A model generated the notes under the pieces. It did no database searches. It was not told where the DNA came from and worked only from the letters and a program-made list of their open reading frames with translations. A DNA stretch of 55,842 nucleotides from NCBI GenBank assembly GCA_900552235.1, contig URYZ01000002.1:1-55842 (forward strand), in the 5' to 3' direction. Positions 1 to 55,842 of the stretch are shown here, piece by piece. How positions within the stretch are numbered: position 1 is the first letter of the stretch; each line of letters opens with the position of its first letter. A program made the position numbers and the translations under genes. The DNA is from an uncultured Mycoplasmatota bacterium. GTDB lineage: Bacteria > Bacillota_I > Bacilli_A > RF39 > UBA660.

Positions 1-46
1 ATAGTAATACAAAACTTATCCCCATGATTATATTTTGTTTTTTCAT
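1..46 (-). CDS. 5' end of an unidentified gene running off the left edge (MKKQNIIMGISFVLL...)
   Basis: A minus-strand ATG at 44-46 lies downstream of a GAAAGGAAG Shine-Dalgarno and the promoter at 89-117. Only 15 codons are inside the window. The hydrophobic start suggests a signal or TM segment. Confidence 0.35.
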   Translation of the reverse strand, partial: MKKQNIIMGISFVLL

Positions 47-88
47 ATGTTTTTTTTACTTCCTTTCTATTTTTAACTTTATAAGCTT

Positions 89-117
89 ATTATACAATAT
101 ACCCCTCCCCAAGTCAA
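89..117 (-). promoter_or_regulatory. sigma-A-type promoter TTGACT - 17 nt - TATAAT with GGGGAGGGG in the spacer
   Basis: Read on the minus strand, the -35 TTGACT is at 117-112, the spacer is TGGGGAGGGGTATATTG, and the -10 TATAAT is at 94-89. The cassette and the first ~16 nt of its 5' UTR (AAGCTTATAAAGTTAA) are homologous to the promoter at 12572-12599. Confidence 0.5.
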
Positions 118-198
118 TGTTTTTGTTAACATTTTTTAACAGAGTTATTGCAAACTTTTTATTTAACTGCTCGTTTTTTCCTTTTGGTGCATTTACTT

Positions 199-226
199 TT
201 GGATATATTCGGGGGGGAAATATAAA
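199..226 (+). promoter_or_regulatory. promoter-like element TTGGAT - 16 nt - TATAAA with a G7 run (211-217) in the spacer
   Basis: The hexamers and spacing were read directly from the sequence. The -35 is weak (TTGGAT), and no clear gene follows before the hairpin at 226-274. Confidence 0.25.
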
Positions 227-274
227 AATAAATCAATGATTAGTTTTCTAACTTGTCTTGTCATTGATTTATTT
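226..274. other. 14-bp inverted repeat (AAATAAATCAATGA / TCATTGATTTATTT) with a 21-nt loop and T-rich flanks
   Basis: The arms at 226-239 and 261-274 are perfectly complementary. It could be an orphan bidirectional terminator or a remnant linked to the adjacent IS fragment. Confidence 0.3.
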
Positions 275-386
275 TTTATTTCTTTTATAATTGTCTTTTC
301 AAATAAAGTTATTCTTTATTTGTTATTTTTTCTTTAAAATATTATAATATACTCTTGTATCTTAGCTTGTGAAAGGAATATATTTT

Positions 387-746
387 ATGAAAAATGCTAA
401 GAAAAACAAACATCTTTCTTTTGAAGATAGATGTGTCATTGAAGAATTTTTAAACCATGGGTATAATTTTTCTCAAATCGCTAATCGTATTTCTAAATAC
501 AGAACTACTATTGCTAGAGATGTTAGAAATCATCGCTATTTAAGAGTTACCAATTCTTGTAATAATCAACCTTGTTGTTTTGAAGATAAACCTCCTTATG
601 TTTGCAATGGTTGTTCTAAATTTACTAGTTGTAAAAAAATTAGATATTCTTATTCTCACGATATTGCTTATAATGAATATAAACAAAATCTCATACTAAA
701 ATTAACACATAAAAATGATCTATTACGATCATTTTATTTTAATTAA
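387..746 (+). pseudogene. IS30-family transposase, N-terminal remnant (HTH plus Cys-rich region only)
   Basis: The ATG at 387 follows a GAAAGGAA SD. LSFEDRCVIEEFLNHGYNFSQIANRISKYRTTIARDVRNHRY is the typical IS30-type N-terminal HTH, and it is followed by PYVCNGCSKFTSCKK...AYNEYKQNL. Recognisable similarity stops near 692, and no DDE catalytic domain follows. The frame ends in a TTAA overlap with the convergent gene. Confidence 0.6.
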
Positions 747-1288
747 CTATTTTCAAGTGTTATTTGGGCATCTTTAATAACTATACTAGGATAACTTGCA
801 TCAGTTAAAGTTATATTTCTTTCTGGTGCATTTGGATTTTCTATTTCAACTGTTATATTTTGTTCATTCATTATAACTGATTTAACACTATCATCAAAAG
901 TATGAGCACCATCACTAGATATTTGTTTATAATATATTACTGGACTATCTGTTTCATAATAAGGTACATTTTCAAATAAAGCATTTCCATCTTGATTAGT
1001 TGTTGCTTCTTTTCCTTGTGTTGTTCCTGTTTCATCTGTAATAATAAATTTAGCTCCAACTACTTGAATACCTGATACTTTTTCTCCTGTATCTGTAACA
1101 TGAAGTGTTAAAGTTCCATTTCCACTTACTGTAAAAGTATAATTATTAGTACCTTCCACTATTGATATTTCTTTAGGATTTAATGTTGATGCATCATATC
1201 CATTTGCTACTACTGTAGCCCTATAATTTCCATTAACAAGTTCTATACTTCCCTTTCCATTAGTTATTGGGATTGTGTGTCTTGCCAT
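743..1288 (-). CDS. hypothetical beta-sandwich protein (prealbumin / carboxypeptidase-regulatory-like repeats), no signal peptide
   Basis: This 181-aa ORF has an AAAGGGGAA SD. The segment VVGAKFIITDETGTTQGKEATTNQDGNALFENVPY...IYYKQISSDGAHTFD has the pattern of Cna-B/CarboxypepD_reg-like domains. It is the last gene of the 3472->743 operon. Confidence 0.6.
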   Translation of the reverse strand: MARHTIPITNGKGSIELVNGNYRATVVANGYDASTLNPKEISIVEGTNNYTFTVSGNGTLTLHVTDTGEKVSGIQVVGAKFIITDETGTTQGKEATTNQDGNALFENVPYYETDSPVIYYKQISSDGAHTFDDSVKSVIMNEQNITVEIENPNAPERNITLTDASYPSIVIKDAQITLENS

Positions 1289-1602
1289 AATAATATTTCC
1301 CCTTTCTTTATTTTTATATTTTTATAATTTTTATCTATTAAAAGAATAGTAACATAATGTTTATTACTTTTTTGTTTGTTAATATTTATACAATATAATT
1401 CATTTTTTCTAGCTATTAATGGTACTTGTTTTGTATTTAATCCATTACAAACATATAAATGATATAAATTATTATTACATATTGGTACTTTTATATTTCC
1501 ATAGTTATCTGTTATACCTGTAAAAACAATTTTATTACATAAATCTTTTAAAACTATTTCACTTTTTCTATTTAATTTAATATAAATATAATCATTTTTC
1601 AT
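1264..1602 (-). CDS. hypothetical small protein (possible CarboxypepD_reg-like fold)
   Basis: This 112-aa ORF has a GAGGTGA SD. It contains IVFTGITDNYGNIKVP. It overlaps the downstream gene by 25 nt. Confidence 0.5.
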   Translation of the reverse strand: MKNDYIYIKLNRKSEIVLKDLCNKIVFTGITDNYGNIKVPICNNNLYHLYVCNGLNTKQVPLIARKNELYCININKQKSNKHYVTILLIDKNYKNIKIKKGEILLWQDTQSQ

Positions 1603-1613
1603 AAATCACCTCA

Positions 1614-2903
1614 CTAATATTCAATACTCCATATAACCGATGTTTTATAATCTTCATTTAAAAATAAATCTTTACTAGGAAAAAGCAATAAACCTTTATC
1701 TGTAGAAAAAGTTATATTACTTAATTCTACATTACTTCCAACATTTTCTTCTTCATAAACTAACTTTTTAATTGTTGATAGTTTAATAATTTCATTATTA
1801 AATTTTTTAAAAGCTAAAGAATCAATTAATACTTTACCCATTTGTTCTATCATAGGATTATTAAAACTTAAATATAATTTCCATTTAGTAGCATTAATAC
1901 TACCATCTACTATTGTTATGGTAGTACTATTTTGTTTAGGTAAAATAATTGGTGTTGTTGATATTTTATTAGTGCTAAATGGAATATTTCCAGTTACTTT
2001 CAAAAGTGTTATTTCACCATTAAAAGGTGTTGTTATTTTTCTTTCACTAAAACAACCATTAAAATAAGTTGTTACCTTAACAATTTTATTATCTTCAATG
2101 GGACTATCTAAATTTATCTCAAATAAACCATTTTCATCAGAACTAGCAGTTAATATTTGATTATCGTATTCAATCTTAACATCTGCAAAAGAAATTGTGT
2201 GTCCTGAAAAAGTATTACTAGTATTATTAACTGGATGAATATTAGTTTTAATTCCACCTATTGTTAATATTTTCCTATCTTGAAAAGAAAAATTAGTTAT
2301 ATCCGGTAATTTATTTAATTCTTCTTTAGTTAAATTATGAGAAGTTACTGTTGTTATATCTTTAGTAAATGTTCCTTTTAAAGAAGTAAAATAATTATCT
2401 TTATACCAATATAAAGCTGGTTCATTATCGATTTTATAAGCATCAGTATAATTTAAAGCACTTATCCACATATTAATTCTATTAAATTTCAATGAAAATG
2501 AAACAGGATTATTAGTATATATTACATTAGCATTTTTTGTATATATATTTACATATTTAGGATTATCTAATATAAAATTTTGATTAGTTCCTTTAAAATA
2601 TATATTATAATTATCCGTTGGTGTTGTCATAAAAGTATTAATTATTTCTAAACTTGCATTTTCTTTAACAATAAAATCTCCAAATACACTCCACATAGGA
2701 ACTCTTTGATGATTATTTTCAATAAAAGTAAATTTTGCTTCTTCTTCAATTAATACATTTCTAGCACCATGAGTTGTTGTAATAGAAAAGCCATTACCTG
2801 TTGTTAATAAAAATTCTGCTCCATGTCCTACGATTAAATCTAATCTATTTGTACCATTCATAAGTTCTTCATTTGTTGTTATAGTTACTTTACTATTTGG
2901 CAT
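1614..2903 (-). CDS. C-terminal part of a beta-helix/beta-sandwich structural protein (probably one gene with 2909-3472, split by a frameshift)
   Basis: This 429-aa ORF has no SD in front of its ATG. Its frame stays open upstream to about 2953 (ACDFLNDVIPSTLKI-MPNSK). The sequence is Asn/Thr-rich and repetitive, typical of a beta-structure protein. Confidence 0.6.
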   Translation of the reverse strand: MPNSKVTITTNEELMNGTNRLDLIVGHGAEFLLTTGNGFSITTTHGARNVLIEEEAKFTFIENNHQRVPMWSVFGDFIVKENASLEIINTFMTTPTDNYNIYFKGTNQNFILDNPKYVNIYTKNANVIYTNNPVSFSLKFNRINMWISALNYTDAYKIDNEPALYWYKDNYFTSLKGTFTKDITTVTSHNLTKEELNKLPDITNFSFQDRKILTIGGIKTNIHPVNNTSNTFSGHTISFADVKIEYDNQILTASSDENGLFEINLDSPIEDNKIVKVTTYFNGCFSERKITTPFNGEITLLKVTGNIPFSTNKISTTPIILPKQNSTTITIVDGSINATKWKLYLSFNNPMIEQMGKVLIDSLAFKKFNNEIIKLSTIKKLVYEEENVGSNVELSNITFSTDKGLLLFPSKDLFLNEDYKTSVIWSIEY

Positions 2904-2908
2904 TATTT

Positions 2909-3472
2909 TTAATGTTGATGGGATAACATCATTAAGAAAATCACAGGCCTATCTACCGCACTACTATTAATTGAAGTAATACCTCCAATTAATACTTTAT
3001 TTGAATCACAAGCTTTTTGAGCTAAAACATTATTAGTATCTTTGACTTCTATAACAGAATCAATAATTTTTGTTGTCCCATAATAATTTTGTGAAAGTTC
3101 AATACCAGTAAAGTTAACATTATTATATTCTACTACAACATTTGAATAATTAGGATGCGAAGGTACATAAATAACTCCATAACCACTTGATGAAATTATA
3201 TTCATATTTTTTAATATAATTTCTTTATTTTTTGTACTTGCTTTTATAACATTTTCTTCTAAACTTTCAAGATTATTTGTATAAGTAGATTTAACATTAT
3301 TATAGGTCCCATCTATAATAATCTTTGATTTATTAGGGTTTATAATAAAACCACTTGTAAGAGTTATATCATTTTCCAAATAAATATAGTCATAATTATT
3401 ATCTTCACTTACTACTTGATTTAATTCATCACCTGTTGTTACAACTACCGTATTATTATTTATTACCTTAAT
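2909..3472 (-). CDS. N-terminal part of the same beta-helix protein (right-handed beta-helix-like repeats)
   Basis: The track starts this ORF at a TTG (3379) that has no SD. The frame is in fact open up to 3496, and a strong SD (AGGAAGGTGA, 3486-3477) sits 4 nt before an in-frame ATT at 3472-3470. Segments such as NVKSTYTNN...ILKNMNIISSSGYGVIYVPSH...VEYNNVNFTG resemble pectate-lyase-type beta-helix rungs. Confidence 0.5.
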   Translation of the reverse strand: MKVINNNTVVVTTGDELNQVVSEDNNYDYIYLENDITLTSGFIINPNKSKIIIDGTYNNVKSTYTNNLESLEENVIKASTKNKEIILKNMNIISSSGYGVIYVPSHPNYSNVVVEYNNVNFTGIELSQNYYGTTKIIDSVIEVKDTNNVLAQKACDSNKVLIGGITSINSSAVDRPVIFLMMLSHQH

Positions 3473-3491
3473 ATTATCACCTTCCTTTGTA

Positions 3492-3505
3492 ATAATTTAT
3501 GATAA
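3492..3505 (-). promoter_or_regulatory. TTATCATAAATTAT motif (sigma-K-like -10, CATAnnnTA) upstream of the beta-helix operon
   Basis: The 14-mer is identical to the one at 4237-4250. It lies about 10 nt upstream of the SD of the operon. There is no clear AC -35 element here. Confidence 0.3.
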
Positions 3506-3532
3506 AAATAAAAAACGAAATAATTAATTCAT

Positions 3533-3558
3533 ACAAAAAGAATAGGTTTTCTATTCTT
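3533..3558 (-). terminator. rho-independent terminator of the collagen-like gene
   Basis: On the minus strand the stem is AAGAATAG / CTATTCTT (3558-3551 with 3545-3538), followed by TTTTTG. The stem overlaps the stop codon. Confidence 0.6.
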
Positions 3559-4210
3559 AATGTATTTTTACTAAATTTAACATTGCATTGGTACTTCCAT
3601 TAAATTTTATATTAACATTTTTAGATGACTTAGCATTTAAAGTTACAATATCATTTTCTTGTAATGAACAAATAGTTGACCCACTTATATTGTTAATAAA
3701 TTGAGCATTAAATTCACTAGTGGCATTTGTGGCTGGTACTAGTATATCATTTGCTCTAATAGACATAGTAATAGAACACTCTTCATCTGTTGCTCCACAT
3801 AGTAAATATGAAACTAAATATACTCCCGTTTCTTTAATTTTAATAGAATTATTATCTGGATATTCAGTAAAGAAAGCTACTCCTTTTTCAGGAAGTGGGA
3901 TTACTGTATCCACGCCTTGGACTAAATTTACTTGCGTATCAGTCATTGAATATCTAATTCCATAAGAAGATACAAAGTCTTTTCCTGCTTGACCTGGCTC
4001 TCCTTTTTCTCCCTTTTCTCCTTTTGGTATTTTAAAATCTAAAACAACATCAACTGGTGTTCCAACATTAATAACTTGTGCTTCTTCGCTTGAATTTATT
4101 GTTTCAACACTTCCAATTTGAATAGTTGATGGACCAGGTTCTCCCTTATCTCCTTTTTCACCTTTTGGGCCTTTAATACAGCAATATCTTATATTATTAC
4201 AATTATTCAT
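3557..4210 (-). CDS. BclA-like collagen-repeat protein with a C1q/TNF-like C-terminal domain (exosporium- or tail-fibre-type)
   Basis: There are two short G-X-Y blocks (GPKGEKGDKGEPGPS and GEKGEKGEPGQAG). The ~130-aa C-terminal region (ETGVYLVSYLL...ANDILVP...LQENDIVTLNA...NAMLNLVKI) matches the BclA C-terminal jelly-roll pattern. There is no signal peptide, and the SD is AGAAAGGAA. Confidence 0.8.
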   Translation of the reverse strand: MNNCNNIRYCCIKGPKGEKGDKGEPGPSTIQIGSVETINSSEEAQVINVGTPVDVVLDFKIPKGEKGEKGEPGQAGKDFVSSYGIRYSMTDTQVNLVQGVDTVIPLPEKGVAFFTEYPDNNSIKIKETGVYLVSYLLCGATDEECSITMSIRANDILVPATNATSEFNAQFINNISGSTICSLQENDIVTLNAKSSKNVNIKFNGSTNAMLNLVKIH

Positions 4211-4236
4211 AAAATTAATTCCTTTCTTTGTTTGTT

Positions 4237-4264
4237 ATAATTTATGATAATAATTTTATTTTGT
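4237..4264 (-). promoter_or_regulatory. candidate sigma-K-type promoter (AC - 16 nt - CATAAATTA)
   Basis: On the minus strand, AC is at 4264-4263 and CATAAATTA is at 4246-4238, about 30 nt upstream of the ATG of the collagen-like gene. This matches the sigma-K consensus (AC-16/17-CATAnnnTA) known from Bacillus and Clostridium. Confidence 0.35.
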
Positions 4265-4289
4265 ATAATTAATATATAAGAAAAAGAAC

Positions 4290-4658
4290 TTAAAATAAAT
4301 TCTTATCGATTCTATCAAAAGTTCTTTTTGGATTATCCATTAACATATCATATAACTTTTTATGATTTCTTAGTTCTTTAATTATATTTATTTCTTCAGT
4401 AGCTAACATTAAACCATACTTTTCGTCGTCTTCGCTTACAACATAAGTATCATTACCTATTAAATATTCAAGTGGTGTATTTAGTACTTTAGAAAGTTGA
4501 ATTAAATTTTTTGAACTTGGTTTTTTTAATCCTTTCTCCCAATTACAAACGCTAACCTTTGAAACATTAAGTTCTTTCCCCAATGATTCTTGAGTTAAAC
4601 CTGCCTCAATTCTTTTTTCTTTTATTCTCTTTGACAAAAACATACTACCTTTCATCAC
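4290..4658 (-). CDS. XRE-family helix-turn-helix transcriptional regulator
   Basis: RIKEKRIEAGLTQESLGKELNVSKVSVCNWEKGLKKPSSKNLIQLSKVL is a canonical HTH_3/XRE motif. The exact start codon among GTG/ATG/ATG is uncertain. Confidence 0.8.
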   Translation of the reverse strand: MMKGSMFLSKRIKEKRIEAGLTQESLGKELNVSKVSVCNWEKGLKKPSSKNLIQLSKVLNTPLEYLIGNDTYVVSEDDEKYGLMLATEEINIIKELRNHKKLYDMLMDNPKRTFDRIDKNLF

Positions 4659-4736
4659 CTTTTTCTTTTATTTTCTTAATTATAAAAAATTAATAAGTAA
4701 ATTTTGTTATAATTAACCTAAAGTTATATGGTACTT

Positions 4737-4762
4737 ATAAAAAAATTAGGATAAATCCTAAT
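4737..4762 (-). terminator. rho-independent terminator after the lipoprotein gene
   Basis: The stem ATTAGGAT / ATCCTAAT (4762-4755 with 4752-4745) is followed by a T7 run on the minus strand. Confidence 0.6.
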
Positions 4763-5307
4763 TAATATGCATATAAGCCATGTATTTTTTGTCTTGTTTC
4801 TTCGTTAATATCATCAATTGTCCATACATTATCTACTTTAGTTAAGTTAAATTCGATAGTATATTTTACTTTATCTTTTGCCTCTTTTAATTTAGATATT
4901 CTGTAATCAATGTATTTAGTTTGTGATACATTACCTGTTTCATCTTTAAATTCATCTGGTGAAGTCGTATAGTATTTATCAGCTTCATTTGTTATTTTAT
5001 AAAGATCATACACTTCAATTTCTACAGTTACTTTAGCTTTATCACCATCTACTGTTTCATCCTTTACTGTATAAACTAAGTTTTGGTATTGCCTTTTTAA
5101 AATATTTCTATAATCTTCTTTTTGTGTAGCAGTCATAATTGTGTCTGCTTCAACAATTGTATCAAGTTGAGTTAATACTGTTTCATTAAGATTACGGTAA
5201 TTATCTAAATATCTTTCAACTTTTTTAGTTGGCGTATTTGATAAGGTACAACCTATAAGTAAAATGCTTGTTAAAAAAACTGAAAAGCCCAATATTAATT
5301 TTTTCAT
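4762..5307 (-). CDS. putative lipoprotein, function unknown
   Basis: I take the ATG at 5307-5305, preceded by a GGGAGG SD, as the start. MKKLILGFSVFLTSILLIGC is a lipobox-type signal peptide. Confidence 0.75.
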   Translation of the reverse strand: MKKLILGFSVFLTSILLIGCTLSNTPTKKVERYLDNYRNLNETVLTQLDTIVEADTIMTATQKEDYRNILKRQYQNLVYTVKDETVDGDKAKVTVEIEVYDLYKITNEADKYYTTSPDEFKDETGNVSQTKYIDYRISKLKEAKDKVKYTIEFNLTKVDNVWTIDDINEETRQKIHGLYAY

Positions 5308-5364
5308 ATAAAAATTCCTCCCAGTAATAATTTGGGAAGAATTATTTTTTTTATACATTAATTT

Positions 5365-6735
5365 TTAAAATTCACAATTTCCTGGAGTTCTTGGATATGG
5401 AATAACATCTCTTATATTTTCTACACCAGTTAAATAGATTAATAATCTTTCAAAACCCATACCAAATCCTGAATGAATACAAGTGCCATATCTTCTTAAA
5501 TTTAAATACCATTCTAATTCTTTTGTATTCATATTTAATTCTTTCATACGATTAAGTAGTTTTTCATAGTTTTCTTCTCTTTGTGATCCGCCCATTAATT
5601 CTCCTGCTCCTGGAACTTCAAGATCTACTGCTGCAACTGTCTTACCATCTTCATTTTGTTTCATATAAAATGCTTTAATATCTTTAGGCCAGTTTGTAAT
5701 AAATACTGGACCATTAAAGTATTCTGTTATATATTTTTCATGTTCTTTAGCAATATCTTCTCCATATTCTGGAGTAAATTCAAAATCAACTTTACTATTT
5801 TTTAAAATTGTTATTACTTCTTCATGAGTAATTCTTGTAAATTTACTATTAACAAGTTTTGTTAATTTCTCTTTTAATGTTTTATCAACAAATTTATTTA
5901 AAAATTCTATTTCATCACTACATTTTTCTAAAACTGTTTTTACAATATATTTAAGCATATCTTCCATAATATCCATATTTTGTTCTAAATCACAAAATGC
6001 TATTTCAGGTTCAATCATCCAAAATTCATTAGCATGCGTTTTTGTATTAGAGTTTTCTGCTCTAAAAGTTGGACCAAAAGTATAAACTTTTTTAAATGCA
6101 GACATCCATGTTTCAGCTTGAAGTTGTCCTGACACAGTTAAAGATGTAGGTTTTCCAAAGAAATCCTTAGAATAATCAACTTTTCCATCTTTTATTTTTT
6201 CTAAATCAAGAGTAGTTACTTTAAACATTTCTCCTGCACCTTCACAGTCGCTTGCAGTTATTAAAGGAGCATTAAAATATACATAATTTCTATCTTGAAA
6301 ATAACTATGTATAGAAGAAGCAGCAACACTTCTAATTCTAAAAACTGCTTGAAAAATATTAGTTCTTGGTCTAAGATATGCTTGTTCTCTTAAAAATTCC
6401 ATTGTATGTCTTTTTGGTTGCATGGGATAATCTTCATCACAATCTCCAAGTAATACAACATCTTTTGCTTTTACTTCGATATCTTGTTCTTTTCCTTCTG
6501 ATTTTACTAGTATTCCTTTTACTTTAATTGCACTACCTATATGATATTTTTGTATATCTAAAAAATTATCATTAGTATTATCATATACAACTTGTAAATG
6601 TTTAAAACATGTTCCATCAGCAAAATCAATAAAACCAAATTCTTTTTGTTTTCTATGATTTCTAATCCATCCAGATACTTCAATTTCTTTTCCTATTAAA
6701 CTTTCTTTTTTTTCATAAATTTCTTTAATATCCAT
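5365..6735 (-). CDS. asnS: asparagine--tRNA ligase
   Basis: This is a full-length class IIb aaRS. It has an N-terminal OB fold, FRAENSNT, GELMGGSQRE and GFGMGFERL motifs, and an Asn-specific T-box leader upstream. Confidence 0.95.
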   Translation of the reverse strand: MDIKEIYEKKESLIGKEIEVSGWIRNHRKQKEFGFIDFADGTCFKHLQVVYDNTNDNFLDIQKYHIGSAIKVKGILVKSEGKEQDIEVKAKDVVLLGDCDEDYPMQPKRHTMEFLREQAYLRPRTNIFQAVFRIRSVAASSIHSYFQDRNYVYFNAPLITASDCEGAGEMFKVTTLDLEKIKDGKVDYSKDFFGKPTSLTVSGQLQAETWMSAFKKVYTFGPTFRAENSNTKTHANEFWMIEPEIAFCDLEQNMDIMEDMLKYIVKTVLEKCSDEIEFLNKFVDKTLKEKLTKLVNSKFTRITHEEVITILKNSKVDFEFTPEYGEDIAKEHEKYITEYFNGPVFITNWPKDIKAFYMKQNEDGKTVAAVDLEVPGAGELMGGSQREENYEKLLNRMKELNMNTKELEWYLNLRRYGTCIHSGFGMGFERLLIYLTGVENIRDVIPYPRTPGNCEF

Positions 6736-6749
6736 AAAAATACCTCCAT

Positions 6750-6978
6750 TTTTTTAAACAAAAAAGGTCATACCAAAGGACGAAACATTTCGTGGTACCA
6801 CCTTATTTTAACTCTTATAATATAACGGTTTTAACCGGCCTATTCTACTTTTAATAAATAATTTCTTTAGGCAACAATAGAAACTGTTTTTCATTTAAAA
6901 TTTAATATTAGTTTACACCAAACACTAACTCTCTTGAAAATAAATATTTAAATTACTCGATTTCTAAACATTTTTATA
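6750..6978 (-). promoter_or_regulatory. T-box riboswitch leader, specifier AAC (Asn)
   Basis: On the minus strand I read the AGAGAG bulge, the distal-loop GGTGTAAAC, the specifier context GAA-A-AAC-A (AAC at 6888-6886), and the T-box sequence AAGGTGGTACCACG. A terminator hairpin plus T-run lies just before the asnS SD. Confidence 0.85.
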
Positions 6979-6983
6979 CCATG

Positions 6984-7012
6984 ATTTTAATATGTTTTAT
7001 TTCTTTTGTCAA
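6984..7012 (-). promoter_or_regulatory. sigma-A promoter TTGACA - 17 nt - TAAAAT for the asnS leader
   Basis: The -35 is at 7012-7007 and the -10 at 6989-6984 on the minus strand. Confidence 0.6.
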
Positions 7013-7029
7013 CTTTTTTAAATAAAATT

Positions 7030-7899
7030 TTAATATTTATCATTTATCTTTTCATTTAAAATTTCTTCTAGAGTAACAAAGTCATACCCTTTTTGTCTAA
7101 CATACTTTATAATTAAATCTAGTTGTTTTAAGGTATAACTATTTGTATCTAATGAAAATATTTTACCATTTTCTAAATTTTGTTTTATATATGTAAAAGG
7201 AAATATATTAGATACAACCATTGGTTTTATAGTATACATTTTAACTTCACTACATGTTTTTAATACATTAATATCATCTTTTTCAACATAACAATAATTA
7301 TGATTATCTTCATCTATTCTATCAAGTAAAGCATTTGTATATTTTATTGTTTTAATACTATATTTTTTATTATATCCTAAATTACCAAAATAATTATTAC
7401 TTTCATCTAATATTTTTAAAATATTTATATCATCATCTTTTATATTACCATCTATAAAGAATGTTGCACTGACATTATTATTAAATAATATTTTATTTAT
7501 ATTTTCTATATTTTTTAAATCATTAACTTTAAATATTAAACTAACCTCTTTTTTTGTGGTGTTTCCATTTATAACAAATTTATTATAATTATCTTTTATA
7601 CTAATTGTAGGTTTTACAACATCATATACATATAAATTATCATTATATTTCCCAAGTTTTTTCATTTTTGTATATGATTTATCAACATCAACTTCCAATC
7701 CTTCACTGCCTGGTGTTATATAATTATTGTTTATTAAAGCATCAATACTTAATTTATTATAATCATCTTTATTTTTCATAATTTCAATCATTATTGGATC
7801 TTTACTTTTTGAAAATTCAATTAATTTATTTGTATAATAAAAACTAAATACTGTTAATAAACATATTCCAATAACTGTTAAATAAGGTTTGTTTTTCAT
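7030..7899 (-). CDS. membrane-anchored polysaccharide-deacetylase-like (NodB-homology) protein, motifs degenerate
   Basis: I take the ATG at 7899 (SD GAGGA) as the start. There is an N-terminal TM segment. EVSLIFKVND...VSATFFIDGN resembles the NodB TFDDG...ATFF region, but the catalytic Asp pair is not conserved. Confidence 0.45.
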   Translation of the reverse strand: MKNKPYLTVIGICLLTVFSFYYTNKLIEFSKSKDPIMIEIMKNKDDYNKLSIDALINNNYITPGSEGLEVDVDKSYTKMKKLGKYNDNLYVYDVVKPTISIKDNYNKFVINGNTTKKEVSLIFKVNDLKNIENINKILFNNNVSATFFIDGNIKDDDINILKILDESNNYFGNLGYNKKYSIKTIKYTNALLDRIDEDNHNYCYVEKDDINVLKTCSEVKMYTIKPMVVSNIFPFTYIKQNLENGKIFSLDTNSYTLKQLDLIIKYVRQKGYDFVTLEEILNEKINDKY

Positions 7900-7981
7900 T
7901 ATCATCATCCTCATTTAATAATATGAAAAAAAAGATATTTAATTAATAATTAATAAAATTTAAATATCTTTTTAAAATACT

Positions 7982-8797
7982 TTATTTTTGACAATTACTA
8001 CAATAATAAGTACTTCTTCCATTAATTCTATCTTTTTTTATAAGATTTTTACATATTAAACATTTTTCATTTTCTTTTTTATGAACTAATAAATTATTTT
8101 GATGACTACCTATTTTATTATCTACTGATGTATAACTTCTAATAGTAGTACCACCATCTTTTATAGCTTGTTCTAATACTTTTTTTGTATTTTCAATTAT
8201 TTTTTCTAACTCTTCATCATTTAAAGACTTGCCTTTTCGATGAGGATTTATTTTACTTAAGAAAAGAATTTCATCTGCATATATATTTCCTATTCCTGCG
8301 ATTAATTTTTGATCGAGTAACAATGTTTTTATAGGTAATGTTTTATTTTTTAAATTTTCTTTTAAATATGCGATAGTTAAATTTTTATCCCATGGTTCAT
8401 AACCAAGTTTCGATGTAAGAAATTTATTAAGTTCGTCTTTTTTTAATAAATACATCCTACCAAATTTTCTTGTATCTTTATATCTTAATTCTTCATCTTC
8501 AAAAATAAAACTTACATGTTCGTGCTTTTCAAAAGAAGAATTTAATGGTTTAAAAATATATTTACCTTCCATTCTTAAATGACTAAGTAAATAATAATCA
8601 TCTAAACAAAAAATTAACCATTTACCTTTTCTTTCTATATTATTTATTGTTTGATTTTTTATAAGGTTTTTTACTTCTTCAACATCTTGATTTTCAAAAA
8701 TATTAGAATACAATATTTTAATATTTAATATTTTTTTATTTTGTACTTTCTTTAAAAGTGCTTTTTTAACTGTTTCTACTTCAGGTAACTCTGGCAT
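7982..8797 (-). CDS. mutM: formamidopyrimidine-DNA glycosylase
   Basis: It has the MPELPEVETV N-terminus, an H2TH region, and a C-terminal zinc finger CxxC...CxxC (CLICK...YYCSNCQ). Confidence 0.95.
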   Translation of the reverse strand: MPELPEVETVKKALLKKVQNKKILNIKILYSNIFENQDVEEVKNLIKNQTINNIERKGKWLIFCLDDYYLLSHLRMEGKYIFKPLNSSFEKHEHVSFIFEDEELRYKDTRKFGRMYLLKKDELNKFLTSKLGYEPWDKNLTIAYLKENLKNKTLPIKTLLLDQKLIAGIGNIYADEILFLSKINPHRKGKSLNDEELEKIIENTKKVLEQAIKDGGTTIRSYTSVDNKIGSHQNNLLVHKKENEKCLICKNLIKKDRINGRSTYYCSNCQK

Positions 8798-8806
8798 ATT
8801 TCCTCC

Positions 8807-11389
8807 TTAATTAGTATCATACCAACTTTTTCCATAATCTATTTCAACTTTTAATGGAACATCTAGTTTGTATGTATTTTCCATTGTTTCTTTTACTATT
8901 TTTTTTACTATTTCAAATTCTTCATCTAAACAATCAAATAATAATTCATCATGAACTTGAATAATCATTTTAGATTTTAAATTAAGTTTATTAAATTTAT
9001 CATATATTTCAATCATAGCTTTTTTTATAATATCTGCACTTGTCCCTTGAATTGGAGTATTAAGCGCCATTCTTTCACCACTTGATTTAATTATATAATT
9101 AGCATTTTTTAATTCTTCAATATATCTAGTTCTCCCAAATAATGTTTTTACATAACCATCATTATAAGCATCACTAATAAGTTTATTCATATAAGTTTTA
9201 ATCCCTGGATATGTTTCTAAATATTTATCAATGAATTTCTTTGCTTCATGAACATTGATACCTAAATCCTCACTTAAGCCAAAACTACTTATTCCATAAA
9301 GTATTCCAAAATTAACAGCTTTAGCATTTCTTCTCATTGTTTTTGTAACATCTTTTTCATCAACATGAAATATATCCATCGCAGTTTTAGTATGTATATC
9401 TATTCCACTTTTAAAGGCATCAATTAAGTTCTGTGCTTGTGACATATGAGCAAAAACACGAAGTTCTATTTGGGAATAATCACTTGATAAAATAACTGAA
9501 TCATCACTTGCAATAAATGCTTTTCTAATCATTCTTCCTAACTCTTCCCTTACTGGTATGTTTTGTAAATTAGGTTCCATACTTGAAAGTCTACCTGTTC
9601 TTGTTAATGTTTGATTAAATATTGTATGTATTTTATTATCTTCATGTATAAAAGTAGATAAGCCAATTATATAATTGCTATACAATTTTGATAAAGTACG
9701 ATATTCAAGAATAAGAGGAATAACTGAATATGAAAGTAATTTGTTTAAAACATCCCCACTTGTTGAGTAATTACCATCTTTTACTTTCTTAGGATACGGA
9801 ATGTGCATCTTTTCAAATAATACTTTACCCAATTGTTTAGGAGATAAAATATTAAATTCCATTCCTGCTAGATCATAAATAGATTTTTGTATTTCATCAA
9901 GCTTATTTTTTATCTTTTTTCCCATATCATTTAAAATATTTTTTGAAACATATATTCCCACATATTCCATATCAGAAAGAACATATGTTACAGGAAGTTC
10001 TAATTTTGTATATAAATCTAACTCATTTTTATTTTCTAATTCTTCATAGTATTTATTTTTATTTTCATAAATATATTTTGCTTTTAATAAAGCATGCCTA
10101 GCAATTTTTTCTAAATTTAAATCTTTTTCTTTAAATAGTTGTTCTTCAAATTCAATATTAATATTATCAATATTCATAAGATATGATAAATCATCTTTAA
10201 TATTATAATTAAGTAAATATGTTTGAAGCATTAAATCGTTAAATTTATCATCAAATTTTATATTAAAATATTTAAATAATACAAGTGACTTTTTTAAATC
10301 ATATGTATATTTATTAATATTACTATTAAATATAGATGTGTTTTCTAAAGCTTCTTTTAAAACAAATAAACTATTATTTTCATCATATATAGCGATACCT
10401 TCAAGAACTTTATCATGATAGTTTCCTTTAACCAAAGTATAAAATGAAAAATCTTTTAAAATGATTTTTTCTAATTCTTCTTTATTTTTTATTATTTTTA
10501 TATTTTCTACTTTTACCTTTAAAACATTTTGTTTTTCTTCTCTTTTTAAAAATGAATAAAACTCTAAATCTTCAAGTATTTTATTATAATCAGGACTTAA
10601 ACCATTATATTTTATATTTTCTAAATTAACATCAATTGGTACGTCTTTATATATTGTTGCTAATTCTTTACTAAAGAAAGCATTTTCTTTATCGTTTACT
10701 AACTTTTCTTTTAAAGCTCCCTTTATCTCAGGTAAATGTTCGTACACCCCCTCAAGTGACTTATATTTTTTTAGAAGAGTTAATGCAGTTTTTTCTCCAA
10801 CACCTTTTACTCCAGGAATATTATCTGAAGCATCTCCCATCAACGCTTTTAAATCAATCATTTTTATTGGTTCAATACCATATATATTTTTAAATTCATC
10901 CTCATCCATCATAATATAATCACTTGCTTTTAAAAGCTTTACTGTAACATCATCTGATATAAGCTGTAATAAATCTTTATCACTTGATACAATTGTAGCA
11001 ATAAAATCATCATTTTGATCTATTTCTTTAGCAAATGTACCAATTATATCATCAGCTTCATAATTATCTATTTCAAAATATTTTATTCCAAGGGCTACAC
11101 ATAACCTTTTCGCTGCAGGAAATTGAAGTTTTAAATCTTCTGGTATTGCATCTCTTCCTGCTTTATAATCTTTATATTTTTCATGTCTAAAAGTTTTTCC
11201 TTTATCAAATGCCACCATTATATAACTAGGATTTTCTTCTTTTATAATTTTATTAATCATATTAATAAAACCATATAAAGCATTAGTAGGAAAACCTTTA
11301 GAATTTCTTAATATTGTTCCTTTATAGGCAGTAGCAAAATAACTACGAAATAAAATATTATTTCCATCAATTAATATAACTTTTTTCAT
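8807..11389 (-). CDS. polA: DNA polymerase I
   Basis: It has a 5'-3' exonuclease N-terminus (LIDGNNILFRSYFA) and the Pol A motifs DYSQIELR, RRNAKAVNFGILYG and QVHDEL. Confidence 0.97.
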   Translation of the reverse strand: MKKVILIDGNNILFRSYFATAYKGTILRNSKGFPTNALYGFINMINKIIKEENPSYIMVAFDKGKTFRHEKYKDYKAGRDAIPEDLKLQFPAAKRLCVALGIKYFEIDNYEADDIIGTFAKEIDQNDDFIATIVSSDKDLLQLISDDVTVKLLKASDYIMMDEDEFKNIYGIEPIKMIDLKALMGDASDNIPGVKGVGEKTALTLLKKYKSLEGVYEHLPEIKGALKEKLVNDKENAFFSKELATIYKDVPIDVNLENIKYNGLSPDYNKILEDLEFYSFLKREEKQNVLKVKVENIKIIKNKEELEKIILKDFSFYTLVKGNYHDKVLEGIAIYDENNSLFVLKEALENTSIFNSNINKYTYDLKKSLVLFKYFNIKFDDKFNDLMLQTYLLNYNIKDDLSYLMNIDNINIEFEEQLFKEKDLNLEKIARHALLKAKYIYENKNKYYEELENKNELDLYTKLELPVTYVLSDMEYVGIYVSKNILNDMGKKIKNKLDEIQKSIYDLAGMEFNILSPKQLGKVLFEKMHIPYPKKVKDGNYSTSGDVLNKLLSYSVIPLILEYRTLSKLYSNYIIGLSTFIHEDNKIHTIFNQTLTRTGRLSSMEPNLQNIPVREELGRMIRKAFIASDDSVILSSDYSQIELRVFAHMSQAQNLIDAFKSGIDIHTKTAMDIFHVDEKDVTKTMRRNAKAVNFGILYGISSFGLSEDLGINVHEAKKFIDKYLETYPGIKTYMNKLISDAYNDGYVKTLFGRTRYIEELKNANYIIKSSGERMALNTPIQGTSADIIKKAMIEIYDKFNKLNLKSKMIIQVHDELLFDCLDEEFEIVKKIVKETMENTYKLDVPLKVEIDYGKSWYDTN

Positions 11390-11481
11390 AAATACCTCCC
11401 CAAATATATCTAAATTTATTATATCATGAAATAATAATTATTTTTAAAAAAATATAAAAAAAACTTATGATAAATCATAAG

Positions 11482-12528
11482 TTACAATCCAAGTGTATAT
11501 GGATTAGCACTTGTTCCATCTCCTCCGGTTATTTTAATATTTGATTTTAAATATAGGACTGGCCTCACATGAAAATTATGTGTAAAAAACATACCACCTG
11601 AATTATCTATATAACCATTTTGATTTGTATAATAGAAATTAACTCCAAGACCTCTATCAGGATTTTGATCTAATAACCACTCAGCATTTTTAATATTATA
11701 TAACCAATTCGTATCGTTACATGCTCTTATATCATAATTTGATGAATTTTCGTCATATAATTTTTTCGTTTCACAATTACTACTTGCATAGCCATAATCA
11801 CTTGCATACATTACCCCTATTTTTCCTATAAAACTATTTGGATTACTTCCATAGTAAAATTCATTACTTTTTGTATTTTTTGTTTTTCTTTCATAACTAT
11901 ACATATCTACTGGTGTTTGAATTAAACCATTTTGATATTTATATCCATCATATCCACCTAAATAATATTTTGTATTTCCTATCATATTTTGTGTTTCACT
12001 TGTTAACGAACTCAAATACGTTCCATTTAAATTATTATTCATATTCGTTTCTGGCCAAGCTATTTCAACAGAGTTATTACTATCAGCAACATATGTTCCT
12101 ATACTCTCATTTCTTACTAACTTTATTCTATTTTCTATCTTACCTTTTCCATCATCGGTTGGGAATACTCCTATTATTCTCCATACTTCATTATTAAATG
12201 TTACATAGTTTTTTGGATTTGCTCCCCTATATCTATATTCTGTTACACTTTCATTAGTTCCTATTTGAAGTGTTGTATCAGCTTCATGTGTTATGGTGTA
12301 AAGTCCACTGTTATTTTGATTATTAGTTAATTTTATAAGGGTATCTGCCCCACTTTTTTTTAATTCTCCTACAGTAGCTTCAATTACATTATTACTTGTT
12401 TTTGTAAAACTAAATAATGCATAACTTGAGTATCCTATACATACTAATATAATTAAAACTATTGTAAATAAAAAATAACTATTTATTATTTTAATATCTG
12501 TATTTAAAAAACTTATTATTTTTTTCAC
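11482..12528 (-). CDS. secreted paralog-family protein, copy 1 (function unknown)
   Basis: It starts at a GTG and has an N-terminal TM/signal segment ending in SSYALFSF. The core is NSGLYTITHEADTTLQIG...EYRYRGANPKNYVTFNNEVWRIIGVFPTDDGKGKIENRIKL...MYASDYGYAS...NWLY...EWLL...VRPVLYLK...GGDGTSANPY. The same core occurs at 29087-30535 and 37615-39063. Confidence 0.8.
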   Translation of the reverse strand: MKKIISFLNTDIKIINSYFLFTIVLIILVCIGYSSYALFSFTKTSNNVIEATVGELKKSGADTLIKLTNNQNNSGLYTITHEADTTLQIGTNESVTEYRYRGANPKNYVTFNNEVWRIIGVFPTDDGKGKIENRIKLVRNESIGTYVADSNNSVEIAWPETNMNNNLNGTYLSSLTSETQNMIGNTKYYLGGYDGYKYQNGLIQTPVDMYSYERKTKNTKSNEFYYGSNPNSFIGKIGVMYASDYGYASSNCETKKLYDENSSNYDIRACNDTNWLYNIKNAEWLLDQNPDRGLGVNFYYTNQNGYIDNSGGMFFTHNFHVRPVLYLKSNIKITGGDGTSANPYTLGL

Positions 12529-12571
12529 TATATCACAACCTTATTTTATTAACTATTAACTTTATAAGGTT

Positions 12572-12599
12572 ATTATATAATACATCCCCCCCATGTCAA
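12572..12599 (-). promoter_or_regulatory. sigma-A promoter TTGACA - 16 nt - TATAAT with a G7 run (12586-12592) in the spacer
   Basis: On the minus strand the -35 is at 12599-12594, the spacer is TGGGGGGGATGTATTA, and the -10 is at 12577-12572. It is followed by AACCTTATAAAGTTAA, which is shared with the promoter at 89-117. It drives the paralog gene 11482-12528. Confidence 0.5.
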
Positions 12600-12667
12600 T
12601 AATTTTCTTTACACTTTTCAACAATTCAAATTTATAGTAAAATAAATATTGAAAGGAATTGATTAAT

Positions 12668-13888
12668 ATGGAAAAACCACTTGCACTTAAACTAGCTCCA
12701 AAATCTTTAAAAGATGTTATCGGACAAGAACATTTAATTGGTAAAGATAAAATTATTTCAAATATGGTTAAAAACAAAAAAATATTCTCAATGATATTAT
12801 ATGGAGAACCTGGTATTGGTAAAACAAGTATAGCAAACGCCATTGTAAATGATTTAGGTTTTAAATATCGTTTTTTAAATGCTGTTAACAGTAATAAGAA
12901 AGATTTTGAAATAGTTGTAGAAGAAGCTAAAATGTATGATGGAATAATTTTAATCATGGATGAAATACATAGACTTAATAAAGATAAACAAGATTTACTT
13001 CTTCCATGTCTTGAAAGTGGTTTAATTACTTTAATTGGTATGACAACAGCAAATCCATATCATAAAATTAATCCCGCGATTAGAAGCAGATGTCAAATAT
13101 TTAAACTTAATCCTCTTAATGAAGAAGATATTTTAAAAGGTCTTAAAAAAGCTTGTAAATATGAAGATATAAAAGATATAAAAATAGATAATAATACTTT
13201 AAAATATATTTCTAGTTTAGCTAAAAATGATTTAAGATATGCTTATAATTTACTTGAAGTTTCATACTTTTTTAATAAAGATCATATTGTAACTATAGAT
13301 ACGATTAAAAGTATAAATTCAAAAGAAGTATTTGTAAGTGGTGCTGATACTTCTAATCATTATGATAATTTAAGTGCCTTACAAAAATCAATTCGTGGAA
13401 GTGATGTTAATGCTTCTTTACACTATCTTGCAAGACTTATAATATCTGAAGATATTGATAGTATTTTTAGAAGACTTTCTGTTATTTGTTATGAAGATAT
13501 TGGTCTTGCAAACCCTAGCTTAGGTCCTAAACTTGAAGCATGTATTAGTTTAAGTGAAAGAGTTGGACTTCCTGAATGTCAAATAATTCTTTCTAATATT
13601 GTTATTGAAATGAGTTTATCTCCAAAATCAAATACAGCATATCTTGCTATTGATAAAGCTATAAACGATTTAAAAACAAAAGATGTTGGAGAAATGCCAG
13701 ATTATTTAAAAAGCCCTTACATTGGATATTTATATCCACATAATTATAAATCATCACTTGTAAAACAAGAATACTTACCTAGTAATTTAGTAGGAGTTAA
13801 ATATTATATTCCAAAAACATCTTCTAAATATGAAACTTCTTTAAAAGAAGTTTATGAAAAAATAGAAAAATATAAGGAGAATAATTAA
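12668..13888 (+). CDS. rarA: replication-associated recombination protein A (AAA+ ATPase)
   Basis: The ATG at 12668 follows a GAAAGGAA SD. It has Walker A GEPGIGKTS and Walker B LIMDEIHR. The MgsA C-terminal signature HYDNLSALQKSIRGSD...YLARL is present. Confidence 0.9.
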   Translation: MEKPLALKLAPKSLKDVIGQEHLIGKDKIISNMVKNKKIFSMILYGEPGIGKTSIANAIVNDLGFKYRFLNAVNSNKKDFEIVVEEAKMYDGIILIMDEIHRLNKDKQDLLLPCLESGLITLIGMTTANPYHKINPAIRSRCQIFKLNPLNEEDILKGLKKACKYEDIKDIKIDNNTLKYISSLAKNDLRYAYNLLEVSYFFNKDHIVTIDTIKSINSKEVFVSGADTSNHYDNLSALQKSIRGSDVNASLHYLARLIISEDIDSIFRRLSVICYEDIGLANPSLGPKLEACISLSERVGLPECQIILSNIVIEMSLSPKSNTAYLAIDKAINDLKTKDVGEMPDYLKSPYIGYLYPHNYKSSLVKQEYLPSNLVGVKYYIPKTSSKYETSLKEVYEKIEKYKENN

Positions 13889-15771
13889 TGAAAAAAGATT
13901 CATTTATTTATAATTTTTTAATTATTTTATTAATGCAAATATTCTTTAATATCTTTATCTTTCATGAATGTAGTTTAATATTTATATTATTTTGTTTAAC
14001 ATCAAGTATTATTTCTTCATGCATTATTACTATTTTATCAAGACTTACAAATAATATAACAATTAATAAAATACTTAATATAATTCTACTTCTACCTTTT
14101 ATTATAATTATAATAGGTCAAGAAGTTCATTATGAATTTTATAGTTCTTTCTTTTCATTTCTTTCAATGTTAAGTGGTGCTAAACAAGTAATGGGATTTT
14201 TTAATACAATATTTGCTTGTATTATAAATAATGCTTTTTATATAATTGTTTTATTACTTCCTTTTATTTTATTTATTATCTTTAATAAAAAAATTAATTT
14301 TGAAAAATTAAAATTAAAAACTATTTTATATTATATAGGTTCAATTATAATAAGTTTTACCTTAGCTTTATTTATAATAAATAGTGATAAAAATAGTAAA
14401 GATATTTATTCAAAATATAATTTATATAATAATGTTTATTATCCAACTTACTCTGCTAAAACATTTGGAATAATTAAAACATTTAGTTTAGATATATATA
14501 GATATTTTATAAATTTTGAAGATAAAATAATAACTAATGATGTTTTTAATGAAATAAATAATGATAACAATTATAATGTTACTAATATTAATTTTGATGA
14601 TTTAATTAATAATGAAAAAGATTATGATATTATAAAAATGCATGAATATTTTAAAAACAAAGAACCTTCTTTAAAAAATAAATATACGGGTATTTTTAAA
14701 GATAAAAATCTTATCTTTATAACAGGAGAATCTGTTAATATTAATGCAATAAAAAAAGATATTACCCCTACTTTATACATGCTTACACATAATGGTTTTG
14801 TTTTTAATAACTTTTATACTCCTATTTATTATGCTAGTACTAGTGATGGCGAATATACAAATCTTACAGGACTTCTTCCTACTGAAGGAACATGGAGTAT
14901 GATAAAATCAAGTAATAATAATATGAAATATTCTCTTCCTGCAATGTTTAAAACAAATGATTATAAAACATATGCTTATCATAATAATACTTATAATTTT
15001 TATAATAGAGATATTACTTATCCTAATTTAGGATTTGAAAAATATACAGCATGTGGAAATGGTCTTGAAAAGAAAATAAACTGTAATATTTGGCCTGAAA
15101 GTGATTTAGAAATGCTTAATGAAACTTATAATGATTATAAAAATGATGATAAGTTTTTAGCATATTATATGACTGTTAGTACCCATTTAAACTATAAAAC
15201 AACAAATAATGATATTGTTAAGAAAAATATAAATTTAGTAAAAGATTTAGATTATAGTTCTAATGTTTTAGGTTTTATATCAACTCATATTGAACTTGAT
15301 AAAGCTTTAGAAAATTTAATAAAAAACTTAAAAAAAGATAATTTGCTTGATGATACCGTTATTGTTTTACTAGCAGATCATTTTCCATATGGTTTAAGTA
15401 AAAATGAATTAGAAGAATTAAATAAAGATATAAAATATGATGATAGTCTTATTCATAAAAACTTTTTAGTTATTTATAATTCTACTTTAAAAAAACCAAT
15501 TATTATAGATAATTATTCATCAAATATAGATGTCTTACCTACATTATATAATTTATTTGGCTTTAATTATGATTCAAGATTATTAACGGGATGTGATATT
15601 TTATCAAATAATGATGGTATTGTTATTTTTAATGACAGAAGTTTTATTACTAAAAATATTAAATATAATGCATTAAATAATAAATTTAATGATAAAAAAA
15701 ATCTTGTATATGAAAAGTATTTATATTCAAGGCTTATATTAGAAAAGGATTACTATAAATATATCAAGTAA
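13888..15771 (+). CDS. LTA-synthase-family (sulfatase-type) membrane enzyme
   Basis: It has a polytopic N-terminus and an extracellular sulfatase-like domain (FITGESVN, TSDGEYT, YHNNTYNFYNRD, LLADHFPYG). Its start overlaps the rarA stop in a TAATG. Confidence 0.7.
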   Translation: MKKDSFIYNFLIILLMQIFFNIFIFHECSLIFILFCLTSSIISSCIITILSRLTNNITINKILNIILLLPFIIIIIGQEVHYEFYSSFFSFLSMLSGAKQVMGFFNTIFACIINNAFYIIVLLLPFILFIIFNKKINFEKLKLKTILYYIGSIIISFTLALFIINSDKNSKDIYSKYNLYNNVYYPTYSAKTFGIIKTFSLDIYRYFINFEDKIITNDVFNEINNDNNYNVTNINFDDLINNEKDYDIIKMHEYFKNKEPSLKNKYTGIFKDKNLIFITGESVNINAIKKDITPTLYMLTHNGFVFNNFYTPIYYASTSDGEYTNLTGLLPTEGTWSMIKSSNNNMKYSLPAMFKTNDYKTYAYHNNTYNFYNRDITYPNLGFEKYTACGNGLEKKINCNIWPESDLEMLNETYNDYKNDDKFLAYYMTVSTHLNYKTTNNDIVKKNINLVKDLDYSSNVLGFISTHIELDKALENLIKNLKKDNLLDDTVIVLLADHFPYGLSKNELEELNKDIKYDDSLIHKNFLVIYNSTLKKPIIIDNYSSNIDVLPTLYNLFGFNYDSRLLTGCDILSNNDGIVIFNDRSFITKNIKYNALNNKFNDKKNLVYEKYLYSRLILEKDYYKYIK

Positions 15772-15774
15772 TCC

Positions 15775-16449
15775 TTATTTTATTATATCTTTAATTACAT
15801 AACTAGTTATTAAAAGTCCTGCACTACTTGGAACAAAAGAAGTTGAACCAATTGTTTTAGAATTTACTTTTATAGGCATTTCTTTAGAACAACAACAAAG
15901 AATTTTACCTTTTATCTTTTCTTTGTTTACCCAGGTTCTAAGACTTTTAGCTAAAGGATCATAACTAGTTTTTCTTATATCTATTATTTCTAATTTAGAA
16001 GGATCTAATTTATTACCTGTACCACAACAAGTAATAAACTTTATCTTTCTTTTTAAACATTCTTTTATAATTAATTTTTTAGTATTAGTAGAATCTTCAG
16101 CATCAATTAAATAATCTATATTTTCTTTAAATAATTCTAAATAATTATCCTCATTTATAAACTTTGATATTTTCTTTATTTTAACATTTTTATTAATCAT
16201 TAATATTCTTTTTTCGATTTCATCTGTTTTTAATTTTCCGATATTATCTAAATTAGTCATAAGTTGTCTATTTAAATTAGAAATATCTATTTTATCAAAA
16301 TCTACAATTGTAATATTTTCAATACCACTTCTAATTAAACTTTCTACAACATAACTTCCTACTCCCCCTAAACCTATTACTAAAATATGTTTAGTTTTTA
16401 TTTTATTTAAATTTTCTTTACCTATTAAAAGTTCTAATCTTTCAAACAT
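15775..16449 (-). CDS. tcdA: tRNA threonylcarbamoyladenosine dehydratase (ThiF/E1-like)
   Basis: VIGLGGVGSYVVESLIRSGIENITIVDFDKIDISNLNRQ is a Rossmann/E1 signature. The size and C-terminal region are typical of TcdA. Confidence 0.8.
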   Translation of the reverse strand: MFERLELLIGKENLNKIKTKHILVIGLGGVGSYVVESLIRSGIENITIVDFDKIDISNLNRQLMTNLDNIGKLKTDEIEKRILMINKNVKIKKISKFINEDNYLELFKENIDYLIDAEDSTNTKKLIIKECLKRKIKFITCCGTGNKLDPSKLEIIDIRKTSYDPLAKSLRTWVNKEKIKGKILCCCSKEMPIKVNSKTIGSTSFVPSSAGLLITSYVIKDIIK

Positions 16450-16461
16450 ATAAACCTCTTT

Positions 16462-17535
16462 CTAATCTAAAATAAAATCACATAAAATATAGTTTTCAAC
16501 AAATAAATATTTTTTAGGAATATAAAAATAATACTTATTTTCATTTAATTTACTTACATCAAATACATCTTTTATATTTATATTATATTTTTTATAAAAA
16601 TTTTTTTTAGATATTCCTTTTATCTTTCTTAAATTTAAAATCATTTCATATTCCATATTTCTTTTATTATCTATTTTTTCTTTTATATATCTATAATTAC
16701 CATTTATATATGAATTAAGACTTCTTGTATTAGTATATCTAATATTATCTACAAAACCACTTGATCCTAGACCAAAGCCATAATAATTATCATTATTCCA
16801 ATAACATAAATTATGTTTAGACATATAACCTTTTTTACTAAAATTACTTATTTCATAATGAATATAATTATTCTTTTTTAATGTTTTTCTAATGTAATCA
16901 TACATTTTCCTATTTAAATCATCATCTATTTCTTTATATTTTTTTGTTTTAAGAATTGTATTATCTTCAAGTATTAATGAATATAATGATATATGATTTA
17001 CATCTAAATTTATAAAGCTATCTACTTCTTCTTGTAATTCTTTTAATGTTTCATTATTAATACCATATATTAAATCTATATTTATATTATTAAAATATTT
17101 TTTTACTAAATTTATTTTATCTGTAATTTCTTTTTTATTTAAATATTTTCTATTCATAAACTCTATATATTTTTTATTAAATGATTGAAGTCCTATACTT
17201 ATACGATTAACTTTATTTTCTTTTAAAAATATTAATAATTTTTCATTAATGTCTTCAATATTACATTCAAAAGTAAATTCATAAGTTTTATTAAGTTTAA
17301 ATATACTTATTATTTTAAATAACTTTTTTAAAGATATTTCATCTAAACAAGATGGTGTCCCTCCCCCAATGTAAAGAGTATTTAATAAATCATTTTTATA
17401 ATATAAATTTATTTCTTTTTCTAAAGACAATAAATATTTATCTATAAAATCTTTATTATAATACATTTTACAAAAATCACAGTAACTACAAATATTTTTA
17501 CAAAAAGGTATATGTATATAACAACTTTTTATCAT
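16462..17535 (-). CDS. hemW: radical-SAM heme chaperone HemW (HemN-like)
   Basis: It has the YIHIPFCKNICSYCDF CxxxCxxC motif and the conserved position downstream of lepA. It ends in TAG. Confidence 0.9.
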   Translation of the reverse strand: MIKSCYIHIPFCKNICSYCDFCKMYYNKDFIDKYLLSLEKEINLYYKNDLLNTLYIGGGTPSCLDEISLKKLFKIISIFKLNKTYEFTFECNIEDINEKLLIFLKENKVNRISIGLQSFNKKYIEFMNRKYLNKKEITDKINLVKKYFNNINIDLIYGINNETLKELQEEVDSFINLDVNHISLYSLILEDNTILKTKKYKEIDDDLNRKMYDYIRKTLKKNNYIHYEISNFSKKGYMSKHNLCYWNNDNYYGFGLGSSGFVDNIRYTNTRSLNSYINGNYRYIKEKIDNKRNMEYEMILNLRKIKGISKKNFYKKYNINIKDVFDVSKLNENKYYFYIPKKYLFVENYILCDFILD

Positions 17536-17975
17536 TATTTATGCCTTTTATTAAATTCAAATAATGATTTTATCATTGATAGATCATTATCTGTTACATA
17601 TTTTGTTAAAATATCATATAAAGTAGATTTAGGAATACTATATTTTTCTGCAAACTCTCTTAAAGACATTATTTCTTCTTTATTGTTATTATTAAAAGCT
17701 TTAGTAAATTCATTACATAAATATTCAATTTCTTCTTGGGTATAAGAAGAATGTTTTTTACCAGTTTGTCCTCCCTTAATATTTCTTAATTTAGATGTTT
17801 CATCTATTTTTATTCTTACTTTTTCATATAGTTTTTTATCTATTTCAGGTAATAATGTATTTATATGATTTTGTAAAGTTCGTTTTGATATATTTAATTC
17901 ATCTGATATTTCTTCAAGTGTTTTATTTTTACTATATAAAATATATTCTGCTTCATATTTAATTTTTTCTTCCAT
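17535..17975 (-). CDS. SpoIIID-like DNA-binding protein with an extra C-terminal HTH
   Basis: The ATG at 17975 has its SD (AAAGGTGGA) inside the 3' end of lepA. KTLEEISDELNISKRTLQNHINTLLPEIDKKLYEKVRIKIDETSKLRNIKGGQTG aligns with B. subtilis SpoIIID (VSKSTVHKDLTERLPEINPDLANEV...RGGEAT). A second HTH follows (MSLREFAEKYSIPKSTLYDIL). The stop and the hemW start overlap in a TAATG. Confidence 0.55.
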   Translation of the reverse strand: MEEKIKYEAEYILYSKNKTLEEISDELNISKRTLQNHINTLLPEIDKKLYEKVRIKIDETSKLRNIKGGQTGKKHSSYTQEEIEYLCNEFTKAFNNNNKEEIMSLREFAEKYSIPKSTLYDILTKYVTDNDLSMIKSLFEFNKRHK

Positions 17976-17976
17976 A

Positions 17977-19773
17977 TTAATCATCCACCTTTAAAATACT
18001 TAAGAAAGCATCACTTGGAAGTTCAACACTTCCTATTGTTTTCATTTTCTTTTTACCTTCTTTTTGCTTTTCAAGAAGTTTTCTTTTTCTTGAAACATCC
18101 CCTCCATAACATTTAGCAAGAACATCTTTTCGCATTTGTTTAACTGTTTCTCTTGCTATAATTTTTGAGCCGATTGCAGCTTGAATTGGAACTTCAAATA
18201 ACTGTCTTGGAATTATTTCTTTTAAATTTTCACATATAATTTTACCTCTATTATAACTAAAATCTTTATGCGTAATAATACTTAAAGCATCAACAAGTTC
18301 ACCATTTAGTAAAATATCAACTTTTACTAAATCACTTGTTTTATATCCAATAACTTCATAATCAAAAGAAGCATATCCTTTAGTAGCACTTTTTAATTTA
18401 TTAAAAAAGTCATAAACAATTTCTGCAAGAGGAAGTTCATAATGAATATTAACTCTTGTTTTATCTATATAATCTAATCCTTTATATATTCCTCTTTTAT
18501 TTTGACATAATTCCATTACTTGGCCTATATAAGTACTTGGTGTAAAAATAGATGCTTTAATGAATGGCTCTTTTATTTCTTTTATTAATGTTTTATCTGG
18601 TAATTTACTTGGACTATCAATCATTTCAGTTTTACCATTATTTAAAATAACTTCATAAATAACACTTGGAGATGTTGCAATTATATCTATTTTAAATTCT
18701 CTTTCTATTCTTTCTTTTATTATATCTAAATGAAGAAGGCCTAAAAAACCACATCTAAAACCAAAGCCTAAAGCTTTTGATGTTTCAGGAGTATATTCTA
18801 AAGAAGCATCACTTAATTTTAATTTTTCTAAAGCTTCCTTTAAATCATCATACTTTTTAGAATCAATTGGATATATACCACAGTAAACAAATGGTTTTAT
18901 TTCTTTATATCCTTTTAACGCTTCAGCACATGGATCTTTTTGTAAAGTTATCGTATCTCCTACTCTTACATCACTAATACTTTTAATACTAGCAGTAATA
19001 AATCCTACTTCTCCTTCAGTTAAAATATCACACATTTTTTCTTTAGGAGTATGAATACCAACATTTACTACTTCATAACTAGCATTTGTTTTCAACATTT
19101 TAATTGTATCACCCTTTTTTAAAGTTCCAGAAAATATTCTTACTGCAAGAACAACTCCTAAATAAGGGTCAAAATGAGAGTCAAAAATTAATGCTTGTAA
19201 TTTATCTGTTTCATTTTTTCTAGGACATGGTACAACCTCAATAACTTTTTCTACTAATTCTTTTATACCTATTCCTTCTTTAGCACTGCATAAAATAATA
19301 TCATCTTCATTAAAACCTAAAGTATCTATTATTTCTTTTTTTACTCTATCAACTTCTGCATTTGGTAAGTCAATTTTATTAATAATAGGTATTATTGTTA
19401 AATCATTATCCATAGCAAGATAAAGGTTAGCAAAAGTTTGAGCTTCAATACCTTGTGTTGCATCAACAACTAAAATTGCTCCTTCACATGCTGCTAAAGA
19501 ACGTGATACTTCATAAGTAAAATCAACATGTCCTGGAGTATCAATTAAATTAAGTAAATAATCTTCCCCTTTATAATTATAATTTAAACTAACAGCATTA
19601 AGTTTAATTGTTATTCCACGCTCTCTTTCAAGTTCCATTGAATCTAAAAGTTGACTTTTCATATCTCTTTTTTCTACTGCATTTGTAAGTTCTAAAATAC
19701 GATCAGCAATTGTAGATTTACCATGGTCTATATGTGCAATAATTGAAAAATTTCTTATGTTTTCTCTTTTCAT
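17977..19773 (-). CDS. lepA: translation elongation factor 4
   Basis: It has [21 protein letters not shown] and NKIDL GTPase motifs, and a LepA C-terminal domain. Confidence 0.97.
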
Positions 19774-19828
19774 ATCTAAATCACCTTTTCCATCTTTTAT
19801 TATTTTATCATAAAATTTCTTATTATGC

Positions 19829-19857
19829 TTGTTTTTCTTTAAATTTACCTTTATAAT
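19829..19857 (+). promoter_or_regulatory. promoter TTGTTT - 17 nt - TATAAT
   Basis: The hexamers at 19829-19834 and 19852-19857 lie about 20 nt upstream of the AGGAGG SD of the following gene. Confidence 0.45.
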
Positions 19858-19878
19858 TTATACTAGGAGGACAAAAGT

Positions 19879-20562
19879 ATGAAAAGGGAAAAGAATTTTT
19901 ATTATTTTTTAACAATGATTATATTTATTATTTGTTTTACAACATCAATTATTCTTGCATGTAGAACAATTAAAGTTGGTAAATTAGCTGTTACAGCAAG
20001 TATTTTATTTTATCCAATGACTTATTTTATTGCAACACTATTTGCAGAAAGGTATGGCAAAGAAAAAACATTTATGATGTTTAATTATGCTGTATTTGCC
20101 CTTATCTTCATGGCAATAATGCTTACAATTACATCTTGTATTCCTATATATGGAGCATATGACGGATTAGATAAAATCTTTAATATTGATTTTAAATTAA
20201 TTTTTGCATCAATTCTTGCTTTCTATGCTTCACAATTTTTAAATTTAAAAATATATTATTATCTTGAAGGATATAAAGGATTTAAATTTTTAATTTCAGG
20301 TGTAATTGCTATAACAATAGATTCATTCTTATTTATAATGCTATCTAATATTGGTGTATTATCTCTTGGAGATAGTTTTGTAAAATTCATAAATCAATTT
20401 ATCATGGGTATAGTTATGGTTATATTCTACACTTTATGTTTTACATATTTAGTAGATTCCGTTATAAAAAGCAATAAAAAAGAATTAGAATTAGAAATAG
20501 AAAAACCTAAAGTAAAGAAAACTACTTCTAAAAAAAGAACAACAAAAAAGGAAACAAAATAA
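19879..20562 (+). CDS. queuosine-precursor transporter family (YhhQ/Vut_1-like) membrane protein
   Basis: It is a six-TM protein. ILFYPMTYFIATLFAERYGKEKT is the characteristic motif of the YhhQ/DUF165 family. It has a Lys-rich tail. Confidence 0.65.
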   Translation: MKREKNFYYFLTMIIFIICFTTSIILACRTIKVGKLAVTASILFYPMTYFIATLFAERYGKEKTFMMFNYAVFALIFMAIMLTITSCIPIYGAYDGLDKIFNIDFKLIFASILAFYASQFLNLKIYYYLEGYKGFKFLISGVIAITIDSFLFIMLSNIGVLSLGDSFVKFINQFIMGIVMVIFYTLCFTYLVDSVIKSNKKELELEIEKPKVKKTTSKKRTTKKETK

Positions 20563-20577
20563 TGTTTCCTTTTTTTA
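20550..20577 (+). terminator. rho-independent terminator
   Basis: The stem GGAAACA / TGTTTCC (20550-20556 with 20563-20569) encloses the stop codon and is followed by a T8 run. Confidence 0.75.
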
Positions 20578-20601
20578 TTTTATAAATTCAGTTACATTAA
20601 A

Positions 20602-21216
20602 CTATATTTGTTTTTCTAAACTTTCTTCTAAGCTATATTTACAACCACAGTAATGTTGTCGATATAAATTATATTTTTTTGAATATTCAATTGATTTTTT
20701 ATATCCATCTTTTTTCTTAAAATCGGCGTATAGATATTTAACATTATATTTTTTCTCTAATGTTTTCCCTAAATCATTTAAAATAACACTATTTTTATAA
20801 GGACTAACAGAAAGAGTTGTTGTAAAATAATCAAAATTATTTCTTTTAGCAAGTTTTGCTGTTTTTTCTAATCTTAAATTAAAACATTTTGTACATCTTA
20901 TCCCACCTTCAGGAAAGTTTTCATATCCTTTAGCTACTTTATCAAATTCTTCATTTTCATAATCACATTCAAGTATTTTTATTTCATTATTAAACATTTC
21001 TTTAATTATTCTTTTTTGTTCACTATATCTTTTATCATATTCTTCTTTAGGATATATATTAGGATTATAGTAAACTATTGTTATATCAAAGTAATCTTTT
21101 AAATAATTTAAAACATAACTACTACAAGGTCCACAGCAAGAATGAATAAGTAGTGTTTTTTTACTATCTAACGATTTTAAAGTTTCTTCTAAAACTAAAT
21201 CATAATTAATTTTCAT
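20602..21216 (-). CDS. queH: epoxyqueuosine reductase QueH (DUF208)
   Basis: It has LLIHSCCGPCSSYV, CTKCFNLRLEKTA and YRQHYCGC cysteine motifs, which are typical of QueH. Confidence 0.85.
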   Translation of the reverse strand: MKINYDLVLEETLKSLDSKKTLLIHSCCGPCSSYVLNYLKDYFDITIVYYNPNIYPKEEYDKRYSEQKRIIKEMFNNEIKILECDYENEEFDKVAKGYENFPEGGIRCTKCFNLRLEKTAKLAKRNNFDYFTTTLSVSPYKNSVILNDLGKTLEKKYNVKYLYADFKKKDGYKKSIEYSKKYNLYRQHYCGCKYSLEESLEKQI

Positions 21217-22582
21217 AAGTTTTATCTAAATACTCCACAACATTTGATAATTTTATACCATGTGATGCTTTAAGAAGAATTGTATCGCCTTTTTTTATAA
21301 TGTTATCTATATTTTTAATAACATCTTCATATGTATTAAAAACATAAATATTATCTTTATTAAAGTTATTTTTTATAACTTCATCATAAGTGTATTTTAT
21401 TGAATTCCCTACAAGAATTAATATATCAGTATTACCTATTATACTTTTACCAATATTTTTATGTATTTCTTCTTCATAACTACCAGTTTCAAGAACATCA
21501 CCAAGTATTGCCACTTTTCTTGTTTTAAAAGTACTTAAAACATTTAATGCTGATTTAATTGAATCTAAACTAGCATTATAACAATCATTTATAATTGTTA
21601 TATCTTTTTTATTTATAATAGTTAATCTACCTTCAGTAAATGAAACACTTTCTAAACCTTTTTTTATTTCCTCATAAGTTAAATTATAAAGATTTCCTAT
21701 AAGTATAGCAGACATAGCATTATAAATATTATGTTTTGCTATACTTGGAATTGTATAATCATATACTTTATTTTTAAAATTAACTTTAAAATTAATTTTA
21801 CCATTTACTATTTCATAAGAAACACAATAAATTGTATTATCTTTATCAAAACCATAAGTTAATAAATTGTATGGAAGCTTTTTATCTTTTAATGTTTTTA
21901 AAAAATTATCATCACCATTTACTATTAGGGTATTTTCTTTATTAAAGTCTTTTGCTATTTCCATTTTAGCATGAAAAATACCTTCTTGATTTTTAAAATT
22001 TGCAATATGACTTAATCCTATATTAGATATAACTGCGTGTTTTAATGGTGCGATAGTTTTAAAATAAGAAATATCACCTTTTTTATCAATTCCCATTTCA
22101 ATAACAGCTTTTTCATAAGAATAATCTAAATTAAATAAAGTTTTAGGAATACCTATTTCATTATTATAATTAAGTTCATTTTTAAGTGTTTTATATTTTT
22201 CATTTAAAACACTATAAATTATATCTCTTGTTGATGTTTTACCCACACTTCCTGTTACTCCGATTAAGTCTACATTAAATTTATCTAAATAAAATCTAGC
22301 AAGACTTCCTAATGCTAATAATGTATCATTAACTTCAATCAAAGATATATCTTTTTTATAAAATTCATGATTTTTATCTATTATAAATATTCTACATCCA
22401 TTATTATAAGCATCTTCTAAAAAAGCATGTCCATCATATTTTTCTCCTTTTATAGGAATAAATAATGTATTTTCTTTTATATCTTTACTTGATGTTGATA
22501 TATATTCAACTTCTTTATTATTATTTAATAAAAGCTTTCCTTTGGTTGCTTTTACTATTTCATCTAAACTTAATTTTAACAT
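21206..22582 (-). CDS. murF: UDP-N-acetylmuramoyl-tripeptide--D-alanyl-D-alanine ligase
   Basis: The ATG at 22582 follows an AAGGGGGA SD. It has a Mur ligase P-loop GVTGSVGKTSTRD and sits in a murE-murF gene order. Confidence 0.9.
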   Translation of the reverse strand: MLKLSLDEIVKATKGKLLLNNNKEVEYISTSSKDIKENTLFIPIKGEKYDGHAFLEDAYNNGCRIFIIDKNHEFYKKDISLIEVNDTLLALGSLARFYLDKFNVDLIGVTGSVGKTSTRDIIYSVLNEKYKTLKNELNYNNEIGIPKTLFNLDYSYEKAVIEMGIDKKGDISYFKTIAPLKHAVISNIGLSHIANFKNQEGIFHAKMEIAKDFNKENTLIVNGDDNFLKTLKDKKLPYNLLTYGFDKDNTIYCVSYEIVNGKINFKVNFKNKVYDYTIPSIAKHNIYNAMSAILIGNLYNLTYEEIKKGLESVSFTEGRLTIINKKDITIINDCYNASLDSIKSALNVLSTFKTRKVAILGDVLETGSYEEEIHKNIGKSIIGNTDILILVGNSIKYTYDEVIKNNFNKDNIYVFNTYEDVIKNIDNIIKKGDTILLKASHGIKLSNVVEYLDKTYEN

Positions 22583-22592
22583 AATTTCCCCC

Positions 22593-24062
22593 TTATACAT
22601 TAACAGTATTTTTTGTTAATTCTTCAGCTACTTTTACATCCGATTTATAATAAACATACTCCCCATTAACAATTTGATATGTTTCATCTCCCTTACCAAT
22701 AACAGCAATAACATCATCATTAGAAGCATCATCATAAGCTTTTTTAATGGCAAGTTCTCTATCTTCAATTACTTCATATGGTTTATTGAATGGCTTTATA
22801 TATGAAATTATTTCATCACATATATCACTAATTTTTTTAGTTTGTGGATCATCTGCAGTTAAATAAATATAATCAGCATACATACCTGCCAAAATACCTA
22901 AATCTTTTCTTCTATTAACCCCTTTATCACCACTGCATCCAAATACAAGTCTTATCTTTGAATTAGGATAATCCTTCTTTAAAGCTTTCATTAAAGCATC
23001 AACACTTATCTTATTATGAGCATAATCTACGATTAGCGTACACTTTCCTTTATATATACTCATTCTTCCAATAACTTCTGTTTTTAAAAGTCCTTTTAAA
23101 ATACTTTCATAACTAATATTTAAAATAGAACAAATACCTATTACTAAACAAGCATTAATACAATTAAATTCTCCTGCAATAGTTATTTTATAATCTCTTG
23201 TTACATTATTTATATTATCAGTTACACTAAAAATTGTTCCTGTTTCATCTTTTCTAATATTAGAATAATAAAAATCACAAGAAGAATCATCACCAAAAGT
23301 ATAAATTTCTTTATCTTTTAATTCATAGGCAAATCTATCATACATTTCAATATTTTTATATAAAAATACTTTTTTACATTGTTTCAAAAAGCCTAATTTA
23401 CAATTAAAATATTCTTCAAAATCCTTATGTTCTAATGGTGAAACATGGTCATAACTAATATTAGTTATACCCCCTATATCAAAATTAAGGCCATAAATTC
23501 TATCTAATTTCTTAGCTTGAGATGATACTTCAAATGTTAAATATGGAATATTTTCATTTTTACAATCTCTTATTATTTTATATAAATCTACTATTTCAGG
23601 TGTTGTATTATGACTTGCTCCATATGTTTTACCTGTAAAATGATCTATTGTAGTCCAAAATCCTGTTTTTTGTTTTGCTTCATAATCTAAAATATTATGT
23701 AAAAAACTAACTGCAGTTGTTTTTCCTTTAGTACCTGTTATGCCTAAAAGAGTTAATTTAGAATTTTTATCATCATATACAAGTTCACTAGCTATTGCCA
23801 TTGCTTTTAATTCATCTTTTACAATAACTTTAGGAATATCAATATTTAAATCTTCTTTAGAAATATATGCTAAAACACCTTCATTTATTGATGATGTTAA
23901 ATATTCTTTTTTAAAATTTAATCCTTTAACAACAAAGATACAATTTTTATCAATTTTTCTTGAATCATAACATACATTTTCGATTTCTATATCTAAATTT
24001 CCTTCATAACTTACAAGTAAACCTTGTTCTTTTAATTTTTCTATTATTTTTACTAACTTCAT
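22593..24062 (-). CDS. murE: UDP-N-acetylmuramoyl-L-alanyl-D-glutamate--(L-Lys or other diamino acid) ligase
   Basis: It has the Mur ligase P-loop GITGTKGKTT. DDPQ (22853-22842) replaces the DNPR motif of meso-DAP-adding MurE enzymes. Confidence 0.85.
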   Translation of the reverse strand: MKLVKIIEKLKEQGLLVSYEGNLDIEIENVCYDSRKIDKNCIFVVKGLNFKKEYLTSSINEGVLAYISKEDLNIDIPKVIVKDELKAMAIASELVYDDKNSKLTLLGITGTKGKTTAVSFLHNILDYEAKQKTGFWTTIDHFTGKTYGASHNTTPEIVDLYKIIRDCKNENIPYLTFEVSSQAKKLDRIYGLNFDIGGITNISYDHVSPLEHKDFEEYFNCKLGFLKQCKKVFLYKNIEMYDRFAYELKDKEIYTFGDDSSCDFYYSNIRKDETGTIFSVTDNINNVTRDYKITIAGEFNCINACLVIGICSILNISYESILKGLLKTEVIGRMSIYKGKCTLIVDYAHNKISVDALMKALKKDYPNSKIRLVFGCSGDKGVNRRKDLGILAGMYADYIYLTADDPQTKKISDICDEIISYIKPFNKPYEVIEDRELAIKKAYDDASNDDVIAVIGKGDETYQIVNGEYVYYKSDVKVAEELTKNTVNV

Positions 24063-24104
24063 AAAAATTTCTCCTTAATATATAAATACATTATATCACA
24101 TTTT

Positions 24105-24135
24105 TTATAAAAGAAAAAAGAGCAATTATGCTCTT
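24105..24135 (-). terminator. rho-independent terminator of efp
   Basis: The stem AAGAGCA / TGCTCTT (24135-24129 with 24124-24118) spans the stop codon and is followed by TTTTTCTTTT. Confidence 0.7.
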
Positions 24136-24683
24136 GATACATATTTTCCATCTTTTGTTGATACAATTACTTTTTCGCCTTCATTTACAAATAAAGGAAT
24201 TCTTATAACCATACCAGTTTCAAGTGTTGCATCTTTCATTGCACTACTTTGTGTATTACCTTTTACTCCAGGTTCTGTTTTAACAACTTCCATTTCTATT
24301 TTATCAGGAAGATAAAGTCCTAGCATTTCACCTTCATAAAAAGCAATATCTACATCTAAGTTTTCTTTTAGAAATTTAGTATCATCACCAAGAACTTTAG
24401 CGTTTAATTCAACTTGAGAATAGTCATTCATATTCATGAATACATAATCATCACCATTTGCATATAAAAATTGCATTGGTTTTTTCTCAATTCTTGCTAA
24501 TTCTACTTTAGTTGCAGAGTTAAATGTTATTTCAATTGTAGCACCTGTTCTTAAATTTTTTAATTTTGTTCTAACAAATGCTGCCCCTTTCCCAGGCTTA
24601 ACATGTTGGAATTCAATAACCATAAATAAATTGCCTTCATATTTAATAGTCATTCCAGTTTTAAAATCATTTACATTAATCAT
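24126..24683 (-). CDS. efp: elongation factor P
   Basis: It has the VKPGKGAAFVRTKLKN loop with the modified Lys, and it is full length (185 aa). Confidence 0.95.
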   Translation of the reverse strand: MINVNDFKTGMTIKYEGNLFMVIEFQHVKPGKGAAFVRTKLKNLRTGATIEITFNSATKVELARIEKKPMQFLYANGDDYVFMNMNDYSQVELNAKVLGDDTKFLKENLDVDIAFYEGEMLGLYLPDKIEMEVVKTEPGVKGNTQSSAMKDATLETGMVIRIPLFVNEGEKVIVSTKDGKYVSRA

Positions 24684-24705
24684 ATTATCAAATCCTTTTT
24701 AATTA

Positions 24706-24870
24706 TTATTTTTCTTCTTTATGAGCTGTATGCTTTTTACATTTTGGGCAATATTTGTTTAATTCTAAACGATCAGTAGTCTTTTTTACATTTTTTTCTG
24801 TACGATAATTTTGTGATTTACATTCAGTACATGTAAGTGTTTTTCTTTGTCTATTTTCTAATTTTGCCAT
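24706..24870 (-). CDS. rpmG: 50S ribosomal protein L33 (zinc-ribbon form)
   Basis: This gene is not in the ORF track. My translation is [54 protein letters not shown] (54 aa). It has CxxC...CxxC and the SD is AGAGGTGA. Confidence 0.9.
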
Positions 24871-25064
24871 AAATTTCACCTCTTAAACTTTCTTTAATAT
24901 TTGACAATTAAGTCAATTGCTCTTTAAATTATACATTATATTTGAATAAAATTCAACAAATTTTATATTATTTTTTTACTAATTTCCTTATTTTAGATGT
25001 TTTTCTAGCATAATTACACATTTTATTACAATATATCATAAATTTAATATGTGAAGATTGTTTA

Positions 25065-25277
25065 TCACTTATTATTATAAATATAATTTTTAAAATTATT
25101 TTCTAATTTATTATCTATAATATCATCATATAAATTATGATTTGGATAAAAGTTAGAAAGAATTATTTTAGATAAAACACCCTCTTCTTCAAGAATGCTT
25201 GGAAAAAGTTCGCGACATAACTTCATCATATTTTCACCATATTTTTTCTTTATTATTTCTAAATCTTTATTTAACAT
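25065..25277 (-). CDS. stand-alone duplicate of the N-terminal ~65 aa of the upstream LRR protein (small ORF or pseudogene remnant)
   Basis: The first 22 residues (MLNKDLEIIKKKYGENMMKLCR) and about 75 nt are nearly identical to 26833-26760, and similarity then decays. The ATG lies 5 nt after the stop of the upstream gene. Confidence 0.5.
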   Translation of the reverse strand: MLNKDLEIIKKKYGENMMKLCRELFPSILEEEGVLSKIILSNFYPNHNLYDDIIDNKLENNFKNYIYNNK

Positions 25278-25282
25278 AACTA

Positions 25283-26842
25283 CTACCTTTTTAATACCTT
25301 TATATTTTTATCTAATTCTTCTTTTATTTTTATATTAACATCATACCCTATTCCTAGTAAAGAAGGCATAATAACATGTTTTAAATTTTCATCATATCTT
25401 AATAAACAATCTCCTACTTCTTGAAGACATGGAGCATTAAAAACTTCAAGTTTTTCATTCATAAGAAAAGATGCATCGCCTATTTTTTCTAATAAGGGTA
25501 AATTTAACACTTTTATTTCTTTATTATTTTGTAAAAAATCAAATCCTGCGACTTTTAAAGATGAAAAATTAACTTCTTCTAAAACCTCATTCCAAGTCAT
25601 AAATACATGTCCTGCTTTTACAAGTAATGGTAAACTTAAACTCTTTAAACTACAATTATTGTTTAAAAATCTATTTCCTATAACTTCAACAATAGGTAAA
25701 TTTATTTGTTTTATACATCTATTTTTACATATAAAATCATCACCTATTTTAGAAACATTAGGTAAGTTTACTTCTTTTAAATACTTATTTTGTTCTAAAA
25801 ATTTATCTTTAATTTCTATTAAATCATTACTATATAAACCTATTAAATTATTAAGTTTATTAAGTATCATAACTGTTTTATTATTATTTTCGTGAAGTAA
25901 ATTAATTACTTTAAAATCATTATGTTTTGTAACTTCAATCTTTTCTATTTTGGAAAAAGAGTTTGCAAAATTATCAAAAATTCTTATATCATAATTATTA
26001 ATTTCTTTATTTACTAAATCTAGTATAAAATAATCCATAACAATATATTTTTCACTTGCTAAATGTTTTACATTATAAGTATCAATTATTATATTATTAG
26101 GACAATAATAAATATTATTTATTTCATAATTATATTTATAATATTTTCCATCATTTGCTCTTACATAACCTGGAATTTCCAAATAATAAGAACTAACTTT
26201 TTGCTCTATTCCATAATATTTTTCAAAAGCATAAGTTAAACCTTCTTTAATATTATCTAAGTTATTAGAAAAAGTTGCATCAGGATTAACAACTCTATGA
26301 TTATATCGGTTTTTAATAGATAAAGTATTTGTTCCATCTTTTGTAAACTGAATACTTATAACAGAAGTTCCATATAAATCCTGTCTTTTAGGATCTTTAA
26401 AGTCTTCTCTTTTAATATCAAGAACATCTTTTTTAACAGCAAAGAAAACTCTACATGAATTAAGTCTATTGCTTCTAAAAGTACATAAACTTTCTCCTTT
26501 TTTGTAATATTTTTTATATTCTTGTATTTCTTCTTCTGTTAAACATTCTTTTAAAATATAACCTTTTTCATCAAGTAATTCTTCTGGGGTTTTATCTGTT
26601 TTAAATATATTCTTTTTAAAATTTGCTAAACTATATATAAAGTTTTTAAAATCTTCAAGTAAATTTTGCTCCTCTAAATCATCATATAAAGTGTGACTTG
26701 GATAAAAATTTGAAAGTAAAATACTTGACAGTCTTCCTTCTTCTTCAAGAATACTTGAAAAAAAACTTCGGCATAACTTCATCATATTTTCACCATATTT
26801 TTTCTTTATTATTTCTAAATCCTTATTTAACATATCATTCAC
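25283..26842 (-). CDS. leucine-rich-repeat protein (BspA-type LRRs) with an unknown ~330-aa N-terminal domain; no signal peptide
   Basis: The C-terminus has about 7 repeats of ~23 aa (LKEVNLPNVSKIGDDF..., IKQINLPIVEVIGNRF..., LKSLSLPLLVKAGHVF..., IKVLNLPLLEKIGDASF...). The N-terminal domain is unrecognised. Confidence 0.75.
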   Translation of the reverse strand: MNDMLNKDLEIIKKKYGENMMKLCRSFFSSILEEEGRLSSILLSNFYPSHTLYDDLEEQNLLEDFKNFIYSLANFKKNIFKTDKTPEELLDEKGYILKECLTEEEIQEYKKYYKKGESLCTFRSNRLNSCRVFFAVKKDVLDIKREDFKDPKRQDLYGTSVISIQFTKDGTNTLSIKNRYNHRVVNPDATFSNNLDNIKEGLTYAFEKYYGIEQKVSSYYLEIPGYVRANDGKYYKYNYEINNIYYCPNNIIIDTYNVKHLASEKYIVMDYFILDLVNKEINNYDIRIFDNFANSFSKIEKIEVTKHNDFKVINLLHENNNKTVMILNKLNNLIGLYSNDLIEIKDKFLEQNKYLKEVNLPNVSKIGDDFICKNRCIKQINLPIVEVIGNRFLNNNCSLKSLSLPLLVKAGHVFMTWNEVLEEVNFSSLKVAGFDFLQNNKEIKVLNLPLLEKIGDASFLMNEKLEVFNAPCLQEVGDCLLRYDENLKHVIMPSLLGIGYDVNIKIKEELDKNIKVLKR

Positions 26843-26921
26843 CCTTTTGTGCTCGATATTATAGCATATTTTGTATATTTTTTCAACTTGTTATACATAA
26901 TATTTATAAGGAGGACGTTTT

Positions 26922-27449
26922 ATGTATAAAAAAATTATTTTATCTTCTTTTATTATTTTTATTTTGAGTACTTTATTTCATTCATTATATAACTACTTAC
27001 CATGTTTTTTAACAAGCATTATTGTTCCTGTTAATGAATCTATCTTTGAACATATGAAAATGATTTTCACTTCTTATATGTTTTATTTACTTATAAAAAT
27101 ATTATTTAATAAAAAACATGAAAATAACTTAGTATCTTCTTTCGTTATTACAAGTTTATTTAATATTATTATCTTTTTAATTATTTATATTCCTATATAT
27201 TTATTAATTGGAGAAAAACTTGTTGTTACTTTAATACTTTATTTTATAACAATTCTTATATCTAATTATTTAATGTATAAAATACAGAACAAAAAAATTA
27301 ATAGCAAAATTAATAAATATTCGGTTTATATTATACCTTTAGTATATATAGTATTTACATTACTTACTTATTTTCCTTTAAAAAATATGCTGTTTTTAGA
27401 TCCTACGACTAATACTTATGGCATAATTAAAACTCATTATATAGAATAA
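26922..27449 (+). CDS. small polytopic membrane protein (PVNESxFEHxK motif; possibly DUF6512-like)
   Basis: This 175-aa protein has 5 predicted TM segments, and its SD is AAGGAGGA. The family assignment is from memory only. Confidence 0.55.
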   Translation: MYKKIILSSFIIFILSTLFHSLYNYLPCFLTSIIVPVNESIFEHMKMIFTSYMFYLLIKILFNKKHENNLVSSFVITSLFNIIIFLIIYIPIYLLIGEKLVVTLILYFITILISNYLMYKIQNKKINSKINKYSVYIIPLVYIVFTLLTYFPLKNMLFLDPTTNTYGIIKTHYIE

Positions 27450-27505
27450 CTATAGTAATATTAAAAAACATAAAAAAATACTTTAAATTTTATTTTTAAA
27501 GCATT

Positions 27506-28495
27506 TTATATTAAGGATTTTCTTGTATACACATCAATATCTTTATCAATATAGATATTAACCTCACATGGATCTATTACTTTTATAAAGCCTAGACCAT
27601 TTATACATATATCTTCCCTTATACCTACCTTTATTTTCTTTATGTGTTTATCTTTTAATTCAAGATTTTTCTTTGAACTAATTTTTTTAATATCAATATC
27701 ATTAGAAATAAATAAAGTAAAACTATTTTTAAAATCATTTAAATAATCAAGTCTAAATAAAGTATCAACAATTAAAGATTCTTTATGTTTTAACTGATAT
27801 GTTCTTGTTTTTATTTCTTGTTTTGGAATAAGTTTTTTTACCATTTCTTCTTTAACATAATTAAGAACATTACCATTATCTACAAGACCAGGTGTATCTA
27901 CTAAGGTAAATTTATTTAAATTTATTTCTATTTCATTAAGTGTAGTTGATGGCATTGGCGATATTGTAATACTTGGTTCTTTATCAATTGAGTAATTTTT
28001 AATAAGTTTATTTATTAAAGTTGATTTACCTGCATTAGTATTCCCTACAACATATACAAGTGGTTTATTAATTTTAGAATATAATAAATCTAAATTATAG
28101 TTTTTATTAGCACTTATTACAATGATATCTTTAAAAATATTATAATTTTTGAAATAACTAATTAATTTTTCATCCTTTATTTTATATGGTAAAACATCTT
28201 TTTTGTTTAAAATTAATATTACTTCATTATCTCCCACATATTCTTTAATTTTAGTTATATCTTTAGGAATAACAAGTAAGTCTACAATATATAAAACTAA
28301 ACATGATTTATTTTTGATATTATTTAATATTTTTACATATTCTAAATTATCTTTTGTAACAAACTCATACTCACCATAATTCTTCATACGAAAACATCTT
28401 TTACATAAATCATTTGTTAAAACCGTTGTATATCCTTCGATTAAAGGATTATTATCTTGAAGAATTGCACCACATCCAACACATTTTTTAATCAT
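27506..28495 (-). CDS. yqeH: ribosome-biogenesis GTPase YqeH
   Basis: It has an N-terminal zinc ribbon CVGCG...CKRCF and a circularly permuted GTPase (NKKD ... GNTNAGKSTLIN ... DTPG). It follows yqeG, as in Bacillus. Confidence 0.85.
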   Translation of the reverse strand: MIKKCVGCGAILQDNNPLIEGYTTVLTNDLCKRCFRMKNYGEYEFVTKDNLEYVKILNNIKNKSCLVLYIVDLLVIPKDITKIKEYVGDNEVILILNKKDVLPYKIKDEKLISYFKNYNIFKDIIVISANKNYNLDLLYSKINKPLVYVVGNTNAGKSTLINKLIKNYSIDKEPSITISPMPSTTLNEIEINLNKFTLVDTPGLVDNGNVLNYVKEEMVKKLIPKQEIKTRTYQLKHKESLIVDTLFRLDYLNDFKNSFTLFISNDIDIKKISSKKNLELKDKHIKKIKVGIREDICINGLGFIKVIDPCEVNIYIDKDIDVYTRKSLI

Positions 28496-29009
28496 AATAT
28501 TTACCTCTTTCAAAGTTATATTTTTTATATAAACTTTTTATTATTCTTTTTTCTATTTTTCTTTTGAATTTTGTATAATTTCCTTCAACATCACTAATTT
28601 TATCTATTAAACAAGAAGTAAGTCCTAATTTATTAGAACCATATATATCTGTTAAAAATTGATCTCCAATCATACACATTTTATTATATGAAACATTATA
28701 TTTTCTTTTTATTTTGTAAAATCCTAAAAAAAATGGCTTACACGCAAATTTTATATACTCTATATTTAAAGTATTACATATATTTTTAATCTTATTAGAA
28801 TTAGTTGTATTAGATAAAACAACAATTTGAAAAGATTTTTTTAATTCTTTAAATAAATCAATTATTTCTTTATCAAGTATGTTTGTTTCATATGAAATAA
28901 TAGTATTATCTAAATCATATATTAAAAGCTTTATTCCCTTTTCTTTTAATTTTTTATAATCTATACTTAATATATTTTTTTGATAAATATTTGGATAAAA
29001 TAAACTCAT
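28488..29009 (-). CDS. yqeG: YqeG-family HAD-IIIA phosphatase
   Basis: The ATG at 29009 follows a GAAAGGAA SD. It has the LIYDLDNTI and GDQFLTDI HAD motifs. Confidence 0.8.
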   Translation of the reverse strand: MSLFYPNIYQKNILSIDYKKLKEKGIKLLIYDLDNTIISYETNILDKEIIDLFKELKKSFQIVVLSNTTNSNKIKNICNTLNIEYIKFACKPFFLGFYKIKRKYNVSYNKMCMIGDQFLTDIYGSNKLGLTSCLIDKISDVEGNYTKFKRKIEKRIIKSLYKKYNFERGKYYD

Positions 29010-29086
29010 AATTAAGTTCCTTTCTAATTTAGTACATAATAAAAATATCATAAATTACTTAAAAAGTAAATGTTTATGATATTTTA

Positions 29087-30535
29087 TCAGTTAAAACAAG
29101 TACAAGGAGCTATAGGTTCAGATGTATAATAGTTATATGATTTTGTTACTATATTATTTTTTTTGTCCTTTAAAAATATATTAAAATTATAACTTGTATT
29201 ACGTTTTAAATCAATTCCAAGACAACACCAATAATTATGTATTACATTAGATGATATTGTAACATCATTCCAAGTACAATTATCTTGATTATTATCATTA
29301 TTTAAAACACAATATTTATCAAGTAAATATGATCCTGGGGTAACTGAAATATTAAAATTATTTTCAAAAATTTCATATCCATCAATTGTAGGTAATACAA
29401 CTTTACCATCAAGTGCAAAAACATATGGGTTGGTACTTGTTCCATCACCATCCATTATTTGAACATTAGGTTTTAAATATAAAGTTGGCCTTACTGCAAA
29501 TTTATCAGTTGTGTGCGCATCGTGAATAAGACCTACATCATATTTTTGAAACAAAACAAACTACGAACTCCCCCATTGATTTAATAGCCATTCTTGATCC
29601 TGAAAATCATATAACCAGTTTGTTGAATTGCATACACTTATTATATCTGTATCATTGTTTACACCATATAGTTTTCTATTTTCACAATTTAAACCTGCAT
29701 AGCCATAATCACTAACATACATTAAAGCTAAATCTCCTGTCCAACTATTTGGATTTGTTGAATAATAATATGTACCACTTCCACTTATTTTTCGTTCATA
29801 TGAATACATATTTGAAACTGTTATTCCAGCACTAGTATACCCACCTAAATAATATTTTGATGAGCCAATCATTTGTTGCGCTACACTTGATATATTATTA
29901 TAATATGTACCATTTAAATACGTATTTAATGTTGATGGACGAGCCCAATTATTTGAACCCTCAAGTATAGCGGCAGTCATAGTAATTTCATAATTATTAC
30001 TTTTATTTAAATATTCTACTTTTAACTTGTTTTTAGCATTTAATAACAAATTATCATATATATTATAGTTATAAGCTGATGATATATCATCCCATGCATA
30101 TGTTCCTATACTTTCATTTCTTATTAATTTTATTCTATTTTCTATTTTTCCTGTTCCATCATCAGTTGGGAATACTCCTATTATTCTCCATGTTTCATTA
30201 TTAAATGTTACATAATTTTTTGGACTTGCTCCACGATATCTATATTCTGTTATATCTTTATCATTTCCTATTTGAAGTGTTGTATCTTTTGAATGTGTTA
30301 TGGTATATAGACCACTATTATCTTTATTACCAGTTTGTTTAATAATTTTATCAACACCATAGCTTTCTTCATCACCTTTTAATAAATTATTTAATTCTTC
30401 TCTTAAATCTAATATATATTGTTTATCATTTGTATATTCACTTCTTAATATTCCAAGTACTAAAAACATACAAAGTGATAAAAGAAGAATTATTGAATAA
30501 ATAACTGTTGTTATTGCCATTCCTTTATTATTCAT
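29087..30535 (-). pseudogene. secreted paralog-family gene, copy 2, interrupted by one in-frame TAG (29563-29561); has a Cys-rich C-terminal extension
   Basis: The 327-aa and 155-aa track ORFs are in the same frame (...EWLLNQWGSS*FVLFQKYDVG...VRPTLYLK...DGDGTSTNPY). The aligned position in copy 3 is Tyr (NSSYEG). The N-terminus MNNKG-MAITTVIYSIILL is prepilin-like. Confidence 0.7.
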
Positions 30536-30596
30536 ATTACACACACCTTTATCTTATAAATTTATTATACAATAAAAATATAAAAAAAAATAGATA

Positions 30597-30818
30597 TTAT
30601 TGTAATATATCTATAAATTTTGACAACATATTAATACTATTAGCCATTTTATTTATTTTATCTTCTGAAGTTAATTTATATTCTTTTTTCATTTCTTCTT
30701 CAAATTGTTTAAAATAATTTTTATTTCTATTTAAAAACTTATACCAATATGACTTTTCTCTTAAATATTTTATATCATTTGGATTAGACCTTAGTCTATA
30801 TTGAATTTCTACATTCAT
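30597..30818 (-). CDS. YlbE-like small protein
   Basis: This 73-aa protein has an IKYLREKSYWYKFLNRN motif resembling the YlbE family. It is coupled by a TAATG overlap to the upstream ylbD-like gene, the same adjacency as in B. subtilis. Confidence 0.5.
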   Translation of the reverse strand: MNVEIQYRLRSNPNDIKYLREKSYWYKFLNRNKNYFKQFEEEMKKEYKLTSEDKINKMANSINMLSKFIDILQ

Positions 30819-31171
30819 TAATCATCAAAATTCTTAAAAATAGGTCTAGGTTCATAAGAAGATTTTTTAGTATCACTTTCTTTTGTTTCACGATTATTAA
30901 TAAAATCTTGAACGTATCCTATTCCTTTTTGTAAAGAAGAAATTCCTTTTTGTACTTCATTCATATCTAATGATTTAAAAACATTAAACATATCTTTAAA
31001 AGAAAATACACCATTTGTTGTTATACCTAAATACTTATTCCATATATCATGAAAAGGCCCATATAAATCATAAAGTTCATAAAACTTTTGCCAAGTCATA
31101 TCACCATTTCTTACAAAATTAACAAGTTTAGGATTTTCTTTTACAAATTTTTTAAAATTATCCAAAGACAT
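30818..31171 (-). CDS. YlbD-like protein (putative spore-coat-associated family)
   Basis: The ATG at 31171 follows an AGGTGA SD. FKKFVKENPKLVNFVRNGDMTWQKFYELYDLYG...IWNKY parallels B. subtilis YlbD (FKEFVKKHPKLIAEVRKEQRTWQDVYENWVLFGE..IWDPY). Confidence 0.6.
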   Translation of the reverse strand: MSLDNFKKFVKENPKLVNFVRNGDMTWQKFYELYDLYGPFHDIWNKYLGITTNGVFSFKDMFNVFKSLDMNEVQKGISSLQKGIGYVQDFINNRETKESDTKKSSYEPRPIFKNFDD

Positions 31172-31179
31172 AAAAATCA

Positions 31180-31206
31180 CCTACTAAAATATATGCTTTT
31201 AGTAGG
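31180..31206 (-). terminator. hairpin after parC (CCTACTAAAA / TTTTAGTAGG) whose 3' arm overlaps the ylbD-like SD
   Basis: It has a perfect 10-bp stem and a 7-nt loop, and on the minus strand it is followed by TGATTTTT. Confidence 0.5.
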
Positions 31207-31221
31207 TAAATGTTACTTATT

Positions 31222-33762
31222 TTATAAATTTAACATGTCATCGACTTTTTTTAGTTCATCATCTATTTCTAATAATGATATTTGCGTTGGTTCTTTTATA
31301 ACAGTTCTTTCTACTTCTTCTTTATCTTCTTCGATTTTTTCTTTAGTAGTTAAATTTTGCATTTCAAATACATCAAGGTATTTTTCTTTAGATATAGTTG
31401 TACCAGTTTTATATCTATCAAGAATAGGTAAATCTGTATTTTTTATTTTTTCTATTCTATCATTAAATCTTAGTCCAAATATTGCTTTAGTATTTGTTAC
31501 AAAGACATTTTTAATATTATATGGATTAGTTTTAACTTCACGGAGGATAAGTAATCCTCTTCTTGCACGAGTTGATTTTTCAAAATCTTCTAATTTAACC
31601 CTTTTAGCAGTTTTATTATCTGTAAAGATTGTTACATATTCTAAAGTTTTATCAAATATATTCATTGAAACAACTTCATCATTTTTAAGTGTCATTGATT
31701 TTACACCACTTGATTTTATACCAGATGATGGAATTTCACTTTCATCAAACCATAAACTAAAACAAGATGATGTTGATATCATTATATCATTAAAATTATT
31801 AAGTTTAGCATCAATTACTTCATCATTATCTTTTAATTTCATACATGAAATTGCTTTAGAATATCTACTAACTTTAAATTCTTTTAATGGTGTTTTTTTA
31901 ATCATTCCAAGTTTACTTGCTATAACAACCTCTTTATTTATATTAAAATCTGTTACCGGAATAATACTTACTATTTTTTCGTTTTCTTCTAGTTTTATAA
32001 TATTACTAATATGTTTACCTAATACTTTCCATTTAATATCAGGTATTTCATGTACTGGTAAATATAAATAATTACCTAAATTAGTAAAGATAAGTACTGT
32101 ATCAATTGTATTAAGTTCATATAATCCTAAAACATAATCATTTTCTTTTAATAAAGGTTCATCATTACTTGAATTATAACTTCTTTTAGAGGTCCTTTTA
32201 ACATAACCATCTTTAGTAATTAAAACAACAACATCTTCTTTTGTAATCATATCTTCTTCATTTATTTTTATTTCTTCAAGATGATCTTCAATTACTGTTT
32301 TTCTAGGAACATCATATTCATCTTTAATAGCCTTTAATTCTTTCTTCATTATATATTTTAAAGCTTCTTCTTCTTTTAATATTTTATTATATGTTTCTAT
32401 TTTTAAATTTAAATCTTTTAATTCATCTTCAAGTAAAGTAATATCAGTATTAGTTAAACGATATAATTGTAAAGTTACAATAGCTTCAGCTTGTTCTATT
32501 GTAAAATCAAACTCTTTAACTAAGTTTTCTTTAGCATCACTCTTATTTTTACTTGCTCTAATTACACGGATAACTTCATCAAGTATACTTATTGCTTTAA
32601 TTAAGCCTTCCACAATATGAAAACGAAGTTTAGCATGGTCTAAATCAAACTTAGTACGATTAGTAAGTACTTCTTTTAAATGAAGTATATAAGCATCAAT
32701 TATATCAATTAATGATAAAAGCTTAGGACATCTATTAACTATAGCTATCATATTATAGTTGTATGATGTTTGAAGTTCAGTATTTTTATATAAATAATTT
32801 AAAATAAGATCTTTATTAGCTTCTTTTTTAATATCTATTACTATTCTTAGACCTTCTTTATCTGATTCATCCCTTACTTCAAGAAGTCCATCTAATTTTT
32901 TATCTATTCTAATTTCATCAATTTTTTTAACAATATTTACTTTTAATACTTCATAAGGTATTTCTGTTACTACTAAAGATATTTTACCTTTACTTTCTTC
33001 TTCATGTATTTTAGAACGTACAACAACTTTTCCACGACCTGTTGTAAAAGCATTAATTATCCCTTGCTTATCAAGACATATTCCTCCCGTTGGAAAATCA
33101 GGCCCTTTTACTATATCTAAAATTGTTTCTACTCTACAATTAGGACTATCAATTCTTTTTATGCAGGCATCAATTATTTCTCCTAAATTATGTGGAGGAA
33201 TATTTGTAGCATAACCTGCACTTATTCCTGTTGTTCCATTTACAAGTAAATTAGGAAATTTAGCAGGAAGAACAGTTGGTTCCATAACTGTATCATCAAA
33301 GTTTGGAGCAAATTTAACTGTATTTTTTTCAATATCTTTTAAAAGTTCACTTGATATTTTAGATAATCTTGCTTCAGTATAACGGTATGCTGCAGGACTA
33401 TCACCATCAATTGAACCATTGTTACCATGCATATCAATCATTGGATTTTTAATTTTCCAATCTTGAGATAGTCTTACCATTGCATCATATATACTTGTAT
33501 CACCATGTGGATGGAAACTACCTATAACATCTCCAACTGTTTTAGCACTTTTACGATAAGGTTTATCATAAGTATTATGACCTATATACATTGCATAAAG
33601 TATTCTTCTTTGAACAGGTTTTAATCCATCTCTTACATCAGGTATAGCACGATCTTGAATAATATACTTACTATACCTTCCAAATCTTTCTCCCATTATC
33701 TCTTCTAAAGAATAATTATATATTTTTTCTAAAATCTGTTCTGTTGTATTATTTTTCTTCAT
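31222..33762 (-). CDS. parC: DNA topoisomerase IV subunit A
   Basis: The N-terminus EEIMGERFGRYSKYIIQDRAIPDVRDGLKPVQRRILYAM is ParC-type, and the AAYRYTE active-site Tyr region is present. I found no GyrA-box (QRRGGKG) in the C-terminal domain. No parE gene is adjacent. Confidence 0.8.
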   Translation of the reverse strand: MKKNNTTEQILEKIYNYSLEEIMGERFGRYSKYIIQDRAIPDVRDGLKPVQRRILYAMYIGHNTYDKPYRKSAKTVGDVIGSFHPHGDTSIYDAMVRLSQDWKIKNPMIDMHGNNGSIDGDSPAAYRYTEARLSKISSELLKDIEKNTVKFAPNFDDTVMEPTVLPAKFPNLLVNGTTGISAGYATNIPPHNLGEIIDACIKRIDSPNCRVETILDIVKGPDFPTGGICLDKQGIINAFTTGRGKVVVRSKIHEEESKGKISLVVTEIPYEVLKVNIVKKIDEIRIDKKLDGLLEVRDESDKEGLRIVIDIKKEANKDLILNYLYKNTELQTSYNYNMIAIVNRCPKLLSLIDIIDAYILHLKEVLTNRTKFDLDHAKLRFHIVEGLIKAISILDEVIRVIRASKNKSDAKENLVKEFDFTIEQAEAIVTLQLYRLTNTDITLLEDELKDLNLKIETYNKILKEEEALKYIMKKELKAIKDEYDVPRKTVIEDHLEEIKINEEDMITKEDVVVLITKDGYVKRTSKRSYNSSNDEPLLKENDYVLGLYELNTIDTVLIFTNLGNYLYLPVHEIPDIKWKVLGKHISNIIKLEENEKIVSIIPVTDFNINKEVVIASKLGMIKKTPLKEFKVSRYSKAISCMKLKDNDEVIDAKLNNFNDIMISTSSCFSLWFDESEIPSSGIKSSGVKSMTLKNDEVVSMNIFDKTLEYVTIFTDNKTAKRVKLEDFEKSTRARRGLLILREVKTNPYNIKNVFVTNTKAIFGLRFNDRIEKIKNTDLPILDRYKTGTTISKEKYLDVFEMQNLTTKEKIEEDKEEVERTVIKEPTQISLLEIDDELKKVDDMLNL

Positions 33763-33850
33763 ATCATTACCATCCTTCTTAAGTATCTATATTTATTATA
33801 AACTAAATTTATTTTTTTTCAAAGAGAACATGTCAAATTTTTGTAAAATT

Positions 33851-33879
33851 AAAAGATGAACATTAAAATTCATCTTTTA
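33851..33879 (-). terminator. hairpin terminator after pheT
   Basis: The stem is AAAAGATGAA / TTCATCTTTT with an 8-nt loop. The downstream T-run is weak. Confidence 0.45.
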
Positions 33880-33934
33880 ATTCAAAGTATTGAACTCTGT
33901 CAACACTCTGAAAATAAAGGCTATTAAATAACCT

Positions 33935-36307
33935 TTATTTATCTCTTAATACAGCATTACATTTAGTTGTAACTTCATCAATAATTCTTTTAAATACTTC
34001 CATTACTTCATCTTCTTCAAGTGTTCTTGTATTATCACTAAATGTTAATTTATATGCAATTGATTTTTCATCTTCTTTTACATTAGTACCTGTATATACA
34101 TCAAATACTTCAATATTAGTAAGAAGTCTAGACCCTGCATGCTTTATTACATCATATAATGCTTTTTGTTCTACATCTTTTTTTATTATAAAAGCAACAT
34201 CTTTTACTATTTCAGGATAAATACTTGCTTCTTTAAACTTTATAGGCTTTACATTCATCATAATATCTTTAAGTGATATTTCACATACATAAATATCATC
34301 TTTTTTAATACTTGGATGAACTTTACCTATAATTCCTACTTCTTTTTTATCTACAAGTATTCTTGCTCCAATTTTAGGATGTATATCATTAATACTATCT
34401 TTTTCAAAACTATATCTATTTTTAAGACCTACATAATCTAAAATATTTTCTATTATTCCTTTTATTAAATAAAAATCTACTTTTAAACTATTACTATTCC
34501 ATGAAGTGGTAACTAAATTACCTTTCATTAAAATAGTTAATAGCGTGTCTTCGTTATAATTTTCATCATATACTTTACTTATTTCATAAATACAAATATT
34601 ATCTTGCTTTCTTGCTTTATTATAATCATATATATTTAATAACGAAGGAATTAAACTTGTTCTTACAACACTTTTATCTATACTCATTGGATTAGGTAAA
34701 TATATATTTTTAATATCTTTATATTTAAAGCTATCTGCCATTTCTATCGAAGTTAAAGTATATGTTTTTACTTCATTAAGTCCTAAAGTTCTACATCTTT
34801 TACTTATATCTTTTCTAAATTTAACATCTTTTTCATAACCACCTTGTTTTATTTCTAATTTAGGAAGAGTTGATTTTAAATTATGATAACCATAAAGTCT
34901 ACCTATTTCTTCTGCTAAATCATTAACAAATGGATCAATATCTAGTCTTCTGTTAGGAATAGTACAAGTAAATATACCATCTTCTAAAGTATATTTAAAA
35001 TCTAATCTATCAAGTTCTTTTTCCATATCTGAAGTACTTATATCAATACCTAACATTTTATTAATATCATCTTTTTTAAATGTAACTACTTTTGGTGTTT
35101 TATCAATATTATCATACATTACTATACCATCATATATTTTAGCATTAGCATATTTTTCTAATAAGTGACAAGCTCTATTAAGGGCAAGAAGTGTATATTC
35201 ATAGTTAAGTCCTTTACCAAATCTTACTGAAGCCTCACTTCTTAAATTCAATCTATTAGCAGTATTTCTTATACTTACATTATCAAATATAGCACTTTCA
35301 ATTAAGATATTTTTTGTAGTATTTTCTACTTCAGTAGCCATACCTCCCATTACTCCCGCGATAGAAATAGGTTTTACACCATCAGTTATAACAATATCAT
35401 TACTTGTTAATGTTCTTTCTTTATTATCTAAAGTTATAATTTTTTCATTTTCTTTAGCATTTCTTACTTCAATAAATTTACCTATACTATCATAATCATA
35501 AAAATGAAGAGGTTGTCCAAATTCTAACATAACATAATTAGAAATATCAACAACATTATTTATACTTCTCATTCCAACGCTTTCAAGACGTTTTTTAATA
35601 AAATCTGGGCTTTCTTTTATTTCAACATCTTTAACTAATTTAGTTAAGAAATAAGGACATTTTGAAGTATTTACTGTTAAATTTATTAAATTATTACAAG
35701 ATTTATCTAAAACTTTATAACTTGTATCAGGAAGAGTAACTTTTTTATTTAAAATTGTACCTATTTCATAAGCAAATCCTATATGATAATAGCAATCATT
35801 ATTTCTATGTTTATGAACATCAAGTTCATATAATGTATCATCTAATCCTAAATACTTAAGTGGATCTTCTCCTACTACAGCATCACTATTTAATTCACAA
35901 ATTCCTTTATTATAGTTTTCTTCAGTTTTTTCTTCTATTCCAAGTTCAAATAAAGCACAAATCATTCCATTTGATTCTACGCCTCTTATTTTTCCTTTTT
36001 TAATAACATTGTTACCTGGCAAAACACACCCATCTTTAGCTACGATAACTTTAATACCTTGTCTTACATTTTTTGCACCACATACTATTTGTAATGTTTC
36101 ATTTCCAATATCAACAAGACATATATGTAAATGATCACTATCTGGATGATTTTCACATGTTAAAACTTCTCCAATTACTAAATTATCTATATGTTTAGTA
36201 ACTACTTTTTCAACATTAATACCTGCTTGTGTTATTTCTGTTGCTAACTTTTTTAAATCTCTATTTTCTATATCAACATAATCTTTAACCCAATTTAAAC
36301 TAATCAT
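33935..36307 (-). CDS. pheT: phenylalanine--tRNA ligase beta subunit
   Basis: The likely start is MISLNWVKDYV at 36307. It has tRNA-binding, B3/4, B5 and FDX-ACB domains in the usual order, and it follows pheS. Confidence 0.95.
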   Translation of the reverse strand: MISLNWVKDYVDIENRDLKKLATEITQAGINVEKVVTKHIDNLVIGEVLTCENHPDSDHLHICLVDIGNETLQIVCGAKNVRQGIKVIVAKDGCVLPGNNVIKKGKIRGVESNGMICALFELGIEEKTEENYNKGICELNSDAVVGEDPLKYLGLDDTLYELDVHKHRNNDCYYHIGFAYEIGTILNKKVTLPDTSYKVLDKSCNNLINLTVNTSKCPYFLTKLVKDVEIKESPDFIKKRLESVGMRSINNVVDISNYVMLEFGQPLHFYDYDSIGKFIEVRNAKENEKIITLDNKERTLTSNDIVITDGVKPISIAGVMGGMATEVENTTKNILIESAIFDNVSIRNTANRLNLRSEASVRFGKGLNYEYTLLALNRACHLLEKYANAKIYDGIVMYDNIDKTPKVVTFKKDDINKMLGIDISTSDMEKELDRLDFKYTLEDGIFTCTIPNRRLDIDPFVNDLAEEIGRLYGYHNLKSTLPKLEIKQGGYEKDVKFRKDISKRCRTLGLNEVKTYTLTSIEMADSFKYKDIKNIYLPNPMSIDKSVVRTSLIPSLLNIYDYNKARKQDNICIYEISKVYDENYNEDTLLTILMKGNLVTTSWNSNSLKVDFYLIKGIIENILDYVGLKNRYSFEKDSINDIHPKIGARILVDKKEVGIIGKVHPSIKKDDIYVCEISLKDIMMNVKPIKFKEASIYPEIVKDVAFIIKKDVEQKALYDVIKHAGSRLLTNIEVFDVYTGTNVKEDEKSIAYKLTFSDNTRTLEEDEVMEVFKRIIDEVTTKCNAVLRDK

Positions 36308-36308
36308 A

Positions 36309-37340
36309 TTAATCCTCCCTTTTATCAAATGGTGATACTTCTCTTAAATCTGTTTGATAGAATGTTCTTATATCATTTATACCATATTTAAGCATTGCAA
36401 GACGTTCTGCTCCAAACCCAAATGCAAATCCTGTCCAACTATTTGGATCATAACCACAGTTTTTTAAGACATTTGGATGTACAATTCCTGCTCCTGCTAC
36501 AGTTATCCAACCTGTATTTTTACATAAAGAACAACCTTTTCCATGACATGCAAAACAACTAATATCAGTTTCTACACTTGGTTCAGTAAACTGATAATAA
36601 CTTGGTCTAAATCTAGTTTCACAACTCTCTCCAAATAAATGTTTAAATATAACATCCATTGTTCCTTTAAGGTCTGATAAACTTATTTCTTTATCTACTA
36701 CTAAACCTTCAATTTGCATAAATTGATGTGAATGTGTTGCATCATCATCATCTCTTCTGTAAGTTTTTCCAGGACAAATCATTCTAATAGGTTTTTTCCC
36801 TTCATACTTTAACATTGTTCTTGCTTGAACTGGAGATGTTTGACTTCTAAGTAAGATTTCATCATCTTTTATATAAAATGTATCTTGTGCATCCCTTGCA
36901 GGATGTCCTTTTGGAATATTTAATAATTCAAAATTAAATTTATCCTCTTCAATTTCAGGACCATCCAAAACATCATAACCCATTGAAATAAATACAGTTT
37001 CAATATCTTCAACTAATTTTTCTAAAATATTAGGTGAACCACTTGTTATTTTAGTTCCAGGAAGTGTTATATCTATTTGTTCTTTATTTAACTCTTCATT
37101 TAATTTTTCTTCCTCTAAAACTTTTTGTTTTTCCATAAATAAAGTATTAAAATGATTTCTAATATCATTAACCATCATTCCATAACTTTTTTTATCAACT
37201 GCTTCTTTTATCCCATTTTGTAAAATAGTAATAATCCCTGTTTTACCTAAATATAAAACCTTAATTTCATTTAAAGATTTTAAATCATTAACATTACTAA
37301 TTTTATTACTTATTTCATTTTTTATTTCATCAATATTCAT
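36309..37340 (-). CDS. pheS: phenylalanine--tRNA ligase alpha subunit
   Basis: It has class II motifs (HPARDAQDTFY, FRPSYYQFTEPS, GFAFGFGAERLAMLKYGI) and a Phe T-box leader upstream. Confidence 0.95.
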   Translation of the reverse strand: MNIDEIKNEISNKISNVNDLKSLNEIKVLYLGKTGIITILQNGIKEAVDKKSYGMMVNDIRNHFNTLFMEKQKVLEEEKLNEELNKEQIDITLPGTKITSGSPNILEKLVEDIETVFISMGYDVLDGPEIEEDKFNFELLNIPKGHPARDAQDTFYIKDDEILLRSQTSPVQARTMLKYEGKKPIRMICPGKTYRRDDDDATHSHQFMQIEGLVVDKEISLSDLKGTMDVIFKHLFGESCETRFRPSYYQFTEPSVETDISCFACHGKGCSLCKNTGWITVAGAGIVHPNVLKNCGYDPNSWTGFAFGFGAERLAMLKYGINDIRTFYQTDLREVSPFDKRED

Positions 37341-37344
37341 AAAA

Positions 37345-37561
37345 ATCCTCCTTCATAAAATAAAAAAGGTAATACCAAAGGACGAATTATTTCGTGGTAC
37401 CACCTTATTTCATAAGTATAACTTATCTTAAACCTTTAACGCAGGTAACGATAAAGCTAAAGAGTGAATTCATAAGATATTACTTAGAAGTTTACACCAA
37501 CCACTTCTTCTCTTAAAGTAATACTTCTTATTACTATTTTCTTATTATCGCTTTTTCTTAT
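37345..37561 (-). promoter_or_regulatory. T-box riboswitch leader, specifier TTC (Phe)
   Basis: On the minus strand I read AAGAGAAG, the distal-loop GGTGTAAAC, the specifier context GAA-TTC-A (TTC at 37468-37466), and the T-box sequence AAGGTGGTACCACG. A terminator and T-run lie before the pheS SD. Confidence 0.85.
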
Positions 37562-37567
37562 GTATTG

Positions 37568-37596
37568 AGTATACTATTAAATTAAGAAAAATTCAA
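37568..37596 (-). promoter_or_regulatory. promoter TTGAAT - 17 nt - TATACT for the pheST leader
   Basis: The -35 is at 37596-37591 and the -10 at 37573-37568 on the minus strand. Confidence 0.55.
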
Positions 37597-37614
37597 GATG
37601 TTTACTTAAGTTTT

Positions 37615-39063
37615 TTAAATTCCAAGAATATATGGATTACTACTTGTTCCATCTCCACCAGTTATTTTAACATCTGTTTTTAAATATAATGTTGGTCTAA
37701 CATCAAGATTTAAAATAGCTGTATAATTAGAATTAGTACCAGTATAATTATTAATCATCCCTTCATCACGCAACATATAAACATGCCCTTCATAACTCGA
37801 ATTTTGTGGTAATAGCCATTCTTTCCATGAGGCAAGAGGATTAGTATTTTTATTATATAACCAATTTGTATCATTACATACTCTTATATCATCGTTTGAT
37901 GCATTTTTATTATATAATTTTTTTGTTTCACAATTAGCGCTTGCGTATCCATAGTCACTTGCATACATAAGAGCCACTTTTCCAACCCAACTATTTGGAT
38001 TTGTTCCACGATAATATGTACTCCCACTTATTTTCCTTTCATATTGATATATTTGCTCAACAGTTACTAAATATTCACTTACATAGCCTCCTAAATAATA
38101 CTTTGATTCAGCCACATAATTTGAATTTGATAAATTATTATAATATGTATTATTTAAATATACATTTAAAGTTGCATTTACCCAATTATTTCTACCGTTA
38201 TTATCCCATGTTTTCTTTCCTATACTTTGATCTTTTATTAATTTTATTCTATTTTCTATCTTACCTGTTCCATCATCTGTTGGAAAAACACCAATTATTC
38301 TCCATGTTTCTCCATTAAATGTTACATAGTTTTTGGGATTTGCTCCCCTATATCTATATTCTATTATACTTTCTGTTGCTCCTATTTGAAGTGTACTATC
38401 AGCAGGATGTGTTATGGTGTAAAGTCCACTATTATCTTTATTATCTGTTAATGCTATTAAAGTATCAGTAGCAGGAGGAATAAATGGTGTTTCAACACTT
38501 ACTTTAAACTTAACATTACCTCCTATAATAGTTTGATGTGTTCCTCCTGCTTCAAATATATTTGTTTTAGGACTTATCCATGATGTTAAGCTATATTCAT
38601 GTGTTTCTGTTGCATTTGTAAATGTATTAGTACATAATACATAACTATTTTCATATTTATATTTATCTAAATCTGTTATAAAAGATGGTCCATAAACTAT
38701 ATTTTTTGTTTTATTATTTAAATATACTTTACCTTTATCTATATTATTTAAATACTCAATATCCATAGTTAAATATACTATATAATTAATATCTTTATTA
38801 GTTGTATTATTTACACTTACTTTAAAATTAAATACATTACCACTTGCAATACCTTCTTCATCTGTTTTTAAAGTATCTCCCGTTACATTAATATTATTAG
38901 TTTCTTCATAAGTTAAAGTAAGTGATCCTATATTAATTTGATGCTGTTTATTTCCTCTTAAAACAAGATTATAAGTAGCATAACTTACTCCTACCATTAA
39001 ACATAATATTAATGTAATATATAAAGTTAATTTTATATTTTTTATTTTCTTATTCTCTTCCAT
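37615..39063 (-). CDS. secreted paralog-family protein, copy 3, with an extra ~170-aa N-terminal module
   Basis: The signal/TM segment ends in GVSYATYNLVL and is followed by INIGSLTLTY (camelysin/SipW-substrate-like). An Asn/Thr-rich module comes next, then the shared core (DNSGLYTITHPADSTLQIG...RYRGANPKNYVTFNGETWRIIGVFPTDDGTGKIENRIKL...VRPTLYLK...GGDGTSSNPY). Confidence 0.8.
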   Translation of the reverse strand: MEENKKIKNIKLTLYITLILCLMVGVSYATYNLVLRGNKQHQINIGSLTLTYEETNNINVTGDTLKTDEEGIASGNVFNFKVSVNNTTNKDINYIVYLTMDIEYLNNIDKGKVYLNNKTKNIVYGPSFITDLDKYKYENSYVLCTNTFTNATETHEYSLTSWISPKTNIFEAGGTHQTIIGGNVKFKVSVETPFIPPATDTLIALTDNKDNSGLYTITHPADSTLQIGATESIIEYRYRGANPKNYVTFNGETWRIIGVFPTDDGTGKIENRIKLIKDQSIGKKTWDNNGRNNWVNATLNVYLNNTYYNNLSNSNYVAESKYYLGGYVSEYLVTVEQIYQYERKISGSTYYRGTNPNSWVGKVALMYASDYGYASANCETKKLYNKNASNDDIRVCNDTNWLYNKNTNPLASWKEWLLPQNSSYEGHVYMLRDEGMINNYTGTNSNYTAILNLDVRPTLYLKTDVKITGGDGTSSNPYILGI

Positions 39064-39120
39064 ATATCATCCCTCTTAATTATCTACTTATATCTTACAA
39101 CAAAAAAAAGACTTTGTCTA

Positions 39121-39978
39121 TTAAAATAGGAACAAAGGCTTCATTTTTTTACTATCTTTTTCGTAAACTTTATATGCTACGAGTAATTTATTATTCTTTG
39201 TAAATAAAACTATATCTTCATTATATATATTATCTATAATACAACCATTCAATACTTTCTTTTCTAAAATATCATCTACTTCTACTTTTTTATAATTTAA
39301 AATACTATTTATATCACAAAACTTATAATTATCATTTTTTATATCTTCAATTGTATAACTTTTTTTTATATCAAAATCATCTATTTTTATTCTTTTTAAA
39401 CTACTCATACACATTGGTATATTAGTTACTTTACTTAAATCATTAATAAAACTTCTTATATAAAAACCTTTACTTACTTTTATAGTAAAACATAAATAAC
39501 TATAATTATTTTCACTTTTCATATAAATATCATATATATCATATATAGTAACTTCTTTTTTAGGTAAAATAACTTCTTCATTATTTCTAGCATATTCATA
39601 TAATCTTTTACCATTTACTTTAACAGCACTGTAAATAGGCACTTCTTGCATATATGTTTTTTCAAAAGATAATAAACTATTAATTAAATAATATTTATTA
39701 ACAATAATCTCTTTATTACATACTATCTTACCTGTTATATCATAAGTAGTAGTAGATGTTCCTACAAGTACTTCTACTTCATAAGTTTTATCCTCTTTAG
39801 GAAACAATTTTTGTATTTTAGTATATTTACCTATTCCTATGACTAATAAGCCTGTTGCTAAAGGATCAAGAGTTCCAAAATGACCTACCTTTTTAGTATT
39901 AAATTTCTTACTAATTATATTTACTACATCTCTACTTGTATAATTTTTATCTTTATTTATAAGTAATAACTCATTCAT
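39121..39978 (-). CDS. truB: tRNA pseudouridine(55) synthase
   Basis: It has the GHFGTLDPLATGLLVIGIG catalytic-Asp motif and a PUA-like C-terminus. Confidence 0.9.
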   Translation of the reverse strand: MNELLLINKDKNYTSRDVVNIISKKFNTKKVGHFGTLDPLATGLLVIGIGKYTKIQKLFPKEDKTYEVEVLVGTSTTTYDITGKIVCNKEIIVNKYYLINSLLSFEKTYMQEVPIYSAVKVNGKRLYEYARNNEEVILPKKEVTIYDIYDIYMKSENNYSYLCFTIKVSKGFYIRSFINDLSKVTNIPMCMSSLKRIKIDDFDIKKSYTIEDIKNDNYKFCDINSILNYKKVEVDDILEKKVLNGCIIDNIYNEDIVLFTKNNKLLVAYKVYEKDSKKMKPLFLF

Positions 39979-40006
39979 ATAAACGCCATCCTTTTATTTT
40001 TATTTT

Positions 40007-40043
40007 AATATAAACTGAACACCTTAGGTGTTCAGTTTATATT
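40007..40043. other. perfect 17-bp palindromic hairpin (AATATAAACTGAACACC TTA GGTGTTCAGTTTATATT)
   Basis: It lies between the DUF368 gene and truB. No proper T-run follows on the minus strand, so it is only possibly a terminator. Confidence 0.5.
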
Positions 40044-40060
40044 ATTTCATAATATTATTC

Positions 40061-40924
40061 TTATTCTTTATCAATAGCTCTTGCCAACATATATCCCCAA
40101 CAAAGAGCAAATAAACTTGTTGCTACATTAATAAATGTAAATTTAAAATCTGTTAACTGAAGAAGTAATACTACAACTGATGACAAAACAAATCCCATAA
40201 TAGCAAAATATGTTTTTGTTTCATATTTTTTTATTAAATTAGTAATAAGCTTAGCCATAAATACTATTCCTATTATTACACCTATTCCAAAAGGAACAAG
40301 AATTAATAAATTACTTCCTAATTTACTAAAATCTGTTATTGTAGATACTGTATAAATTATCTTATCATAATAACCTAAAACCATTAAAATAAATGAACCA
40401 CTTATCCCAGGAATTACCATTGCAGAACTTGCTATAAATCCCATAAGTAATAAAAGTAAATAATCTATTATTCCCATATTAGTAAATGATATTTCTATTA
40501 AACCTGTTTTTAAAAAATTTAAAGAAATAACAAAGAAAAAAATAACAAAAAATATCAAATAATTTATTTTACTTCCTTTTCCTTTTATTTTTCTCATAAT
40601 TAATGATACTCCACCAAATATAAGTCCAATAAATAAACATAATGTTTGTGCTTTATAATTAGTTAAAGCATATGTAACAAGTTTACTTGTTGATACAATT
40701 GCTACTAAAATACCAAGAATTATAGGTAAAAGTTTTATAAAATTACCTTTTATATCTTTAAAAAAATTCCCAATTGATGAGAGTATAAGTTCATATAATC
40801 CCATAGATACTGCCATTGTTCCTCCAGAAACACCTGGAATAACATTAGCTATTCCTAAAATAAAGCCCTTAATAAAATTAATTAATCCAATTTTAACTGG
40901 ATTATCTTTACTTACAACACCCAT
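40061..40924 (-). CDS. DUF368-family membrane protein (PopT-type undecaprenyl-phosphate translocase family)
   Basis: The duplicated signature IPGVSGGTMAVSMGLYE ... IPGISGSFILMVLGYY and its polytopic topology are characteristic of DUF368. Confidence 0.7.
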   Translation of the reverse strand: MGVVSKDNPVKIGLINFIKGFILGIANVIPGVSGGTMAVSMGLYELILSSIGNFFKDIKGNFIKLLPIILGILVAIVSTSKLVTYALTNYKAQTLCLFIGLIFGGVSLIMRKIKGKGSKINYLIFFVIFFFVISLNFLKTGLIEISFTNMGIIDYLLLLLMGFIASSAMVIPGISGSFILMVLGYYDKIIYTVSTITDFSKLGSNLLILVPFGIGVIIGIVFMAKLITNLIKKYETKTYFAIMGFVLSSVVVLLLQLTDFKFTFINVATSLFALCWGYMLARAIDKE

Positions 40925-40925
40925 C

Positions 40926-41189
40926 TTATAAATCCTCCATAAACCATAATTTTAATTTATATGTTGTTCTTAAACCCTCATCTACTTTAATAATTTTATA
41001 AATAATATTATCATATTTTGTTACTTCAATATTATTACCATTTTGTTTTGTTTTATATGTTTCTTTTTTAACCACATATATTGGATTTTTTTTATTTGTT
41101 ATATTTTGAAAATTAAAATACCCTAAAATAAACCAAAAAACAAGTAATAATATTATTGTTGAAAAAATAACTCCAAATAATTTTTTCAT
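40926..41189 (-). CDS. small membrane-anchored protein, unknown function
   Basis: This 87-aa protein has a single N-terminal TM segment. It lies 1 nt upstream of the DUF368 gene. Confidence 0.5.
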   Translation of the reverse strand: MKKLFGVIFSTIILLLVFWFILGYFNFQNITNKKNPIYVVKKETYKTKQNGNNIEVTKYDNIIYKIIKVDEGLRTTYKLKLWFMEDL

Positions 41190-41303
41190 AATTTCACCTA
41201 CTTACATTTATAATTTTATCATACATATTTTAAGATGTAAACAAAAGAAAAAAACATGTTTAGAATATACAATAAAAATTAATTTAAGTAAGATAATATA
41301 ATA

Positions 41304-41336
41304 AAAAACGTAAGAGTTTTAAACTTTTACGTTTTT
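41304..41336 (-). terminator. rho-independent terminator after the TM2-domain gene
   Basis: The stem is AAAAACGTAAAAG / CTCTTACGTTTTT with one mismatch, and it is followed by a T-run on the minus strand. Confidence 0.6.
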
Positions 41337-41349
41337 ATTATAATAACAA

Positions 41350-41682
41350 TTAATCTATTAAATCATTACCAGATGCATCTTTTTTAATATTACCAGTTAA
41401 TATAAGTATTCCTTCGATTAATCCCCAAATAGCACTAACCCAAGAAAGTAAAAATAAACTAAGTAATGTTATTAAAAGTTGTGCTATTGCTTTACCATTA
41501 TATCCAAGATAAAAATTATGAACTCCATAACATCCTAAAAATATACCAAGTATTCCAGCCGTTATTTTTGATTTACCATTTACATTATCAATTTTTTTAT
41601 TTTTTCTTAAATTAACTCCACAATTTAAACATACATCTTGAACATCATTTACTTTTTTACCACAATTAAAACAATAATTCAT
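41350..41682 (-). CDS. zinc-ribbon plus TM2-domain membrane protein
   Basis: The ATG at 41682 follows a GGAGGG SD. It has CFNCG...CLNCG, then GILGIFLGCYGVHNFYLGYNGKAIAQLL (TM2 domain). Confidence 0.75.
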   Translation of the reverse strand: MNYCFNCGKKVNDVQDVCLNCGVNLRKNKKIDNVNGKSKITAGILGIFLGCYGVHNFYLGYNGKAIAQLLITLLSLFLLSWVSAIWGLIEGILILTGNIKKDASGNDLID

Positions 41683-41698
41683 AAATCCCTCCGACAAA

Positions 41699-42289
41699 TT
41701 AATTACATGAAGTACATACATCATCTAATAATTCATTTATATTTTTTCTAAGTTTTTCATTAAATAAATTCTTCTTTTCTTCAGTCCAATATTCACTTGG
41801 TACTTTATCACTAATTAATGATGTTTCATTATCATTAAATATTATTTTTCCTTCTTTAACAAAAGTTATATTAGGAACAAATATTCTTTTCTTACCTTCT
41901 TCATCATAATTTAAATAATCATTTAAAATACTAACTACTTTTTGGTAAAATTCTGTATTGTTTTTCCTATCTTCTCTTATATTATAATAATATATTTTTT
42001 CTATTCCTTCATTTTTTGCAATTTCATTTAATAAAGGAACATATGCCATACACCAAGGACATTCAGGATAACCCAAATATACTATTCCTATTCCATGTTC
42101 TAAAATATTTATTATTTCATCTTTAGATCTATAAACAAAAACATTGTCTTTACTAACACTAGTATATTCTTTACTAAACTTTATATTATCGGTATTATTA
42201 TCTTTCTTTATAAAAACAAAGTAAACAACTAAACTCGCTATCAAAAGTAATAATACCCCCAAAACTATATATTTAATTTTCTTATCCAT
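41699..42289 (-). CDS. membrane-anchored thioredoxin-fold protein (CPWC active site)
   Basis: It has an N-terminal TM segment and a YLGYPECPWCMAY CxxC motif. It also has a C-terminal CTSC. Confidence 0.7.
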   Translation of the reverse strand: MDKKIKYIVLGVLLLLIASLVVYFVFIKKDNNTDNIKFSKEYTSVSKDNVFVYRSKDEIINILEHGIGIVYLGYPECPWCMAYVPLLNEIAKNEGIEKIYYYNIREDRKNNTEFYQKVVSILNDYLNYDEEGKKRIFVPNITFVKEGKIIFNDNETSLISDKVPSEYWTEEKKNLFNEKLRKNINELLDDVCTSCN

Positions 42290-42413
42290 AATACTTCTTC
42301 CTTTCTAATTATTACTTTCTAAGTATAGCACATATTCCCTATTTATTCAATTTATTTACATAAATTAGATTATTTTTAACATAATAAAATTAGGTTAAAA
42401 GGATGTGATTATT

Positions 42414-43877
42414 ATGGAAAAAATATATAAAGTTTTAGAAGAAAATATTAATAAAATAAAATATGAATATAAGTATTCTAAAGACTTAACATTTAAATAT
42501 TTAAAAATAAACAATTTAAATATATCCCTTGTTTATTTAAATACATTAGCTAGTGATGATGCGATTAATAATTATATTTTAAAAAGTTTAAATGACTTAA
42601 TTAAAACCAAAAAAGAACTTAAATATAAAAATATTTTAACTTATTTTAAGAGTTTTATACCAGGAAGTAATATAAAAGAAGAAGATACTTTTGATAAACT
42701 ATATGATTTAATTGAAAATGGCTTTACTTGTATATTATTTAATGATGAAAAAAAATATATTGCAGTAGAAACTAAAAAAGACTTATCAAGAGCCATAGAT
42801 ACTCCAAAAACAGAACAAACAATATCAGGCCCAAAAGATTCTTTTACCGAAAATTATAATATTAACATTGGGTTAATAAGAAAAAGGATTAAGTCAAAAG
42901 ATTTAATTTTGGAAGAATTTACTATTGGTAATTTAACTAATACCAAAGTTGGTATTTTATATATGGATAATATTATTGAAGATGAGCTTTTAAATGAAGT
43001 TAGAAAAAAATTAAGTGAAATTGAAATAGATGGTATAATTGACGCTAGTTATATAACAGAAATACTAAGTAGTAAAAATATTGTTTTACCTTTAATAACA
43101 GAAACTGAAAGACCTGATTTAGCTACAATGTCACTTCTTGAAGGAAAAGTTTTAATTGCTGTAGATAATTCGCCTTATATGGTAATAATTCCTACCTTCT
43201 TTAGTGATTTATTTAGTGCACCAGAAGACTACTACCAAAGAAGTAAAAATGTTACATTTACAAGAATTATAAGAATAACTGCTTTTTTACTTGCTATTTT
43301 ATTACCAGCCTTTTTTATAGCTATAACAACTTATAATCACGAAACAATACCACTTACATTAATAATTAATTTTGCTGCCCAAAGACAAGGTGTTCCTTTT
43401 CCTTCAATAATAGAAGCACTTTTAATGATTTTAATTTTCGAAATATTAAGAGAAAGTGATATTAGAATGCCAAGTTTAGGAGGAAGTGCTATTTCAATTC
43501 TTGGAGCAATTGTTCTTGGAGATGCCGCTGTTTCAGCAGGAATTGTATCTCCTATTATGGTAATAGTTGTTGCAACAAGTGCTATGTGTAGCTTAATGTT
43601 TTCCCATATTTCAATGGTTAATGCAATTAGATTTTGGCGTATTATTTTTATGTTATTTTCAACTATTTTAGGTTTACCAGGTTTATATTTTTGTATGTTT
43701 TTATTTGTTATATATTTATCTAGTTTAAAATCATTTGGAAAACCTTACCTTTATCCATTTGCTCCATTTAACTTTGAAGGAATAAAAGATACTTTACTTA
43801 AACAAAATATAAAAGAAATAAAAAAAAGAAATCCTCTTCTTACTGATAAAAATATTACAAGGAGTAAAAATCTATGA
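42414..43877 (+). CDS. spore germinant receptor subunit A (GerA family)
   Basis: The GerA-type soluble domain is followed by a TM bundle (FFSDLFSAPEDYYQR, EALLMILIFEILRE.D.RMP). It is the first gene of an A-C-B operon. Confidence 0.9.
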   Translation: MEKIYKVLEENINKIKYEYKYSKDLTFKYLKINNLNISLVYLNTLASDDAINNYILKSLNDLIKTKKELKYKNILTYFKSFIPGSNIKEEDTFDKLYDLIENGFTCILFNDEKKYIAVETKKDLSRAIDTPKTEQTISGPKDSFTENYNINIGLIRKRIKSKDLILEEFTIGNLTNTKVGILYMDNIIEDELLNEVRKKLSEIEIDGIIDASYITEILSSKNIVLPLITETERPDLATMSLLEGKVLIAVDNSPYMVIIPTFFSDLFSAPEDYYQRSKNVTFTRIIRITAFLLAILLPAFFIAITTYNHETIPLTLIINFAAQRQGVPFPSIIEALLMILIFEILRESDIRMPSLGGSAISILGAIVLGDAAVSAGIVSPIMVIVVATSAMCSLMFSHISMVNAIRFWRIIFMLFSTILGLPGLYFCMFLFVIYLSSLKSFGKPYLYPFAPFNFEGIKDTLLKQNIKEIKKRNPLLTDKNITRSKNL

Positions 43878-45010
43878 AAAAAATAAAAATTATTTTAATT
43901 TTAGTTTTAACTATTTTAATAAGTGGTTGTTCTTATAAAGAACTTAATGATTTAGCTATTGCAAGTGCTTTAGGTATTGATTATGAAAATAATGAATATA
44001 TTATAAGTGCTCAAATAATGGAACTTAAAAAACAAGAAAAAGAAGATACTTCTAGTGCTTTAATTTATTTAGGAAAAGGGAAAACTATTTCTGAAGCATT
44101 AAGAAATATTAGTTTAAAATATCCAAATTACTTATATTTAGGACATCTTGAATTAATAATAATAGGAAAAGGAGAAATTAATCATGGAATTAATAACTCA
44201 CTTGATTATTTTATTAGAACATCTGATGCTAGAAATGATGCTTTAATTTTAGTAAGTACAAAAAATAAAGCTTATGAAATAATAAATCCAAATGAAGAAA
44301 CTAAAGAAGAATTTCCTGTTAAAGATATTGTAACAACAATTAGAAATAGTAAAGAAAGAAATGGACTTGTTATTGAAAAAAACTATGAAGAATTAATAAA
44401 TGATTACTTAGAAAGAGGTATTAGTCAAATTTTAACTACTATTGAAAATGAAAAAGATGAAAACGATAATTATAAAGACACCATCCTTTCTAATATTGCT
44501 GTTTTTGAAAAAGGAAAATATGTAAAAGATTTAGATAAAGAAAGCGCTATTTCTTATAACTTAATAAACAATAATTTTGATAATGTATCCATTGATATTA
44601 TATATAACAATAAAGATGTAAGCGTTAGTTTAATTAAGCCTAAATGTAGTTTAGATTTAAAACTAGATAATGATAAAGTAATAGTAAACATTAATATTAA
44701 TGTTGAAGAAGGAGTTTTAAATATAAATGATAAAAAAACTTTATTAGATAAAAATTTTTTAAAAGATATAGAGAATATAACAAAGAAAAAAGTTGAAAGT
44801 TATATAAATAATCTTATAAATTTTAATATAGAAAATAACACCGATGTTCTAGGACTTAAAAATATAATATATAAAAAATATCATAAATCTTATAAAAAGT
44901 TTAAAGATAAAAATATATATGAAATAGCAAAAATAAATATAAATACTAATGTTCACTTATATAAGTATGGAAATATATATAAAAGTTTCTCAGGAGGAAG
45001 CCATGAATAA
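43874..45010 (+). CDS. spore germinant receptor subunit C (Ger(x)C lipoprotein)
   Basis: It has the lipobox LTILISGCS. ELNDLAIASALGIDYE is the typical GerAC N-terminal motif. It overlaps the A subunit in an ATGA. Confidence 0.85.
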   Translation: MKKIKIILILVLTILISGCSYKELNDLAIASALGIDYENNEYIISAQIMELKKQEKEDTSSALIYLGKGKTISEALRNISLKYPNYLYLGHLELIIIGKGEINHGINNSLDYFIRTSDARNDALILVSTKNKAYEIINPNEETKEEFPVKDIVTTIRNSKERNGLVIEKNYEELINDYLERGISQILTTIENEKDENDNYKDTILSNIAVFEKGKYVKDLDKESAISYNLINNNFDNVSIDIIYNNKDVSVSLIKPKCSLDLKLDNDKVIVNININVEEGVLNINDKKTLLDKNFLKDIENITKKKVESYINNLINFNIENNTDVLGLKNIIYKKYHKSYKKFKDKNIYEIAKININTNVHLYKYGNIYKSFSGGSHE

Positions 45011-46106
45011 TAAAGAAAAAATTGGTACAACAGAATTAACCTTTTTAGTAATGTCTATTTGCTTAGCTCTTTTCCCCGCTTTTGGAACAGCAACCGTTAT
45101 TAATTATGGGAAAAACACCGCTATTATATCCGTTATAATAGGAAGTATAATTGGTCTTATTCCTTTATTTATGATTTTATATATAACAAAATTCACTACC
45201 GATAAAAATATTTTAGAAGTGAATGATGAAAAATTTAAAATGTTTGGAAAATTTATAAATATTTTATATTTTATTGGCATCGTCTTTATTGGTTTTTGTA
45301 TTTCTTGGCAAGTAATAAATTTTACAATAAGTCATCTTTTAACAAGAACTTCTTATTATGTTGTTGGAATAATCCTTTTTTCAGTTATGTCTTATGCTAT
45401 TGTAAAAGGAAACGAAGTTATTTTAAGAAGTAATTTAATTCTTACTATGCTTGGAAGTGTTCTGTTTATATTTATTTTTATCTTTTTAATACCAAAGATA
45501 AAAATAGATAATTTTTTACCAATTATTAACGTTAAAAAAGCCTCTGTTATTAGTACAGCATTAATCGTACCTACTTTTATGGTGTATCCTTTAATATCTA
45601 TTCTTTGTATAAAAAAAGATGAAGTTAATGATAAAAGCAAATACAATAAATCCATTATAAAAGGCTATACTTTGGTAGTTATTATAATTATTGTATTTAT
45701 AATTTTTATAATAGGAATATATGGATCTAATATGGCAAGTTTATTTACCTTTCCTGAATACTATATCTTTAAAAAAATAAAAGCGTTTGATTTTATCTCA
45801 AGAATAGAAAATATTGCCGCCGCCTTAATTTATATAAGTTTCTTTGGAAATATGGCATCACTTATGAATTTTGCTAAAACTTGTGTAAAAAAAGCTTTAA
45901 ATCTTAAAAATGTTAGAGTAATAAATTTAGCAACTTATATTTTATCTATACTTGTTCCTATTTTAAGTATAATATTTTTTAAAAAATATCAGCATTTACA
46001 AATATTAAAATATTATCCAATAATATCAAGTATTTTACTAATTGCTTTAATAATTAATTTTATTTTACTATTTATAGCAAAGAAAAAAAATAATCTTTAT
46101 CCTTAG
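45003..46106 (+). CDS. spore germinant receptor subunit B (APC-type permease-like)
   Basis: The ATG at 45003 follows a GGAGGAAG SD. MNNKEKIGTTELTFLV is followed by about 10 TM segments. Confidence 0.85.
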   Translation: MNNKEKIGTTELTFLVMSICLALFPAFGTATVINYGKNTAIISVIIGSIIGLIPLFMILYITKFTTDKNILEVNDEKFKMFGKFINILYFIGIVFIGFCISWQVINFTISHLLTRTSYYVVGIILFSVMSYAIVKGNEVILRSNLILTMLGSVLFIFIFIFLIPKIKIDNFLPIINVKKASVISTALIVPTFMVYPLISILCIKKDEVNDKSKYNKSIIKGYTLVVIIIIVFIIFIIGIYGSNMASLFTFPEYYIFKKIKAFDFISRIENIAAALIYISFFGNMASLMNFAKTCVKKALNLKNVRVINLATYILSILVPILSIIFFKKYQHLQILKYYPIISSILLIALIINFILLFIAKKKNNLYP

Positions 46107-46107
46107 A

Positions 46108-46518
46108 TTATTTTTTTATTCTTTTTAAACTATTTTTAATATCTTTTACTTCACTTTTTGTACTAAAACTATTTATTAATTTTTTAAATGTTTCTAATTC
46201 TTCATTAGTTAATTCTTTATAATTATAGATTACACTTAATTCTTCTTTTTTAATATGAGTATAACATTCTGCAACAAGTAAACCTTCTTTATATTCACCA
46301 TATAAATAAAACGATAAATCATTAGAAGTTAATAAATCAGTTAATATCCTTTTATTATTTATTATTTTTTCTTCACATACTAAATATAAAGGTAATTTTT
46401 TATATAATTTTTCATCTTTGTTTTTAACAAATGACTTAAAATCTAAATAAATAGGATAATCATCAATAAATTTTTCTACTATTTTTATTTTATCAAGTGG
46501 TATAAATACATATTCCAT
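46108..46518 (-). CDS. hypothetical protein
   Basis: The ATG at 46518 follows an AGGTGA SD. The protein is 136 aa, with no recognisable motif and no TM segment. Confidence 0.5.
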   Translation of the reverse strand: MEYVFIPLDKIKIVEKFIDDYPIYLDFKSFVKNKDEKLYKKLPLYLVCEEKIINNKRILTDLLTSNDLSFYLYGEYKEGLLVAECYTHIKKEELSVIYNYKELTNEELETFKKLINSFSTKSEVKDIKNSLKRIKK

Positions 46519-46561
46519 TAAAATCACCTAGTTAATATAATAATTTTAAAAATACTTTTTG

Positions 46562-46993
46562 TCAACAATATTTTATTTTACAAAATTCACTTAATTTAAT
46601 TATTTCTAATTCATTTAAATCTTTTATGTTTATATAAAACTTATTTCCTTTTTTATATGTTTTTTTATTATTATTAAAAATAAAAAAGTCATCACTTTCT
46701 AAAAGTATTTTACTATCATAAAGTATATTTATTTTTAAATCGCAAAAATCTGGAAAAAAGTCTAAATCATCTTCTTTAATACATTCAAATATTAATCCAT
46801 ACAAGTCATTTTGATATATTTTTATTTTATAATAACCTGATAACTTTATTTTATAAATTTTTCTTATCCTTATTAATAAATCTTTAATGTTTTCTTCTAT
46901 ATCTTTTCTATTTTTCATATCATAATTTATTAAATATTTATTAACATAAATAATAAAATTATCATTTTTTATATCAACTTTCAAAATAATCAC
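46562..46993 (-). CDS. hypothetical protein
   Basis: This 143-aa ORF has an uncertain start (GTG or TTG next to AAGGGTGA). It has no recognisable motif. Confidence 0.45.
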   Translation of the reverse strand: MIILKVDIKNDNFIIYVNKYLINYDMKNRKDIEENIKDLLIRIRKIYKIKLSGYYKIKIYQNDLYGLIFECIKEDDLDFFPDFCDLKINILYDSKILLESDDFFIFNNNKKTYKKGNKFYINIKDLNELEIIKLSEFCKIKYC

Positions 46994-47028
46994 CCTTAAA
47001 TATCTAATTTATTGTATGAAAAAAGAAA

Positions 47029-47646
47029 CTATAATGTTTCAGTTTCTTCTTTATTTTCATTTAAATTTAATAATTCATCAAGATACTTTAAAACAGGTTC
47101 TTTACCTAAAGTTGTTTCACTTGAAAACAAAAATATATTATCCTCTTCTTTTAATTTTAATGTATCAATAATTAATTTTTTATGTTTTTCTCTTTTAGTA
47201 GTTGCTATTTTATCTGCTTTTGTAGCAATAATTGTAACAGGCAAATTATAATATTTTAAAAAGTTATACATTAAAATATCATCTTCACTTGGTTTATGTC
47301 TTAAATCAACCAGTAAAAAAGTTCTTTTTAAATTTTCTCGTTTTTCTAAGTATTCTTCAATCATTAATCCGAATTTTTTTTGTTCTTTTTTACTTACTGA
47401 AGCATAACCATAACCTGGAACATCAACAAAATAAAATAAATCATTTAATAAATAAAAGTTTAAATTTCTTGTTTTTCCTGGAGTGCTTGATGTTCTAGCT
47501 AACTTTTTTCTACCTGTTATAGTATTAATAAAACTTGATTTACCAACATTACTTCTACCTACAAGTAAAAATTCAGCTTTTTTGTCTTCTGGATATTGAC
47601 TTCTTCTAACAGCACTTACAACAAGTTCAGTTGTATTAATCTTCAT
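47029..47646 (-). CDS. engB: ribosome-biogenesis GTPase YsxC/EngB
   Basis: It has GRSNVGKSSFIN, DVPGYGYA and TKADK G-motifs. Its start overlaps the 3' end of nrnA. Confidence 0.9.
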   Translation of the reverse strand: MKINTTELVVSAVRRSQYPEDKKAEFLLVGRSNVGKSSFINTITGRKKLARTSSTPGKTRNLNFYLLNDLFYFVDVPGYGYASVSKKEQKKFGLMIEEYLEKRENLKRTFLLVDLRHKPSEDDILMYNFLKYYNLPVTIIATKADKIATTKREKHKKLIIDTLKLKEEDNIFLFSSETTLGKEPVLKYLDELLNLNENKEETETL

Positions 47647-48598
47647 ATACTTCACTTTCCTTTATATATTTTTCACATGCTTTATCTAAATCTTTTATTA
47701 AATATTCAACTTCTTCAAATGAAACAAGTCTTGCTCCACTTGCAAGTTTATGCCCTCCACCATTATATTTTTCGGCAATTTTATTAATTTCAGGACCACG
47801 AGATCTTATTGATACTCTTATACAACCATTTCTTGTATCTTCTATTGCACTAAGCCATACAAGAAGTTCATCAACATTATTAAATTCATTTATTGCTCCC
47901 CCACTTGATGCTGAATCAATATCATATTTACTCATTATTTCATCAGTTATTTTAATATATCCAACACCATTTTCTGTTACTTTCATATTCATTGCCATAT
48001 AGCCTTTTAATCTAATTTCATTAAGAGGTCTTCTGTAAAGTTTAGCATAAAGTTCTGTTATATCAAAATTATATGTTTTTATAAGATCTCCTATACAATA
48101 GAAAGTATCACTTGTTGTATTGTTAAACAAAAATCTTTCTGTATCTGATGCTATGCCTAAAAATATTATTTCTGCAATTTCTTTATTCATTTTAAGTGGT
48201 GTATTTTTTATTAAATCATAAACCATTTCTGATGCACTTGATTTTTCTTCATCAATAAGCTCAATATCACAATATTTTTCAATAAATGGATGATGATCTA
48301 TTTTAATACTGTAAGTATAATTATTAAAATCTCCAAGATCAAGTCTTTTTAAATCTGGTGTATCTACTGAAATTAATAAACAATCATCAAGACCTTCAGG
48401 TATTTTATCCATATGTCCTATATAATTAAATCTAACTGTTCCTGTCCCTATTTCATATACTTTTTTATTTGGAAAAGTAAGTTCAATCGTTTTTTTAAGA
48501 GCAGTTTGACTTGCCATAGCATCAGGATCAACTTTAATATGCCTTGCTATTACAATGTTTTCATATTTTTTTATTTGTTTATAAATACTTTTATACAT
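47636..48598 (-). CDS. nrnA: DHH/DHHA1 phosphoesterase (NrnA-type nanoRNase / pAp phosphatase)
   Basis: It has DPDAMAS, IKIDHHPF (DHH) and GGGHKLASGA (DHHA1) motifs. Confidence 0.85.
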   Translation of the reverse strand: MYKSIYKQIKKYENIVIARHIKVDPDAMASQTALKKTIELTFPNKKVYEIGTGTVRFNYIGHMDKIPEGLDDCLLISVDTPDLKRLDLGDFNNYTYSIKIDHHPFIEKYCDIELIDEEKSSASEMVYDLIKNTPLKMNKEIAEIIFLGIASDTERFLFNNTTSDTFYCIGDLIKTYNFDITELYAKLYRRPLNEIRLKGYMAMNMKVTENGVGYIKITDEIMSKYDIDSASSGGAINEFNNVDELLVWLSAIEDTRNGCIRVSIRSRGPEINKIAEKYNGGGHKLASGARLVSFEEVEYLIKDLDKACEKYIKESEVYED

Positions 48599-48615
48599 TT
48601 AATAACACCTAAATT

Positions 48616-49794
48616 CTATTTTACTAAAAAGTATGTATCTTTAGCAATCATTAATTCTTCATCTGTTGGAATTACCCATACATCAATTTTAGAATCATCA
48701 TCACTTATTTTAATTTCTTCTCCGCGAGTATTATTATTTTCTTCATTTAATGTAACTCCAAGAACTTTTAAGCCTTCGATTATTTCTTTTCTAGTTTGAA
48801 TACCATTTTCACCAACACCTGCGGTAAAGATAATTGCATCACATCCACCAAGTTCTACATAATATTTAGCAATGTAATCTATTACTCTTCTTACATACAT
48901 TTTATTAGCTAAAATACATCTTTCATTTCCCTGTTTTATACCATCTTCAATATCTCTAGCATCACTTGATACACCACTTATTCCTAAAAGACCACTTTCT
49001 TTATTTAAAATAATATCAATTTCACTTGATGTTTTTCCTAATGTTTTTTCCATATATGGAATAATCGAAGCATCAATATCTCCAGAACGTGATCCCATAA
49101 CAAGCCCTGCATTTGGTGTAAATCCCATTGAAGTATTAAGACATTTGCCATTTAATACTGCACTTATACTTCCACCATTTCCAATATGACATGTAATTAA
49201 TTTAGTATCATTTCTTCCAAGAATTTCATTCATTCGCATAGAAACATATCTATGACTAGTTCCATGAAAACCATATCTTCTTACATCATATTTTGTATAC
49301 CATTCATATGGAACAGCATATAAAAAGTTTTCTTCAGGCATTGTTTGATGGAATGCTGTATCAAAAACTACTACTCCTTTTGCATTAGGAAGTGTTTCAT
49401 TTGCAGCTTTTATACCTGTTATAGTCGCAGGATTATGAAGTGGCGCAATTGAAATATATTTTTCTAAATTGTTAATAACTTCTTCATCTGCAAATACTGC
49501 TTTATTATATAATGCTCCACCTTGAACTGCACGATGACCTATTCCTTTTATTTCTTCTAAACTAGTAACAACTTTATTTTCTAAAAGTTCACTTACTAAA
49601 TAATTAAAAGCATCTTTGTGATTTTTTAATTCTACTTCTTTTTTAATCTTTTCTCCATTGTATTTAATTGTATAAAAACTACCTTCTATACCTATTCTTT
49701 CAAATACCCCAGAAATTAATAAATTTTCTTCAGGCATTTCATATAATCTAAATTTAAGTGATGAACTACCTGCATTAACTGATAATATTTTCAT
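48616..49794 (-). CDS. ackA: acetate kinase
   Basis: It has MKILSVNAGSSSLKF, GHRAVQGG, FHGTSH and IPTDEE motifs. Confidence 0.95.
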   Translation of the reverse strand: MKILSVNAGSSSLKFRLYEMPEENLLISGVFERIGIEGSFYTIKYNGEKIKKEVELKNHKDAFNYLVSELLENKVVTSLEEIKGIGHRAVQGGALYNKAVFADEEVINNLEKYISIAPLHNPATITGIKAANETLPNAKGVVVFDTAFHQTMPEENFLYAVPYEWYTKYDVRRYGFHGTSHRYVSMRMNEILGRNDTKLITCHIGNGGSISAVLNGKCLNTSMGFTPNAGLVMGSRSGDIDASIIPYMEKTLGKTSSEIDIILNKESGLLGISGVSSDARDIEDGIKQGNERCILANKMYVRRVIDYIAKYYVELGGCDAIIFTAGVGENGIQTRKEIIEGLKVLGVTLNEENNNTRGEEIKISDDDSKIDVWVIPTDEELMIAKDTYFLVK

Positions 49795-49918
49795 ATAAAT
49801 TCCTCTTTTCTACATAACTATAATAACATAAAATATGTAAAATTTCCAATAAATATTTATTTAACTTTCTATAAATAATATTTTATAATATAATTAAAGT
49901 ATAAAAAGGAGGAAATAT

Positions 49919-50638
49919 ATGAAAAAAAATAAAATACTTGTAACATTTTTAATTATATTTATTGTAATTTCATTCTTACTTGGAAGTTACATCATTTATA
50001 AAGAATACTTTAAAGATAACAAATGTGATGATCCAAAATCAGAAATTAAGGAAAATACTAACTATGTTGTTGATTTAGTAAATGTAAAAAAAGAACTTAA
50101 ATATGTTGGTTCTTGTAGTATCGAAGGTGGTAAAGGAAACATTGATGTCAAATTACCTAAGATTAATATTGATACTACCAATGCAAAGAAACTTAATAAT
50201 TTAATTCAAACAGATTATAAAAAAGAATATGAAATCTCATCTAAAGATGAAACTAATATGGCTTATATTGATTCTTCATATAAATATGTCGTTAGAAATA
50301 ATATTATTTTCTTATATGTTGAATCTACTTTAAATATAGGTTGTGGAAGTGGTAGTGAAACAACTAAAAATTATTATTTTGATATTAAAAATGATAAAAT
50401 CTTAACAACTGAAGAAGGATTTAAAAAAGCAGGATATTCTTTAGATGATTTAAGAACTGAAGCTTATAAATCATGGAACTATCAATATACATGTGAAAAT
50501 GGTGAAGTTAAAACTGTTGAAGAAAGTATTTCTCCATGGGATATAACTTTTGATATGTGTGATAAAAATGCATGTGGATGCGGATTAAAAATTATTAATG
50601 AAAATCTTTTAATATATTATGTTAAAGAATGTGCTTAA
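49919..50638 (+). CDS. membrane-anchored Cys-rich hypothetical protein
   Basis: The SD is AAAGGAGGA. There is an N-terminal TM segment and an extracytoplasmic domain with 9 Cys. I did not recognise the family. Confidence 0.6.
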   Translation: MKKNKILVTFLIIFIVISFLLGSYIIYKEYFKDNKCDDPKSEIKENTNYVVDLVNVKKELKYVGSCSIEGGKGNIDVKLPKINIDTTNAKKLNNLIQTDYKKEYEISSKDETNMAYIDSSYKYVVRNNIIFLYVESTLNIGCGSGSETTKNYYFDIKNDKILTTEEGFKKAGYSLDDLRTEAYKSWNYQYTCENGEVKTVEESISPWDITFDMCDKNACGCGLKIINENLLIYYVKECA

Positions 50639-50644
50639 AACTTT

Positions 50645-50676
50645 AAAAAATGCAAAATTAAATTTGCATTTTTTTA
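50645..50676. terminator. bidirectional rho-independent terminator
   Basis: The stem AAAAAATGCAAA / TTTGCATTTTTT lies between the convergent genes 49919-50638 and 50674-51228. Confidence 0.75.
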
Positions 50677-51228
50677 TTTGCAAGTAACAACTAATCTTAA
50701 ATCATCACTTACACAAGTAAGAAGAATAATAACTCTTTCATCACCTCCTTCAAATATAGAATAATCATCTTTTTTAATTATTTTTTTAGAAACAACTTTA
50801 TACTTATAAGTATAAAATTTACTTCCAATAATTACCTCATCACCTATTTTAAGTTTATTTAAATTTTTAAAAACATAAATATTATTATGACCTGCTAGTA
50901 AAGTTATACCTGTTTTACTATCAAGATCTTTTAAATCTTTATATAACCCTACAACATTTTTATTTAAAATATTATCACTTGTGCCTAACATAATAAATTT
51001 ATTTATATTATATTTATCTATTTTTATATATCCTATATAATTATTATTTTTCATTAATAAATCTTTCTCTTTTATTATTGGTGGTCTTTTATAATTATTT
51101 TCTATTTTTGTTGTTATTATATAATTTTTATTATAATTATATTTAAAATAATTATATATTGCTATACTACTTACTATACTTAACATAATTATTAATACTA
51201 ATTTAATTATCTTTATACTTTTTTTCAT
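50674..51228 (-). CDS. sortase-family transpeptidase
   Basis: It has an N-terminal TM anchor, His in LLAGHNN, Cys in ILLTCV, and Arg in DDLRLVV. It overlaps the 3' end of the adhesin gene. Confidence 0.8.
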   Translation of the reverse strand: MKKSIKIIKLVLIIMLSIVSSIAIYNYFKYNYNKNYIITTKIENNYKRPPIIKEKDLLMKNNNYIGYIKIDKYNINKFIMLGTSDNILNKNVVGLYKDLKDLDSKTGITLLAGHNNIYVFKNLNKLKIGDEVIIGSKFYTYKYKVVSKKIIKKDDYSIFEGGDERVIILLTCVSDDLRLVVTCK

Positions 51229-53239
51229 ATAAACCAATACTTATATTTATTAATATTATAATTATTCCACTTAAATAATTTATATTTATAGATTTACTTG
51301 TATTAGGCATTTCTATTTTATTATTTATAACTTCAAAAGTTAAAAGTTCATTATTTAATATCTCAAACTCTATTATTTCATCATTTTTTATATAACCATA
51401 AGGAGCTTTTAACTCTTTTAAATAATAACTTCCTGCTTTTATATTCTCTATTTTTATAATTCCTTCGTTATTAGTTGTTTCTTTATAAATTAAATTATCA
51501 TTGTTATCATATATTCCAAATGTAGCATCTTTTAAAAGATTTAAATTATTAGATTTTTTTATTATTTCAAGATTACCTAATATTCTTTCATTTTCTAAAT
51601 TAAAATCATATATTTTACCATTTTCTTTTATTTCAAAATAATGTTTTGTATTATCTAATTTATAATACTTAGGACTTTCTTTTTCTACAAAATAATACTT
51701 TCCAAGTTCCATATTTTCTATTTTTATAATACCTTTATTATTAGTTGTTTCTTCATATAATAGATTATCATTATTATCATAAATCATAATAACAGCATTA
51801 CTTAAACTTGTTTTAGTATCTTTATCTATTTTATTAATTATTAAAGTTGGCTTTTTAATATTTTTTAAATTATAAATATAATCTTTACTTTCTTCGATAA
51901 TAACTTCAAAATCATTAGTAAATATATAATTTTCTTTTCCTTTAGTTTGTTTTATTTTATATTTGCCATATTCTAAAATTTTACTTGTCTTACCATTTTT
52001 ATTAGTTTTTAATGAAGATATTAAATTATCATTATTATCATAAATATCAAAACAAGCACCTTCTTCACTTACATAATCATAACCACTTCCACCATATAAC
52101 TTATTTATAATAAGATTACCTTTTATTTTATTATTCTCTATAGTAATAATAGGTTTATTATTTTCTTTTGATATTTCAAAATAATACTTTTTTTCATTTA
52201 ATTCATATCCTCTTGTAGGAGTTTTTTCTTTTAAATAATAACTTCCATTTTCTAATGTAATTATTTCTTCTTCTTTAGTTATTTCTATATCTTTTATTAA
52301 ATTATCATTATTATCATATAAAGATATAATACTCCCTATTAATTTATCATTAAATGTTTTTTCATCCTTATCAATTTTTTTTAAAATTAACTCTCCATCA
52401 TAAATATTCACATTAACATAAGATGTTTTATAATTATTAACATTTCCTCTTGTTATAACATCTTGAACATTATTACTTTTAAGAAGATAAAAATCATTAC
52501 TTACTTCTTGTTTTTCCAAGATAAGTTTTTCTTTCGTTTTCTCAAGCGCTGTTATTTCTAATTTATTATCTTTTTTAATAACTTTAATATTATTAGTTGG
52601 TTTAATATTAAACTTATATAAAACATTATTTGTATCTTCTAAAGTTATTTTATCTCCCACGAAAAGATTTAATTCTTCACTATCAAAACTTGGTAATATA
52701 GAATGATTATAAACAAGAGTTAAAAGTTCACTAACTTCGCTAAAATGTAAACTTGCTTTTATTCCTCCATACCTACCTGTTTTAAACGTCCAAGTAACAT
52801 CAGGTCTTATTGTTCGCCATATTAATACTTGTGTTATTCCATACCATTTTTTTGATGTATGATTATATTTTTCATCTTTATAACCATATCCATAATAAGC
52901 AAGTAATTTTATTCTTGTTAATGTGTTTTCATCAATTTTAAGTTTGCTTATAATGTCTTTTTCACTTACTATTTTATTATAACTATTGGCTTTACTTTCA
53001 TTTAAAAAAGGCATATGTGTTGCAGGATCTATACAATAATAAATATAGTTATTAGCAGTAGATTTTATAATCCATCCATTATAATCAAGACTATTATAAG
53101 TTACATCTTTGGCAAATACATCTACCCCACTTAAAGTATATCCATCCATATAAATTTTTCCATCATTTGCAAGTACATTTATATTTATACTAAACAAACT
53201 TATTAAAAATATTATTATTTTAAAAATTAATTTTTTCAT
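51203..53239 (-). CDS. surface adhesin: signal peptide, thioester (TQxA) domain, 4 SpaA/Cna-B-like repeats, MPNTS sorting signal
   Basis: IYYCIDP (Cys69, 53035-53033) and GITQVLIW (Gln136) match the Cys-Gln thioester-domain signatures. There are four ~90-aa repeats, each with (I/L)YDNNDNL ... GxYYxxE ... YxxxxxxxxFEI. The C-terminus is MPNTS, a hydrophobic helix, and a KKYK tail. Confidence 0.8.
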   Translation of the reverse strand: MKKLIFKIIIFLISLFSININVLANDGKIYMDGYTLSGVDVFAKDVTYNSLDYNGWIIKSTANNYIYYCIDPATHMPFLNESKANSYNKIVSEKDIISKLKIDENTLTRIKLLAYYGYGYKDEKYNHTSKKWYGITQVLIWRTIRPDVTWTFKTGRYGGIKASLHFSEVSELLTLVYNHSILPSFDSEELNLFVGDKITLEDTNNVLYKFNIKPTNNIKVIKKDNKLEITALEKTKEKLILEKQEVSNDFYLLKSNNVQDVITRGNVNNYKTSYVNVNIYDGELILKKIDKDEKTFNDKLIGSIISLYDNNDNLIKDIEITKEEEIITLENGSYYLKEKTPTRGYELNEKKYYFEISKENNKPIITIENNKIKGNLIINKLYGGSGYDYVSEEGACFDIYDNNDNLISSLKTNKNGKTSKILEYGKYKIKQTKGKENYIFTNDFEVIIEESKDYIYNLKNIKKPTLIINKIDKDTKTSLSNAVIMIYDNNDNLLYEETTNNKGIIKIENMELGKYYFVEKESPKYYKLDNTKHYFEIKENGKIYDFNLENERILGNLEIIKKSNNLNLLKDATFGIYDNNDNLIYKETTNNEGIIKIENIKAGSYYLKELKAPYGYIKNDEIIEFEILNNELLTFEVINNKIEMPNTSKSININYLSGIIIILINISIGLYEKKYKDN

Positions 53240-53323
53240 ATTATTTCTCCTTTCAAATTAATTTTGTCTACTAGACTAACACACTAAAAAATGCTTTGCA
53301 AACGGCCAAATTTTACTTTTCAA

Positions 53324-53357
53324 GCACAAAAAAAGACGAATTTTTAAAATTCATCTT
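53324..53357 (-). terminator. rho-independent terminator after the 597-aa gene
   Basis: On the minus strand the stem is AAGATGAATTT / AAATTCGTCTT with one G-U pair, followed by a T7 run. Confidence 0.6.
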
Positions 53358-53438
53358 AGAGCAATTTTTAAATTTGATACCATGAAATTTATAATATTTT
53401 GTCGAAACTGCTATTTTACCCTATTTTTAAATTTTTTA

Positions 53439-55232
53439 TTATTTTTCATAAATTTCATATCTATTTGTAGAATTATAATAAAGTTCACTATATTTTACAA
53501 GTTTTTTTATTCCTTCATTTATATTAAAACTATACAATGAATCTTCATTTATAAAATATAAATTATTGTTTACTAATTTTATATTATTAATGTCTTTTAT
53601 ATTAAATAAAACCATTTTGTTATCAAATAATTTATTGTAATATATAAAATTATTATCATCATCTAAATAATAATAGTTATTATCATTTACAAATATTTCC
53701 TTATAGGTAAATGGTACATCTATTTTTTCTAAAGAAAAGATAAGTTTATTTTCTTTAAAATCATATAAAGGTCTTTTACTAAGTTCTTCACCATCATAAT
53801 AGAAAGCTTCCGTTGTACTTATTTTTTCTATTTTATTTTTCTTAGGATTTAATCTATATTGAATTAAATTATCAACATCAAATAAATATAATTTATTATC
53901 AAAAATACCATTGTTATAGTAGTCATTAGTTATTTTTTTATCAAGTTTTAATGTTTTTACTCTATTATTTGTCATATTAATTATATAAAAACTACTAAAG
54001 TTGTATTTTTCATCATAATTAGGTAAAACATAATATTTTCCAACTTTAATTCCTAATGTATTTACATAAGTATCATTTTTAAATATATCTAACATCTGTT
54101 GTTTTTTATTATTAAATGTATAAAAGCCATTATATTTCCATACATATATATATGTATCTTTATTTATATTTTCATAATATGAAATAACATTACCCATATT
54201 CTTTTTTACATCATTATTGATCCAAGAAGAATTAAAATATCCTTTTTCTTGTAAATATGCTGTAAAATCAGTTAACTCATCTTTAAAATAATTATAATGA
54301 TATATATTATTATCTTTAGAACAAATAATGTTATAAAATTTATTATTTTTTAGAATTGGATAAATACATACTAAATCATCTTTTTCATATACTAAAATAT
54401 CTTTTATTACTTTTTTAGCTTTATAAAATTTATTATCATAAGAGAAAGTTATATTTTTATTTTTATAACTTTCAAAAACTGATCCAAAAGTGTTAGAGTA
54501 ATATAATTTAGAATAATCTAAATATAAACATAAGTCTTCTTCACATGTTCCAATATATGCAGTATGAAGTAAATCATTATTTTTATCATATCCTGTATAA
54601 TTCCATGTTTTTGTTTCACTACCTTTAGTATAAGTTATCTTATTACCTCCGATAGCATCTAAGAATCCTTCAGTTTTATTATTATTTATATTTTCTATTT
54701 TAAATGTAGAACTTCCATCTGATAAAATCAAATTATATGAAGCAACTTTTGATGTTTGACCTGTAAGTTTCATAATAAGTAAGTTATTATGCATTAATTT
54801 ATTTTCAGTTTTAAGTATATTATAACTCATTTCAAGAGGACTAATACCATTAAATACTTTTTCATTTACTAAAGCATAACTACTTTCATAAGTATCACTT
54901 TCAATAAGTTTTACATTAACATGTATTTTATAATTATCAGCATTATTTAAATTATTAATCTTTGCACATTTATAAGCTGAAGCATTATATGCTCTTAAAG
55001 GTTTAGGGCAAGTAACACTTTCACTAGGATTAATTACTTCATCCTCATTTACAGAATAATATAAATTAAAATCATTATTATTAATTGCTTTATCTTTATC
55101 AATTATCTCATATTTATATGTAATAAAGTTTTCTGCAGATTCCCAAGCAAACATATAAACTGTTGGTACTTCCTTTAAAACATTAATATTTTCATTAAAT
55201 GTTCTTTTTATGTTTTCTAATTTTATAATCAT
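53439..55232 (-). CDS. large hypothetical protein, Asn/Tyr-rich, possibly beta-propeller-like C-terminal half; no signal peptide
   Basis: This 597-aa ORF has a GAAGGGAG SD. Repetitive (N/D)xxYY / LYxF(N/D) segments in the C-terminal half suggest propeller blades. I did not recognise the family. Confidence 0.6.
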   Translation of the reverse strand: MIIKLENIKRTFNENINVLKEVPTVYMFAWESAENFITYKYEIIDKDKAINNNDFNLYYSVNEDEVINPSESVTCPKPLRAYNASAYKCAKINNLNNADNYKIHVNVKLIESDTYESSYALVNEKVFNGISPLEMSYNILKTENKLMHNNLLIMKLTGQTSKVASYNLILSDGSSTFKIENINNNKTEGFLDAIGGNKITYTKGSETKTWNYTGYDKNNDLLHTAYIGTCEEDLCLYLDYSKLYYSNTFGSVFESYKNKNITFSYDNKFYKAKKVIKDILVYEKDDLVCIYPILKNNKFYNIICSKDNNIYHYNYFKDELTDFTAYLQEKGYFNSSWINNDVKKNMGNVISYYENINKDTYIYVWKYNGFYTFNNKKQQMLDIFKNDTYVNTLGIKVGKYYVLPNYDEKYNFSSFYIINMTNNRVKTLKLDKKITNDYYNNGIFDNKLYLFDVDNLIQYRLNPKKNKIEKISTTEAFYYDGEELSKRPLYDFKENKLIFSLEKIDVPFTYKEIFVNDNNYYYLDDDNNFIYYNKLFDNKMVLFNIKDINNIKLVNNNLYFINEDSLYSFNINEGIKKLVKYSELYYNSTNRYEIYEK

Positions 55233-55260
55233 TTTTTACTCCCTTCAAAAATAAAATTTT

Positions 55261-55294
55261 AAGTATTAAGGTTGAAAAATCAACCTTAATACTT
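55261..55294 (-). terminator. hairpin terminator (perfect 15-bp stem AAGTATTAAGGTTGA / TCAACCTTAATACTT)
   Basis: It lies immediately after the stop of the 55299-55799 gene and is followed by AAAATTTTATTTTT on the minus strand. Confidence 0.6.
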
Positions 55295-55298
55295 ATTC

Positions 55299-55799
55299 TT
55301 AATTACTTTGGTCTGAAATATAAACCATAACTTGTCCTTTTATTTCAAGAACACCATTATTATATAGTTCATATTTATAACTGCCACTAGGCATATCCAT
55401 ATATGTTGTAGATGCACTTACTCCGGCAACCGGATTAATAAAATTAACAGTTTTAATAACAGAATATAATAATCCATTTTTTCGTTTTGCTTTAACCGTT
55501 AAATAACACTTGTCAGTGTCCTTACTAACAAACGAAGGTGTATTTTGAATTTTTTGATAATTAAATCTTGTAGTTCTTGCATCAGTGGTTGCTCCATGAA
55601 GTGATGTTAAATGATAATCAATTGGTATTAAATCGATAGTTAATGCAAAAGCGGTAACTATTGATAAAATTGTAACCACTATAGCAACCAACAATAAACT
55701 AATTTTTTTCATACTTCTCCTTTCTGCAGAAATACTGCTTTTTGAATAATAATCAGAGAAATCGGCAGTTGAGTTTTGAATCTCAAAAGTATTTTTCAT
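55299..55799 (-). CDS. type-II membrane-anchored hypothetical protein
   Basis: There are two in-frame starts with good SDs: 55799 (GAAAGGAGC) and 55712 (AAAGGAGAAG). The TM helix is ISLLLVAIVVTILSIVTAFAL. The local G+C is visibly higher than in the neighbouring genes. Confidence 0.55.
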   Translation of the reverse strand: MKNTFEIQNSTADFSDYYSKSSISAERRSMKKISLLLVAIVVTILSIVTAFALTIDLIPIDYHLTSLHGATTDARTTRFNYQKIQNTPSFVSKDTDKCYLTVKAKRKNGLLYSVIKTVNFINPVAGVSASTTYMDMPSGSYKYELYNNGVLEIKGQVMVYISDQSN

Positions 55800-55842
55800 T
55801 GTTGCTCCTTTCGTTATTTCATGCGAACCTACATACTTCATA

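Follow-up and report, generated by a model that had tools for sequence, protein, structure and literature searches.

How does a small-genome gut bacterium come to carry, scattered among its housekeeping genes, several genes with one common core behind unrelated N-termini, and what might their products do? The question is raised by the window (the whole 55,842-nt stretch of DNA analysed here), whose host is an RF39-order gut bacterium of the GTDB family CAG-611, near "Mycoplasma sp. CAG:611". RF39 bacteria are common in the human gut, uncultured and of small genome size, with a cell surface that is almost uncharted. Three minus-strand paralogs had been predicted in the window, and checking of the ORFs placed them as follows:

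11482..12528, minus strand: copy 1, an ORF of 348 aa whose leader is joined by a short strand-like linker to the DUF6273-type core of ~290 aa.
29087..30544, minus strand: copy 2, 486 codons with a likely start at the ATG at 30535, defined from its ORFs; a three-way mosaic.
37615..39063, minus strand: copy 3, an ORF of 482 aa with a leader, a ~165-aa beta-sandwich N-module and the core.

The core, ~290 aa long, is shared by all three copies. In a three-way protein alignment, copies 2 and 3 are 51% and 57% identical to copy 1, and the core motifs quoted in the original prediction are invariant, as are a set of charged residues (E97, R99, R101, E213, R214, K215, and D244) and the ending EWLL ... 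VRP[VT]LYLK (3/3 copies). The N-termini are unrelated in all three, wholly different as had been claimed, and the core of copy 2 holds a ~45-aa insertion. The family had further been described as one of three copies. This is right inside the window, where a tblastn search finds exactly three, but wrong beyond it: a near-conspecific CAG:611 assembly has at least nine loci of this DUF6273-type paralog family. Comparisons below draw on 73 loci fetched from other assemblies (L-numbers, denoting loci or contigs; L005 is the CAG:611 allele of copy 2) and on homologous proteins from a public collection (P-numbers). The wider family comprises 3967 clusters at 50% identity (~4,000; E ≤ 1e-3); its heads occur as 1 to 8 tandem copies, and 102 of the 120 closest homologs have two tandem cores.

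The core is a divergent DUF6273 domain, a relationship that had been suspected from its C-terminal motifs; the analysis shows both the family relationship and the fold match. Against the Pfam model (PF19789), copy 1 scores 20.9 bits at full length and 21.9 bits with the core only (E 1.7e-4 to 3.6e-4), close to the gathering threshold of 23.5 bits, which none of the window copies reaches; copies 2 and 3 gave no match at all in the Pfam search. Relatives do exceed the cut-off. Namely, L018 passes with 31.5 bits for N_methyl and 25.6 bits for DUF6273, many L033 homologs carry a precomputed PF19789 annotation, and 9 of 55 alignment members match DUF6273 at E ≤ 0.01. At the sequence level, membership of the window copies is a matter of transitive homology. 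An aromatic/Leu motif followed by VRP-x-L-[YW]-L is what we take to be the C-terminal signature of DUF6273. As to the fold, an AF2 model of the copy 1 core (pLDDT 89, pTM 0.90) had one significant Foldseek match in the PDB, 9qa6, the Thomasclavelia ramosa IgA peptidase (E 7.9e-6, probability 1.00, 312 columns, query-normalised TM 0.49), and the full-length model of copy 3 (pLDDT 78) matched phage models labelled "DUF6273 domain-containing" at E 2.9e-7 to 1e-5. Residues 31-322 of the 9qa6 protein are annotated as DUF6273 (PMC12402451), and no other DUF6273 domain has a solved structure. The domain has been described as C-type-lectin-like, with a variable region at its C-terminal end (PMC10743442, PMC11792537, bioRxiv 10.1101/2024.10.15.618418); we do not claim the C-type lectin label from our Foldseek search, in which 9qa6 was the sole significant PDB match. 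Neither sequence nor fold gave an enzyme family match for the proteins. In the PDB sequence search, a lone match to PsaD (45 residues, E 2.3e-6) was discounted as compositional, and an archaeal pilin reached only E 0.57.

Conservation within the core is uneven, and three stretches are needed to describe it:

12090..12350, minus strand: conserved 5' third of the core of copy 1 (NSGLYTITH...ENRIKL), a proposed recombination hinge with 79-84% DNA identity.
30098..30358, minus strand: conserved 5' third of the core of copy 2, in which identity to L005 stops at ~30104-30109.
11557..11676, minus strand: residues 285-324 of copy 1, which lie between EWLL and VRPxLYLK and are hypervariable by column entropy.

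The DNA of the conserved segments had been put at about 85% identity by hand. We obtained 79-84% over ~260 nt (12090-12350, 30098-30358, and 38210-38470), where the longest identical runs reach 25-27 nt (18-24 nt in the original prediction), and blastn between copies gave 85.9% (249 nt) and 82.9% (252 nt). Elsewhere in the core, identity drops to 65-72%; by our own estimate from composition, a random pair at 23% GC would agree by chance at ~32% of positions. The conserved third also has the lowest protein entropy (0.2-0.5 bits) among 144 core units. In two of the three pairs, its synonymous difference (pS) is some twofold lower than elsewhere in the core (0.26 versus 0.47-0.50), and in the copy 2/copy 3 pair the two values are similar (0.39 and 0.44). 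Column entropy is highest (1.7-2.2 bits) at residues 285-324 of copy 1, in the last, most C-terminal part of the DUF6273 match.

Gene conversion between the direct repeats had been considered possible, and sharp mosaic switches in copies 2 and 3 show recombination between paralogs. For copy 3, two features matter:

38479..39063, minus strand: leader and N-module of copy 3, kept in the truB-linked gene in 11/11 other contigs (L050, L064-L073).
38226..38283, minus strand: 58-nt crossover tract of copy 3, identical in both parental alleles and bounded by informative sites.

By sequence comparison, copy 3 is a chimera, made up exactly of parts from two genes that lie at separate loci elsewhere. 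On the 5' side of the tract, 44/44 informative sites are L050-like; on the 3' side, 219/222 are L047-like. The flanks switch likewise, truB lying 5' of the tract and the T-box leader with pheS lying 3' of it. The public collection includes both parental forms but no protein exactly like copy 3; the join in copy 3 could therefore be an assembly chimera across the 58-nt repeat. The truB-linked gene itself varies in its head, which is of the DUF6273 type in the window and in 2 of the 11 other contigs, and an unrelated ~380-aa domain in the remaining 9; the N-module is retained in all 11, whichever head follows. This second head type has a weak FGE-sulfatase motif match (E 0.006), and we leave it unnamed.

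Copy 2 combines a mosaic structure with two features that the original prediction had missed:

29561..29563, minus strand: in-frame TAG in copy 2.
29090..29410, minus strand: 107-aa Cys-containing C-terminal extension of copy 2.

The TAG divides the gene into ORFs of 327 and 155 aa. Since the intact close relatives P0241-P0243 read Gln at this site (GSSQFILFQKYDVG), it is a CAG-to-TAG nonsense change; an alternative genetic code was rejected, since all neighbouring genes remain intact when read with table 11 and CAG/Gln stands at this codon in the nearest alleles. The extension is identical in P0244 despite the different leader and core of that protein, and diverged versions occur in L053 and P0241-P0243. 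Along its length, copy 2 is L005-like to ~30104, then resembles neither L005 nor L053, and ends in an L053/P0244-like 3' part. Its leader is prepilin-like (MNNKG|MAITT), reading MNNKG|MAITTVIYSIILL with Thr at +5 and no Glu5; a search for N_methyl (PF07963), with the near-identical L005 allele as query, found no match.

Other strains carry the same cores behind other leaders, as expected if N-terminal modules are swapped, and the family architecture is modular. A copy-1-type leader precedes a C-terminal core part identical to that of copy 3 in P0021 and the core and extension of copy 2 in P0241, each a cluster of 30 member sequences, while P0244 joins the N-module to another core and the copy 2 extension. 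Both mapped crossovers (38226-38283 and ~30104) fall at the 3' edge of the conserved segment, and the leader swaps imply crossovers at its 5' edge. Mosaic alleles exist between strains; mosaic or module-swapped forms recur in many independent assemblies, which come from various studies and were made with various assemblers, and some of these alleles lie on contigs of 200-985 kb. Occupancy varies as well. Among 10 long contigs, the alaX-pheS slot is empty in 8 and holds a 53-aa in-frame remnant in 2; a full gene is found there in L047-L049. The original prediction had read the placement beside core genes as the mark of an old repertoire. The copies do adjoin polA, yqeG, and pheS, but such slots are variably occupied; therefore, the placements are not simply old. 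Compared with other contigs, synteny of the window is broken at or beside each of the three copies and also where pheT meets orf846, and many CAG:611 paralog loci lie at contig ends. Coinciding as they do with such breaks and ends, the genes probably give rise to both real rearrangements and misassemblies in RF39 genomes. A diversity-generating retroelement (DGR) was rejected as the cause for the window: the core repeats there are the three paralogs only, with no template repeat, and no plausible reverse transcriptase (RT) motif occurs in window ORFs of at least 200 aa.

Expression may add a further layer of variation, as suggested by the region upstream of copy 1:

12572..12599, minus strand: copy 1 promoter (TTGACA, 16-nt spacer, TATAAT), the sole 12/12 consensus match in the region scanned.
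12529..12571, minus strand: copy 1 5' UTR with a 10-bp hairpin (AACCUUAU...AUAAGGUU); RNA fold of -11.2 kcal/mol, z = -2.6.

A protein identical to copy 1 is encoded upstream of polA in two further contigs from gut metagenomes. The true copy 1 locus was found in L051 and L052; L001 was rejected as the ortholog because its flanks differ from those of the window. The promoter reads TTGACA-T-G7-ATGTATTA-TATAAT, with the G7 tract at 12586-12592, inside the spacer, and G/C homopolymers of at least 6 bases number only two in the window. Paralogs in L001, L002, L005, L047, L048, and L051 lie behind the same promoter cassette, in which the tract is G7, G8, or G9. The differences in poly-G length are mostly between paralogous cassettes, and in all poly-G cases but one a compensating base change holds the length from the -35 side to the -10 box constant. 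Copy 1 shares with phase-variable promoters a homopolymer inside the -35/-10 spacer, and slippage of the poly-G tract could possibly switch family members off and on. The 5' UTR is conserved in sister cassettes. The 3' arm of its hairpin holds the likely Shine-Dalgarno sequence AAGG, and in the L051/L005 variant CC-to-UU changes would keep the pairing as G-U.

The proteins are probably exported and displayed on the surface or on a filament. Export is suggested by an SxA site of the cleavage type, by a pair of conserved Cys residues, and by relatives with certified prepilin or BsaA/SipW N-termini. In copy 1, the TM/h-region ends in GYSSYA|LFSF, and the leader of copy 3 ends in VGVSYA|TYNL. Distant relatives have N-termini certified as prepilin or BsaA/SipW type, L041 scoring 77 bits with TIGR04090 (cut-off 60). 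L037 is near the threshold of Peptidase_M73 (PF12389; 21.4 bits, cut-off 22.5). An ORF of 2168 aa in L040 has a prepilin-like N-terminus (N_methyl 20.8 bits, cut-off 21.2) and a C-terminal core match. In CAG:611, two N_methyl pilin genes follow the copy-2-type gene (the L005 allele), and in L021 a head-bearing gene is followed by two genes of the N-module alone. The N-module is predicted to be a beta-sandwich whose best PDB fold matches are donor-strand pilins (FimA, E 2.5e-4; CfaB; PapA). Its HMM matches many relatives, with E 1.9e-34 for L037, but does not reach the TIGR04090-positive L041, and a TasA link for the N-module is kept as an analogy only. Copies 1-3 and the N-modules had no NCBIfam match and none to the TasA, camelysin, and SipW models (TIGR04088, TIGR04090, PF12389). 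Our regular expression for the signal peptidase I serine box matched nothing in the window and the 73 loci, and the proteins have no cell-wall sorting motif. The N-module or pilin-like leader may mount the head on a fiber or pilus. By analogy with the DGR-diversified DUF6273 receptor-binding proteins of gut phages, the head would bind a ligand, with specificity set by its hypervariable loops.

The reading that we favor, and consider probable with some reserve, is that the genes form a recombining multi-copy repertoire of exported, predicted ligand-binding proteins built from interchangeable modules. The first module would provide the leader or attachment: a Sec-type SYA signal and short strand in copy 1, an SYA-type signal with the ~165-aa beta-sandwich N-module in copy 3, and the prepilin-like leader in copy 2. 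The second would be the ~290-aa DUF6273-fold head, near-invariant in its first third and hypervariable in its C-terminal loops, and a third, in copy 2 only, the extra C-terminal domain. Diversification would proceed by homologous recombination among paralogs, with crossovers at three hinges: the promoter cassette that they have in common, the near-invariant 5' third (~250 nt) of the core, and a conserved 3' end. The outcome would be new leader-head combinations and head swaps, with chromosomal rearrangements as a by-product; off/on switching would arise from gene loss, internal deletion, nonsense mutation, and possibly poly-G slippage in the promoter spacer. We also put forward a bolder version, possible though doubtful, in which specificity varies independently of DGRs: filament-mounted DUF6273 and second-type heads would be recombined between many slots of the chromosome at a dedicated hinge conserved in nucleotide sequence, and individual members would be gated by the shared poly-G promoter cassette and a hairpin that sequesters the Shine-Dalgarno sequence. 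If so, one scaffold would be diversified by retro-mutagenesis in phages and by cassette recombination in their bacterial neighbors. Possible drivers are IgA of the host, glycans from the diet or from mucin, and phages for which the proteins act as receptors.

The main competing explanation, somewhat unlikely in our judgment, is that the mosaics are assembly artefacts: short-read assemblers would have joined different paralogs or strains across shared tracts of 25-60 nt, and no cell would contain copy 3 as assembled, nor perhaps the flanks given for the other two copies. The largest default k-mer of a common short-read metagenome assembler is 55, which the 58-nt crossover tract only slightly exceeds, so a misjoin is conceivable; the absence of the exact copy 3 protein among collection genes that include its parental forms, the many CAG:611 paralog loci at contig ends, and the synteny breaks at or beside all three copies and pheT/orf846 point the same way. 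Yet mosaics recur in many independent assemblies, including the long contigs, and the chimeric P0021 and P0241 each represent 30 sequences. At the alaX-pheS slot, both the empty form and the 53-aa in-frame remnant are clean alleles of biological origin, and the structure of copy 3 fits a single inversion between inverted paralogs, with orientation kept on both sides. Another account is that the ~250-nt segment is conserved by purifying selection alone, acting on an essential structural subdomain, with the paralogs diverging independently and no special role for recombination in this genome. This segment is indeed the most conserved protein stretch, and the copy 2/copy 3 pair has similar pS values inside and outside it. 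We consider this account unlikely, because the pS of the segment is halved in the other two pairs, both mapped crossovers lie at its 3' edge, and the leader swaps imply crossovers at its 5' edge.

Two further alternatives concern what the proteins are rather than how they vary. They might be N-terminally anchored membrane enzymes or cell-envelope maintenance factors instead of variable binders, with the N-terminal hydrophobic helix left uncleaved; the many invariant charged residues, the lack of a cell-wall sorting motif, and the adjoining housekeeping genes would suit such a role. This is very unlikely, given that no enzyme family matches by sequence or fold and that the copy number, presence/absence, head swapping, and hypervariable loop are unlike a housekeeping enzyme. 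The truB-linked gene, with its conserved N-terminus and swapped C-terminal domain, recalls polymorphic toxins, and DUF6273 is common in tail and decoration proteins of gut phages (PMC10743442), as would be expected of prophage receptor-binding protein remnants. Both readings were rejected on gene context and seem barely credible. No small immunity-type gene follows the variable C-terminal domain of any copy, the downstream genes being polA, yqeG, and the T-box/pheS leader or a methyltransferase gene; no phage genes flank the family genes; and the heads are large folded domains of binding type, in 1-8 tandem copies.

The repertoire that we favor can be set beside known surface families that vary by recombination or phase variation, such as Mycoplasma Vsp/Vlp/MgPar and Neisseria pilE/pilS and opa. 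On general knowledge of these, the RF39 family is alike in being multi-copy in a host-associated bacterium with a reduced genome, in having mosaic alleles from paralog recombination as well as pseudogene and remnant copies, and in having a homopolymer tract inside the promoter spacer. In contrast, the RF39 family has no silent cassette archives, each copy having its own promoter and flanks; its proteins are not lipoproteins, and the variable unit is a folded DUF6273 head rather than a repeat region. An exported family of this kind is a candidate means of attachment to host or dietary ligands, and would be an obvious target for IgA and phages. Its alleles also amount to natural swap experiments, with one head on different leaders and different heads on one leader.

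Among filament systems, the SipW-dependent fibers TasA, BsaA, and camelysin (PMC9674648, PMC11580942) are alike in the G-x-S/T-Y/F-A signal end, the strand, and the beta-sandwich. The certified TIGR04090 member L041 and the near-threshold L037 strengthen the likeness, and the L021 operon, with one head gene and two N-module-alone genes, resembles bsaA-bsaB-bsaC, which includes the adhesin-like BsaC. The window N-module differs in matching none of the TasA/camelysin/SipW models and in having chaperone-usher pilins as its best structural matches, and no sipW was found by motif in the window and loci. The modular type IV pilins PilB and PilC of Streptococcus sanguinis (PMC8179133, PMC9934059) offer another parallel: L018 is a prepilin fused to a DUF6273 core, the L040 ORF joins a prepilin-like N-terminus with the core, and pilin genes follow the copy-2-type gene in CAG:611. 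The window departs from it, as the copy 2 leader (KG|MAITT) lacks Glu5 and has no N_methyl score, no pilus machinery genes were seen, and copy 2 of the window is not beside pilin genes.

The fold itself is common to the RF39 heads and to gut phage DUF6273 proteins ("tentaclins", Mtd-like DGR targets; Foldseek E 2.9e-7). In the phage proteins, DGR variable regions map to the C-terminal end of DUF6273 (PMC11792537; bioRxiv 10.1101/2024.10.15.618418), and the RF39 family is likewise most variable there. The RF39 genes differ in being chromosomal, among housekeeping genes and not in phages, with no RT or template repeat in the window; they would vary by paralog number and segmental recombination, not adenine mutagenesis, and their heads are fused to secretion, fiber, or pilin modules rather than tail modules. 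Beyond the 172 positions of the Pfam model, their core also includes an additional N-terminal beta subdomain that is nearly invariant. The T. ramosa IgA peptidase domain matches the core over its full ~290 aa and is likewise N-terminal in a protein secreted by a gut Firmicute, but shares only 14% identity and, unlike the RF39 copies, precedes an M64 protease and a sortase motif (PMC12402451). That N-terminal domain has no assigned function and had no significant effect on catalytic efficiency (PMC12402451). The RF39 family provides a bacterial context for DUF6273 besides the IgA peptidase, whose N-terminal domain is the only bacterial DUF6273 domain to have been studied.

Exactly three members of one protein family are found in the window when each copy is used as a tblastn query. 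They are the minus-strand open reading frames (ORFs) of the original prediction, all of which were recovered:

11482-12528, minus strand, copy 1, ORF of 348 aa
29087-30544, minus strand, copy 2, ORF of 486 codons
37615-39063, minus strand, copy 3, ORF of 482 aa

Every core motif quoted in that prediction is invariant in a three-way alignment, in which copies 2 and 3 are 51% and 57% identical to copy 1 at the protein level. The strong DNA identity it reported (about 85%, with identical runs of 18-24 nt) also stands: over the ~260 nt of the NSGLYTITH...ENRIKL stretch, the copies share 79-84% identity, and the longest identical run reaches 27 nt. Outside this stretch, the core is 65-72% identical in DNA between copies, in a window of 23% GC. 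Two features of copy 2 had been overlooked: an in-frame TAG at 29561-29563 and a 107-aa C-terminal extension absent from copies 1 and 3.

Two scenarios bear on these genes. In the one toward which we lean, the copies represent a family of exported ligand-binding heads that forms a recombining repertoire. DUF6273 heads would be mounted on exchangeable modules of leader, fibre, or pilin type; recombination at a conserved hinge (the 5' third of the core) would renew the repertoire, and deletion and nonsense mutation would trim it. Such a family may work much like the surface protein families that recombine and phase-vary in mycoplasmas and neisseriae. The main alternative, which we consider unlikely, is that particular joins, for example that in copy 3, are assembly artefacts.

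Copy 3 is an exact chimera of two gene types found on other contigs. L050, where a methyltransferase comes next, is identical to copy 3 in the 5' flank (the truB side) and in the gene as far down as 38284; L047, where an alaX-like gene precedes, matches the part of the gene from 38225 on together with the 3' flank (T-box leader at 37375-37557, pheS, and pheT). A 58-nt tract (38226-38283) is identical in all three. Upstream of it, all 44 informative sites follow L050; downstream, 219 of 222 follow L047. A single inversion between inverted paralogs would yield exactly this structure. The gene could also be an assembly chimera, since the exact copy 3 protein has no record in the public collection. 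The T-box leader (minus strand; Rfam RF00230, 110.9 bits) lies between the copy 3 stop codon and pheS; no terminator-like site was found 3' of any of the three copies, including between copy 3 and this leader.

Copy 2 is a three-way mosaic. Down to about 30104, it is 97-100% identical to CAG:611; its middle has no match in L005 (the CAG:611 allele of copy 2) or L053 and is near-identical to the core of three public proteins with a copy-1-type leader (P0241-P0243); and a further protein, P0244, has an identical C-terminal extension behind a different leader and core. The TAG codon corresponds to Gln in the intact relatives P0241-P0243, which makes this a CAG-to-TAG change. Copy 1 is unchanged in two other samples, again upstream of polA, where the promoter-proximal sequence and upstream flank are unlike those of the window.

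The truB-linked gene, which occupies the position of copy 3, keeps its N-terminal module in all 11 other contigs. Its head is DUF6273 in the window and in 2 of the 11, and an unrelated one of ~380 aa in the other nine; the only Pfam signal of the latter is a weak FGE-sulfatase motif match in one allele (L066), which also has a dockerin insert. Besides the window's, three distinct downstream flanks occur. This second head family, with motifs MIPVYYD, WANAVTV, and IYGIYDMSGG, is fused to the same N-terminal module or to a copy-1-type leader:

L064-L070, L072, and L073, 5416 to about 7150-7520, second head family (~380 aa)
L005, 1-532 and 9586-10050, second head family (~380 aa)

The slot between alaX and pheS holds a full gene in L047-L049; among 10 long contigs, it is empty in eight, and the other two (L059 and L062, 4065-4226) retain an in-frame remnant of 53 aa, in which the leader of the pheS-linked paralog is joined to its last eight codons via a 12-nt microhomology, ACAAGTAGTAAT. 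The slot after pheT appears empty in the window and is filled in long contigs of other strains, where it contains an ~875-aa paralog that has the poly-G promoter cassette. Two terminator-like stem-loops lie back to back at 33763-33935, between pheT and an 846-aa gene. Elsewhere, a 217-nt direct repeat (25076-25292 and 26632-26848; 76% identity, 1556 nt apart) flanks a 519-aa gene (25283-26842, minus strand) with apparent C-terminal BspA-like leucine-rich repeats. Compared with L053, this gene has a rearranged 3' end, after which comes a duplicate of its own 5' end; it looks like another variable gene.

The assignment of the core (~290 aa) to DUF6273, suggested by the original prediction, rests on fold and transitive homology. 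Copy 1 scores 20.9-21.9 bits against Pfam DUF6273, below the 23.5 threshold, and NCBIfam and PDB sequence searches with the copies gave no useful match. Homology is transitive because L033, a 30%-identical relative, retrieves many proteins with precomputed PF19789 and the L018 protein scores above the Pfam threshold. Modeled on its own with AlphaFold, the core gives a confident structure (pLDDT 89, pTM 0.90) that has a single significant PDB match, the Thomasclavelia ramosa IgA peptidase 9qa6 (E = 7.9e-6, 312 columns). Residues 31-322 of that enzyme are annotated as DUF6273, a domain that does not significantly affect catalytic efficiency (PMC12402451). Against viral models, full-length copy 3 best matches gut-phage "DUF6273 domain-containing" proteins (E = 2.9e-7). 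DUF6273 has been described as C-type-lectin-like and, in phage receptor-binding proteins, as a target of diversity-generating retroelements with the variable region at the C-terminal end (PMC10743442, PMC11792537, bioRxiv 10.1101/2024.10.15.618418). In the reading we prefer, recombination would vary here a binding scaffold that retroelements diversify in gut phages.

In a set of 144 non-identical core units taken from close homologs, residues 65-144 (numbered as in copy 1) are near-invariant, and variability is highest at residues 285-324, between EWLL and VRPxLYLK, equivalent in position to the variable region of the phage proteins. Cys 252 is conserved in 120 units and Cys 270 in all 144, a pair that fits an extracellular domain. 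Among the three pairs within the window, two show about half as much synonymous difference in the conserved segment as in the rest of the core, which, at few sites, fits homogenisation.

The swapped export or adaptor modules of the original prediction were borne out: a putative signal plus strand, a putative signal plus beta-sandwich, and a prepilin-like leader precede the shared core. In copies 1 and 3, a basic N-terminus and a hydrophobic stretch lead into G-x-S-Y-A, a putative cleavage site that fits the small-x-small rule of signal peptidase I and resembles SipW-type signals. Past this site, copy 1 has just a short strand-like segment, and copy 3 a modeled beta-sandwich of ~165 aa whose top PDB matches are the donor-strand pilins FimA (E = 2.5e-4), CfaB, and PapA. 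An HMM of this module matches many relatives; in L021, two module-only genes lie directly 3' of a head-bearing gene, a layout that recalls the matrix operon bsaA-bsaB-bsaC (PMC11580942). In one distant relative, from the Erysipelotrichaceae, the N-terminus is certified as BsaA/SipW-type (TIGR04090; 77 bits, cut-off 60), and another relative is near the camelysin threshold; the window's own module matches neither model, and a motif search of the window and 73 other loci found no sipW. The copy 2 leader, MNNKG|MAITT..., looks like a prepilin lacking Glu5 and, judged on the near-identical L005 allele, does not score against N_methyl. In CAG:611, the same leader begins an intact gene of 332 aa, after which come two bona fide pilin genes. 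In the L018 relative, the core is joined to a true prepilin, and in a 2168-aa ORF of L040, a C-terminal core is combined with a prepilin-like N-terminus that scores just under the N_methyl cut-off; the two proteins call to mind the modular pilins of S. sanguinis (PMC8179133, PMC9934059). Judged by sequence and model, both kinds of N-terminal module are of filament-forming types, and the copies themselves are not demonstrably TasA/SipW or type IV pilin family members because they do not score in the HMM tests.

The closest genome is "Mycoplasma sp. CAG:611," one scaffold of which aligns with the window over 3.8 kb at 97% identity; the order RF39 contains a GTDB family named CAG-611 (PMC8035907). 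The host is probably a walled spore-former, judging from spore germination, sporulation, and Mur ligase genes on contigs of other strains, with GerA and Mur ligase in stretches collinear with the window. CAG:611 has at least nine loci with family members, several fragmented or at contig ends. At 50% identity, an exhaustive HMMER scan returned 3967 clusters, 1932 of them at E <= 1e-10; giant proteins with as many as eight cores each are among them, and two tandem cores occur in 102 of the 120 closest homologs. We found no paper on this family in RF39.

The sole perfect sigma-70-type promoter of the region scanned belongs to copy 1 and carries a G7 tract within its 16-nt spacer, and the 5' UTR of copy 1 is predicted by RNA folding to form a hairpin with a likely Shine-Dalgarno sequence in the 3' arm. 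The same poly-G cassette (G7, G8, or G9; two variants beside the -35 box) lies upstream of paralogs at six other loci. The whole window has two G/C homopolymers of at least 6 bases, the second being an intergenic G7 at 211-217 (plus strand), near the left edge. At 1-130 (minus strand), a degenerate poly-G cassette, TTGACTTGGGGAGGGGTATATTGTATAAT, drives a gene starting at 47 (MKKQNIIMGISFVLL...) and cut by the window's left end, whose product could be a fourth member of the family or a different exported protein under shared regulation. Between a 120-aa gene and copy 2 lies a conserved 73-aa ORF (MNVEIQYRLRSNPND...; 30600-30818, minus strand, and L005 3633-3854); after it, on the upstream side of copy 2, come a T10 tract and an extended -10 box, TGTATAAT.

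Follow-up and report, generated by a model that had tools for sequence, protein, structure and literature searches.

The window, by which we mean the whole analysed stretch of 55,842 nucleotides, has a G+C content of 23.0% and carries on its minus strand a gene for a 348-aa protein, with rarA/mgsA in divergent orientation on one side and polA downstream on the other. Ahead of its start codon, the minus strand from 12599 to 12572 reads TTGACA-T-G7-ATGTATTA-TATAAT, a promoter whose spacer holds a run of seven Gs. The features of this locus are as follows.

11454-11483, minus strand: intrinsic terminator, 9-bp stem followed by U8, overlapping the stop codon (-8.4 kcal/mol, z = -2.1)
11482-12528, minus strand: target gene, 348 aa, GTG start (ORF list, profile scan and protein database search)
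12542-12539, minus strand: Shine-Dalgarno sequence AAGG; 43 nt separate the -10 element from the GTG start
12529-12565, minus strand: predicted 5'UTR, with a transcription start estimated near 12565 from the spacing to the -10 element
12577-12572, minus strand: -10 element TATAAT (sequence and promoter scan), overlapped by a TATATA two bases upstream
12593-12578, minus strand: 16-nt spacer, composed of T, G7 and ATGTATTA (direct reading)
12586-12592, minus strand: G7 homopolymer, C7 on the plus strand (sequence, and comparison with related copies reading T-G8-T[GA]TATTA)
12599-12594, minus strand: -35 element TTGACA (direct reading and promoter scan)
12529-12630, minus strand: dispersed cassette of promoter and 5'UTR (blastn of locus L001 against the window ends at 12630; alignment of 10 copies)

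Since the terminator overlaps the stop codon, 11482-12528 is monocistronic. The protein begins with a K-rich N-terminus and a single hydrophobic segment, followed by a DUF6273-like domain. The DUF6273 match covers residues 144-329 with 20.9 bits (E = 3.6e-4) and does not reach the Pfam gathering threshold of 23.5 bits; several relatives carry a precomputed PF19789 hit, and these two observations make it probable that the protein is a distant DUF6273 member. Published modelling describes DUF6273 as a C-type-lectin-like domain that occurs in DGR target proteins (PMC10743442). NCBIfam gave neither a function for the protein nor a match to a signal-peptide model, and its AF2 model, with a pLDDT of 60, found no Foldseek match in the PDB at E < 1. 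The view of the first-pass annotation that the gene belongs to a multi-copy family proved correct: the window itself contains two paralogs, one at 37615-39063 with 55% identity and one at 29561-30544 with 46%, and the protein database holds 3783 relatives, the closest named one being 'Mycoplasma sp. CAG:611_25_7' at 92% identity. GTDB representatives contain 61 family loci, and at least 15 copies occur in one Hadza MAG.

The window also encodes a GerA-type germinant receptor (42405-43877, plus strand), MurE/F-type ligases and a SpaA/thioester-domain adhesin (51203-53239, minus strand). These genes indicate a walled and probably spore-forming host that is no true mycoplasma. A spore-forming host had been assumed before; that part is still defensible through the GerA receptor, and the organism itself is a 'Mycoplasma sp. 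CAG:611'-like bacterium of RF39 type. Two adjacent ORFs follow the GerA gene in the region 42405-46106 (plus strand), and a T-box leader at 37375-37557 (minus strand) precedes pheS/pheT.

The promoter at 12599-12572 scored 12/12 as a sigma-A promoter in a scan of the window, in agreement with the earlier reading of TTGACA and TATAAT around a 16-nt spacer with G7 at 12586-12592. It is the only exact TTGACA-N16-18-TATAAT in the 55.8 kb; shuffled windows contain 0.18 such matches on average, with at least one match in 18 of 100 shuffles, and looser promoter-like matches number 23 against 19.3 expected. The run count likewise upheld the reading made by eye: the only G/C runs longer than five are the C7 at 12586-12592 and a G7 at 211-217, and below them stand eight runs of C5 and none of six. 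A first-order Markov model expects 0.018 + 0.163 G/C runs of at least 7 in the window. A chance origin of promoter and tract is excluded mainly because TTGACA-polyG-TATAAT recurs in 48 homologous copies, as described below.

Several other origins of the tract were considered and rejected. A poly-G sequencing artefact does not account for it, because dozens of independent assemblies, including the CAG:611 scaffolds of 2013, have the tract. It is not part of an upstream ORF (ATG-GGG-GGG-ATG..., translated MGGMYYIITL*), since the commoner class of copies has CCT rather than ATG before the Gs, and it is not a MerR-type operator with a 19-bp spacer, as the spacer shows no dyad symmetry. The last G of the tract is still 58 nt short of the GTG start, and an in-frame TAA stands at 12543-12541, so that the tract lies outside the coding sequence, where an intragenic contingency locus would have it. 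Rfam recognises no known RNA element in the leader, its only match in the window being the T-box, and RNA folding from the predicted start leaves the leader unstructured. Directly after the -10 element, 12564-12571 (minus strand, AACCTTAT) is fully complementary to 12537-12544 (minus strand, ATAAGGTT), which covers the Shine-Dalgarno sequence; the pairing is worth -7.2 kcal/mol and would form only in an RNA that starts at or upstream of the -10 element.

The promoter, 5'UTR and signal-peptide start form a cassette of about 100 bp, of which 48 copies (45 distinct) were obtained from 'Mycoplasma sp. CAG:611'-like (RF39-type) gut genomes and from metagenomes. The copies were gathered through protein searches and a metagenome scan for TATTGACA-N1-5-G6-N5-14-TATAAT, so that the hexamers of the metagenome loci are imposed by the scan pattern; TTGACA is intact in eight other copies found through their proteins (L001, L003, L004, L005, two in L006, L048, and the full copy of L086). 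The order of blocks is a conserved TTGTTAAAA box, an A-rich stretch, TTGACA, the G tract, TATAAT, and a leader running from TTATAAAGTTAATAG to AAGGTTGTG. Homology between copies begins about 30 nt upstream of the -35 element, reaches the start codon and often continues into the signal-anchor codons. At least six different gene 5' ends follow the cassette, all with hydrophobic N-termini (VKKIISFLNTD, VKRIISFLKT, MKENMKRKIAMLL, MKKQNIIMGISF, MKNFIKFLKTD and MI[EN]KLKQNKL). Every copy heads a gene for a DUF6273-like protein predicted to be secreted; these proteins have 330-890 aa, a K-rich N-terminus with one hydrophobic segment, and a common DUF6273-like core. The copies sit singly among housekeeping genes, such as rarA/polA, gyrB/gatC and PBP/dnaG. 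The earlier claim of a conserved near-consensus promoter driving a diversified family is therefore supported, with the tract in the spacer, a monocistronic gene and signal-anchor N-termini.

The copies fall mainly into two classes of spacer.

Class I: TTGACA-ACCT-G8-T[GA][TC]TTTA-TATAAT, 19-nt spacer, 29 copies, the commoner class
Class II: TTGACA-T-G8-T[GA]TATTA-TATAAT, 16-nt spacer, 13 copies, the class of the window

G8 is the modal tract, found in 34 of the 48 copies (71%); G7 occurs in six, G9 in four, G6 in two and G10 in one, and one tract is interrupted. Some of the departures from G8 are substitutions that preserve the spacer, namely G7A in the window, G9 in place of G8T (G9-ATATTA in L107, L143 and L183) and G10 in place of G8TG (L118). 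The window tract derives from the canonical class II G8 by a change of the final G to A (12585), and its spacing stays at 16. A second cassette copy in the window, which the first-pass annotation had overlooked, has an interrupted tract.

89-117, minus strand: second cassette copy, TTGACT (117-112)-T-GGGGAGGGG-TATATTG-TATAAT (94-89), 17-nt spacer

Its tract, GGGGAGGGG, occupies 102-110, and it drives a family gene of the MKKQNIIMGISF... type that starts at 46 and is cut by the left edge of the window. Orthologs of this copy have an uninterrupted G8 (L122, L164, L134) or G7 (L141).

A survey of G runs over 637 kb of low-GC related loci plus the window returned 65 distinct G/C runs of at least 7. 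Forty-nine lie in the family promoter position, 15 follow closely on the start codon in the family genes of a sister lineage, and the only one outside family positions is the orphan run at 211-217 of the window. In the sister lineage, represented by Hadza 'uncultured Bacilli' MAGs (CAKOMW, CAKOJO, CAKOLK and CAKOQD; loci L012, L016-L020, L023, L027, L030, L037, L039, L043, L047 and L066), an ATG is followed by five or six codons (..AAC AAA TAT TCG TCT), G10 or G11, CAAAATACT and then the family ORF. A leader ATG precedes 15 coding tracts; 14 of them are out of frame as assembled, and the sole in-frame copy, L013, has an interrupted tract (GGCGGGGGGG). Two loci that are at least 95% identical, L018 and L066, have G10 and G11. 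From their sequences, these genes look like a large translational contingency family. That one family has long G tracts at two 5' sites which differ in mechanism suggests selection on mutability and not on a DNA-binding motif. A distant family relative of 982 aa (L133, GC 0.30) is preceded by TTGACA-TA-G16-TATAAT.

Variation between strains was assessed for six family proteins, in each case on contigs of separate samples whose encoded proteins are identical. The tract was contained in 26 contigs, and three of these differ from their G8 siblings by exactly one G (L198 and L200 with G7; L210 with G9 and hence a 17-nt spacer) in upstream regions of 140-150 nt that are otherwise identical, all three being short-read metagenome assemblies in which consensus errors are possible. 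All three of these single-G polymorphisms between near-identical strains are in promoters of the 16-nt class; the 19-nt class was invariant, with G8 in 13 of 13 contigs. Over 42.9 kb of pairwise alignments at no less than 99% identity, the tract differed in 3/15 comparisons versus 0/191 for A/T runs of 6-8 (Fisher test, about 3e-4). In a wider control with a minimum of 95% identity, differences occurred in 3/36 comparisons of G7-10 runs, 6/80 of A/T8 runs and 2/10 of A/T9 runs, so that in this control G tracts show no excess of change over A/T8-9 runs. Two Gs separate L092 (G6, spacer 17) from L111 (G8, spacer 19), whose surroundings match on either side of the tract; L106 and L186 have G7. 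Spacings from 15 to 19 nt are found among natural alleles. The earlier arithmetic, by which one more G would give a 17-nt spacer, is right, and such alleles exist in nature with G9 (L006:1436 and L210).

Contig ends adjoin the tract in L002, L195 and L207. As a sign of heterogeneity within a sample they are uninformative, because the cassette repeat exceeds the assembly k-mers, and the break in L207 coincides with the divergence of paralogs two to three bases past the tract. Positions 1-25 of L151 are the Illumina adapter CACGACGCTCTTCCGATCT at a contig start, a contamination in a public metagenome assembly.

Comparison of the tract across related genomes, as had been proposed, gave a divided answer: one- and two-G differences with unchanged flanks were found elsewhere in the family, but strains at the window locus are set apart by substitutions, by an indel of 3 nt (ACC) and by a switch from one promoter type to the other, with no simple G slippage between them. 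L001 encodes an identical protein and is 99.6% identical to the window over 4.1 kb, and its promoter belongs to class I (ACCT-G7-A-TGTTTTA, spacer 19), against the 16-nt class of the window. Its upstream neighbourhood, uvrB-DUF1287, also differs from that of the window; L003 and L004 have the same neighbourhood as L001, L005 has rpe-hipA, and these three all have G8 with a 19-nt spacer. The polA-linked gene thus has three different upstream neighbourhoods (window, L001 and L005), and the breakpoints coincide with the cassette's upstream border, a position that suggests a role of the cassette as a recombination substrate. The content of other slots also varies by strain. Between gyrB and gatC (L211-L217) stands a 601-aa or a 331-aa family member; between PBP and dnaG (L202-L210) it is one of 381 aa and class I or one of 338 aa and class II. 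The rarA side of L086, 98% identical to the window, shows tandem cassettes beside rarA (L086:2432-2470 and L086:2200-2270). The rarA-proximal one is crippled (TTGAC-GGGGG-ATG..., 4 nt shorter than that of the window), and the distal one, about 160 nt further on, is a complete class II cassette with G8 and a 16-nt spacer that drives a 619-aa family member.

The best explanation of these sequences, which we hold at a probability of roughly 0.55, is slipped-strand control of transcription through promoter spacing. The G tract would be the length-setting element of the spacer between -35 and -10 in a sigma-A promoter, and slipped-strand mispairing at the tract would add or remove single Gs and shift the spacing of the hexamers, through 15, 16 and 17 nt in the class of the window and 17, 18 and 19 nt in the other. 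Sigma-70/sigma-A promoters depend in general on a spacing of 17 +/- 1 nt, so transcription of the cassette genes should depend on spacer length as well, and each gene could be tuned or switched independently. In class II, G8 (16 nt) would be active, G9 (17 nt) optimal and G7 (15 nt) weak; in class I, G8 (19 nt) would be poor and G7 or G6 would bring the spacing to 18 or 17 nt. The copy in the window, changed from G8 to G7-A at a spacing of 16, would be a slightly stabilised allele, since a shorter run is more stable; G8 there would give the optimal 17 and G6 would give 15. Reversible switching at high frequency within a clone would be expected to follow. Recombination of cassettes would form a slower layer, in which a 16- or a 19-nt promoter is set before the same gene, or different gene bodies are placed in one chromosomal slot.

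As an expression switch, the poly-G tract is credible and unproven; its credibility comes from the one-G length differences between near-identical strains. The earlier proposal of a phase-variation candidate therefore stands in part: the strain-level excess of one-G changes speaks for it, and the modal G8, the substitutions that keep the spacing and the reported presence of mutS/mutL speak against it. That the commoner class is stable at a spacer of 19 nt, an odd length for a working promoter, also counts against a switch.

The first alternative, which we consider unlikely and still worth serious attention, is that the G run is a fixed cis-element, such as a regulator-binding site or a spacer structure, whose length is held by selection, and that occasional departures from this length are polymorphisms with no effect or a slightly harmful one. 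This alternative stays alive because G8 is modal in 71% of copies, because the class I contigs are invariant at strain level (13/13), and because RF39 genomes are reported to retain the mismatch repair genes mutS/mutL (PMC7301438). The two sharp spacer classes of 16 and 19 nt, the substitutions that keep the spacing (in the window, L107, L143, L183 and L118) and the lack of excess over A/T8-9 runs in the broad control point the same way. However, a binding site is unlikely to tolerate versions with G6 to G10, G4AG4 and G16, the spacer has none of the dyad symmetry expected of a MerR-type 19-bp-spacer operator, the single-G excess at strain level is significant, and the sister lineage places its long G tracts in the 5' coding sequence instead, which argues for mutability.

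A second alternative treats the tract as functionless baggage of a dispersed repeat, with length variation produced by short-read or assembly error at poly-G. The source of the variants is indeed contigs assembled from Illumina metagenomes, in part at low coverage; the tract adjoins the end of several contigs (L002, L195, L207), and the L151 locus begins with adapter sequence. We nevertheless find this reading improbable: an unselected G8 should decay rapidly at 23% G+C, yet 48 copies keep it, in species with no more than 60-70% identity between their family proteins; consensus errors should affect both classes, but 3/3 strain-level variants are in the 16-nt class; and it is paralog divergence, not the tract, that accounts for the point at which the L207 contig breaks off.

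Equally hard to credit is a start of family transcription from another promoter, with TTGACA/TATAAT inoperative or one of two and the G tract in the 5' leader: a box resembling an extended -10 element, TGTTAAAAT, is conserved some 25 nt ahead of the -35 element and could serve, 'TTGTTAAAAT' is conserved like the hexamers in class I, where the 19-nt spacing is poor, and a leader starting at or before the -10 element would let AACCUUAU and AUAAGGUU pair in class II and cover the Shine-Dalgarno sequence (-7.2 kcal/mol), but the box is degraded in the window and other class II copies (TGTTGAAAA, TGTTAAAAA) where the 12/12 promoter is intact, the hairpin is missing in class I, and -10-like strings are common in DNA of 23% G+C (23 versus 19.3 expected).

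Slipped-strand control of promoter spacing has well-known counterparts. In Neisseria meningitidis, the surface-protein genes porA (poly-G) and opc/fetA (poly-C) have tracts in the spacers of their sigma-70-type promoters, and slippage by one base alters spacing and transcript level. The window family resembles porA/opc in having a G/C homopolymer between -35 and -10; the hexamers score 12/12, the position of the tract is kept in 48 copies, and the transcription start is a predicted one. Length differences of whole units between close strains with unchanged flanks are also present (L198, L200 and L210; L092 and L111). The differences are that the tracts are shorter here (modal G8 versus 9-11 or more), that the host belongs to a low-GC Gram-positive-type lineage of gut commensals, that one promoter is reused by dozens of paralogs, and that switching and its effect on expression are proposals here. 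Tracts of G7-G8 are at the low end of known phase-variable lengths.

In Mycoplasma hyorhinis, the vlp genes, a family for variable surface proteins, have a poly-A tract in the promoter spacer, and the paralogs are almost alike in promoter, 5'UTR and signal peptide. The cassette architecture, with a spacer homopolymer for each copy and a block of promoter, 5'UTR and signal peptide common to the paralogs, is alike in the present family; its tract, however, consists of G and not of A. The lipobox cysteine of vlp, vsp and vpma proteins is not a consistent feature of the N-termini of the cassette genes (some read ...ILVCIGYSSYALFS, and many read ...ILISIGYSSYA or ...VMGVSYAAYKFS without Cys), so these are not lipoproteins. 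The genes are scattered among housekeeping genes instead of forming a cluster, which in vsp and vpma has a site-specific recombinase gene beside it; no recombinase was found among the window ORFs scanned, and the host is an RF39-type bacterium with peptidoglycan and germination genes, not a true Mycoplasma. Campylobacter jejuni has intragenic poly-G contingency loci. Intragenic poly-G tracts are also known from pilus genes of Bifidobacterium breve, and SSR switches are thus known in gut commensals (PMC9187656). The tracts of the sister lineage, which lie in the 5' coding region and shift the frame, resemble these loci, whereas the window tract is in a promoter, 58 nt upstream of the start codon. 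A literature search found nothing on phase variation in RF39/CAG-611.

A wider reading, tentative and with somewhat less than an even chance of being right, is a genome-wide contingency system in CAG:611/RF39-type Bacilli and their Hadza-MAG relatives, in which poly-G switches on dozens of genes for C-type-lectin-like surface proteins operate through slippage and cassette recombination. One clade would place its switch in a portable promoter cassette with classes of 16 nt (on-ish) and 19 nt (off-ish), and the sister clade would place it in the first codons, with G10/G11 nearly all out of frame. Cassette recombination would swap promoter class and gene body at fixed slots, and the whole would amount to antigenic variation of the vlp/porA kind in a never-cultured commensal of a lineage prevalent in the human gut.

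If the tracts do switch expression, these small-genome gut bacteria would vary many putative ligand-binding surface proteins from cell to cell. The host lineage is abundant in non-industrialised populations and has never been cultured, and variation of this kind would matter for how they evade IgA, resist phages and persist as strains; consensus MAGs would conceal functional heterogeneity at exactly these tracts. The signature TTGACA-N1-5-G6+-N5-8-TATAAT together with the conserved UTR may be used to find and count the loci in metagenomes, and to check tract heterogeneity in existing read sets. The design itself appears to be classical, and its interest would be moderate, coming mainly from the family-wide scale and the uncultured host.

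Some minor observations concern related elements of the window and of other contigs. The paralog at 29087-30544 (minus strand) is probably a decaying pseudogene. An in-frame TAG (29561-29563) stands directly after a run of G5, and the same frame goes on through 29087-29554. Upstream of this paralog (about 30545-30610), the -10 element and leader of the cassette are kept, and TTGACA and the G tract are lost; a T9, the longest A/T run in the window, replaces them.

The orphan G7 at 211-217 (plus strand; context 197-240) reads TTGGAT-ATATTC-G7-AAA-TATAAA with a 16-nt spacer. It had been noted together with the tract at 12586-12592. It does lie between hexamers, though weak ones, but it is no copy of the same element, and no homolog of the region was found among more than 200 fetched loci. 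Downstream of it come a 14-bp hairpin (AAATAAATCAATGA/TCATTGATTTATTT) and an IS30-like HTH_38 ORF (369-746) that is truncated; a better promoter, belonging to this ORF itself, is at about 320-348.

In several strains (L189-L197), a 305-aa tyrosine recombinase (Phage_integrase) lies about 180 nt downstream of the P0101 family gene; it may be a housekeeping Xer protein. Much longer G tracts in promoter spacers were also seen in three unrelated but mutually homologous gut contigs of GC about 0.58, namely G11 with a spacer of 16 in L140, G14 with a spacer of 19 in L165 and G14 with a spacer of 18 in L130.
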